Source of the DNA: Christensenellaceae bacterium
GTDB lineage: Bacteria > Bacillota > Clostridia > Christensenellales > UBA1242
NCBI GenBank assembly: GCA_031255215.1
Contig: JAIRSY010000040.1
Span: 1 to 34,205 of the forward strand
DNA: 34,205 bases
Direction: 5' to 3'
Part shown: positions 1 to 34,205 of the stretch, one piece after another
Numbering within the stretch: the first letter of the stretch is position 1
Layout: every line of letters starts with the position of its first letter
Notes under the pieces: generated by a model
Database searches by the model: none
Seen by the model: the letters and a program-made list of their open reading frames with translations, nothing else
What the model was told of the DNA's origin: nothing
Made by a program: the position numbers and the translations under genes

Positions 1-190
1 TAAACGCTTTGCGTAATATATTGCTGCACTCGACTTCGTTCGCTTACGCTCACCCTAATTTTGCTTACGCAAAATAGATAACTTCGTCGCTTACGCTCCT
101 TGTTATTGTCTCGCTTCGCAAAAGATTTTCGTTCACTCCGCTTTCGCTCCGTTCTCTCACTACCGTTTCCGCTTACGCTTCAACGGGACT
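1..190. repeat. Non-coding, pyrimidine-rich (+ strand) segment with a GCTTACGC word cluster and one diverged copy of the dispersed hairpin repeat
   Basis: No credible ORF. GCTTACGC at 42-49, 63-70, 89-96 and 171-178; variants GCTTCGC at 113-119 and GCTTTCGC at 140-147. Hairpin motif CCCTAATTTTG-CTTACG-CAAAATAGATAA at 53-81. Roughly 25-125 aligns by eye with the 108-bp unit at 7373-7732. Confidence 0.6.
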
Positions 191-199
191 TAATAAGGA

Positions 200-916
200 T
201 TATTTGTTTGAACGATGTAAATTGGAACGAATAAGGCTTGAAATAATAAAAACAAAATGACATATAGTAAATAATAATACCGCCAAACATAAATATGATA
301 TTAAATAAATGTAATAACCATTATCAAGATTAAGGAGCGGAAGTCCGGTCATCGGCGGATGCATTACATATAAAAAATTCGTCCCAAACATCCCATTTAC
401 CCAAAATCCTACGACAATAAGGATTGCGGCCAAAAACGCCAAATTCCTAAAATATACACGAGTTGTAATCTTAACACGTTTTGTGAGCAGAAGATATACC
501 GCAAAAAACATCAGCATACTATGAAAAATAAATGAAGTCCACACCTCCGGGTTGGTTAAATCCGTTCCAATGGTTGGAAGCAATAACGCCATTGCCGCCC
601 CGATTATAATGGTTGGGACCATTAAACAAAACATTATTTCTCTTCTTCTATCGTTTTTCGTTAAATAACAAAACCATAGGGCGAAGATTTGCATTGAACA
701 CAAATGAAACGGAAGAGCCCATACGGAGAACCTTGCACCGTAATCGTCAATACTTAAATTATTTAATATTTTCGTCGTTTCACATAGAATAGTAATAAAG
801 CAGCAAACAAGCAAAACCCATTTCAAATTCCAATTCATTTTCTTTGCCAACAAAGAAGCCAGCACTATCGCAGCACCGCAAATTCCCAACAGAATAAAAT
901 GATTATTTGAAAACAT
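200..916 (-). CDS. Polytopic integral membrane protein, YwaF/TIGR02206-like
   Basis: 238-aa ORF made almost entirely of hydrophobic helices. ALPFHLCSMQIF motif (P-x-HLC) is typical of that family. A paralogue at 24767-25324 has FPFHLCNVMAF. Confidence 0.5.
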   Translation of the reverse strand: MFSNNHFILLGICGAAIVLASLLAKKMNWNLKWVLLVCCFITILCETTKILNNLSIDDYGARFSVWALPFHLCSMQIFALWFCYLTKNDRRREIMFCLMVPTIIIGAAMALLLPTIGTDLTNPEVWTSFIFHSMLMFFAVYLLLTKRVKITTRVYFRNLAFLAAILIVVGFWVNGMFGTNFLYVMHPPMTGLPLLNLDNGYYIYLISYLCLAVLLFTICHFVFIISSLIRSNLHRSNK

Positions 917-979
917 ATATCTTTTATACCCTTTTTATTATTTGCCAAACAACTTTATATAAATTATAATTATTATCAT

Positions 980-2761
980 ATGAAGAATTTCTTGATAAAA
1001 TACTTAAAAGAACTAAAAAGCGTCATGCTCTCGTCTTTGCCGATTATTTTTATCATATTTGCAATTCATATTTATAAACCCATGCCCGACGATTTGTTTT
1101 TTCCTTTCCTAATTTCTATTTTTATTTTAATTTTTGGACAGGCTCTTTTTCTTGTTGGAATAAATGGTTCAATCATTGCCATGGGGGAATTTGTAGGAAG
1201 TAACATTAACAAATTAAAGAAACTGTTCTTTATATTACTTTTCGGTTTTATATTTGGAACCTTGGCGACAATCGCCGAACCATCCGTAAGTATCATCACC
1301 AAACAGGTCGAAAACGCAACGGGGGCGGCAAGCATCCTCACGACCTTTGTCGTATCATCCGGGGTCGGCATTTTTGTTGCCTATGCCCTGCTTCGTATTT
1401 TTTTAGAATTACCGCTTCGGTTGTCTTTTTTGATTTGCTATGGCATCGTTTTCACATTGCTTTTCTTTTCCCCACCGGAATTCAGGGCAATCACACTTGA
1501 TTTTTCGGGGGCGACAACCGGTGCGGTCACCGTCCCTTTCGTTTTATCAATAGGTATTGGTGTATCATCAATATTAAATAAATCAAACAACGATAATTCT
1601 TACGGTTTGATAGGTCTTGCATCCATCGGTCCGATTATAACGATGTCCATTATGGCCATCATTTTTGGAAAGCCGACAAGCGACTTGCAATTATCGCATG
1701 AGACCGTAGAATTCTTGCCGATTCTTGGTAATGCTTTCACGGGTATTTTAATAGCACTTTCCCCGATTGCCGGTATCTTCTTGATTTTTAATTTCTTTTT
1801 TATACACTTGCCGAGAAGTAAAATCTTCCAAATTTTACTCGGAACAATCCTTACCATGGTCGGTATCGGTCTTTTTATTACGGCGGTTGATTTTGGTTTT
1901 GCGGAAGCGGCAAGGTATTTGGGTGAAACGATACCGCCGCCCATCCTTATCCCTTTTGGACTTCTTCTTGGTTTTGCGTTAGGTTTTTGTGAACCCGACA
2001 TCAAGGTATTGGGAAATCAAATTGAAAAAAACACAAACGGAAAAATAAAATCAAATGCCCTTGTATGGACCCTCGCCATAGGTTTGGCATTTGCCGTCGG
2101 ATTGGCAATGCTGCGTTTGGTTTACAAGTTAGACATTTTGTTTATCGTTCTCCCTGTATTCATCATTGCACTTGCCGTCACCCCGTTTATCCCTAAACTA
2201 TTTGTCGGCATTGCTTTTGATTCCGGAGGAGTTGTTTCCGGAACCATTACGGGTGCGTTCGTTGTTCCGTTCGCCGCCGGGGTGTGTATGAATATAGACA
2301 TAAAGGATAACATTACATTCGGTTTCGGGATAATCGCCCTCATCGCAACCGTCCCCATTATTGCAATTTCAATTCTCGGTCTTATTTATCAAACTAAATT
2401 GAACGTCCAAAAGGAACTCATCACTTCGACTTCTTGGCGTCAGGGCGAATTCTACCCCTATCAATCCGTGAACTTCTTGGGCATTGTCTGTAAACAATCC
2501 GTAGGTCAACACATTACCGACATGTTGGCACAAAATAATGTCTTCATTATTACACAAACAAATGCCCACGGATTAAGCAGAAGCCTGCTTCCTACAAGTA
2601 TGTTTAATTTTACCCAGGAATCTCAAACTTTTTTACTTGCTATCGTTGACAGAACAAAAGCTAAACAAATAATTCAAACCTTGGAGGTCGAATTTGAATT
2701 TAACCGCCCCAATTCCGGTATCGCTTTTTCCGGCTATATAGGAAATATTTTGGGAGCATAA
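980..2761 (+). CDS. Fused membrane transporter-like protein: two DUF1538-like halves plus a C-terminal P-II-like soluble domain
   Basis: 593-aa ORF with two tandem polytopic hydrophobic halves. The last ~100 aa are soluble (FLGIVCKQSVGQHITDMLAQNNVFIITQTNAHG...LLAIVDRTKAKQII) and resemble the downstream P-II-like ORF. Confidence 0.5.
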   Translation: MKNFLIKYLKELKSVMLSSLPIIFIIFAIHIYKPMPDDLFFPFLISIFILIFGQALFLVGINGSIIAMGEFVGSNINKLKKLFFILLFGFIFGTLATIAEPSVSIITKQVENATGAASILTTFVVSSGVGIFVAYALLRIFLELPLRLSFLICYGIVFTLLFFSPPEFRAITLDFSGATTGAVTVPFVLSIGIGVSSILNKSNNDNSYGLIGLASIGPIITMSIMAIIFGKPTSDLQLSHETVEFLPILGNAFTGILIALSPIAGIFLIFNFFFIHLPRSKIFQILLGTILTMVGIGLFITAVDFGFAEAARYLGETIPPPILIPFGLLLGFALGFCEPDIKVLGNQIEKNTNGKIKSNALVWTLAIGLAFAVGLAMLRLVYKLDILFIVLPVFIIALAVTPFIPKLFVGIAFDSGGVVSGTITGAFVVPFAAGVCMNIDIKDNITFGFGIIALIATVPIIAISILGLIYQTKLNVQKELITSTSWRQGEFYPYQSVNFLGIVCKQSVGQHITDMLAQNNVFIITQTNAHGLSRSLLPTSMFNFTQESQTFLLAIVDRTKAKQIIQTLEVEFEFNRPNSGIAFSGYIGNILGA

Positions 2762-2774
2762 AGGAGGAAAGAAC

Positions 2775-3131
2775 ATGGAAAATAAAGTAATTACAAAAAA
2801 CTCAAACAAGAAAACGGTTAAAAGTGAAAAAAAACAGGTTCTGCTTGTCATAATAGTCCATAAAGGTTTTGAAAACGAAGTGATAAAAATCGCAAACGAA
2901 AACGGACATACCGGTGCAACAATCATCAATTCCCGTTCCGCAAATGCAAACGGCACCTCCTTTATGGGTATGGAAGTAAGCGAAGAACAGGAATTGCTCC
3001 TCATCGTATCACCGGAAGACAACGCACTTATAACTTGCAATCAAATTGCACAAAAGTTTGGAATCAATACGGACGCAAAAGGCGTATGCTTTACAATTCC
3101 GTTGGAAACGGTCTCACAAAAACAAACTTGA
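2775..3131 (+). CDS. Small P-II-like (GlnB-fold) regulatory protein
   Basis: 118 aa with an AAGGAGG SD upstream of the ATG. VLLVIIVHKGFENEVIKIANENGHTGATIINSRSA...ELLLIVSPED shows the beta-alpha-beta pattern of P-II-like proteins that accompany DUF1538 genes. Confidence 0.55.
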   Translation: MENKVITKNSNKKTVKSEKKQVLLVIIVHKGFENEVIKIANENGHTGATIINSRSANANGTSFMGMEVSEEQELLLIVSPEDNALITCNQIAQKFGINTDAKGVCFTIPLETVSQKQT

Positions 3132-3137
3132 ATCTTG

Positions 3138-4430
3138 TTAAACCGCAATCTTTTTGTTCACGTTCTCTTGCTTTCTATCCGTTTTCACGTGCGAAATCTT
3201 CGCCTTCGCTACCTTCGAAATTACTTCCGCATTGATTGTAATCTTATTTATCTTCATTGATTCCGTTGCGTTCTTCTCCGTCGGTATATCATACATGAGG
3301 TCAAGCATCGCATCTTCTAAAATCGTTCGAAGCCCGCGTGCACCCATCTTTAACTCTATCGCCATCTCCGCCACCTTCGCAACCGCATCATTTGTAATTT
3401 CAAGTTTAATATCGTCAATCGAAAACATCTTCTTGAATTGTTTTACAAGTGCATTCTTCGGCTCCGTTAAAATTTTAATGAGTGCGTGTTTATCAAGCGA
3501 ATGTAAACCGACAACAATCGGGATACGCCCCACAAATTCCGGAATAAGCCCGAACTTGACAAGGTCAACGGGAGAAACTTTATTTGCGTATTTCATATCG
3601 GCGTTATCATCTATATTGTTTTTAAGTACTGCCCCGAACCCTAAACTTCCTCCGCTTATCCTTGACGCTACAATCTTGTCTAATCCGACAAATGCCCCGC
3701 CTACAATGAAAAGAATGTTCGACGTGTCCATTTGAATACATTCTTGATGCGGATGTTTCCTTCCGCCTTGGGGAGGCACATTCGCGACCGTCCCCTCAAT
3801 TATTTTAAGAAGCCCCTGCTGCACCCCTTCCCCGCTTACGTCCCTCGTAATGCTCCTGTTCTCTCCCTTCCTTGCAATCTTATCAATCTCGTCTATATAA
3901 ACTATTCCTCTTTGTGCCTTCTTCACATCAAAATTTGCATTCTGCAAAAGTTTCAGCAAAATGTTCTCCACATCTTCACCAACATATCCCGCCTCCGTCA
4001 ATGTCGTCGCATCCGCAACCGCAAAAGGAACATCTAAAATTTTAGCAAGAGTTTTCGCCATAAGCGTCTTGCCGCTCCCCGTAGGCCCTATCATTAAAAT
4101 GTTCGATTTCTCTAACTCTACATCTATACTGTTTTTGTCCTGCGTTTGGTTGAAATTAACCCTCTTATAATGATTGTAAACCGCAACGGATAAAACTTTC
4201 TTCGCCCTATCCTGCCCAATTATATATTCATCAAGTTTCTGCCTGATTTCAACAGGCGGCAATAACGCAAGAAAATCCTTCGATGTGTCTTTCCGCCCGC
4301 TCAACTTTACCGCATCTATCGCGTCATTTACACAATTATCACAAATAAATGCGTTGCCGGACGGACTGCTTATAAGCATCTTTACTTCCCTGCTGTTTCG
4401 GCCGCAAAAACTGCAAAATTTATTCAACAT
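3138..4430 (-). CDS. clpX: ATP-dependent Clp protease ATP-binding subunit ClpX
   Basis: N-terminal zinc ribbon CSFCGR...CDNC, Walker [34 protein letters not shown], and position downstream of clpP. Confidence 0.95.
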
Positions 4431-4447
4431 TATATCATTATACCCCT

Positions 4448-5029
4448 TTAACTTCTTTTTGTAAAGACCTTATCAATTAACCCATATTCCTTCGATTCCT
4501 CTGCACTCATGTAATGGTCCCTCTCACAATCCTCTTTCACTCTCTCAATCGACTGCCCCGCATTCTCCGCAAGAATCTTGGTAAGCAGCCTCTTCGTCCT
4601 CTGTATATGCTCCGCATGTATCTGTATGTCCGTCGCCTGACCTTGAAACCCGCCCAACGGTTGATGTATCATAATTTCACTGTTCGCCAAAGCATACCGT
4701 TTCCCCTTCGTTCCGCTTGAAAGTAAAAATGCCCCCATAGAAGCCGCAAGCCCGACGCAAATCGTCGACACGTCACACTTTATGTAATTCATAGTGTCAT
4801 AGATTGCAAGCCCGTCGCTCACACTTCCGCCCGGTGAATTGATGTAAAGTGAAATGTCTTTCTTTGGGTCCTTCGCCTCCAAATATATAAGTTGTGCAAT
4901 TATTAAGTTCGCACTTTGGCTGTTCACTTCTCCATTCAAAAATACAACCCTGTCCTCCAATAAACGCGAAAAAATATCGTAACTTCTTTCCCCATTGCCC
5001 GTTTGGTCAACCACCATTGGTACTAACAT
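4448..5029 (-). CDS. clpP: ATP-dependent Clp protease proteolytic subunit ClpP
   Basis: 193 aa with [22 protein letters not shown] (active-site Ser) and MIHQPLGG (His). Sits in the tig-clpP-clpX order. Confidence 0.95.
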
Positions 5030-5031
5030 TA

Positions 5032-6147
5032 TTATTTCCCCTCCTTTTTCTTCTTATCAACTATCTTATTATTATCCATAACAAACGCCACAATTTCACT
5101 ATTTTTAAGATTTTCCGCTTGCTTTATGGCATTCATCACAAGTCTTAACTTTACATTCCGCTTCGCAACATCCTCATACCGTTTTTTTAATCCATTTATA
5201 AACTCTGTATCACTTGATGCCGATATATAGTCCTTTAACATGTAATTCAATTCCGCATCAATCATCTTGTCCGGAATTTCCACCTCCGCATTGTCCATGA
5301 TTTCCTCATAAAGCCTGTCCTCCGCGTCTCTCTCCTCTTCTTTCTTTGCATCCTCCGTAAGTTTTTTCTTTATGTCATCTTTATAATCGTGCAAGTTGTC
5401 GAACGGACTTACCTCTTTCGCAAACTCGTCATCTATCTTCGGCAAATCCTTTATAAATATGCTCTTCACCTCTACTTCAAAACTTGCCGGTTTGCCCGCA
5501 TAATCTTTCATATGATAATCCTTTGGAAAATGAACATCTACTTCTTTTTTGTCCCCCGCCTTCAATCCCAACAACTGCTCCTCAAAATTGTCTATGAATG
5601 TGTGCGACCCAATAATAATCTCATAATTGTCCGCACTTCCGCCTTCAAAATATTCCCCGTCTATCTTTCCCTTGAAGTCTATGACCGCGATGTTGCCCTC
5701 CGCAATCTTATGCCCACCGTCCGCCGCCTTCTGCTTCGCCCTCGATTCCGCTATCTTTTTAAGATACTTCTCTACATCTTTATCCCCTACCGACAAGGTC
5801 TTCTTTTCAATTTCAAGCCCCTTATACGCACCCAACTTGACCTCCGGCTCCAATTCATAATGAACCGTCACTTGAACACCATCTTCCTGCATGGCATAGG
5901 TCAACCTTGGATAATCAAGAAGGTTTCTCTTCACTTCATCCTTCAAATACTTCTCAAATGCATTCAAATATAATTCCTGAATGGCCTCCTCCATGAAGAT
6001 ATCTCCGTAATTCTGCTCAATAAGCCTTTTCGGGGCCTTCCCCGGTCGAAACCCCTGCACGCTATATTTACCGCCAATCTTCTTATACGCAATTTGTTTC
6101 GCATCATCAAGTTCCGCCTGCGTGAAACTAAAATCCTTTTTTTCCAT
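5032..6147 (-). CDS. tig: Trigger factor (short form, 371 aa)
   Basis: [14 protein letters not shown] ribosome-binding signature, a central FKBP-like segment, and position upstream of clpP. I place the start at the ATG at 6147 (GGGAG SD 8 nt upstream) rather than the ORF-track start at 6192. Confidence 0.85.
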
Positions 6148-6341
6148 GATTTCCACTCCCTTTTTATCGCCCTTTTCACAAACTATGTGCAAAAAATGCC
6201 CTTAACTATCTTCGATTTTTTCAAGATGCCCCCGCCTACTCGTCTCTCCATCATCTTTAACTTCGTTGAGATAATTTCACTGCCTACAACTATAACATAC
6301 TTCAAGGTCTTTGACAATCGCAAATTTCTTTCCAAATTTTG

Positions 6342-6367
6342 ACCCTAATTTTGCCGTGCAAAATAGA
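6342..6367. repeat. Solo copy of the hairpin repeat core (CCCTAATTTTG-CCGTG-CAAAATAGAT)
   Basis: Same flanks and same ATTTTG/CAAAAT stem as the copies at 53-81, 7428-7454, 7535-7561 and 7643-7669, with a different loop. Confidence 0.6.
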
Positions 6368-6414
6368 TGTCTCACCTACGGTTCATCATAACAAAAATTG
6401 GTTATAATAAAGAA

Positions 6415-7401
6415 ATGTTCTTGCTTTTTAATAATAAACCTCAAATTGTCGATTGGTATTCAATCGTCGGAAAAAAGGAAGGTCAGGGACCCCTCGGCAA
6501 ATATTTTAATAAAATTGAAGAAGATGAATACATGTCCGGTTCGTCACACGAATTCGCCGAACGTAAAATGTTTGAATCGGCAATAAAAGGTGTTCTTAAA
6601 ACTGCAAAGTCCGCAGACGCCGTCTTCGCCGGGGACCTGCTTAATCAAATCGTTTCTTCATCTTTTGCAATGCGAGAAATAGCCCTGCCTTTTGTCGGTA
6701 TATACGGAGCCTGCTCCTCAATGGCACTCACCTTGATAATGGCTTCAATGTTTGTCGACGGCGGTTACGGGGATTCCGCCGTCGCCTGCGTAGGCTCCCA
6801 TTTTGCAACCGCAGAACGCCAATACCGGACCCCGCTTGAATTTGGCAATCAACGAACCCCAACCGCACAATGGACGGTCACGGGAGCCGGTGCCGCCTTA
6901 ATCAAATCACGCCACAATCGGTCATCAAGCGGAAAAACCGCCAAAAATATCTTCATAAAATCGGCGACCATAGGCTCCGTCATCGACCTTGGCATAAAAG
7001 ACGTCAACAATATGGGGGCGGCAATGGCACCCGCCGCAATCCAAACAATAAAGGAACATTTGAAAAAATCTAATGCGAAAAAAAATGATTATGACGCAAT
7101 CTTTACCGGCGATTTAGGCCTGCTTGGAGAAGAAATTCTACGCGACAAATTGAAACTTACAACAAACTATTACGACTGCGGACATTTAATTTATGACGAT
7201 AATCAAGATTCACACATGGGCGGCTCCGGTTGCGGCTGCTCCGCAACCGTCCTTAACGGTTTCATCCTTAATAAACTACAATCAGGTGAATATAAAAAAA
7301 TTCTCTTCATCGCAACCGGTGCCCTCCTATCCCCTACGACTTCCTTTCAAGGTGAAACGATTCCTTGTATCGCTCACGCAGTGGAAATCCATGCAAGTTA
7401 A
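6415..7401 (+). CDS. spoVAD: Stage V sporulation protein AD (thiolase-fold SpoVAD)
   Basis: VGKKEGQGPLGKYF, GDLLNQ, GIYGACSS, SHFATAERQYRTPLEFGNQRTPTAQWTVTGAGAALI. I prefer the ATG at 6415 because the ORF-track ATG at 6367 lies inside the repeat. TATAAT at 6403-6408 sits 6 nt upstream of 6415. Confidence 0.8.
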   Translation: MFLLFNNKPQIVDWYSIVGKKEGQGPLGKYFNKIEEDEYMSGSSHEFAERKMFESAIKGVLKTAKSADAVFAGDLLNQIVSSSFAMREIALPFVGIYGACSSMALTLIMASMFVDGGYGDSAVACVGSHFATAERQYRTPLEFGNQRTPTAQWTVTGAGAALIKSRHNRSSSGKTAKNIFIKSATIGSVIDLGIKDVNNMGAAMAPAAIQTIKEHLKKSNAKKNDYDAIFTGDLGLLGEEILRDKLKLTTNYYDCGHLIYDDNQDSHMGGSGCGCSATVLNGFILNKLQSGEYKKILFIATGALLSPTTSFQGETIPCIAHAVEIHAS

Positions 7402-7732
7402 CCCCCAACCTTTATCCGCTGCGTTCGCCCTAATTTTGTAAACAAAATAGATAAGTTCGCAACTCCGTTCCTCCTTATCCCTCACGCAGTGGAAATCCAT
7501 GCAAGTTAACCCCAACCTTTATCCGCTGCGTTCGCCCTAATTTTGTAAACAAAATAGATAAGTCCGCAACTCCGTTCCTCCTTATTGCTCACGCAGTGGA
7601 AATCCATGCAAGTTAACCCCCAACCTTTATCCGCTGCGTTCGCCCTAATTTTGTAAACAAAATAGATAAGTCCGCAACTCCGTTCCTCCTTATCCCTCAC
7701 GCAGTGGAAATCCATGCAAGTTAACCCCCAAC
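7373..7732. repeat. Tandem repeat, 107-108-bp unit, 3 full copies plus a 37-nt partial copy
   Basis: Units start at 7373, 7481, 7588 and 7696 and are near-identical. The differences are C5 vs C4 run, AAGTTCGC vs AAGTCCGC, and TTATCC vs TTATTG. The first unit begins inside spoVAD and contains its last 9 codons and the stop. Confidence 0.95.
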
Positions 7733-7749
7733 TTATTACTTGTTACTTG

Positions 7750-9189
7750 TTACTTAAATAATGACCTTGCGTGTGCAACCGCGGTCTCGCCACCGCCCAA
7801 AATCCTCGCCACTTCGTTTACTCTCTCTTCCCTTTCTAACGGAATTACTTGCGTAACCGTCTTGTTCTCGGCAACCTGTTTTTCAATTAAAAAATGAGTC
7901 TCCGCCGCGGCGGCAATACTTGCCAAATGAGTCACCGCAATTATTTGAGTATTCTCCGCCAAAACCTTTAATTTCGCCGCAACACCGTTGCCAACAATTC
8001 CCGAAATACCCGTATCTATCTCATCAAAGATTATCGTCTTCCCTTTCCCTAAATTTGTAACCGTCTTTATACTTAATGCAACCCTGCTCATCTCTCCGCC
8101 GCTTATAATCTGCCGAAGCGGTTTGACGGGCTCTCCAACATTCGCGGAAAAATAAAACTCTAAATTATAATCATCAAACCTTGTTTCAAATTTGGCATTC
8201 GGCATTCCCAAATCACTTAAATGTTTTAATAATTCCGTTTCAAGTCTTCCGCTTGCCGATTTACGAAGTGAAAGAAGCCTCTCCTGCTCCGCCGCAATTA
8301 AATCATTTAACTCCTTGACCCTTTCCTTGGCATTCACTTGCCTCTCATATTCCTCTTTTAATTTTTCCAAGTCATAATCTCCGTATTTCTTCTTTATCTT
8401 CTTTATTGTTTCCATTCTTTCCTCTACCTTTTCAAAATCTCCTTCATCGAAGTCTAACTCGGTCAAGTAATCTCTTATGAAGTTTGCAATGTCGCCCGTT
8501 TCACATTCCGCCCCGCTTATGCGTTCGAATAACTCTGTATCCTTTGCATTCGTTACCGCCTTGCAAAGCAAATTGTCCGCCTCCATGACCAAGGATAAAA
8601 CGTTTTTCATGCGTCCCATGTTTCGCTCCGCTTTCCTCATGAAATCAAGTCTGTCCCTTAATTCTTCCTCCTCGTTATCCTTTATGTCCGCCGCCTCAAT
8701 CTCATCAATTTGAAATTTGATAAAGTCCAACTCCCTTTCGTCTATAACATAACCCCGAAGTTCCCGCTGCAACCCATTCAACACTTCATCGCTTATTCCG
8801 CCGAAACCGTCAACCAATTCTATATGATGTTTGACATCAAGTAATTTCTCCGTATCGTGCTGCCCATGTATATCAATCAAATTGGATACAAAGTTTTTTA
8901 ACTGCTTGACCGTTACAAGATCATCGTTGATTCGAATTTCATTCCGTCCGCCGCTATAAAGAGTCCGCACAATTATATCCTCATCAAATACCGCCGTTAC
9001 CTTTGCAAAATCGGAGCCGCTCCTTATTATGTTCGTCGATAATCTTTCACCAAAAATAAAATTAAGCGAACCGATGATAATGCTCTTCCCCGCCCCCGTT
9101 TCGCCCGTCAACACATTAAATCCACCCTTAAAATTTATTTCAACCGCCGGAATAAGGGCAACGTTTTGAATCCTAATCGTTGAAAGCAT
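7750..9189 (-). CDS. recN: DNA repair protein RecN (short, 479 aa)
   Basis: Walker A GETGAGKS, signature-like ISGGEMSRVAL, Walker B IIFDEIDTG, and a coiled-coil middle region. Confidence 0.9.
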   Translation of the reverse strand: MLSTIRIQNVALIPAVEINFKGGFNVLTGETGAGKSIIIGSLNFIFGERLSTNIIRSGSDFAKVTAVFDEDIIVRTLYSGGRNEIRINDDLVTVKQLKNFVSNLIDIHGQHDTEKLLDVKHHIELVDGFGGISDEVLNGLQRELRGYVIDERELDFIKFQIDEIEAADIKDNEEEELRDRLDFMRKAERNMGRMKNVLSLVMEADNLLCKAVTNAKDTELFERISGAECETGDIANFIRDYLTELDFDEGDFEKVEERMETIKKIKKKYGDYDLEKLKEEYERQVNAKERVKELNDLIAAEQERLLSLRKSASGRLETELLKHLSDLGMPNAKFETRFDDYNLEFYFSANVGEPVKPLRQIISGGEMSRVALSIKTVTNLGKGKTIIFDEIDTGISGIVGNGVAAKLKVLAENTQIIAVTHLASIAAAAETHFLIEKQVAENKTVTQVIPLEREERVNEVARILGGGETAVAHARSLFK

Positions 9190-9379
9190 CGTCGTTTTCC
9201 TTCAAAAGTTTTATAAACTTCCCATCCGCAACCTTACTCTCTTCCTTTAACTCCTTCAAAATCGCCGCCGCCTCGGTAAAACTCTCAAAAAAAGTCTCAT
9301 AATCTTTCGCACCTTCAAGCACCTTAATGCGGCCCTCAATCTCCTTGAACTTATCGTCAACTTTGTCATTCCGCTCCAT
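9173..9379 (-). CDS. xseB: Exodeoxyribonuclease VII small subunit
   Basis: 68-aa helical ORF overlapping the end of xseA. EIEGRIKVLEG...FFESFTEAAAILKELKE resembles the XseB helical hairpin. The call rests partly on position. Confidence 0.6.
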   Translation of the reverse strand: MERNDKVDDKFKEIEGRIKVLEGAKDYETFFESFTEAAAILKELKEESKVADGKFIKLLKENDDAFND

Positions 9380-10406
9380 CTACTTTTACCACCTTTACCT
9401 TTATTATACCATCAATCATTTTAATAATCAAGTCATCATCCACCCTTACCCCCACAACGGATTTTATAATCTTACCGTCTTTTCTAACGGCAACAAGTCC
9501 GCTGTGCAGTATGTTTTTATACTGCTCTATTTGATTGGTAAAAAAGGAATACCGCCCCGTAAATACCAACCTTAACCGCTTATAAACGTTTAATATTCTC
9601 TCCTCTATCGTTCTTAATTCCGGCACCACCATTTCCGCCGCCGCACTTGGGGTTGGTGCCCTTAAATCACTTACATAATCAATCAAGGTCGTATCCGTTT
9701 CATGTCCCACGGCGGAAACGACAAACAACTTGCTGGCCGCAACGGCACGTGCCAATTCCTCACTGTTAAAAATATTCAAATCATCCGCACTCCCTCCGCC
9801 CCTCGCAATTATTAAAATATCGACGTTTTTGCGTTCGTTGAAATACTTTATCCCTTCTATAATTTGTGAATAATTCCCCTGAACGACCGCCGGATAAAGA
9901 TAAATGTCTATCGTTTTGTTCCTTCGCCATGTGACGTTCTTTATATCCTGTATCACCGCCCCGGTCTCACTTGTAATCACCCCAAGTCTTTTGACCGCCT
10001 TTGGAAATTCTTTCTTTTTATCAAAAAGCCCCTCCGCCTTTAATTTCTCAATAAGTTTTTGTAGTTGCTCTAATAAATCACCGGCTCCGCACTTTTCAAT
10101 TTTATAAACATTAAAGTTTATCTTTCCTCTTTTGTTCCAATATTCAATACTTCCGCGAACCTTTACCGTCACCCCGTTTTCAAAATCAACCTTCCCTCCG
10201 CCCTTTACCGCCAATGCCGAATCGAAGTCCCAGCAACTGCAAGAAATCACCGCGTCCTTATCTTTCAAACTGAAAAAGTTTCTGCCACTGTAATCTGTAA
10301 CTTCACCAATAACAAGAATGTCGTGAAGCATGCCCTCCGAAACAAATACACTTTTTATATAGTTGTTTAATTGACTTACCGTAATTTCATTTGCCTCATT
10401 TATCAT
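9366..10406 (-). CDS. xseA: Exodeoxyribonuclease VII large subunit (short, 346 aa)
   Basis: N-terminal OB-fold signature ITVSQLNNYIKSVF...VIGEVTDYS, catalytic core ITSETGAVIQDI...IIARGGGS, and position after nusB. Confidence 0.85.
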   Translation of the reverse strand: MINEANEITVSQLNNYIKSVFVSEGMLHDILVIGEVTDYSGRNFFSLKDKDAVISCSCWDFDSALAVKGGGKVDFENGVTVKVRGSIEYWNKRGKINFNVYKIEKCGAGDLLEQLQKLIEKLKAEGLFDKKKEFPKAVKRLGVITSETGAVIQDIKNVTWRRNKTIDIYLYPAVVQGNYSQIIEGIKYFNERKNVDILIIARGGGSADDLNIFNSEELARAVAASKLFVVSAVGHETDTTLIDYVSDLRAPTPSAAAEMVVPELRTIEERILNVYKRLRLVFTGRYSFFTNQIEQYKNILHSGLVAVRKDGKIIKSVVGVRVDDDLIIKMIDGIIKVKVVKVDGAE

Positions 10407-10764
10407 TGCGAAGCACCCCGTTTATAAACCCCGCGGATTCGTCGCCGCTGTATCTCTTCGCTAAATTTACACATTCATTTACAATAACCGGCTTCGCAAC
10501 TTCCCCTATTAACAATTCCGTCCAATAAAGTCTTAACAACGCCTCATCAACCTTTTTAATCCTCTCCCCCAACGCCGCCTTCGCATCAATTCCATCTTTA
10601 TTTTCCTTGTAAGTCACCAAAATCTTTTCTATAAACTTCCTCTCCGGTTCACTTGCCCTTTTCCCGTCAAGAGCCAACTCCAAAGTTTCCGCGGTTATCG
10701 TCTGTGAATATAAAACACGAAACGCCGCCTCCCGTGCTTCACTCCTGCTTATAACTTCACTCAT
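10396..10764 (-). CDS. nusB: Transcription antitermination factor NusB
   Basis: SRSEAREAAFRVLYSQ...VIVNECVNLAKRY...GFINGVLR. Confidence 0.85.
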   Translation of the reverse strand: MSEVISRSEAREAAFRVLYSQTITAETLELALDGKRASEPERKFIEKILVTYKENKDGIDAKAALGERIKKVDEALLRLYWTELLIGEVAKPVIVNECVNLAKRYSGDESAGFINGVLRNDK

Positions 10765-11077
10765 TCGTCACACCCGCTATCGTCACATTGACCGCTAAAA
10801 CTTTTTTATCGACAAGTTGATGTATGGCGTTTATAACCGATTCCTGAACTTTATAAGATATGTCCGCCACCGTTTTCCCCTTCTCTATCACTACCGAAAT
10901 GTTTACCCTAAACCCCACTTCATCATCAATTATCTTGATCGCCCTTTTTTGTCCCCTCGCAATTCCGGCAACCTCTTCAATCGCCAAAGACACCGCCTCC
11001 CGCAATATTTTAATACCAAACCGAGTTTTACCGATATATTTATCTTTTTCAAAGTGAAGTATTGTGTCCATAATCAT
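10757..11077 (-). CDS. Asp23/Gls24-family (alkaline shock) protein
   Basis: 106 aa with ILREAVSLAIEEVAGI...VNISVVIEKG...VQESVINAI...VNVTIAGV. Its position upstream of nusB matches Firmicutes. Confidence 0.7.
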   Translation of the reverse strand: MIMDTILHFEKDKYIGKTRFGIKILREAVSLAIEEVAGIARGQKRAIKIIDDEVGFRVNISVVIEKGKTVADISYKVQESVINAIHQLVDKKVLAVNVTIAGVTNE

Positions 11078-11163
11078 ATTATATTATATTGACAACAAAA
11101 AGACAAGAAATCTTTATAAAACGAAATCCACATTAAGTTTTGAAACAATAAAACAAACGATGT

Positions 11164-11826
11164 TTATAATTCTATATACTCCGCCATCCGTTCTATCACC
11201 TTTTCCGCCGTCCATTTTGTTGTGTCTATCTCAATCGCGTCCTGTGCCTTTTTTAATGGGTCTATTTCACGCTCCTTGTCCGCTTTGTCCCGCCCCCTTA
11301 CCTGTTCAAATATCTCATTGAAACTTACGGTTTCTCCGCGTGCAAGAAGTTCCGCCTGCCTTCTTTTCGCCTTCACTTCGTCACTCGCCGTAAGAAAAAA
11401 CTTATAGTCCGCATGCGGTAATACCACCGTGCCGATATCCCGACCCTCCACAATAAAACTGCTTTGTGAAACAAGTTCCCCTATCCTGCCGTTTACATAA
11501 TTCCGCACCGTGCCCAACTTCGAAACAATTGATGCACTCTTGCTTATCAAATTATCATTTAATTTAGACGTTACATCGTATCCGTCAATTATCACCCGCA
11601 TATCATCCCTTGTTATTATTATTTGCAAGTCTATCTTGATGAGGGCCAATGCCAAGCCTTTTTCGTCGTCAAAATCAATTTTGTTTTCAATCATCCAAAA
11701 CGCTATCGCCCGATAAATTATACCCGAAGTTAAAACGGGAATCCCCAATCTCCTGGATAAACCTTTCGCCGCCGTCGTCTTCCCCGATGCCGCCCCGCCG
11801 TCAATCGCTATCTGTATATTCTTCAT
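11164..11826 (-). CDS. cmk: Cytidylate kinase
   Basis: IAIDGGAASGKTT P-loop, GIIYRA, VEGRDIGTVVLP. Confidence 0.9.
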   Translation of the reverse strand: MKNIQIAIDGGAASGKTTAAKGLSRRLGIPVLTSGIIYRAIAFWMIENKIDFDDEKGLALALIKIDLQIIITRDDMRVIIDGYDVTSKLNDNLISKSASIVSKLGTVRNYVNGRIGELVSQSSFIVEGRDIGTVVLPHADYKFFLTASDEVKAKRRQAELLARGETVSFNEIFEQVRGRDKADKEREIDPLKKAQDAIEIDTTKWTAEKVIERMAEYIEL

Positions 11827-13403
11827 ACCTCCACCCCAATATTTAATACCTTTTCCGCCGCATCCGGATTCATCATTGAAAGTCTTAACGGCGTAATCGT
11901 AATATGTCCCTTTTTCAAAAAATAAAAGTCACCCTTGTCCTCTAATACTCCCATCCCAAAAGATTCAACTTTGTTTTGAAGCCATGCAAATGTCCGCCCA
12001 AACGGATTGACCTCTAACTCATATTTATTATCCAAAAGTCCATCGGTCAAGTGAGTCCAACAAACTTGCTTCGTATCTATTTTTGACGGAAAGTTCACGT
12101 TCAAAATTCCGCCCTTTGGAATATCATTAAATAATACGCCCAAATTCTTATAAATAAATTTCGTAACCAAGGAGTAAGCCCTCTCGTTCATCTTGTCTTT
12201 AATATTTGCCGATACCGCCATCGACGGAATGTCGTGAATTGCCCCTTCAAACGCCGCGGAAACCGTGCCGCTGCTATAAATCATCTCACCTCGGTTATTT
12301 ACATAATCAATCCCCGAAATTATTAAATCCGGCTTACTCCTTAAAATTTTATTCATTGCAAGTGCAACGCAGTCACACGGCGTCCCGTCCACCGACCATA
12401 TTTTTATCCCGTTCAGCAAAAACCATTGCTTCGAACGAAGCGGCCTTTCATACGTCGTTATCGCATGTCCAACCCCACGAAAGGAATTTAACGGTGCAAC
12501 AACCGTTACCCTATACGACTTGTTTAATTCTTTCGCAAGTGCAATTATACCGGGCGTAAAACAACCCGCCTCGTTCACTAACAAAATCTTTTTTATCTTT
12601 GTTTTCCTATCGTTACCCTTATTCTTTTTAATCATATCAAGTGCATCATAATCCGTTCTATTATAACTTAACGGAGAAATGATTATTTTTTTATCGGCAA
12701 GAAGAGACACCGCCGCCGCGGTATTCTTTTCGTCTAACTTCCTCTTGTTCAAATATTTCGTCCAATAATATTTATCCCCGTTTACATCAATCTTCTCATC
12801 ATATTCGGTCAAAGATGTAAGTTCGTCCATCACGGAAATTACCTCAACCCCATTATAATCCTTGTATTTTTCCACAATAGGAAAAGAGATATTCAAAAAC
12901 GTATCCGTCGGCAGCTTTATTTTCTTAATCTTCTCTAAATTTTTCTCAATAAAATTACATGCCGGCAAAATCTCCTCCGCCGTATGTCCTCCCAATTTAA
13001 TTGGAAGAGCCACCGCAAGAGACGGAACATTAAAGAAGACCGATTCCATCGCCATTCCTATGTTACTGCTGCAAAATTTGTCCGTTCCCAAGGTAAGACC
13101 GTTGTTTATCCCGCATATCACAAGGTCCGGTCTTTTGTTTTCCATAATGCAGCCCAACATAACCGAAATCATGTCCGCCGGCGTCCCGAAAAACTTATAT
13201 GCATCAATCTCGCCGCTCTTCAATCTATACCGCATCTTATCAAACCTTATCGGCTCGCCCTGCATTGAAAAAGAATTCCCCCTTTGATGTGCGGGCGTTC
13301 CCATTCCGCAAATTGTAATTCTATGTTTCTGGTTAAGAACTTCCGCCAACACACGAAGCTCATTCGCCTCAAAACCCATGTCATTCGCAATTAAAATTTT
13401 CAT
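11823..13403 (-). CDS. Tandem SurE-SurE fusion protein (two 5'/3'-nucleotidase SurE-like domains)
   Basis: 526 aa. Domain 1 has MKILIANDMG...GTPADMISV...PDLVICGINNG. Domain 2 has KKILLVNEAG...GTPCDCVALA...PDLIISGIDYVNNRG...SGTVSAAFEG. GGGGAAG SD and a TTGATT-18-TATAAT promoter lie upstream. Confidence 0.8.
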   Translation of the reverse strand: MKILIANDMGFEANELRVLAEVLNQKHRITICGMGTPAHQRGNSFSMQGEPIRFDKMRYRLKSGEIDAYKFFGTPADMISVMLGCIMENKRPDLVICGINNGLTLGTDKFCSSNIGMAMESVFFNVPSLAVALPIKLGGHTAEEILPACNFIEKNLEKIKKIKLPTDTFLNISFPIVEKYKDYNGVEVISVMDELTSLTEYDEKIDVNGDKYYWTKYLNKRKLDEKNTAAAVSLLADKKIIISPLSYNRTDYDALDMIKKNKGNDRKTKIKKILLVNEAGCFTPGIIALAKELNKSYRVTVVAPLNSFRGVGHAITTYERPLRSKQWFLLNGIKIWSVDGTPCDCVALAMNKILRSKPDLIISGIDYVNNRGEMIYSSGTVSAAFEGAIHDIPSMAVSANIKDKMNERAYSLVTKFIYKNLGVLFNDIPKGGILNVNFPSKIDTKQVCWTHLTDGLLDNKYELEVNPFGRTFAWLQNKVESFGMGVLEDKGDFYFLKKGHITITPLRLSMMNPDAAEKVLNIGVEV

Positions 13404-13423
13404 TATCTTCCCCTTTCAAAATC

Positions 13424-13453
13424 ATTATACATTTTTATCCGCCGCGGAATCAA
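13424..13453 (-). promoter_or_regulatory. Sigma-70-type promoter of the surE-fusion/cmk operon (with a 5' leader and SD)
   Basis: On the minus strand: TTGATT (13453-13448), 18-nt spacer, TATAAT (13429-13424), then a ~20-nt leader containing AAAGGGGAAG before the ATG at 13403. Confidence 0.5.
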
Positions 13454-13465
13454 GTGATTTAATAT

Positions 13466-13492
13466 AAGGTTGTGTTTTGCAAAAACAACCTT
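13466..13492. repeat. 27-nt near-perfect palindrome in a divergent intergenic region
   Basis: AAGGTTGTGTTTTG / CAAAAACAACCTT. The arms are complementary except for one missing base, and there is no flanking T-run. Confidence 0.7.
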
Positions 13493-13566
13493 CAAGTTAC
13501 AACACAAACCGTCCCGCAAAATGAATTTGGCAAATTGGAAAGGTGCGGACTTCTCCGGTATAAAAA

Positions 13567-13926
13567 ATGTCAATTCAAAATTTAACGGTGCAATCATCAA
13601 AGAATGCAAATTTCACAAATGCAATTTTCAAAGGTTGTAACCTTGACAATAATGAATTTCTTGGAGCGAAGCTGCAAAACATAGAATTTACAAAATCAAG
13701 TTTGAAAAATTTAACAATTGGCGGGGAGATTACAAACTGCCAATTTACAAATGGCTGCACATTCAAAAAAGTCATTTTCAAAAATGCAACACTTAAAAAT
13801 TTGTTTATTAAAAATGTGTCGAATATGAAATCTATCTTGTTTGAAAATTGCAAGGCGGATAAACTGTCTTACGAATTTTTACGGCTTGCAAAAGCAAATG
13901 TAAATAACATAGAAGTTTTTAGTTAA
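13567..13926 (+). CDS. Pentapeptide-repeat protein (possibly frameshifted; see findings)
   Basis: ANFTN AIFKG CNLDN NEFLG AKLQN IEFTK... places F/L/I at every fifth residue. A 39-codon ORF (13521-13640) in another frame also reads as pentapeptide repeats. Confidence 0.7.
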   Translation: MSIQNLTVQSSKNANFTNAIFKGCNLDNNEFLGAKLQNIEFTKSSLKNLTIGGEITNCQFTNGCTFKKVIFKNATLKNLFIKNVSNMKSILFENCKADKLSYEFLRLAKANVNNIEVFS

Positions 13927-13947
13927 AATTATGTTAAACTGCTTATC

Positions 13948-14622
13948 ATGAGAATCAACAAATATCTGGCAAGCTGCGGTATTGCAAGCCGACGCTCCGC
14001 GGAAAAACTTATCACTGACGGCTTCGTCAAAATAAATAACGTCGTCATCACCAATTTATCAACCGACATCAAAGATACCGACCTTGTCCTTGTAAAAGAC
14101 AAAAAAATATACCCCGTCCAAAATAAAATATACATCATCCTCAATAAACCTGTCGGGGTCTTATCCACTTGCTTTGACCCTCAAAAAAGAAAAACCATTC
14201 TTGATATCGTTAAAGTCAAACAAAGAATCTTTCCCGTCGGCCGCTTGGATTACGATACGTCCGGTCTCCTTATCTTGACCAATGACGGTGCCTTCGCCAA
14301 CAAAATGACCCACCCAAAAAACCAAACAAAAAAAATCTATATCGCAACAACGGACAAACCGCTCACCCTTGCCCAACTTCAACTTCTGTCCAATGGTGTC
14401 TTAATCGACGGCTACAAAACCGCCCCCGCCGAATTTAAGGAAATCGCCGGTCAAAAAATTCAAATCACCATCCACGAAGGTAAAAATCGCCAAATAAGAA
14501 AAATGTTTGAAACTATTGACGTGAAAGTTAAAACTCTCCAACGAATCCAAGAGGATAACATAAAACTTGGCTCCCTCCCAATCGGCAAATGGAAGTTTTT
14601 TACTCCGCAATCTTTTACTTGA
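13948..14622 (+). CDS. S4-domain pseudouridine synthase (RsuA/RluB family)
   Basis: MRINKYLASCGIASRRSAEKLI (S4 domain) and catalytic GRLDYDTSGLLILTNDG. Confidence 0.85.
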   Translation: MRINKYLASCGIASRRSAEKLITDGFVKINNVVITNLSTDIKDTDLVLVKDKKIYPVQNKIYIILNKPVGVLSTCFDPQKRKTILDIVKVKQRIFPVGRLDYDTSGLLILTNDGAFANKMTHPKNQTKKIYIATTDKPLTLAQLQLLSNGVLIDGYKTAPAEFKEIAGQKIQITIHEGKNRQIRKMFETIDVKVKTLQRIQEDNIKLGSLPIGKWKFFTPQSFT

Positions 14623-14666
14623 CGACTAACCCCCGTCAATTCTCCCGAACTTGGCAATCAATGAAT

Positions 14667-15536
14667 TTATATCTCCCTACCGTCATTTGGTTTGTCCGGC
14701 GTAGTTAAATCCGCCGAAAAGCCCTTATCGTATATCTTCTCTTGATTTTTTATGCACGCTATTAACTCGTTTACATCACCGAATTGCTTGATAACGGCAC
14801 GTCGGTCATCTTCATTACCCCAAGAAGGCGGCAACGCACCTACAAGTATATCTTCAACCAATCCGCGAATACCATTAACATCATATTCTTTTATCATGTT
14901 TTGAAGCTCATCCCGCCTTTTTGTATCTACTCTTCCGTCACGGCCGGTTGCATAAACCTCTTCGATTCTATTTATCTCGGAATCATAGTAACCTTTGTTT
15001 ACGCCCTGCAACGCATCCGAAAACGAATATTCTTTCTCGCGGTCATTAACGTAATCATCTCTTCTTATATTGGCGTAAGTAGTGAGCAACTTACTTTTAA
15101 CACTATTATTCCCGACATAATCGGGTCGGTCATCCTGCGAGAGAATATTATGGTGAAGAAGAGCAGTAAAATCATTCATTTGTCTCCCAAAACCATTAAC
15201 CACATTCCCAAAACCAACGTTTACCGAATTCTCCCTAATACGCTTTGAATCAAGGTTCGAATTTAATTCGCCGTCAAGAGATTGCAAAATGCTCTCCTCA
15301 AAATTCACCATTATCCTGTTTACCTCTACCGGAGTACATGCTCTTCCCAAATCCTGAAAGAATCCACCGGGGGCGGGACGCTTCTCTTCATAACCTTTAT
15401 CTGCCTCTTCCTTTTCCTCTTCGGAAAGCCACGCCTTATTATACTTCGCAAGCATTTCCTCGGCATTTTTCCTAACCGCATTTACTTTGTTTTCAAGGTC
15501 TTGACGGCTAAAACCCTTATTTTCAACATTTTCCAT
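14667..15536 (-). CDS. Hypothetical acidic cytoplasmic protein with no recognisable domain
   Basis: 289-aa ORF with no signal peptide or TM segment. It has its own promoter-like element directly upstream. I recognise no motif. Confidence 0.55.
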   Translation of the reverse strand: MENVENKGFSRQDLENKVNAVRKNAEEMLAKYNKAWLSEEEKEEADKGYEEKRPAPGGFFQDLGRACTPVEVNRIMVNFEESILQSLDGELNSNLDSKRIRENSVNVGFGNVVNGFGRQMNDFTALLHHNILSQDDRPDYVGNNSVKSKLLTTYANIRRDDYVNDREKEYSFSDALQGVNKGYYDSEINRIEEVYATGRDGRVDTKRRDELQNMIKEYDVNGIRGLVEDILVGALPPSWGNEDDRRAVIKQFGDVNELIACIKNQEKIYDKGFSADLTTPDKPNDGREI

Positions 15537-15541
15537 GAACC

Positions 15542-15571
15542 ACTATAACACCTTTTCCTAAGAAAGAACAA
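15542..15571 (-). promoter_or_regulatory. Promoter abutting the start codon of the 289-aa ORF (leaderless-type)
   Basis: On the minus strand: TTGTTC (15571-15566), 18-nt spacer ending in TGT, TATAGT (15547-15542), then 5 nt before the ATG at 15536. No SD. Confidence 0.5.
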
Positions 15572-15611
15572 CAAGAATTTTCAAAAAGAAAACCATGTCG
15601 ACCCATCGACC

Positions 15612-15658
15612 AAAAAACCCATATATAGTGTTTGTTGTGTTCGCAATAAACACTATAT
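15612..15658 (-). terminator. Hairpin plus T-run downstream of tilS; copy 1 of the 36-nt palindrome family
   Basis: Arms ATATAGTGTTT (15623-15633) and AAACACTATAT (15648-15658), with further inner pairs. On the minus strand the hairpin is followed by ATGGGTTTTTT. It starts 8 nt after the tilS stop. Confidence 0.6.
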
Positions 15659-15665
15659 GTAGTAT

Positions 15666-17018
15666 TTAATCTTCTCTTATGAACTCAATCACGAACGAAT
15701 CCCTCGTTTCCCTGTCGCATTTTACACTGTCCGCAATCTCAATGCCGCCGACCACCAAAATATCATTTCCATTTGCAAGAACGGGGACCGTAGACCGAAG
15801 CCTCGCGGGAACTTTTTTGTCCGTAAAGAACGCACCCAACGCCTTGGTCCCTCCGCCGAATTTAGTAAATTGGTCGCCCCTTTGCATGAAACGCCACCTT
15901 GCTTTTTTCGGCATTTTGTCCGCATCAATGACCTGCAATCCACGTTCAATCGCCATTTTATGAGCCTCCGTTTTTGTCACCGTAATCGTCCCGAACGATG
16001 CAACCGCAATCTTGCCGACCTTGAACGGATACGAAATGACCTCCGCAAATTCCTCCTTCTTCAATATCGTAATATATTCATACTCCTTTGTTGCATAAAC
16101 CTTGTTTGGCAAATCAATTTTGTCCCCATTTATTCCTTTTTTGGCAAGATTGATTACCATATCAAGGTGTTTCTTCTCCATATTCTTTTTTGCATCCAAC
16201 AAGCCAAAACTCTTTAACAGGATTCTCATAAGAACCGGTGCGGCAAATGTAAATCTGTTTAACGGAATCCGAACGATGTTGCCCTGCCTTGAAATTCCCG
16301 TCATGTCCGCCAATGAATCTAAATATTCATCGTCCGCCCTCGCAATCTTGCCGAAATCAACTATACTTTCCTCAATGCCCCGCCATTCTTCTTTTAACGT
16401 AGGCAGGACGACATTCCTTATAAAGTTTCTGTTATATCCGTTATCATCATTGCTCTCATCTTCTATATTACTTATTCCGTTTTGATAGTTATACGCAATT
16501 AAATCACTCTTCTTAATTTCCAATAAGGGACGAATATAAATTCCCCTTACCGCACGCATTCCGCTTACCCCCGAAAGTCCGCATCCGCGGAAAAGATGAA
16601 GTAAAATCGTCTCCGCCTGGTCATTCAAATGATGGGCAAGTGCAAACTTGCTAAGCCCATGCCGCTTTATCATCTTCTCAAAAACTTCGTATCTTAAAAT
16701 CCGTGCCGATTCCTCTACGCTCATCTTATTCTCCTGGCTATGCTGCAAAACATTTACGGACTGCATTACAAACGGAATGTTGTGCGTCTCACAATACCTT
16801 TTAACAAAAGCCGCTTCCTTTTTTGATGCTTTTCTTAAATTATGGTTTACATGAACCGCCAAAATTGACACACCTATATCCGCCGCAATTCCATTAAGGA
16901 AATGAAGCAACGCCATGGAGTCCGCACCGCCCGATACCCCAACCCCGATTTTGTCGTTTGCCCCCAACATCTTATTTTGTGTCATGTATCTTATGACTTC
17001 TTCTTCAAATTTTTCCAT
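15666..17018 (-). CDS. tilS: tRNA(Ile)-lysidine synthase
   Basis: PP-loop GVGVSGGADSMALL, then LAHHLNDQAETILLHL. Confidence 0.9.
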   Translation of the reverse strand: MEKFEEEVIRYMTQNKMLGANDKIGVGVSGGADSMALLHFLNGIAADIGVSILAVHVNHNLRKASKKEAAFVKRYCETHNIPFVMQSVNVLQHSQENKMSVEESARILRYEVFEKMIKRHGLSKFALAHHLNDQAETILLHLFRGCGLSGVSGMRAVRGIYIRPLLEIKKSDLIAYNYQNGISNIEDESNDDNGYNRNFIRNVVLPTLKEEWRGIEESIVDFGKIARADDEYLDSLADMTGISRQGNIVRIPLNRFTFAAPVLMRILLKSFGLLDAKKNMEKKHLDMVINLAKKGINGDKIDLPNKVYATKEYEYITILKKEEFAEVISYPFKVGKIAVASFGTITVTKTEAHKMAIERGLQVIDADKMPKKARWRFMQRGDQFTKFGGGTKALGAFFTDKKVPARLRSTVPVLANGNDILVVGGIEIADSVKCDRETRDSFVIEFIRED

Positions 17019-17024
17019 CTATCC

Positions 17025-17053
17025 ACTATACAATAATTTCGCTTGACATTCAA
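17025..17053 (-). promoter_or_regulatory. tilS promoter abutting the start codon (leaderless-type)
   Basis: On the minus strand: TTGAAT (17053-17048), 17-nt spacer, TATAGT (17030-17025), then 6 nt before the ATG at 17018. No SD. Confidence 0.55.
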
Positions 17054-17079
17054 GTGTTTATACAATATCATATTCATAA

Positions 17080-17109
17080 TTGAAAAACCGCAAAGGGTTT
17101 TTTTATAAT
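17080..17109 (+). promoter_or_regulatory. Candidate promoter of the rpmG-secE-nusG operon
   Basis: TTGAAA (17080-17085), 18-nt spacer, TATAAT (17104-17109), then a ~90-nt leader before the AAGGAGG SD of rpmG. A second candidate is TTGACA 17043-17048 / TATCAT 17066-17071. Confidence 0.45.
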
Positions 17110-17200
17110 GAGGCATAAGTCGAAGATCTGTTTCACAAAGTGAATTAGGGTTGGAAATCGGGATAATGATGACTTCGCCTTACAAGGAGGTAATAAATCT

Positions 17201-17368
17201 ATGGCGAAAAACAAGGGCAACAGAATACCTATGGTGCTTGTTTGCACCGTTTGTAATCAACGCAACTATGATACTCAAAAAAATAAAAAAAATGACCCCG
17301 AACGTAAAACCCTTAAAAAATATTGTCCGTTCTGTAAAAAAACAACAGAACATAAAGAAAGTAAGTGA
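17201..17368 (+). CDS. rpmG: 50S ribosomal protein L33
   Basis: 55-aa ORF below the ORF-track cut-off: [55 protein letters not shown]. Has the CxxC...CxxC zinc ribbon, an AAGGAGG SD 9 nt upstream, and the classic position before secE-nusG. Confidence 0.9.
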
Positions 17369-17376
17369 GGTGAACG

Positions 17377-17892
17377 ATGTCTTCAAAATCAAAACGCAAA
17401 CATGCAAACAAGAATATCAACCGCCAAAACACCGGCGGCAATTTGAAGAAGGCCGCCACCCCCGCGTTATTAAATGACAAGTCACTTTCCCCCGGGGAAG
17501 TCACCGCCCCCGTCATTTTGTCCCCAAAAGAACTTAGGCAAAAACAACTTGACGAAAAACGCTCCGCTCAAACGGCACTCAAAGAAAAACGCAAATTGGA
17601 AAAGGAAAAGAAAAAAGAAGAAAAAACCAAAAATCCAAAAAAGAAACCTTTCGCGTGGATCGGGGAAATGATTGGGGAATTAAAAAAGGTCCACTGGCCG
17701 TCTTGGTCACAAACCGTCAAGGCGACCGCCGTCGTTTTCGCCGTTGTGTCCGTCTTCGCTATCGTCATTCTCGGTATCGATTATGTCATGAAATTACTCT
17801 ATGATTTACTTATTCAACCGACCGCAAATGTAAACTCAAATATGTCTTCCGTCATCGCAAATTTAATTCATTCAATCAAAGGAGGTAAATAA
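17377..17892 (+). CDS. secE: Preprotein translocase subunit SecE with a long Lys/Glu-rich N-terminal extension
   Basis: The C-terminal third, IGELKKVHWPSWSQTVKATAVVFAVVSVFAIVILGIDYVMKLL, matches the SecE core. A GAGGTG SD lies before the ATG at 17377. Located between rpmG and nusG. Confidence 0.8.
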   Translation: MSSKSKRKHANKNINRQNTGGNLKKAATPALLNDKSLSPGEVTAPVILSPKELRQKQLDEKRSAQTALKEKRKLEKEKKKEEKTKNPKKKPFAWIGEMIGELKKVHWPSWSQTVKATAVVFAVVSVFAIVILGIDYVMKLLYDLLIQPTANVNSNMSSVIANLIHSIKGGK

Positions 17893-17893
17893 A

Positions 17894-18469
17894 ATGCCCG
17901 AGGTATTTAATAACAGTTTCAATAACAGAATGGACAAAGAACCGCACTGGTATGCTCTCCACACTTTTAACGGCTACGAAGCCGTTGCCGAAAATAATTT
18001 GAAAAAACTTATCACAAAATATAATCTGCAAGAAAGAATTTTCGAAATCTATGTGCCAAAAGAAAATAAAATAGTCGAACGCAAAGATAAAAACGGAAAT
18101 GTTATAAAAAAGGCAATCGTTGAAGAAAGAAGTATGCCAACTTATCTCTTCGTAAAAATGATTTACGGCGACGATATTTGGCACACAATTACAAGAACAC
18201 GCGGCATAACCGGCTTCGTCGGCCCCAAAGGCCGTCCATTGCCGTTAAGTGAAAAAGACGTCAAAAATCTTAAACTTGAAAGAAAATTAAACCCCAATAT
18301 TAAAATCGCCAAAGATGATGTGGTGGAAATTTTAACCGGCATGCTTACGGGTCAAACCGCAAAGGTCGTCTCCGTCGACGAAACCGCAAGAACAATCTCC
18401 GTCAATGTCGTAATGTTTGGAAGAAACAACAAAATCGAGATAGGTTTAGACGATGTTCGGCTTATTTAA
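17894..18469 (+). CDS. nusG: Transcription termination/antitermination factor NusG
   Basis: HWYALHTFNGYE (NGN domain), KOW motif GQTAKVVSVD, and an AAAGGAGG SD. Confidence 0.9.
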   Translation: MPEVFNNSFNNRMDKEPHWYALHTFNGYEAVAENNLKKLITKYNLQERIFEIYVPKENKIVERKDKNGNVIKKAIVEERSMPTYLFVKMIYGDDIWHTITRTRGITGFVGPKGRPLPLSEKDVKNLKLERKLNPNIKIAKDDVVEILTGMLTGQTAKVVSVDETARTISVNVVMFGRNNKIEIGLDDVRLI

Positions 18470-19012
18470 CCCGTTCAATATAATCTTCTCTAACCGCTCT
18501 ATCGTCTCTTCGTCTCCCTCATCTTTTACAATGTAATCAAAATATTTACTGTCACCCATATATCTTTCATACTCTAAAAGACGCTTCTTAATCTCCTCTT
18601 CTTTGTCACCCCGCTTCCTCATCCTTCGTGCCGTCTCCTCTTTATCCGCATAAATAAAAATCGAACGCACATTTTCCTTCCCAAATTTCTTAATCAAAGC
18701 ACGAAGCCCTACGATATCACAATCCTTTATCGCAATCTTGCCCTTGTCCGTTATCTCTCTAATGAACTTCTCGCTCATGCCACGTTTACTTCCATGCGTG
18801 GTCGTATACTCAAAAATATCCCCCGTCCCAACCATTTCATCAAATTCAATATCGTTTACAAAATAATAAGGATTACCTTCACTCTCATGTCCACGCATTC
18901 CCCGCGTGGTAAAAGACGCCGCCTTTGCCAATCCATTTGGATACTTTTCAATCAACTTTTTTATGTAAAAGTCCTTTCCCGAACCTGCCGGCCCTTCAAT
19001 TGCTATTAACAT
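18446..19012 (-). CDS. gmk: Guanylate kinase-like nucleotide kinase
   Basis: P-loop GPAGSGK and SFTTRGMRGHESEGNPYYFV (TTR...Y-F-V guanylate kinase signature). Confidence 0.7.
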   Translation of the reverse strand: MLIAIEGPAGSGKDFYIKKLIEKYPNGLAKAASFTTRGMRGHESEGNPYYFVNDIEFDEMVGTGDIFEYTTTHGSKRGMSEKFIREITDKGKIAIKDCDIVGLRALIKKFGKENVRSIFIYADKEETARRMRKRGDKEEEIKKRLLEYERYMGDSKYFDYIVKDEGDEETIERLEKIILNGLNKPNIV

Positions 19013-19083
19013 TTTTGCCTCCCAAACTATCGCGACAAGTATAACATATCAACAAAACTTAATCAAACAAAAAAAACGATTCA

Positions 19084-19350
19084 TTATTGCCCCACATCAA
19101 GTTTATCATATTCAAATTCATTACAATCTATAAATTCCTTTAATGATATACCAAAACCATTCGCCAATTTAATTATAGTTGTAAAAGTCACGGTCTTGTT
19201 TCTATCTTTTAATATAAAGTCCATTTGAGAATGCTGTATATCGCTATTTATTTCTAAACGATATTGCGTTATACATTTCAACTTCAAAAGTTCACGGATA
19301 CGCTTTGCGACCGCTTGATTGACGGTTAATACCTCCTGCCCATGTTTCAC
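19084..19350 (-). CDS. XRE-family helix-turn-helix transcriptional regulator
   Basis: 88 aa with AKRIRELLKLKCITQYRLE...TTIIKLANGFGISLKEFI. GTG start; the exact start is uncertain. Confidence 0.7.
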   Translation of the reverse strand: MKHGQEVLTVNQAVAKRIRELLKLKCITQYRLEINSDIQHSQMDFILKDRNKTVTFTTIIKLANGFGISLKEFIDCNEFEYDKLDVGQ

Positions 19351-19367
19351 AAGAATATTTTACAAAA

Positions 19368-19399
19368 TTACGACACAATTGTTACGACACAATTGTGTC
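19368..19399. promoter_or_regulatory. Candidate operator: perfect 14-bp tandem direct repeat ending in a 14-bp palindrome
   Basis: TTACGACACAATTG at 19368-19381 and again at 19382-19395. GACACAATTGTGTC at 19386-19399 is a perfect palindrome. The element lies between the divergent XRE gene and the secreted-protein gene. Confidence 0.6.
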
Positions 19400-19476
19400 T
19401 AAAAAGTTATTGACAAGGATAATAAAAACATGCGATACTATGGTGTCGCAATCTGCGAAAATAAAGGAGAAAAATT

Positions 19477-19962
19477 ATGAATAATTTTGCAAGAGCAATG
19501 ACCTTGGTAGCTTTATTGGCTGCCACAGGGGTTAAAAAAGAAGGAGTTCAAGCACAAGAAATGCCGGTAAGACCGCGGCAAGCAAAGGAAGTTTCGATCC
19601 CAAAAAGTGGATTTGATTCACGTCCGCAATTTAAGAAAGTTGATGAAAACAAATATGTGGTCCAAAGATCTTTATTTGATGGGCAAGTGATACAAGTTAT
19701 TGAATATAACGATAATGACGCAAGCGGTTGGTTAAGTGCCGGCGATACAAAGTTCACCGATGAATATCATAAACTTGTCGACGGAAAAACTATAAGGGCA
19801 ATGACAATAGGCGAAACATTTTTAGATGATGAAAATACACGAGAAGATTTTAGAGACAGCACACTCTATTCTGTAAGCAGTGAAGAAGGAAAAGCAATTT
19901 TGAATGAATTTGAACGTGTAAAAATTGAAAGTACACAACAATCTAATGATTTAGAAAAATAA
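19477..19962 (+). CDS. Secreted hypothetical protein
   Basis: 161 aa with an AAAGGAGAA SD. Signal-peptide-like N-terminus MNNFARAMTLVALLAATG...VQA-QE. I recognise no domain. Confidence 0.55.
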   Translation: MNNFARAMTLVALLAATGVKKEGVQAQEMPVRPRQAKEVSIPKSGFDSRPQFKKVDENKYVVQRSLFDGQVIQVIEYNDNDASGWLSAGDTKFTDEYHKLVDGKTIRAMTIGETFLDDENTREDFRDSTLYSVSSEEGKAILNEFERVKIESTQQSNDLEK

Positions 19963-20076
19963 CCCGATTTTATTTTACTTTTTATCCCTACCCTATATCT
20001 TGGTATTATCGCGATCGCAATCACCACAATATATAGATATACCCGACACAAAAACAACTCTATCGTCCTTACTTCA

Positions 20077-21249
20077 TTACTTCTTACTTTCTATTATCCT
20101 TTCGTATTCTTTCATCATGTCTTTGACTATATCATTCCATGTGCGATAAATGTCCCTAAAGGCATTGTCCCCCAACTCCTTCAATAAAACTTCATTATTA
20201 AGTAATTCAAAAACCGCCAACGCAAACTTTTTTTCGTCATTTTCGGCATGAAAACTGTTTACACCGTGTGCCGTCATCGACGCCGTCGCCGCCCCCTTCA
20301 AAAAAACGGTCGGGGTTTTTTGACTTGCCGCCTCAATTTGCACAATCGAATTCGCATCATAAAGTGACGGAAATAAAAATAAGTCCGCACGTGCGAAAAT
20401 CTTCTTTAATCGCTCCCTATCGTCTACCTTCCCCGTCCAAATAATATCCGGATATAAATCAAGCCGCTCGCACATTTTTTTTAATTTAATCTCGTCCTTG
20501 CCGTATCCAACAAAAAACATCTTGAATTTTCCGCCAACCTTCTTCAACTCATTCAATGAATTTATTAAAAAAACTAAGTTCTTTAATACTGAAATTCTCC
20601 CCACAAACAACAATACTTTGTCATCACGTTCAAGCCCGTATAACTTATCAATATCTCTCTTCGCTGCCTCAAAATCTTTGACCGGTGTCATCTCCGTCGC
20701 GTTAAACATAATCTTCGGCTCCCTCTTATATCCATAATCCACAAACAATTTCGCTATCGCAGGGTTGACCGCGTAACATTCATCACACGCATTATAAACC
20801 TTTATGATATGCCTAATACAAAACTTTTGAAGAAGTTTAATCTTCGTGAATCTTTCAAAATCTCTATGAAATTGAGAATGCATGGAAATTACCACCGGAA
20901 TTTTGTTCTTCTTCGCAAACTTTAACCCCGCATGCCCCATTCCAAACGGTGAATGAAGATGAACAATGTCAAAATTGTACCCACTTAACGTCCGTTTGAA
21001 TTTGCCGTCAAGTCTCGGCACGGGCACATCATAATCAATACGGTAAAAACTCTTTAATAGCCGCGAGGTTTTCACCCTTACAACTTTGAACGGATAAATG
21101 CTGTCATCATATTTTACTTTCTTGTTCGCTTTCGGTGCAAATACCACAACTTCATTGCCCTTCGACATCAAACGGGCATAATTGTCCACAACCAAAATAA
21201 CCCCGTCCTTCCAAGGATGAAATGAATCATTAAAAAAAGCGATCCTCAT
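20077..21249 (-). CDS. Family-4-type (GT-B) glycosyltransferase
   Basis: MRIAFFNDSFHPWKDGV N-terminus, and a C-terminal half with LLFVGRI...FPSLYDANSIVQIEAAS (E-x7-E-like region). I place the start at the ATG at 21249, 9 nt after a GGGAG SD. Confidence 0.7.
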   Translation of the reverse strand: MRIAFFNDSFHPWKDGVILVVDNYARLMSKGNEVVVFAPKANKKVKYDDSIYPFKVVRVKTSRLLKSFYRIDYDVPVPRLDGKFKRTLSGYNFDIVHLHSPFGMGHAGLKFAKKNKIPVVISMHSQFHRDFERFTKIKLLQKFCIRHIIKVYNACDECYAVNPAIAKLFVDYGYKREPKIMFNATEMTPVKDFEAAKRDIDKLYGLERDDKVLLFVGRISVLKNLVFLINSLNELKKVGGKFKMFFVGYGKDEIKLKKMCERLDLYPDIIWTGKVDDRERLKKIFARADLFLFPSLYDANSIVQIEAASQKTPTVFLKGAATASMTAHGVNSFHAENDEKKFALAVFELLNNEVLLKELGDNAFRDIYRTWNDIVKDMMKEYERIIESKK

Positions 21250-21295
21250 TAACGGAATCTCCCGCAATATAACCTTTTCATATGTTACCTAAAGT

Positions 21296-21898
21296 CTACA
21301 CCAATTTCTTCAAACCGTCAAAATCTTTTTTCGCAAAACTCCCCACCACTATCATGTCAACCGGATACTTTTTTATAAATTTTATCGTCTTATCGTTAAT
21401 CCCTCCGTCAATAATAATTTTAATCTTTGGATTGATTCTTTTTATCTGTTTGATTTTTGTAAGTCCACGCTTGTTGAACGGCCGCCCGGAATCCCCCACC
21501 GCAACCGTCATAACTGTGCAGTAATCACAAAGCTTTATGTCCTCCCTAAACCTCTCGATATCATTTGTCATTAAATCAAATACAAGCCCGCCCTTCGTCC
21601 ACCGCTTTATTTCATTCAATTTAATAATCGGGGTCTGCCCCGCCATGACACCCTCCGCATGCACCGACACTGACTTGAATCGATACTTCGAAAAACTTTC
21701 AACGTCATCTACTAATGAATGAACATGAATTGAAACCCTATTGGCAAATTCTCCCACAAAATTAAGAAGACCCGGGTTCTCGTAAAAATAATCAAAATGT
21801 ATTGAATATCTCCCATTTTTAATTATTCGTTCAATATAATCTTTAAGAATATCGCTGTCCTCATCAAAAAATGGCTGAATAGAAACGGATATTTCCAT
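21296..21898 (-). CDS. Divergent ribulose-phosphate 3-epimerase-like TIM-barrel protein
   Basis: IHFDYF, IHVHSLV, SVHAEG, VMTVAVGDSGRPF, IIIDGGIN and VVGSFA line up with the Rpe strand-end motifs. A GGGGGAGG SD is present. Confidence 0.5.
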   Translation of the reverse strand: MEISVSIQPFFDEDSDILKDYIERIIKNGRYSIHFDYFYENPGLLNFVGEFANRVSIHVHSLVDDVESFSKYRFKSVSVHAEGVMAGQTPIIKLNEIKRWTKGGLVFDLMTNDIERFREDIKLCDYCTVMTVAVGDSGRPFNKRGLTKIKQIKRINPKIKIIIDGGINDKTIKFIKKYPVDMIVVGSFAKKDFDGLKKLV

Positions 21899-22056
21899 AA
21901 ATTTATTCCTCCCCCACCCCTTTGATTATAAACTTAAATCTAAAATATACAAACCAATATTTCAAAGAATATTGTAAGACACGGCATAATTACACTCGGG
22001 CGACCGAATTCAAGTCCGCGGTTCGATAAAGCATCAACGCAATTGTGCCGCACCGC

Positions 22057-22899
22057 CTACTCTATCTTTCTTCCTAAAAATTGAGTATAATAATAAATGT
22101 ATTGCTGTGCAACCCCTCCAAATCTGCCGAAATATTTCTCCATCTCTGCCGCGGTCCCCTTTATCGTCCTCTCTTTACTTTCAATAAATTTTTCCGCCGA
22201 TTTTAATATCCATCTATCTACCGGCATAATATCAAGACGATGAAAAGCGAACAGCATTATGCACCGTGCGACCTTATCACCAACCCCACTCAACCTTATT
22301 AACCGCTCATAAAGTCCTTCATTGTTTAATTGACAAAGTTCATCAAAAGAAATGTCCTTTAACATCAAAACGGTTTTTAATAGATATAAAGACCGATAAC
22401 CGCACCCCAACGACCGCCAATCATCAACCGTAATACCTTCCAATCTCTCCAACAAAGGAAACCCGAAGTATTCATGCCCCCGAAAATTCAACCTCTTCCC
22501 ATACCTCTTACATAACAAATCAATACTCCCCTTGATTCGCTTTATACTATTATTTGCCGATATTATAAAGGAAATGACCGTCTCAACAAAATTACCGCGT
22601 AAAATTCGCACACCGTCACATGCTTGAAGAATGTCCGTATTTAATAAAATGGTCTTTTGAATTTCCTTGTATGAAAAATCAACATCCCCCTTGCCGTATA
22701 AATCCGCCGCCAAATCAAAATAATTTTCAAAATAAAGGTCATTCGTCGACAAAATCTTATCTTCTTCAACAATCGCATATTCACATCCCGAAATAAAGTG
22801 TATTCCGCCGCCCTTAATTTCGGCACGGAAAACCTGCCCGCTGTTCGCAATTGATGCGGCGTTGAAATGTTCAATCTCACTTATGTCTATCACCTTCAT
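22057..22899 (-). CDS. HhH-GPD DNA glycosylase, Ogg-like (8-oxoguanine DNA glycosylase/AP lyase type)
   Basis: LSGVGDKVARCIMLFAF...MPVDRW gives the helix-hairpin-helix, Lys and Asp. The N-terminal SIANSGQVFR is as in clostridial Ogg. Confidence 0.65.
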   Translation of the reverse strand: MKVIDISEIEHFNAASIANSGQVFRAEIKGGGIHFISGCEYAIVEEDKILSTNDLYFENYFDLAADLYGKGDVDFSYKEIQKTILLNTDILQACDGVRILRGNFVETVISFIISANNSIKRIKGSIDLLCKRYGKRLNFRGHEYFGFPLLERLEGITVDDWRSLGCGYRSLYLLKTVLMLKDISFDELCQLNNEGLYERLIRLSGVGDKVARCIMLFAFHRLDIMPVDRWILKSAEKFIESKERTIKGTAAEMEKYFGRFGGVAQQYIYYYTQFLGRKIE

Positions 22900-22905
22900 G
22901 CCCCT

Positions 22906-23991
22906 TCACTTCAAAATTTGATTGCATTCCATCGCTATCTCTAACTCTTCATTTGTCGGTATTACAAGCCTTTTCACGTTTGGTAAATAATCAAAATGGG
23001 TCATTGCCATATCAACAATCCACGGCCGGTTCACCCCTACACCGCCCGTCCAAACAATCGCATCGCATCCACCCATTTCCGCGATAAAAGCCCCTATGTA
23101 TTTCACTAAACTGTTGACAAAAACGGACACCGCTATCTCCGCCCGCTCATTCTTGCCAAATTCCCGCTCAATATCACGCATATCATTTGATTTTCCAAAG
23201 AGGCCCAAAAGCCCGCATTTTTTGTTTAGATAATCCAAGCATTCGTCAACCGAAAACTTATGTTTCTTGCATAAAACCGGCACAACCGACACGTCAAGAT
23301 CCCCACACCTTGTCCCCATTACAACACCCGCAAGAGGAGTAAAACCCATCGACGTGTCAACCGATTTTCCGCCGTCAACCGCACAAATACTTGCCCCGCT
23401 TCCAATATGACAGGTCACAATCTTTAACTGCTCTATCGGTTTGTTAAGGACTTTCGCCGCCTCCCTTGAAACATAACCGTGACTTGTGCCATGAAATCCG
23501 TATTTCCTAATTCCATAATTTTGATAGTCCTCATAGGCAAGCCCGTATAAAAATGCACTTCGCGGCATGGTCGAATGAAACGCCGTATCAAAAACCAAAA
23601 CGTTGCGAATGGCGGGCATAATCTTCATGCATTCCCTAACACCTAAAATGTTTGCAGGATTATGTAAGGGTGCCAAATAAGAAATCTTGTCCAATTCCAA
23701 TAAAACCTTCTCCGTTGCGACAACCGGCTTCGTCCATTTTTCACCCCCATGAACAACACGATGCCCAATACAATCAATTTTAATGTCGCCGAGAAGCTCA
23801 AACATCTTCCTGATCGCCATGCCGTGATTTTCGCACGCAAACTTCGTCTCCCCGGACTTACCAAACTCATAAAACGCACCTTTCTCCCCTATCTTTTCAA
23901 TCGCACCTTTAATTTCCGTGACTTCATTTTTCGTATCAATAATTCTAAATTTAAGCGTCGAAGACCCACTGTTCACTACTAAAACTTTCAT
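22906..23991 (-). CDS. ackA: Acetate kinase (short, 361 aa)
   Basis: MKVLVVNSGSSTLKF, HRVVHGG, GFHGTSH, TCHIGSGAS, IPTNEELEIA. I place the start at the ATG at 23991; the upstream in-frame extension is hydrophobic nonsense that overlaps the promoter. Confidence 0.9.
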   Translation of the reverse strand: MKVLVVNSGSSTLKFRIIDTKNEVTEIKGAIEKIGEKGAFYEFGKSGETKFACENHGMAIRKMFELLGDIKIDCIGHRVVHGGEKWTKPVVATEKVLLELDKISYLAPLHNPANILGVRECMKIMPAIRNVLVFDTAFHSTMPRSAFLYGLAYEDYQNYGIRKYGFHGTSHGYVSREAAKVLNKPIEQLKIVTCHIGSGASICAVDGGKSVDTSMGFTPLAGVVMGTRCGDLDVSVVPVLCKKHKFSVDECLDYLNKKCGLLGLFGKSNDMRDIEREFGKNERAEIAVSVFVNSLVKYIGAFIAEMGGCDAIVWTGGVGVNRPWIVDMAMTHFDYLPNVKRLVIPTNEELEIAMECNQILK

Positions 23992-23997
23992 GACCTT

Positions 23998-24026
23998 GAT
24001 ATACCATACAATACAATTAAATGCAA
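23998..24026 (-). promoter_or_regulatory. ackA promoter abutting the start codon (leaderless-type)
   Basis: On the minus strand: TTGCAT (24026-24021), 17-nt spacer, TATATC (24003-23998), then 6 nt before the ATG at 23991. Confidence 0.45.
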
Positions 24027-24054
24027 CGGATAAAAAAAATAATCGTTTTTTCGC

Positions 24055-24083
24055 ATGACAAAAATAATGCACCATGCTATCAT
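24055..24083 (+). promoter_or_regulatory. upp promoter abutting the start codon (leaderless-type)
   Basis: ATGACA (24055-24060), 17-nt spacer, TATCAT (24078-24083), then 6 nt before the ATG at 24090. No SD. Confidence 0.5.
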
Positions 24084-24089
24084 GGAAAA

Positions 24090-24725
24090 ATGGACAAAAC
24101 GAATGTTAAAATAATCAAACACCCACTTCTATCTCACAAGGTAGCATTACTTCGGGATTATAAAACCTCCACAAAGGAATTTCGCGAACTTGTTGAGGAA
24201 ATTTCCGTGTTGATGGGATATGAGGCACTCCGCGATTTGCCGCTTCAAACAATAACCGTCAAGACACCCCTTGAAGAATGTCGGCAGGATATAGTATGTG
24301 ATGATTGCGTGGCGATAATCCCCATTCTGCGGGCGGGATTGGGTATGGTCGAGGGCATTTTGAAACTTATCCCCACCGCCAAAATTGGACACATAGGTCT
24401 TTATCGTGATCATGATACCTGTAAACCGATAGAGTATTATTGCAAACTCCCCGAAAAAATGAATAAAAAAACCGCGATTATCGTTGACCCCATGCTTGCA
24501 ACCGGACAAAGTGTCATCAAGGCAATTTCGTTGGTAAAGGCGTCCGGCTGCCAAAAAATCAAATTGATATCAATAATAGCCGCACCGGAAGGAATAGACG
24601 CGGTAAGCAAGGCACATCCGGATGTTTTGGTATACCTTGCAAATCAAGACAGAAAACTCAACGAAAAATATTACATTCTCCCCGGTTTGGGTGATGCCGG
24701 CGACCGAATTTTCGGCACGGAATAA
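24090..24725 (+). CDS. upp: Uracil phosphoribosyltransferase
   Basis: 211 aa from the ATG at 24090. IKHPLLSHKVALLRD, IPILRAGLGM, and PRPP loop IIVDPMLATGQS. Confidence 0.9.
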   Translation: MDKTNVKIIKHPLLSHKVALLRDYKTSTKEFRELVEEISVLMGYEALRDLPLQTITVKTPLEECRQDIVCDDCVAIIPILRAGLGMVEGILKLIPTAKIGHIGLYRDHDTCKPIEYYCKLPEKMNKKTAIIVDPMLATGQSVIKAISLVKASGCQKIKLISIIAAPEGIDAVSKAHPDVLVYLANQDRKLNEKYYILPGLGDAGDRIFGTE

Positions 24726-24766
24726 ACCGCACACAACAAAAACGCCTTTCTCAAATTGCCGCGGGT

Positions 24767-25324
24767 TCACGCCGTCTCATCGATTGGATATGGTTTTTTA
24801 TCCGCGAAATGAAACAATAAGAAAAAATAAACCGCAAATCCAAATAAATACCAGCCCCAAACTTCAACACTGACCTTCAAATACATAAAATTCTTTTCAA
24901 TCCCAAACGCCCCGTAAATGATGTCGCCTATTACCGCCCAACAAATCATAATTACCATTCCCAACGGCACCTGCCACGACCGTTTTCTTTCAAACCGAAA
25001 GTCCTTTATTAAATAAATATCCAATAAAGGTATTAAAATCAAAAGAAAATGAGTAATCAAACTCTCATATGCCATAAAAGTATTTTGCCAGTCGAAATAA
25101 AATTCATTTGCAACCAAAGAAAGTATCCCTCCCAAAATCGACATTGCATAGACGGAGGTTTTTAATTCCACAAGGTTAAATAAGACAACGAACGGTAAAA
25201 AAAACGCCATGACATTGCACAGATGAAAGGGAAATTCACCCTCCATAATTTGCTCAAACGTATGCACTATTAAAACGGCCGCCGCCAAACCGTAAACAAC
25301 GATTCGCTTCACATTTAGCCGCAC
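24767..25324 (-). CDS. Integral membrane protein, second YwaF/TIGR02206-like paralogue
   Basis: 185-aa all-hydrophobic ORF with FPFHLCNVMAFFLPF, 3 nt downstream of rpmF. Confidence 0.45.
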   Translation of the reverse strand: MRLNVKRIVVYGLAAAVLIVHTFEQIMEGEFPFHLCNVMAFFLPFVVLFNLVELKTSVYAMSILGGILSLVANEFYFDWQNTFMAYESLITHFLLILIPLLDIYLIKDFRFERKRSWQVPLGMVIMICWAVIGDIIYGAFGIEKNFMYLKVSVEVWGWYLFGFAVYFFLLFHFADKKPYPIDETA

Positions 25325-25327
25325 CGC

Positions 25328-25540
25328 TTATTTCGCCTCTTGTTTCTTGGCCTTTTTATCCGTTCTCGTCTCTATACGCTTTATACCCTTATAATAACCG
25401 CAACGATTACAAACCGTATGAGGGAAAATCTTCTCGTGACAATTTTGACACTCCGTCAAGGTCGGCACACTCAACTTTGAATTATTATTTTGACGAGTTT
25501 TGGTCCGTGCTTTACTTTGTTTCCACTTTGGAACAGCCAT
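25328..25540 (-). CDS. rpmF: 50S ribosomal protein L32
   Basis: MAVPKWKQSKARTKTR N-terminus, zinc ribbon CQNC...CNRCGYY, and an AAAGGAGAA SD. Confidence 0.9.
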   Translation of the reverse strand: MAVPKWKQSKARTKTRQNNNSKLSVPTLTECQNCHEKIFPHTVCNRCGYYKGIKRIETRTDKKAKKQEAK

Positions 25541-25739
25541 TTTATTTTCTCCTTTTTGTCAAATGAAACCATAAAACAATTAAAATATAAGTTTTAATTA
25601 CACTTTACGGCACAAACACAATAGCACAAAACACAAGTCTTGTAAAGACAAAAATATAAATTCAATTTTGTATCCGGCAAAAAACACGTTTCATTTACCA
25701 AAGGCGTATTTTTTCAACGTCCGGCGTATAATAATTGTT

Positions 25740-26513
25740 GTGGGAATTATTGCCGCAATCATTTTGGGACTTCTTCAAGGAATTGCCGAGTTTTTGCCCG
25801 TGTCGTCAAGCGGACACCTGCTTCTATTTCAATATTTTTTTGAAATTGAACGCGGCGGAATGCTTTTCGATATTATCTTACATGTCGCAACATTATTTGC
25901 CGTCATCGTAGTTTACCGCAAAAGGTTAAGACTGCTTCTCACATGGAAAATGGTTATTGCAACGGCGATCACTTGTATATTTGTCTTATTATTTAAGAAC
26001 TTAATAGATAAAACATTTAATATAAAGTTTCTTCCGTTTGCGTTCATGCTTACCGCCGTTGTTTTAATCCTGCCAAGTTTAATCAAAAAAAATGCTGCCT
26101 CAATAACAACAAATCATAATAATGACGGCAAAGACATTCCAAAGCGAAAGAAAATCCCGCCGGAATACATTATGGGTTTGGCCCAGGGCATAGCGGTTGT
26201 TCCCGCATTTTCAAGGTCGGGTTTTACAATTACCGCGGGACAATTGGCAGGAATGGAAAGGACCGAAGCGGCGGATTTTTCGTTCTTGATGTCGATTCCA
26301 ATCATTTTGGCGTCTCTCCTCTATGAAATCATCTCCGGCGGCGGCTTCGGCTCTATTGAACCTCTGCCCATGATTATTGGATTCATCGCCGCCTTTTTAT
26401 CGGGGATTTTTGCAATCAAGTTTATGCTTACAATCATAAAAAAAATAGATTTAAGATGGTTCTCCCTTTATTTATTCGCTTTAAGCATCACCTTGTTTGT
26501 TTTGTTTTTTTGA
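25740..26513 (+). CDS. uppP: Undecaprenyl-diphosphate phosphatase
   Basis: LLQGIAEFLPVSSSGHL, PAFSRSGFTI, polytopic. The ORF track starts at a TTG at 25668. I prefer the GTG at 25740 (usual N-terminal length; TATAAT 25727-25732 sits 7 nt upstream), but the start is uncertain. Confidence 0.8.
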   Translation: MGIIAAIILGLLQGIAEFLPVSSSGHLLLFQYFFEIERGGMLFDIILHVATLFAVIVVYRKRLRLLLTWKMVIATAITCIFVLLFKNLIDKTFNIKFLPFAFMLTAVVLILPSLIKKNAASITTNHNNDGKDIPKRKKIPPEYIMGLAQGIAVVPAFSRSGFTITAGQLAGMERTEAADFSFLMSIPIILASLLYEIISGGGFGSIEPLPMIIGFIAAFLSGIFAIKFMLTIIKKIDLRWFSLYLFALSITLFVLFF

Positions 26514-26558
26514 CACCGATGAAGTCACTTAATTACAGACAAGGCCTTCAAAACTTGT

Positions 26559-26587
26559 TTGCCCTCAATATTACCGTGTGTTATTAT
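26559..26587 (+). promoter_or_regulatory. Promoter abutting the start codon of the HExxH lipoprotein gene (leaderless-type)
   Basis: TTGCCC (26559-26564), 17-nt spacer ending in TGT, TATTAT (26582-26587), then 5 nt before the ATG at 26593. Confidence 0.45.
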
Positions 26588-26592
26588 ACCGT

Positions 26593-27804
26593 ATGAAAAA
26601 TGGGTCTAAAAATTCGGTTCGCTCTATTATCTTCGCCGCCCTTTTGGCTTTGAATATTTTTAATGGCTGTCAATCGACCAACAACCTTACTTCAACCGAA
26701 CCAAAAATGAAAACCGCAAAGGAATCCATGGCGGACGGAATTACGGATTTTTTCCAAGAATACGCGGATGACAACCCAAGACAAAGAAAATTTGAAACTG
26801 ATGAAGAAATTGTCGCCGCACGCAAAGAACTTGACGTCTTTTGGCGTGAAATTGAAGATGAAGTGCAAAATACCGACTTTTTATTGGAGGATTTGACCGG
26901 CGATTTGACCGAATGGGATTTTGAAACTTCGAAAAAAGCAAGAGATGTAATTAAAAAGGTTCTTTCCGTAATTGTGAGAAAGTTTGGATATCGTCAAGAA
27001 GTTGTAGATAAAGCCCTTGACGAAACGTTCTTTTATTTTGCAAGTGTGACAAAAGGTCATTTTAGACCGCCGTATAACGGTTTCTTTGACAATGAAGAAA
27101 CAAGACCAAAAATGCGGCAGCAGACAGGGAAAAGGCAAATAATTACAATAATCTCTAACGGTAAAAAAGAAGATGGTGAATACCAGGAAGAAACCATTAC
27201 CATCATGCATGAACTTGGACATTTATTGGAAATGAATGAATCTACCGCAGATTTATTCGCGGAGGTTGTGTTCGGGACCGACAGACGTCATGCGAATGAC
27301 CCAAAATACGATTCTACCTTCGATTATATATTACTTGAACGTGTGGGACATGCTAAATTTTGGAAGGCACTTCGTGAATCCGAAGAGGCATATAAACGGC
27401 TTTGGGATGAGAATATCGGGGAAATTCAATATGATGATATGATGAATCTTCGCGGAGCAATTTATTCGCATCATAATGCCAAAGGTGATAATAATTATCT
27501 TGCGGAAGAAATTGTAAAGACGGACGCCAACGATACCGTTTCCATATTATCATTTAGAGAGGTCTTTGACCACCTTATGTTGGAAGAAGACCCACAAGTA
27601 AAAAAAACTTTGCAAAAAATACTTGACAAACAAATTCAATTCATAAGAAATCTCGACAAAAAATCTTATCAAAAGTTACAATCAAGACTTCCTGAAATTC
27701 GAAAAGCGGCGAACGCATGTGTTGGAATTTGTTGCAGAGTTTTAGACAGAATGAAAAGCCGCGAATTGAACTTACAACTTGAAAATAATGACCTACTTCG
27801 TTAA
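26593..27804 (+). CDS. Putative lipoprotein with an HExxH zinc-metallopeptidase motif
   Basis: MKNGSKNSVRSIIFAALLALNIFNG-C is a lipobox-like signal. TIMHELGHLLE contains a single HELGH. I recognise no other family. Confidence 0.55.
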   Translation: MKNGSKNSVRSIIFAALLALNIFNGCQSTNNLTSTEPKMKTAKESMADGITDFFQEYADDNPRQRKFETDEEIVAARKELDVFWREIEDEVQNTDFLLEDLTGDLTEWDFETSKKARDVIKKVLSVIVRKFGYRQEVVDKALDETFFYFASVTKGHFRPPYNGFFDNEETRPKMRQQTGKRQIITIISNGKKEDGEYQEETITIMHELGHLLEMNESTADLFAEVVFGTDRRHANDPKYDSTFDYILLERVGHAKFWKALRESEEAYKRLWDENIGEIQYDDMMNLRGAIYSHHNAKGDNNYLAEEIVKTDANDTVSILSFREVFDHLMLEEDPQVKKTLQKILDKQIQFIRNLDKKSYQKLQSRLPEIRKAANACVGICCRVLDRMKSRELNLQLENNDLLR

Positions 27805-28224
27805 ATCTTGCTCGTTTTTCAAAATGTTAACGGATGAATTAACACGCCCTTTGTTTAGTTTCTTGTTGTCCGTTTTTAGATATTTCATCATTTGCGTCAA
27901 AGATGCGTGAATCTCCTCCTCTTTCATATTCTTTTTAAGCCATTCGCTTACCCATTGATTCATTATATTCGTCCATGGAATCCCCGATGAAATCGCCAAT
28001 ACATGCCAATAAAAAAGAAGATCCCCCAAAAATTCCGCCATCTCACTCTTACGCTCATCATTATACGGATGACCGGAAAAACCTACCCCATAAGTTATAC
28101 GTGCAATGTCACCAACCGCCTTCGATAAACCTAACGAACCAAACGCAAGTGCATTGTTCAAAGGCATTTTTTCCTCTAAAAGAAAATTCTCTACTATGTT
28201 GCGTATCCTGACCTGTTCCTCCAT
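27793..28224 (-). CDS. MazG-like nucleotide pyrophosphohydrolase-domain protein
   Basis: 143 aa, all-helical. ...LSKAVGDIARI...EMAEFLGDLLFYWHVLAISSGI resembles the MazG EExxE/D helical pair. Weak call. Confidence 0.4.
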   Translation of the reverse strand: MEEQVRIRNIVENFLLEEKMPLNNALAFGSLGLSKAVGDIARITYGVGFSGHPYNDERKSEMAEFLGDLLFYWHVLAISSGIPWTNIMNQWVSEWLKKNMKEEEIHASLTQMMKYLKTDNKKLNKGRVNSSVNILKNEQDLTK

Positions 28225-28250
28225 ATCTTTTCACCTCCCTCTCTTCTTAC

Positions 28251-28994
28251 TTAATTATCTCTCTTGTCAAAATTTGTGCCAAAACAAAATTTGGCATAAA
28301 CCTCTTTGCCGGGCAACGGCGTCTTTTCCATCTTCTCCACAAACCTCTTGCGATTGAACTTTATGTTTACCTTGTAAATATCAAAGTTTGGATCGTCCCC
28401 CATCGTCTCATTTACATCAAAATAAGTATAAAATGTATGTTCACCGTGAACACAGCCGGACGAACCATTGCAAATAAACGAATCGCCCTGTTCATCAATA
28501 ATAAGTTTCCTTGCGTGTAAATGACCAAAGAAAACAACGTTGCATTTTGTATATGAAAAAAGGTTTTTAAGTTTTAACTCGCTGAATTCATCTGTTTCCT
28601 CCCTCAATGTCCCCGCCTTGTCGTGGCTGTAATGTGTAAAACAAATATCAAAACCTTTATAATGAATCTTTTGCTCTATCGGCATTAAACGTATGAAATT
28701 AAGGTCATCACGCGTCAAGGTCTTGAAAACATATTCAATATGTTCCGCATCCGCATAGGTCCTTGTCTCCGCCGATTTGTCATAACGGGAAACACGCTGC
28801 TCATGATTGCCCGCAAGACATTCCACTTTGCTTTTTTTTAACAATTTCAAACAGGCGGAAGAATCGGGACCGAACATGATTGCATCACCCAAAAAAAATG
28901 TCTTCTTAATCTTTCGGTTCCTCTTTATGTGTCTTAAAATTGCCTCCAACGCTTCAAGATTCCCGTGAATATCGCCAAAAACTGCTATTGCCAT
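28251..28994 (-). CDS. Calcineurin-like metallophosphoesterase
   Basis: Motifs in canonical order: FGDIHGN, LGDAIMFGP, GNHE, GHLH. Confidence 0.8.
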   Translation of the reverse strand: MAIAVFGDIHGNLEALEAILRHIKRNRKIKKTFFLGDAIMFGPDSSACLKLLKKSKVECLAGNHEQRVSRYDKSAETRTYADAEHIEYVFKTLTRDDLNFIRLMPIEQKIHYKGFDICFTHYSHDKAGTLREETDEFSELKLKNLFSYTKCNVVFFGHLHARKLIIDEQGDSFICNGSSGCVHGEHTFYTYFDVNETMGDDPNFDIYKVNIKFNRKRFVEKMEKTPLPGKEVYAKFCFGTNFDKRDN

Positions 28995-29063
28995 ATCATG
29001 TATTATATATTAGGTGCCAATTACAAACAAGCATTTTTTACACCGCACAAAAAAAAACGTCCG

Positions 29064-29273
29064 TCAATCCGTCAACCCCAACAAATAATCTATGCTCTCA
29101 TTCAATTCCCGTGCAATCAAAAGCAAGGTGCTTAGATCCGGCTCATGCTTACCGCTGCACCAATTCGTCACCGTTGGTTGTGTAGTTTTTAACTTTTTGG
29201 CAAATGCCAAATGACTAAATCCGTGCAAACACAAACTCTCTCGTAATCGCCGTGCAAACTTATTCTGCTCCAC
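29064..29273 (-). CDS. XRE-family HTH regulator (left arm of a divergent pair)
   Basis: 69 aa with FARRLRESLCLHGFSHLAFAKKLKTTQPTVTNWCSGKHEPDLSTLLLIARELNESIDYLLG. GTG start at 29273, with TATAAT (29284-29279) 5 nt upstream. Confidence 0.75.
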   Translation of the reverse strand: MEQNKFARRLRESLCLHGFSHLAFAKKLKTTQPTVTNWCSGKHEPDLSTLLLIARELNESIDYLLGLTD

Positions 29274-29281
29274 GCCTTATT

Positions 29282-29300
29282 ATATAAGAAACACTTATAT
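29282..29300. promoter_or_regulatory. Operator O1: ATATAAG-N5-CTTATAT palindrome
   Basis: Perfect 7-bp inverted arms separated by 5 nt. Overlaps the -10 of the leftward promoter. Confidence 0.65.
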
Positions 29301-29305
29301 TTTTC

Positions 29306-29334
29306 TTGACACATAAGAGATGCTTATGTATAAT
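29306..29334 (+). promoter_or_regulatory. Consensus sigma-70 promoter of the rightward XRE gene (leaderless-type)
   Basis: TTGACA (29306-29311), 17-nt spacer, TATAAT (29329-29334), then 6 nt before the ATG at 29341. Confidence 0.7.
29312..29328. promoter_or_regulatory. Operator O2: CATAAG-N5-CTTATG palindrome filling the promoter spacer
   Basis: Perfect 6-bp arms (7 bp if A29311/T29329 are included), sharing the ATAAG/CTTAT half-site with O1. The centres are 29 bp apart. Confidence 0.65.
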
Positions 29335-29340
29335 ACAATA

Positions 29341-29583
29341 ATGCAAAACACATTTATTAAAAATCTAAAAAGAACAATGGCGGAGAATGAAATCAATCAA
29401 ACGGGTCTTACCGAAATGTTAGGAATGGCACAAAGCCGGGTTTCCAATTGGCTGAACGGAAAATCTGTCCCTACAATAACATCATTGGTACGGCTATGCA
29501 AAAAACTAAAAATTGATTCAAAGATTTATTTCGTTAAAAAAATGAAAGTTGTTTGGCGGATTTTATTTCGTTTTGAGAAATGA
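29341..29583 (+). CDS. XRE-family HTH regulator (right arm of the divergent pair)
   Basis: MQNTFIKNLKRTMAENEINQTGLTEMLGMAQSRVSNWLNGKSVPTITSLVRLCKKLKI. The ORF-track ATG at 29320 lies inside the promoter spacer, so I use 29341. The last 50 nt overlap the convergent SLOG-like gene. Confidence 0.75.
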   Translation: MQNTFIKNLKRTMAENEINQTGLTEMLGMAQSRVSNWLNGKSVPTITSLVRLCKKLKIDSKIYFVKKMKVVWRILFRFEK

Positions 29584-29998
29584 ATTTTCTTTCGTTGTTC
29601 AAAAAGATTATGACGTCCTTATTTTTATCAATAAGATTTGTTATATTGTTCATCGTGCCTTTACTTTGTCCATTCCAAATCATAAATCCAAGGTCACAAT
29701 CAAATGCAAGGGCGATGTCCTTTACCGCATGAAGGTTCCGCCCATGTTTGCCGCCGGTCAAGCCCGTTATTTTATTTACATTCCAATTGCCGATATTACT
29801 TCGAACCGAGAGGTCACTGCTATAAACAACGACATTTCTATATCCTTTTTCAAATAGATATTTTTGAACCGCCGAATCCGCACCGCCGGCATCACCTATC
29901 AAAATTGTGTCCCCATTTTCAATATAACTTTCAAGTTTTTCCTCAACCATTTCGTCAAGGGAATTTATTTTGATAGACCCTCCTATAAAAACTTTCAT
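29534..29998 (-). CDS. Small SLOG-like (Smf/DprA-LOG-YpsA superfamily) Rossmann-type protein
   Basis: 154 aa with MKVFIGGS..., LIGDAGGADSAVQKYL, VVVYSS and MIWNGQSKGTMNNI, the paired glycine-rich loops typical of SLOG proteins. Its start overlaps the stop of the upstream gene (ATGA). Confidence 0.5.
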   Translation of the reverse strand: MKVFIGGSIKINSLDEMVEEKLESYIENGDTILIGDAGGADSAVQKYLFEKGYRNVVVYSSDLSVRSNIGNWNVNKITGLTGGKHGRNLHAVKDIALAFDCDLGFMIWNGQSKGTMNNITNLIDKNKDVIIFLNNERKFISQNEIKSAKQLSFF

Positions 29999-30573
29999 CT
30001 CAACACCGTCCCTTTATTGCGTTTTCGAGTCAAGGCCAAAACATAAATTTCCCCGACCTTATCATCACTTTTCAAAACTTCACAAGTTTTCAAAAGCGAT
30101 GTTCCGGTGTTGTATAAATCGTCAACCAAAAGGACATTGGACACACGTTCAAATCTTATGTTGATTTCAATCACAAGGTCATAAGCACCGTTTTTTGCAC
30201 TCTTTTCACTTAAATTTATTAAACAATTATCTACATACGGAACTTTTAATCTATTCGCAATATATTTTGTAATTACCGCAAGCGGTTGGACAATCCTTGG
30301 TGTTGAAGGCGGAAGATTTATCACAAAATCAATTTTTTTACCAGAAAGCCACTCCAACAAAAAATCTTGGGTCAATTCCCAAATTTCCTTTGATGTATCA
30401 AGATGTTTATTATATTTGAAGTCATAAAGCAATCCGCCCAACTCCGTATAAATTGTATCAAATGAACCTCCGACCGCCGACGATGAAACCGTATGTTCAT
30501 CTAACACATATCCATCCTGCCAATTCCCAAAGATTTTAATCGGTGATATCCTCATCAAAGACAAGATTAACAC
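29995..30573 (-). CDS. ComF-type phosphoribosyltransferase-domain protein lacking the zinc ribbon
   Basis: PRPP loop NVLLVDDLYNTGTSL near the C-terminus, IDFVINLPPS and QPLAVITKYIA as in ComF-family proteins, and no N-terminal CxxC pairs. The start is uncertain: GTG 30573, TTG 30564 (preceded by AAGGTG) or ATG 30555. Confidence 0.65.
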   Translation of the reverse strand: MLILSLMRISPIKIFGNWQDGYVLDEHTVSSSAVGGSFDTIYTELGGLLYDFKYNKHLDTSKEIWELTQDFLLEWLSGKKIDFVINLPPSTPRIVQPLAVITKYIANRLKVPYVDNCLINLSEKSAKNGAYDLVIEINIRFERVSNVLLVDDLYNTGTSLLKTCEVLKSDDKVGEIYVLALTRKRNKGTVLR

Positions 30574-30576
30574 CTT

Positions 30577-32316
30577 TTATAAAATTTTAATATCATATTT
30601 TTTAAGCCAATAATTGATTTGAAGAAAATATGCAATTGTTTGCGGACGTGCCATAAGCTGCCCATACCAAAATTCGTCCCTAAATTGCTTTAATGAAACC
30701 AAATCTATGATTTTATGAATCGGTTCATCCCTATTGTCAATGACATCCTGCATTTCATCTTCAAGCATTTTCAAGTAATCAGGGTTAAAAGTTTTTGGAT
30801 ACGGCGACTTCTTGCGTCCCTTAATCTCTTTCGGTAAAATATCCGCAAAGGCATCGCGAAGAACACTCTTCTCAATTCCTCCTCGGTATTTATATTCAAA
30901 CGGTAAATTGTAACATAATTCAACAAGGCGGTAATCGGCAAACGGAACGCGGACCTCCAACCCATTATACATACTCATTCTATCTTTTCGGTCAAGTAAA
31001 GTCTGCATAAAATAATCCATATTAAGTTTCATCATTTGCCTATGATTAAGTTTGACATTTTTCTTTACACCGCTTACAAGTGCCTTTTTATATTTGTTTT
31101 TCAAAAATGAAAGACGATATTCTTGATTGTCCGCCCAAGGGAAACCGCCGTGCATTGCCGATTCATAAAACCACCGGTATCCGCCAAAGATTTCATCTGC
31201 ACATTCCCCGGACAACGCAACCGTTACCTTTTTCTTTATATCCTTACAAAAAATCAAAAGTGATGCATCAATATCCGCCATTCCCGGCAACCCCCTTGCA
31301 TCAACGGCAAGTTTTAGACTTTGAAACAATTGATTTGTCGTTATAACGGTCTTATTGTTCTTTGTCTTCATTTGTTCAATATAATAATCATCCGGTGCAC
31401 TTTGAAATTTTGTTTTTTGAAAGTATTTATCGTTATCCTGATAAAAAACCGAAAATGTTTCTAAATTGTCTTTCGGCGATGATGACAATCTTTCCCGTCT
31501 TGCAATTGCGGTTATAATACTGCTGTCAATGCCTCCGCTTAAAAAGGTTCCAATGGGCACATCACTTACTAATTGCCTCATTATCGCGTCCTCCGCTAAA
31601 TTCCGCACCTCAAGAACACTCTCCTCATAACTCTTTGTATATTCCCTTTCTTTTAACTTCCAATAAGTCTTCCTCTTGACTTTTATCTTTCCGTCTTCAA
31701 CTTTGACTTTCATAAACTGGGCGGGTTTTAATTCATTTATATTTTTCAAAGGCGTTTTCCCCGAATCGCGTCCCGGCCCCATCAAAATAAATTGACGGAC
31801 GCCGCGTTTATCCAACATCCTCGGCACATTTGAATTGGCAAGCAGAGTTGGAATTTCACTCCCAAAAACGAATTGTCCTTTTAATGGATTGCAGTAAAAG
31901 AATAAAGGCTTTACCCCGATTCTGTCTCTCGCTAAAAACAATTGATTGGTATTTATATCAAGAACCGCAAAAGCAAAGATGCCGTTAAGTTTTTGCAGTG
32001 CATTTTCCTTCCACTCCGCATATGCGTGAATTAAAACCTCGGTATCACCGGTTCCAAAAAACCGATGCCCCAACGCCAACAATTCCCGTTTAATTTCCCT
32101 TGTATTATAAAGTTCACCATTATAAATCAAAATGTAATTTTGAAAACGCATGGGCTGCCGCCCTTTTTCAATATCAACAACCGCAAGTCTTGTATGAAGA
32201 AGTGTCCAATCACCTTCAAAAATCCCGTTTTGGTCGGGGCCCCGCCGTTTCAAAGTTTCCTGCATTTCAATCGCAATGTTTTTATTCCTGCCAAAAAATC
32301 CCGCTATTCCACACAT
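30577..32316 (-). CDS. Asparagine synthase (glutamine-hydrolysing)-family amidotransferase
   Basis: 579 aa. MCGIAG N-terminus (Cys2 nucleophile), PP-loop FLSGGIDSS, and LSGECADEIFGGY. Confidence 0.85.
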   Translation of the reverse strand: MCGIAGFFGRNKNIAIEMQETLKRRGPDQNGIFEGDWTLLHTRLAVVDIEKGRQPMRFQNYILIYNGELYNTREIKRELLALGHRFFGTGDTEVLIHAYAEWKENALQKLNGIFAFAVLDINTNQLFLARDRIGVKPLFFYCNPLKGQFVFGSEIPTLLANSNVPRMLDKRGVRQFILMGPGRDSGKTPLKNINELKPAQFMKVKVEDGKIKVKRKTYWKLKEREYTKSYEESVLEVRNLAEDAIMRQLVSDVPIGTFLSGGIDSSIITAIARRERLSSSPKDNLETFSVFYQDNDKYFQKTKFQSAPDDYYIEQMKTKNNKTVITTNQLFQSLKLAVDARGLPGMADIDASLLIFCKDIKKKVTVALSGECADEIFGGYRWFYESAMHGGFPWADNQEYRLSFLKNKYKKALVSGVKKNVKLNHRQMMKLNMDYFMQTLLDRKDRMSMYNGLEVRVPFADYRLVELCYNLPFEYKYRGGIEKSVLRDAFADILPKEIKGRKKSPYPKTFNPDYLKMLEDEMQDVIDNRDEPIHKIIDLVSLKQFRDEFWYGQLMARPQTIAYFLQINYWLKKYDIKIL

Positions 32317-32321
32317 ATTTC

Positions 32322-32350
32322 ATTATATTGAAATCATTTCCATTTGTTAC
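32322..32350 (-). promoter_or_regulatory. Promoter abutting the start codon of the AsnB-like gene (leaderless-type)
   Basis: On the minus strand: GTAACA (32350-32345), 17-nt spacer, TATAAT (32327-32322), then 5 nt before the ATG at 32316. No SD. The start is fixed by the obligatory Met-Cys N-terminus. Confidence 0.55.
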
Positions 32351-32413
32351 GCCTTAATTAAGCAAGAAGTAATAAGTTTGGATAATATATATTGTTTCCT
32401 TACTTCTTCCTTT

Positions 32414-33124
32414 TTATTTAATTTCAACCGGTTTGTGTTTAAGTTTATCCGTGGACGATAAATAATATTGTATGCCGTTCTTTTCGCAAGATAATGCGTT
32501 GCCGAAATTGCCGTGCAAATGTCCATAAACGACCGCGGAAACTTTGAAAGTCTCACAAAGTCTTGTAAAGTCACTGTCATCTCTATTACTATTGAATGGG
32601 GGATAATGCAAAATTACAACAACCTTTGGATTTTTAATGTTTTCCGCGTAACTCTTTCTTACCGAATCTTCAAGTGCCAACTGCAAACGCACAACCTCCC
32701 GGTTATAAATCTTCTTGTCCTCATCGGTCTGGGTCTCCCTGCGTTCCGGAGTATGCCAACCTCTTGTTCCAACAAAGACATAATTGCCGAAAACAATGCT
32801 GTCATTTTGAAGTGCGAAAATATCCGGTGCAACAAATTCTCTTATTTGAGCAATACTTTTCCACCAATAATCATGGTTCCCCCTTATGATTATTTTCTTA
32901 CCATTTAACCGATGTATAAATTCAAAATCTTTCTTGGTCTTCTCCATCTTCATCGCCCACGAAATATCACCGGCAATAATCCCTATATCATCTTTCCCAA
33001 CAATAAAGTTCCAATTCTTTTCAATTTCTTTCTCATAGTCCTTCCATCCATCACCAAAAATATCCATAGGCTTTCCCTCTACTTCAAAAGATAAATGAAA
33101 GTCAGATAAAGCGAAAATCTTCAC
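32414..33124 (-). CDS. Calcineurin-like metallophosphoesterase (second one)
   Basis: FALSDFHL, IAGDIS, RGNHDYWW, YGHLHG. I place the start at the GTG at 33124, 6 nt after a GGGAGG SD. The longer ORF-track version overlaps rluA-like coding sequence. Confidence 0.8.
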   Translation of the reverse strand: MKIFALSDFHLSFEVEGKPMDIFGDGWKDYEKEIEKNWNFIVGKDDIGIIAGDISWAMKMEKTKKDFEFIHRLNGKKIIIRGNHDYWWKSIAQIREFVAPDIFALQNDSIVFGNYVFVGTRGWHTPERRETQTDEDKKIYNREVVRLQLALEDSVRKSYAENIKNPKVVVILHYPPFNSNRDDSDFTRLCETFKVSAVVYGHLHGNFGNALSCEKNGIQYYLSSTDKLKHKPVEIK

Positions 33125-33734
33125 GAAATACCTCCCAAATTCCATCCTCCGGATATACCACAAACGATAACTTCTCCTTTGTTGTAGGATGACAGAACGA
33201 AAGTTTATAACTCCAAAGAGCAATGTTACCCTTACTTGCACGCGGGTTATATCTTATGTCGCCAAAAAGAGGACAGCCAATATTTTTAAGTTGAACCCGA
33301 ATTTGATGGCTTCTGCCCGTCTCTAATTCCACCATTAAAAACGATAAATTCTTAACCGTTTTAACAACTTCATACCTCAACTCGGCATAAATCGCCCCCT
33401 CGGTCGCCTGCGGAACAACGGATACAACATTTCTTTTCTCATCTTTTATCAAATAGTTTTTAAGCGTTTGTCCCCGCTCCCTCGGGACACCCTCAACAAC
33501 ACAAAGGTATTTTTTTTCAACCTCCCTCTTCCTTATCTGCTCGCTTAACCTCTCCGCCGCCTTCCTGCTCTTTGCAAATACCATAACTCCGCCCGTAACA
33601 GCGTCCAGCCGGTGGACAGACTTTACAACCGTCCCCGTCTCCCCTAATCGCCGCATCACCTCTTCATATTCAATATTTTGAGGCTTTATAATGACGACGA
33701 TATGATTGTCCTCATGAATAATAGGTATTTCCAT
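33102..33734 (-). CDS. RluA-family pseudouridine synthase (no S4 domain)
   Basis: IIHEDNHIVVIIKP, catalytic HRLDAVTGGVMVFAKS, and RSHQIRVQL. Confidence 0.85.
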   Translation of the reverse strand: MEIPIIHEDNHIVVIIKPQNIEYEEVMRRLGETGTVVKSVHRLDAVTGGVMVFAKSRKAAERLSEQIRKREVEKKYLCVVEGVPRERGQTLKNYLIKDEKRNVVSVVPQATEGAIYAELRYEVVKTVKNLSFLMVELETGRSHQIRVQLKNIGCPLFGDIRYNPRASKGNIALWSYKLSFCHPTTKEKLSFVVYPEDGIWEVFREDFRFI

Positions 33735-33844
33735 GCCTTTCGCGTCCCTCCTTTATAAATTTATTCCTGTGCCATAACTAAATAAAAACATTTTACACTA
33801 AATTACTAATAATGTTAATATATTTAGATAAGGAGGTAACAATC

Positions 33845-33910
33845 ATGATTTATGAAGCATGCCCTTGCGGTTGCCCGTGCGGCAAACCGGTAAAAAAGCC
33901 ATCGAAGTAA
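33845..33910 (+). CDS. Unannotated 21-codon Cys-rich small ORF (MIYEACPCGCPCGKPVKKPSK)
   Basis: AAGGAGGT SD at 33830-33837, 7 nt before the ATG. Extended -10 TGtTAATAT at 33813-33821 with TTTACA at 33792-33797. A stem-loop terminator starts 12 nt after the stop. Confidence 0.55.
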   Translation: MIYEACPCGCPCGKPVKKPSK

Positions 33911-33921
33911 TCAACCAAAAC

Positions 33922-33946
33922 AAAGCCCATCTTGCATGGGCTTTTT
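33922..33946. terminator. Bidirectional rho-independent terminator
   Basis: AAAGCCCAT-CTTGC-ATGGGCTTT is a 9-bp stem. It is flanked by an A-run on the left and a T-run on the right, so it reads as hairpin plus U-tract on both strands. Confidence 0.75.
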
Positions 33947-34205
33947 AGATGGAACCGCCCCACCGCCCGCACTCCGCCGTGTTGCAGCTCCGTAAAGGTA
34001 AACGCTTTTGGCTTTGTTCGCTTATGCCAAACCGCCTAAAACTATATATAGTGTTTGTTGCGAACATAACAAACACTATATGCGGTAAACGGACGGTTAA
34101 GGTAGATTTCTGGCTCCGCTTCTGGCTGCCGCCGACCCTCGCCGCTTCGCGGCTGCACTTCGTGCATAAGGATACGCTGTCGCTCAAATAGAATCCCCGC
34201 ACTCC
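33947..34205. other. G+C-rich non-coding segment (possible minus-strand structured RNA or repeat), truncated by the window end
   Basis: Only mutually overlapping low-complexity ORFs on both strands. Visibly more G+C-rich than the surrounding genes. CCCGCACTCC occurs at 33966-33975 and again at 34196-34205. Contains short hairpins (GCCGC-TTC-GCGGC, TGCAC-TTC-GTGCA) and the palindrome at 34046-34081. Confidence 0.4.
34046..34081. repeat. Copy 2 of the 36-nt palindrome family, inverted relative to copy 1
   Basis: ATATAGTGTTTGTT-GCGAACAT-AACAAACACTATAT has 14-bp arms. It matches the reverse complement of 15623-15658 except for 2 positions, including the asymmetric loop. Confidence 0.8.

What the first reader, a model, noticed from the sequence alone, without database searches (positions are those of the whole stretch)
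29064..32350. XRE switch plus tightly coupled AsnB-like / ComF-type PRTase / SLOG-like operon: candidate undescribed nucleotide-centred cassette
Seen in the sequence: three minus-strand ORFs form one compact unit. There is a 3-nt gap between the AsnB-like stop (30577) and the next ORF (30573), and an ATGA stop/start overlap at 29995-29998. ORF1 (579 aa) starts MCGIAG, so Cys2 is the Ntn-glutaminase nucleophile, and it carries the PP-loop SGGIDSS. ORF2 (192 aa) has the PRPP loop VLLVDDLYNTGTS and a ComF-like layout but no zinc ribbon. ORF3 (154 aa) has LIGDAGGADSAVQ and WNGQSKGT, the paired Gly-rich loops I associate with the SLOG (Smf/DprA-LOG-YpsA) superfamily. The operon has its own promoter directly on the start codon. 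Its 3' end is overlapped for 50 nt by a convergent XRE gene that belongs to a cI/Cro-like divergent pair. Established knowledge: SLOG domains bind or cleave nucleotides (LOG hydrolases, DprA, the signal-sensing domain of Thoeris ThsA). ComF-type PRTases act in competence and have been reported as retron-associated effectors. AsnB-type enzymes adenylate a carboxylate and amidate it with glutamine-derived ammonia. Inference: the trio could build, amidate and release or sense a ribonucleotide-type molecule under phage-repressor-like control, as a defence or signalling module. I know of no described system with this composition. The dull alternative is a housekeeping asparagine synthetase sharing an operon with two unrelated small genes.
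Basis: partly seen in the sequence, partly recalled or inferred. Interest (0 to 1): 0.75.

Follow-up and report, generated by a model that had tools for sequence, protein, structure and literature searches.

The report
Minimal PRTase–SLOG toxin–antidote gene pair
The supposed three-gene "nucleotide cassette" is an ordinary asparagine-synthase-family gene with a widespread, mobile two-gene module inserted just behind it: a ComF-like phosphoribosyltransferase plus a small DprA-like SLOG protein, distantly related to the known ShosTA and PsyrTA toxin–antitoxin phage-defence pairs.

Summary
The domain calls hold up. ORF1 is a glutamine-hydrolysing AsnB-family amidotransferase. ORF2 is a ComF-like PRTase without a zinc ribbon. 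ORF3 has a SLOG fold whose best structural matches are DprA, ShosA and YpsA.

The three genes are not one system. In 138 related loci, an ORF2 homolog sits directly upstream of an ORF3 homolog in most genomes. The pair also occurs on plasmids and prophages, co-evolves (Mantel r 0.90), and exists as a single fused protein. An AsnB gene is nearby in only one locus, on the opposite strand. XRE genes are not conserved neighbours.

Neighbours of the pair are heterogeneous and include integrases, R-M genes and other TA systems. Family members hit the PADLOC PsyrT/ShosT models (56/56) and the ShosA model (11/37). The SLOG partner is sometimes fused to an "addiction-module antidote" HTH. PRTase genes are found decayed beside intact SLOG genes.

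The best reading is a minimal, experimentally uncharacterised variant of the PRTase-toxin / DprA-like-antidote class. Here it has landed behind asnB and is probably co-transcribed with it by accident of insertion. Interest is moderate: a new variant of a known kind.

The parts
29995..30573 (-). ORF2: ComF-like type I phosphoribosyltransferase. Likely start is TTG 30564, giving 189 aa. Proposed toxin/effector of the two-gene module.
   Evidence: PRPP loop VLLVDDLYNTGTS. The window copy keeps all family-invariant residues. All 56 scanned members of alignment A3, including the window's ORF2 (PsyrT 1.9e-6, ShosT 8e-4), hit PADLOC PsyrT (best 5e-24) and ShosT (best 2e-13). AF2 model pLDDT 90.6. Best fold hit ComF 7p0h, with ShosT 8zvb also hit.
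29534..29998 (-). ORF3: small SLOG-fold (DprA/YpsA-like) protein of 154 aa. Proposed antidote/regulator of ORF2. It lacks the ~25-aa C-terminal tail that most homologs carry.
   Evidence: AF2 pLDDT 89.8. Foldseek hits DprA, ShosA 8zva, YpsA, TRPM-SLOG and LOG. 23/37 family members weakly hit Pfam DprA and 11/37 hit PADLOC ShosA. Conserved motifs GDAxGxDxxVQ and MIWNGxSKGT.
30571..30576 (-). AAGGTG Shine-Dalgarno for ORF2, directly abutting the asnB stop codon (30577-30579). It leaves no room for a separate promoter.
   Evidence: Sequence. No promoter-like site on the minus strand between 30600 and 31378.
30577..32316 (-). ORF1: glutamine-hydrolysing AsnB-family amidotransferase (Ntn Cys2 and PP-loop SGGIDSS). 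It is a bystander gene that probably supplies the transcript on which ORF2-ORF3 ride.
   Evidence: TIGR01536 441 bits, plus GATase_7 and Asn_synthase. Best solved relative is the hydroxyamidotransferase 7ylz (3e-83), ahead of E. coli AsnB 1ct9 (7e-37). Not co-conserved with the pair.
32322..32350 (-). Promoter-like GTAACA-17-TATAAT ending 5 nt before the asnB ATG, with no Shine-Dalgarno (candidate leaderless mRNA).
   Evidence: This is a pattern match only.
29341..29583 (+). XRE-B: Cro/cI-type HTH gene, convergent with ORF3 and overlapping its last 50 nt. The probable start is ATG 29341 (80 aa), not 29320.
   Evidence: HTH_3 E 3e-8. A perfect sigma-70 promoter at 29306-29334 places the transcription start at about 29341.
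29064..29273 (-). XRE-A: Cro/cI-type HTH gene, divergent from XRE-B and co-directional with the downstream metallophosphoesterase gene.
   Evidence: HTH_3 E 5e-11. 25% identical to XRE-B.
29282..29329 (.). Two operator-like palindromes, ATATAAG-N5-CTTATAT (29282-29300) and ACATAAG-N5-CTTATGT (29311-29329). The second overlaps the XRE-B promoter.
   Evidence: inverted repeats I3 and I4; direct repeat D1 with 29-nt spacing.

Best explanation
Three unrelated things lie side by side. (1) asnB is a chromosomal AsnB-family amidotransferase in a housekeeping neighbourhood. (2) ORF2-ORF3 is a self-contained, horizontally mobile two-gene module: a ComF-like PRTase and a small DprA/YpsA-like SLOG protein. 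It is a minimal, remote relative of the ShosTA and PsyrTA/RqlHI class of type IV toxin-antitoxin / abortive-infection systems. (3) A divergent XRE pair with its own operators is not part of the module. Proposed mechanism, by inference from ShosTA and RqlHI: the PRTase binds PRPP and phosphoribosylates an unknown acceptor (a purine-pathway metabolite or a base in nucleic acid), which is toxic or genotoxic. The SLOG protein neutralises this without necessarily binding the toxin. It could do so by handling ssDNA and recombination as ShosA does, or by binding or hydrolysing the phosphoribosylated product. Loss or titration of the SLOG partner, for example during phage infection or loss of the element, would release the toxicity. 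In this window the pair has no regulatory region of its own. Its ribosome-binding site abuts the asnB stop codon, so it is most likely transcribed by read-through from the asnB promoter, an accident of where it inserted. Shown: the domain identities, the pair's conservation and co-evolution, its mobility and defence-island contexts, and the non-conservation of AsnB and XRE. Inferred: toxicity, antidote action and a defence role.
For: Pair conservation: an ORF2 relative lies immediately upstream (gap -4 to +21 nt) of the ORF3 relative in about 58 of 80 genome loci spanning Clostridia, Bacilli, Acidobacteriota, delta- and alpha-proteobacterial MAGs, Dehalococcoidia and Spirochaetes. The pair also occurs on plasmids of Agrobacterium, Listeria and Acinetobacter, annotated 'ComF family protein' plus 'hypothetical' or 'addiction module antidote protein'. 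It is in 8 viral contigs and an SPbeta-like prophage. Co-evolution: Mantel r 0.90, with 0 of 2000 permutations reaching it. Rosetta-stone fusion: P0171 is the ORF2 family (hhalign 99.9%, E 1e-34) followed by the ORF3 SLOG domain. Relation to known systems: 56/56 scanned ORF2-family members (alignment A3) hit PADLOC PsyrT and ShosT, and 11/37 ORF3-family members hit ShosA. ShosA 8zva and ShosT 8zvb appear among the fold hits. Antidote role of the SLOG partner: it is fused to the PF21716 antidote HTH (E 1.6e-21 in L093; also P0216). PRTase genes are decayed next to intact SLOG genes in L027, L040, L046, L052, L053 and L085 and in A. vitis plasmids. Conflict context: neighbours include HEPN/MNT, RES, AbiEii, Fic, Hachiman-like HamA plus helicase, type III R-M, integrases and relaxases, with no recurrent third gene (96 Pfam families among 85 neighbours). 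The SLOG domain is also fused to Abi_alpha, HEPN_AbiU2, NADAR and DUF4326. AsnB and XRE are not conserved partners. Published mechanism of the class: PMC11961720, PMC12961424 and PMC4670107.
Against: Nothing here tests toxicity, neutralisation or phage defence. Similarity to ShosT and ShosA is remote. The window's ORF3 hits no PADLOC model, and its ORF2 hits ShosT only at E 8e-4. The architecture differs from ShosTA: there is no PPase or RecQ domain on the PRTase and no SAM domain on the SLOG protein. A natural PRTase-SLOG fusion is awkward for a classical labile-antitoxin model. The window's ORF3 lacks the C-terminal tail that most homologs have, and in ShosA that tail confers instability. 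The best structural matches, ComF and DprA, are both competence proteins, so a DNA-handling role is not excluded. The very tight asnB-ORF2 junction means the three genes are co-expressed in this organism, whatever the evolutionary history.
Confidence: 0.6

Rival explanations
1. One reading: AsnB, PRTase and SLOG form one biosynthetic or signalling pathway. The PRTase builds a ribonucleotide-type molecule, AsnB amidates it with glutamine-derived ammonia, and SLOG releases or senses it, all under XRE control.
For: The three genes are translationally or transcriptionally coupled in this window, with gaps of 3-12 nt and an ATGA overlap. ORF1 is closer to a non-asparagine AsnB-family enzyme (hydroxyamidotransferase 7ylz) than to E. 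coli AsnB, so its acceptor is not certain. A class II glutaminase plus a PRTase is the logic of PurF, and the ORF2 profile's best PDB sequence hit is the PurF PRTase domain. One other locus (L086) has an AsnB homolog 1.2 kb from a pair.
Against: AsnB is absent within about 6 kb of the pair in 79 of 80 genome loci and in all 58 plasmid, viral and metagenome loci. The one exception is on the opposite strand and is compatible with chance. The nearest AsnB relatives (49% identity) lack the pair. The pair usually has its own 200-1000 nt upstream region. XRE genes are not conserved neighbours. The window is housekeeping chromosome.
Confidence: 0.06
2. The pair is not a toxin-antitoxin. It is a mobile-element ssDNA-handling module: a stripped-down ComFC plus DprA that helps incoming plasmid or phage ssDNA to be protected, recombined or established, possibly evading restriction.
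For: The best structural matches are the two competence proteins ComF (7p0h) and DprA (4ljk, 3uqz). 38 of 63 plasmids carrying ORF2 homologs are conjugative, so their DNA enters as ssDNA. One pair sits inside a type III R-M operon. ShosA itself acts through ssDNA and RecA (PMC12961424).
Against: ORF2 lacks the ComF zinc finger, and ORF3 lacks the accessory domains of DprA. The SLOG partner is fused to an antitoxin-type HTH and, in other proteins, to Abi effectors. PRTase genes decay while SLOG genes persist. Neighbourhoods are defence or TA islands rather than transfer operons.
Confidence: 0.15
3. It is a signal-and-sensor module of the Thoeris type. The PRTase makes a phosphoribosyl-derived second messenger on infection, and the SLOG protein is the sensor that binds it and then acts on a host target or an unlinked effector.
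For: SLOG domains sense nucleotide signals in ThsA (literature listed). The ORF3-type SLOG domain is fused to the effector domains Abi_alpha and HEPN_AbiU2, as a sensor domain would be. Its two Gly-rich loops are strongly conserved, as in ligand-binding SLOG proteins.
Against: The conserved module has only two genes and no recognisable effector. In the characterised relatives the PRTase is itself the toxic component (PMC11961720, PMC4670107). The SLOG-antidote HTH fusion and the decay of PRTase genes fit an antidote better than a sensor.
Confidence: 0.1

Closest known systems
ShosTA (E. coli; type IV toxin-antitoxin / abortive-infection defence system)
   Same: It is a two-gene module with a PRTase-domain protein followed by a DprA-like SLOG protein, and it lives in defence islands and prophages. 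ORF2-family members hit the PADLOC ShosT model (56/56, best 2e-13) and ORF3-family members hit ShosA (11/37, best 2e-4). ShosA 8zva and ShosT 8zvb are among the fold hits.
   Different: ShosT has more than 424 aa, with an N-terminal pyrophosphatase-like domain and an APRT-like PRTase. ShosA has more than 313 aa, with an N-terminal SAM domain (PMC11961720). ORF2 (189 aa) is ComF/PurF-like and has only a small beta-rich N-terminal region. ORF3 (154 aa) is a bare SLOG domain. The window proteins fall below any usable PADLOC threshold.
PsyrTA / RqlHI (RecQ-like helicase-PRTase toxin with a DprA-like antitoxin)
   Same: The PRTase of ORF2 is most similar to the C-terminal PRTase of PsyrT (window ORF2 2e-6; family best 5e-24). 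The partner contains a DprA-like region. In RqlH the PRPP pocket is required for genotoxicity (PMC4670107).
   Different: ORF2 has no helicase domain. [quoted passage not shown]
YpsA-family SLOG / PRTase gene pair noted computationally (Burroughs et al. 2015, as summarised in Brzozowski et al. 2019, PMC6459960)
   Same: [quoted passage not shown] ORF3 carries a GxD motif (G39-x-D41) like the YpsA GxD/E signature, and YpsA 2nx2 is a fold hit.
   Different: I could not read the primary paper because it is not held. No ORF3-family member hit the Pfam YpsA model even at E 10, whereas 23/37 hit DprA. Identity with that branch is therefore unproven.
ComFC and DprA of natural transformation
   Same: They are the best structural matches of ORF2 (ComF 7p0h, TM 0.65) and ORF3 (DprA 4ljk and 3uqz, TM about 0.65). 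Sources name ORF2 homologs 'ComF family protein'.
   Different: ORF2 has no zinc finger and ORF3 has no DprA accessory domains. The genes form a mobile pair in defence, plasmid and prophage contexts rather than sitting in competence regulons.
DarTG / NADAR-type enzymatic toxin-antidote pairs (analogy only)
   Same: They are a possible mechanistic parallel, in which a transferase modifies a base and a partner hydrolase removes the adduct. The ORF3-type SLOG domain is found fused to NADAR, DUF4326 and DUF488 domains.
   Different: There is no sequence relationship, and no hydrolase activity has been shown for this SLOG family. The LOG catalytic Glu position appears to be Asn by my manual alignment of the motifs, which I did not test.

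Membership tests
SLOG (Smf/DprA-LOG) superfamily - ORF3 | Rossmannoid SLOG fold similar to DprA, LOG, YpsA and the TRPM N-terminal domains | tested here: met
   The AF2 model has pLDDT 89.8. Foldseek top hits are DprA (4ljk, 3uqz), ShosA (8zva) and YpsA (2nx2), followed by the TRPM SLOG domain and LOG (5wq3, 5zbj); E is 6e-4 to 3e-3 for the first three and 8e-3 to 9e-2 for the TRPM and LOG hits, and TM-score (query) for the DprA, ShosA, YpsA and LOG hits is 0.57-0.66 (TRPM 0.47-0.52).
SLOG (Smf/DprA-LOG) superfamily - ORF3 | Two conserved Gly-rich loops after core strands | tested here: met
   GDAxGxDxxVQ and MIWNGxSKGT are invariant or nearly invariant across 37 homologs.
SLOG (Smf/DprA-LOG) superfamily - ORF3 | Significant match to a curated SLOG-clan sequence model | tested here: inconclusive
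   The window ORF3 has no Pfam, NCBIfam or PADLOC hit. Among family members, 23/37 hit Pfam DprA only weakly (best 1.8e-4, below gathering) and 3 hit YAcAr.
Type I PRTase / ComF family - ORF2 | PRPP-binding loop (hydrophobic run, two acidic residues, then xxTGxT) | tested here: met
   VLLVDDLYNTGTS is present. D148, D149 and G154 are invariant in 38 and 56 homologs.
Type I PRTase / ComF family - ORF2 | ComF-like fold and motifs (VPxPxS...R..QP, Q.KN) | tested here: met
   The best fold hit is H. pylori ComF 7p0h (E 2e-6, TM 0.65). The motifs are conserved. Sources name homologs 'ComF family protein'.
Type I PRTase / ComF family - ORF2 | N-terminal four-Cys zinc finger of ComFC | tested here: not met
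   There is no cysteine in the first 80 residues. The model shows three short beta strands there instead. TIGR00201 comF scores 17.9 bits against a cut-off of 233.
ShosTA | Adjacent co-oriented genes for a PRTase-domain protein and a DprA-like protein | tested here: met
ShosTA | Both proteins match the ShosT and ShosA models at system-calling stringency | tested here: not met
   The window ORF2 hits ShosT at E 8e-4 (17 bits, partial coverage). The window ORF3 has no ShosA hit.
ShosTA | ShosT N-terminal pyrophosphatase-like domain and ShosA N-terminal SAM domain | tested here: not met
   ORF2 (189 aa) and ORF3 (154 aa) are single-domain proteins, unlike the architecture in PMC11961720.
ShosTA | PRTase toxic in a PRPP-dependent way; DprA-like partner neutralises it; phage defence | not testable with these tools
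   This requires expression, rescue and plaque assays.
PsyrTA / RqlHI | Toxin with an N-terminal RecQ-like helicase fused to a C-terminal PRTase | tested here: not met
   ORF2 aligns only to positions 538-686 of the 689-position PsyrT model. There is no helicase domain.
Asparagine synthase (glutamine-hydrolysing), TIGR01536 - ORF1 | N-terminal Cys nucleophile, class II GATase domain, PP-loop synthetase domain, and a score above the curated cut-off | tested here: met
   MCGIAG, GATase_7 (1.5e-40), Asn_synthase (4e-73), SGGIDSS, and TIGR01536 at 441 bits against a cut-off of 267.
Asparagine synthase (glutamine-hydrolysing), TIGR01536 - ORF1 | The acceptor is aspartate, so the enzyme truly makes asparagine | not testable with these tools
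   The best solved relative is a hydroxyamidotransferase (7ylz, 3e-83), ahead of E. coli AsnB (7e-37). From my own knowledge, family members also amidate peptidoglycan and other carboxylates. The rest of the genome is not available to check other routes to Asn.
   1 of 80 genome loci, on the opposite strand, and 0 of 58 further loci. AsnB relatives lack the pair.

The most novel reading that the evidence does not exclude
The minimal ComF-like PRTase / bare-SLOG pair may be an enzymatic toxin-antidote system of the DarTG type. The PRTase would phosphoribosylate a base, in DNA, RNA or a nucleotide pool, and the SLOG protein would remove or sequester that adduct. The many solo ORF3-like genes in phage genomes (43 of 51 viral loci) would then be anti-defence antidotes that phages carry to disarm this toxin. 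A weaker add-on is that in this organism the capture of the pair behind asnB ties toxin and antidote dosage to asnB transcription.
Probability: 0.15. Interest if true: 0.7.

Novelty: new variant of a known kind. Interest (0 to 1): 0.4.

Why it matters
PRTase toxins paired with DprA-like antidotes (ShosTA, PsyrTA) are a recently characterised and mechanistically unsettled class of defence systems. The acceptor of the PRTase is still unknown. This window holds a member of a much smaller, two-domain version of that theme. The version is widespread: at least 986 clusters (90% identity) of the PRTase and about 3,300 clusters (50% identity) of the SLOG protein. It occurs in Firmicutes, Proteobacteria, Acidobacteriota and other phyla, on conjugative plasmids including 21 Klebsiella plasmids, and in prophages. 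The window's own copy falls below usable PADLOC (v2.0.0) thresholds. Because each protein is a single domain, the pair would be a clean model for finding what the PRTase modifies and how a SLOG domain counteracts it. For genome annotation, 'ComF family protein' followed by a ~175-aa hypothetical protein should not be read as a competence gene. An asnB gene next to the pair is coincidental.

Tried and rejected
1. Sequence searches of the ORF3 profile against PDB chains gave nothing meaningful. Only the fold search was informative.
2. Looking up the exact AsnB protein in the assembly index gave no record. The metagenome scan with AsnB returned only two relatives at 49% identity, so I could not reconstruct an 'empty site' (asnB without the insert) in a close relative.
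3. The primary SLOG paper (Burroughs et al. 2015, PMC4678834) is not held. I therefore could not settle whether it describes exactly this family.
4. A home-made iterative HTH profile was too insensitive, finding 2 hits in 2,307 ORFs, and I discarded it. I replaced it with a Pfam census of small flanking ORFs.
5. ORF2 has no tblastn hit in GenBank phage genomes, and ORF3 has only three weak hits. Phage carriage is supported only by IMG/VR contigs and one SPbeta-like contig.
6. Rfam found no RNA family in the window, so asnB has no T-box or riboswitch leader.
7. Terminator-like sites at 30842-30860 and 30366-30383 lie inside coding regions and are no more frequent than in shuffles. I did not take them as real.
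8. GC3 of asnB (0.38), ORF2 (0.35), ORF3 (0.36) and XRE-B (0.32) is lower than that of the core genes (0.45-0.48). The whole right third of the window is also lower in GC, so I did not use this to delimit an island.
9. I considered a PurF-like partnership between the AsnB glutaminase and the PRTase and rejected it on the co-occurrence data.

Full report
OBSERVATION. Every sequence feature in the finding is present.
- One search lists minus-strand ORFs at 30577-32316 (579 aa, MCGIAG..., FLSGGIDSS), 29995-30573 (192 aa, VLLVDDLYNTGTS) and 29534-29998 (154 aa, LIGDAGGADSAVQ and WNGQSKGT).
- The asnB stop (TAA 30579-30577) is 3 nt from the GTG at 30573, and ORF2 and ORF3 overlap in ATGA.
- Reading the junction, AAGGTG (30576-30571) is a Shine-Dalgarno placed 6 nt before the TTG at 30564. 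Homolog alignments begin around there, so ORF2 probably starts at 30564 (189 aa). Either way there is no room for a promoter between asnB and ORF2.
- The convergent XRE ORF ends at 29583, giving the stated 50-nt overlap with ORF3.
- A GTAACA-17-TATAAT match ends 5 nt before the asnB ATG, and there is no Shine-Dalgarno. This fits a leaderless start but is only a pattern match, since promoter-like matches are not enriched over shuffles (16 found against 15.1 expected).

WHAT THE PROTEINS ARE.
- ORF1 is an AsnB-family, glutamine-hydrolysing amidotransferase. It scores 441 bits on TIGR01536 (cut-off 267) and hits GATase_7 and Asn_synthase. Its best solved relative is a hydroxyamidotransferase (7ylz, E 3e-83, full length), ahead of E. 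coli AsnB (1ct9, 7e-37). The family is certain, but the acceptor is not.
- ORF2 hits Pfam Pribosyltran just below threshold, and weakly hits the PRTase parts of PADLOC PsyrT (2e-6) and ShosT (8e-4). Its family is large, with at least 986 clusters at E <= 1e-5, and sources name members 'ComF family protein'. All 56 scanned members of alignment A3 (the window's ORF2 and 55 homologs) hit PsyrT (best 5e-24) and ShosT (best 2e-13). The AlphaFold model (pLDDT 90.6) is closest to H. pylori ComF (7p0h, E 2e-6, TM 0.65), and ShosT (8zvb) is also among the hits. ORF2 has no cysteines for a zinc ribbon. The window copy keeps all family-invariant residues, including the PRPP-loop D148, D149 and G154.
- ORF3 has no hit in Pfam, NCBIfam or PADLOC. 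Its model (pLDDT 89.8) matches DprA (4ljk, 3uqz), ShosA (8zva), YpsA (2nx2), the SLOG domains of TRPM channels and LOG. Across its homologs, 23/37 weakly hit Pfam DprA and 11/37 hit PADLOC ShosA.

WHAT BELONGS TOGETHER. I collected 80 genome loci with the ORF3 family profile, plus metagenome, plasmid and viral loci.
- An ORF2 relative lies immediately upstream of the ORF3 relative, with a gap of -4 to +21 nt, in about 58 of the 80 genome loci. These span Clostridia, Bacilli (many Anoxybacillus), Acidobacteriota, delta- and alpha-proteobacterial MAGs, Dehalococcoidia and Spirochaetes.
- The same pair is annotated 'ComF family protein' plus 'hypothetical' or 'addiction module antidote protein' on plasmids of Agrobacterium, Listeria innocua (pLI100) and Acinetobacter. 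ORF2 homologs occur on 63 plasmids, of which 21 are Klebsiella and 38 are conjugative.
- The pair lies inside the structural module of an SPbeta-like prophage and in 8 IMG/VR contigs.
- Pairwise distances of the two proteins are strongly correlated. Mantel r is 0.90, with 0 of 2000 permutations reaching it, and r is 0.77 among distant pairs.
- One protein, P0171, is a head-to-tail fusion of the two families. hhalign gives probability 99.9% and E 1e-34 for the ORF2 half, and the SLOG domain occupies residues 210-379.
- By contrast, an AsnB relative lies within about 6 kb in only 1 of 80 genome loci. That locus is L086, where the gene is on the opposite strand and 1.2 kb away. None of the 58 other loci has one.
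- The only retrievable AsnB relatives (49% identity) have no ORF2 or ORF3 beside them.
- XRE genes are not conserved neighbours either. No relatives of the window's XRE genes lie near pairs. Only 1 of 104 small ORFs within 350 nt of 42 pairs has an HTH_3 domain.
- The larger neighbours are highly heterogeneous, with 96 Pfam families among 85 genes and none in more than 4. They mix integrases, serine recombinases, MobL relaxases, R-M genes and PD-(D/E)XK nucleases with housekeeping genes such as MreB, SecA and MetRS.
- The pair usually has 200-1000 nt of intergenic DNA upstream, which would hold its own promoter. In the window it has none.
- The window itself is core chromosome of a spore-forming Firmicute, with SpoVAD, trigger factor, RecN, XseA, Cmk, TilS, SecE/NusG, Gmk, AckA and UppP.
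- The conserved unit is therefore the two-gene pair. asnB and the XRE genes are neighbours by accident of insertion.

HOW IT PROBABLY WORKS. Two characterised systems share the same domain logic.
- In ShosTA, ShosT is toxic through its PRPP-binding PRTase domain and disturbs purine metabolism and replication. The DprA-like ShosA neutralises it without binding it, through ssDNA and RecA, and is intrinsically unstable (PMC11961720, PMC12961424).
- In RqlHI (PsyrTA), the PRTase domain of a RecQ-like helicase is genotoxic unless the DprA-like RqlI is present (PMC4670107).
- Several observations here fit a toxin-antidote relationship with the PRTase as toxin:
  - The SLOG protein is fused to the PF21716 'addiction module antidote' HTH in Agrobacterium plasmids (E 1.6e-21) and in P0216. 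This is the usual way an antitoxin gains autoregulation.
  - PRTase genes are fragmented or reduced to remnants beside intact SLOG genes in L027, L040, L046, L052, L053 and L085 and in A. vitis plasmids.
  - SLOG homologs without a PRTase sit next to other toxins or defence genes, including RES, AbiEii, Fic, type IIG and type III methylases and Bro-N.
  - Contexts of the pair include HEPN/MNT pairs, a Hachiman-like HamA plus helicase, NOV_C, Fic and an nSTAND NTPase.
- Other fusions of the ORF3-type SLOG domain are to NADAR, DUF4326, DUF488-N3a, Abi_alpha and HEPN_AbiU2. These show that the domain works in nucleotide and ADP-ribose-centred conflict systems. They leave open whether it acts as an enzyme, a ligand sensor or a DNA binder.
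- My best explanation, by inference: ORF2 uses PRPP to phosphoribosylate an unknown acceptor, which is toxic. ORF3 counteracts this. The pair acts as an addiction or abortive-infection module. Nothing here tests toxicity or defence.

THE XRE PAIR. The two HTH genes are divergent and 25% identical.
- XRE-B has a perfect TTGACA-17-TATAAT promoter (29306-29334). Its -10 box ends 6 nt before the ATG at 29341, so the gene is probably 80 aa and leaderless rather than starting at 29320.
- Two 19-bp palindromes, ATATAAG-N5-CTTATAT and ACATAAG-N5-CTTATGT, lie between the genes. The second overlaps that promoter. This is a normal repressor-operator layout.
- XRE-A is co-directional with the metallophosphoesterase and the 143-aa ORF downstream and may head that operon.
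- Transcription from the strong XRE-B promoter would run antisense into ORF3, because no terminator-like site precedes 30367 on the + strand. Whether that matters is unknown.

COMPARISON AND NOVELTY.
- The pair works like ShosTA and PsyrTA but fails their membership tests. ORF2 has no PPase or RecQ domain, ORF3 has no SAM domain, and the window proteins are below model thresholds.
- A 'YpsA-family SLOG coupled in a gene pair with a PRTase' has been noted computationally (PMC6459960, citing Burroughs et al. 2015). I could not read the primary paper, and the family's weak sequence hits go to DprA rather than YpsA. I therefore cannot say whether it is the same family.
- I found no experimental work on this minimal family in four literature searches, plus the papers I read.
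- I rate it a new variant of a known kind. It is of moderate interest as a compact model for the unresolved PRTase-toxin mechanism, and as an annotation caveat, since 'ComF family protein' here is not a competence gene.

Noticed in passing
window 32316-32350 (-), 29306-29343 (+), 29273-29290 (-): Three genes (asnB, XRE-B, XRE-A) each have a TATAAT box ending 5-6 nt before the start codon and no Shine-Dalgarno. This suggests leaderless mRNAs, which may be common in this organism. The XRE-B promoter is a perfect 12/12 consensus.
   Followed up: partly
window 32414-33241 (-): The metallophosphoesterase gene just upstream of asnB hits the PADLOC candidate single-gene defence family PDC-S10 (E 4e-11). 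Its annotated GTG start overlaps the 3' end of the RluA-like gene, so the true start is probably further in.
   Followed up: no
window 27793-29273 (-): XRE-A, an ApaH/PrpE-like metallophosphoesterase (28251-28994) and a 143-aa ORF with no family hit (27793-28224) are co-directional with short gaps. They may form a separate XRE-headed operon.
   Followed up: no
L096-L146 (IMG/VR viral contigs); also L089, L008, L010, L013, L025, L032: 43 of 51 viral loci carry an ORF3-like SLOG gene without any PRTase. Short (~154 aa) solo homologs sit in tightly packed small-gene operons. These could be phage or mobile-element antidotes against host PRTase toxins, but that is speculation.
   Followed up: partly
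L027, L040, L046, L052, L053, L085; A. vitis plasmids H39 and H40: PRTase genes are fragmented or reduced to remnants next to intact SLOG genes. This pattern is typical of toxin decay with antitoxin retention. The loci were retrieved through ORF3, so I could not test for the reverse pattern.
   Followed up: partly
L016 3445-9643: A PRTase-SLOG pair is nested between a type III R-M methylase (N6_N4_Mtase) and its Res subunit (ResIII plus endonuclease domain), with gaps of 20 and -53 nt.
   Followed up: no
L062 6001-6870: The ORF3 homolog reads through in frame into a PurS (FGAM synthase subunit) domain, giving 289 aa with PurS at residues 198-274 (E 2.5e-31). This is either a real SLOG-PurS fusion or an assembly or annotation artefact. 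It is curious given that ShosT perturbs purine metabolism.
   Followed up: no
window 30577-32316 (-): ORF1's best solved relative is a hydroxyamidotransferase (7ylz, E 3e-83, full length), ahead of E. coli AsnB (7e-37, two stretches). Its closest database relatives are only 49% identical and about 36 aa longer. Its acceptor substrate should not be assumed to be aspartate.
   Followed up: partly
window 11823-13403 (-): The SurE-family protein is 526 aa with two matched SurE stretches. This is about twice the usual length, so it may be a tandem or fused SurE.
   Followed up: no
window 29534-29583: The window's ORF3 lacks the ~25-aa C-terminal tail present in most paired homologs (median length 179 aa). 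Its 3' end is overlapped by XRE-B. In ShosA the C-terminal tail mediates instability (PMC11961720), so this copy might be a more stable antidote.
   Followed up: partly
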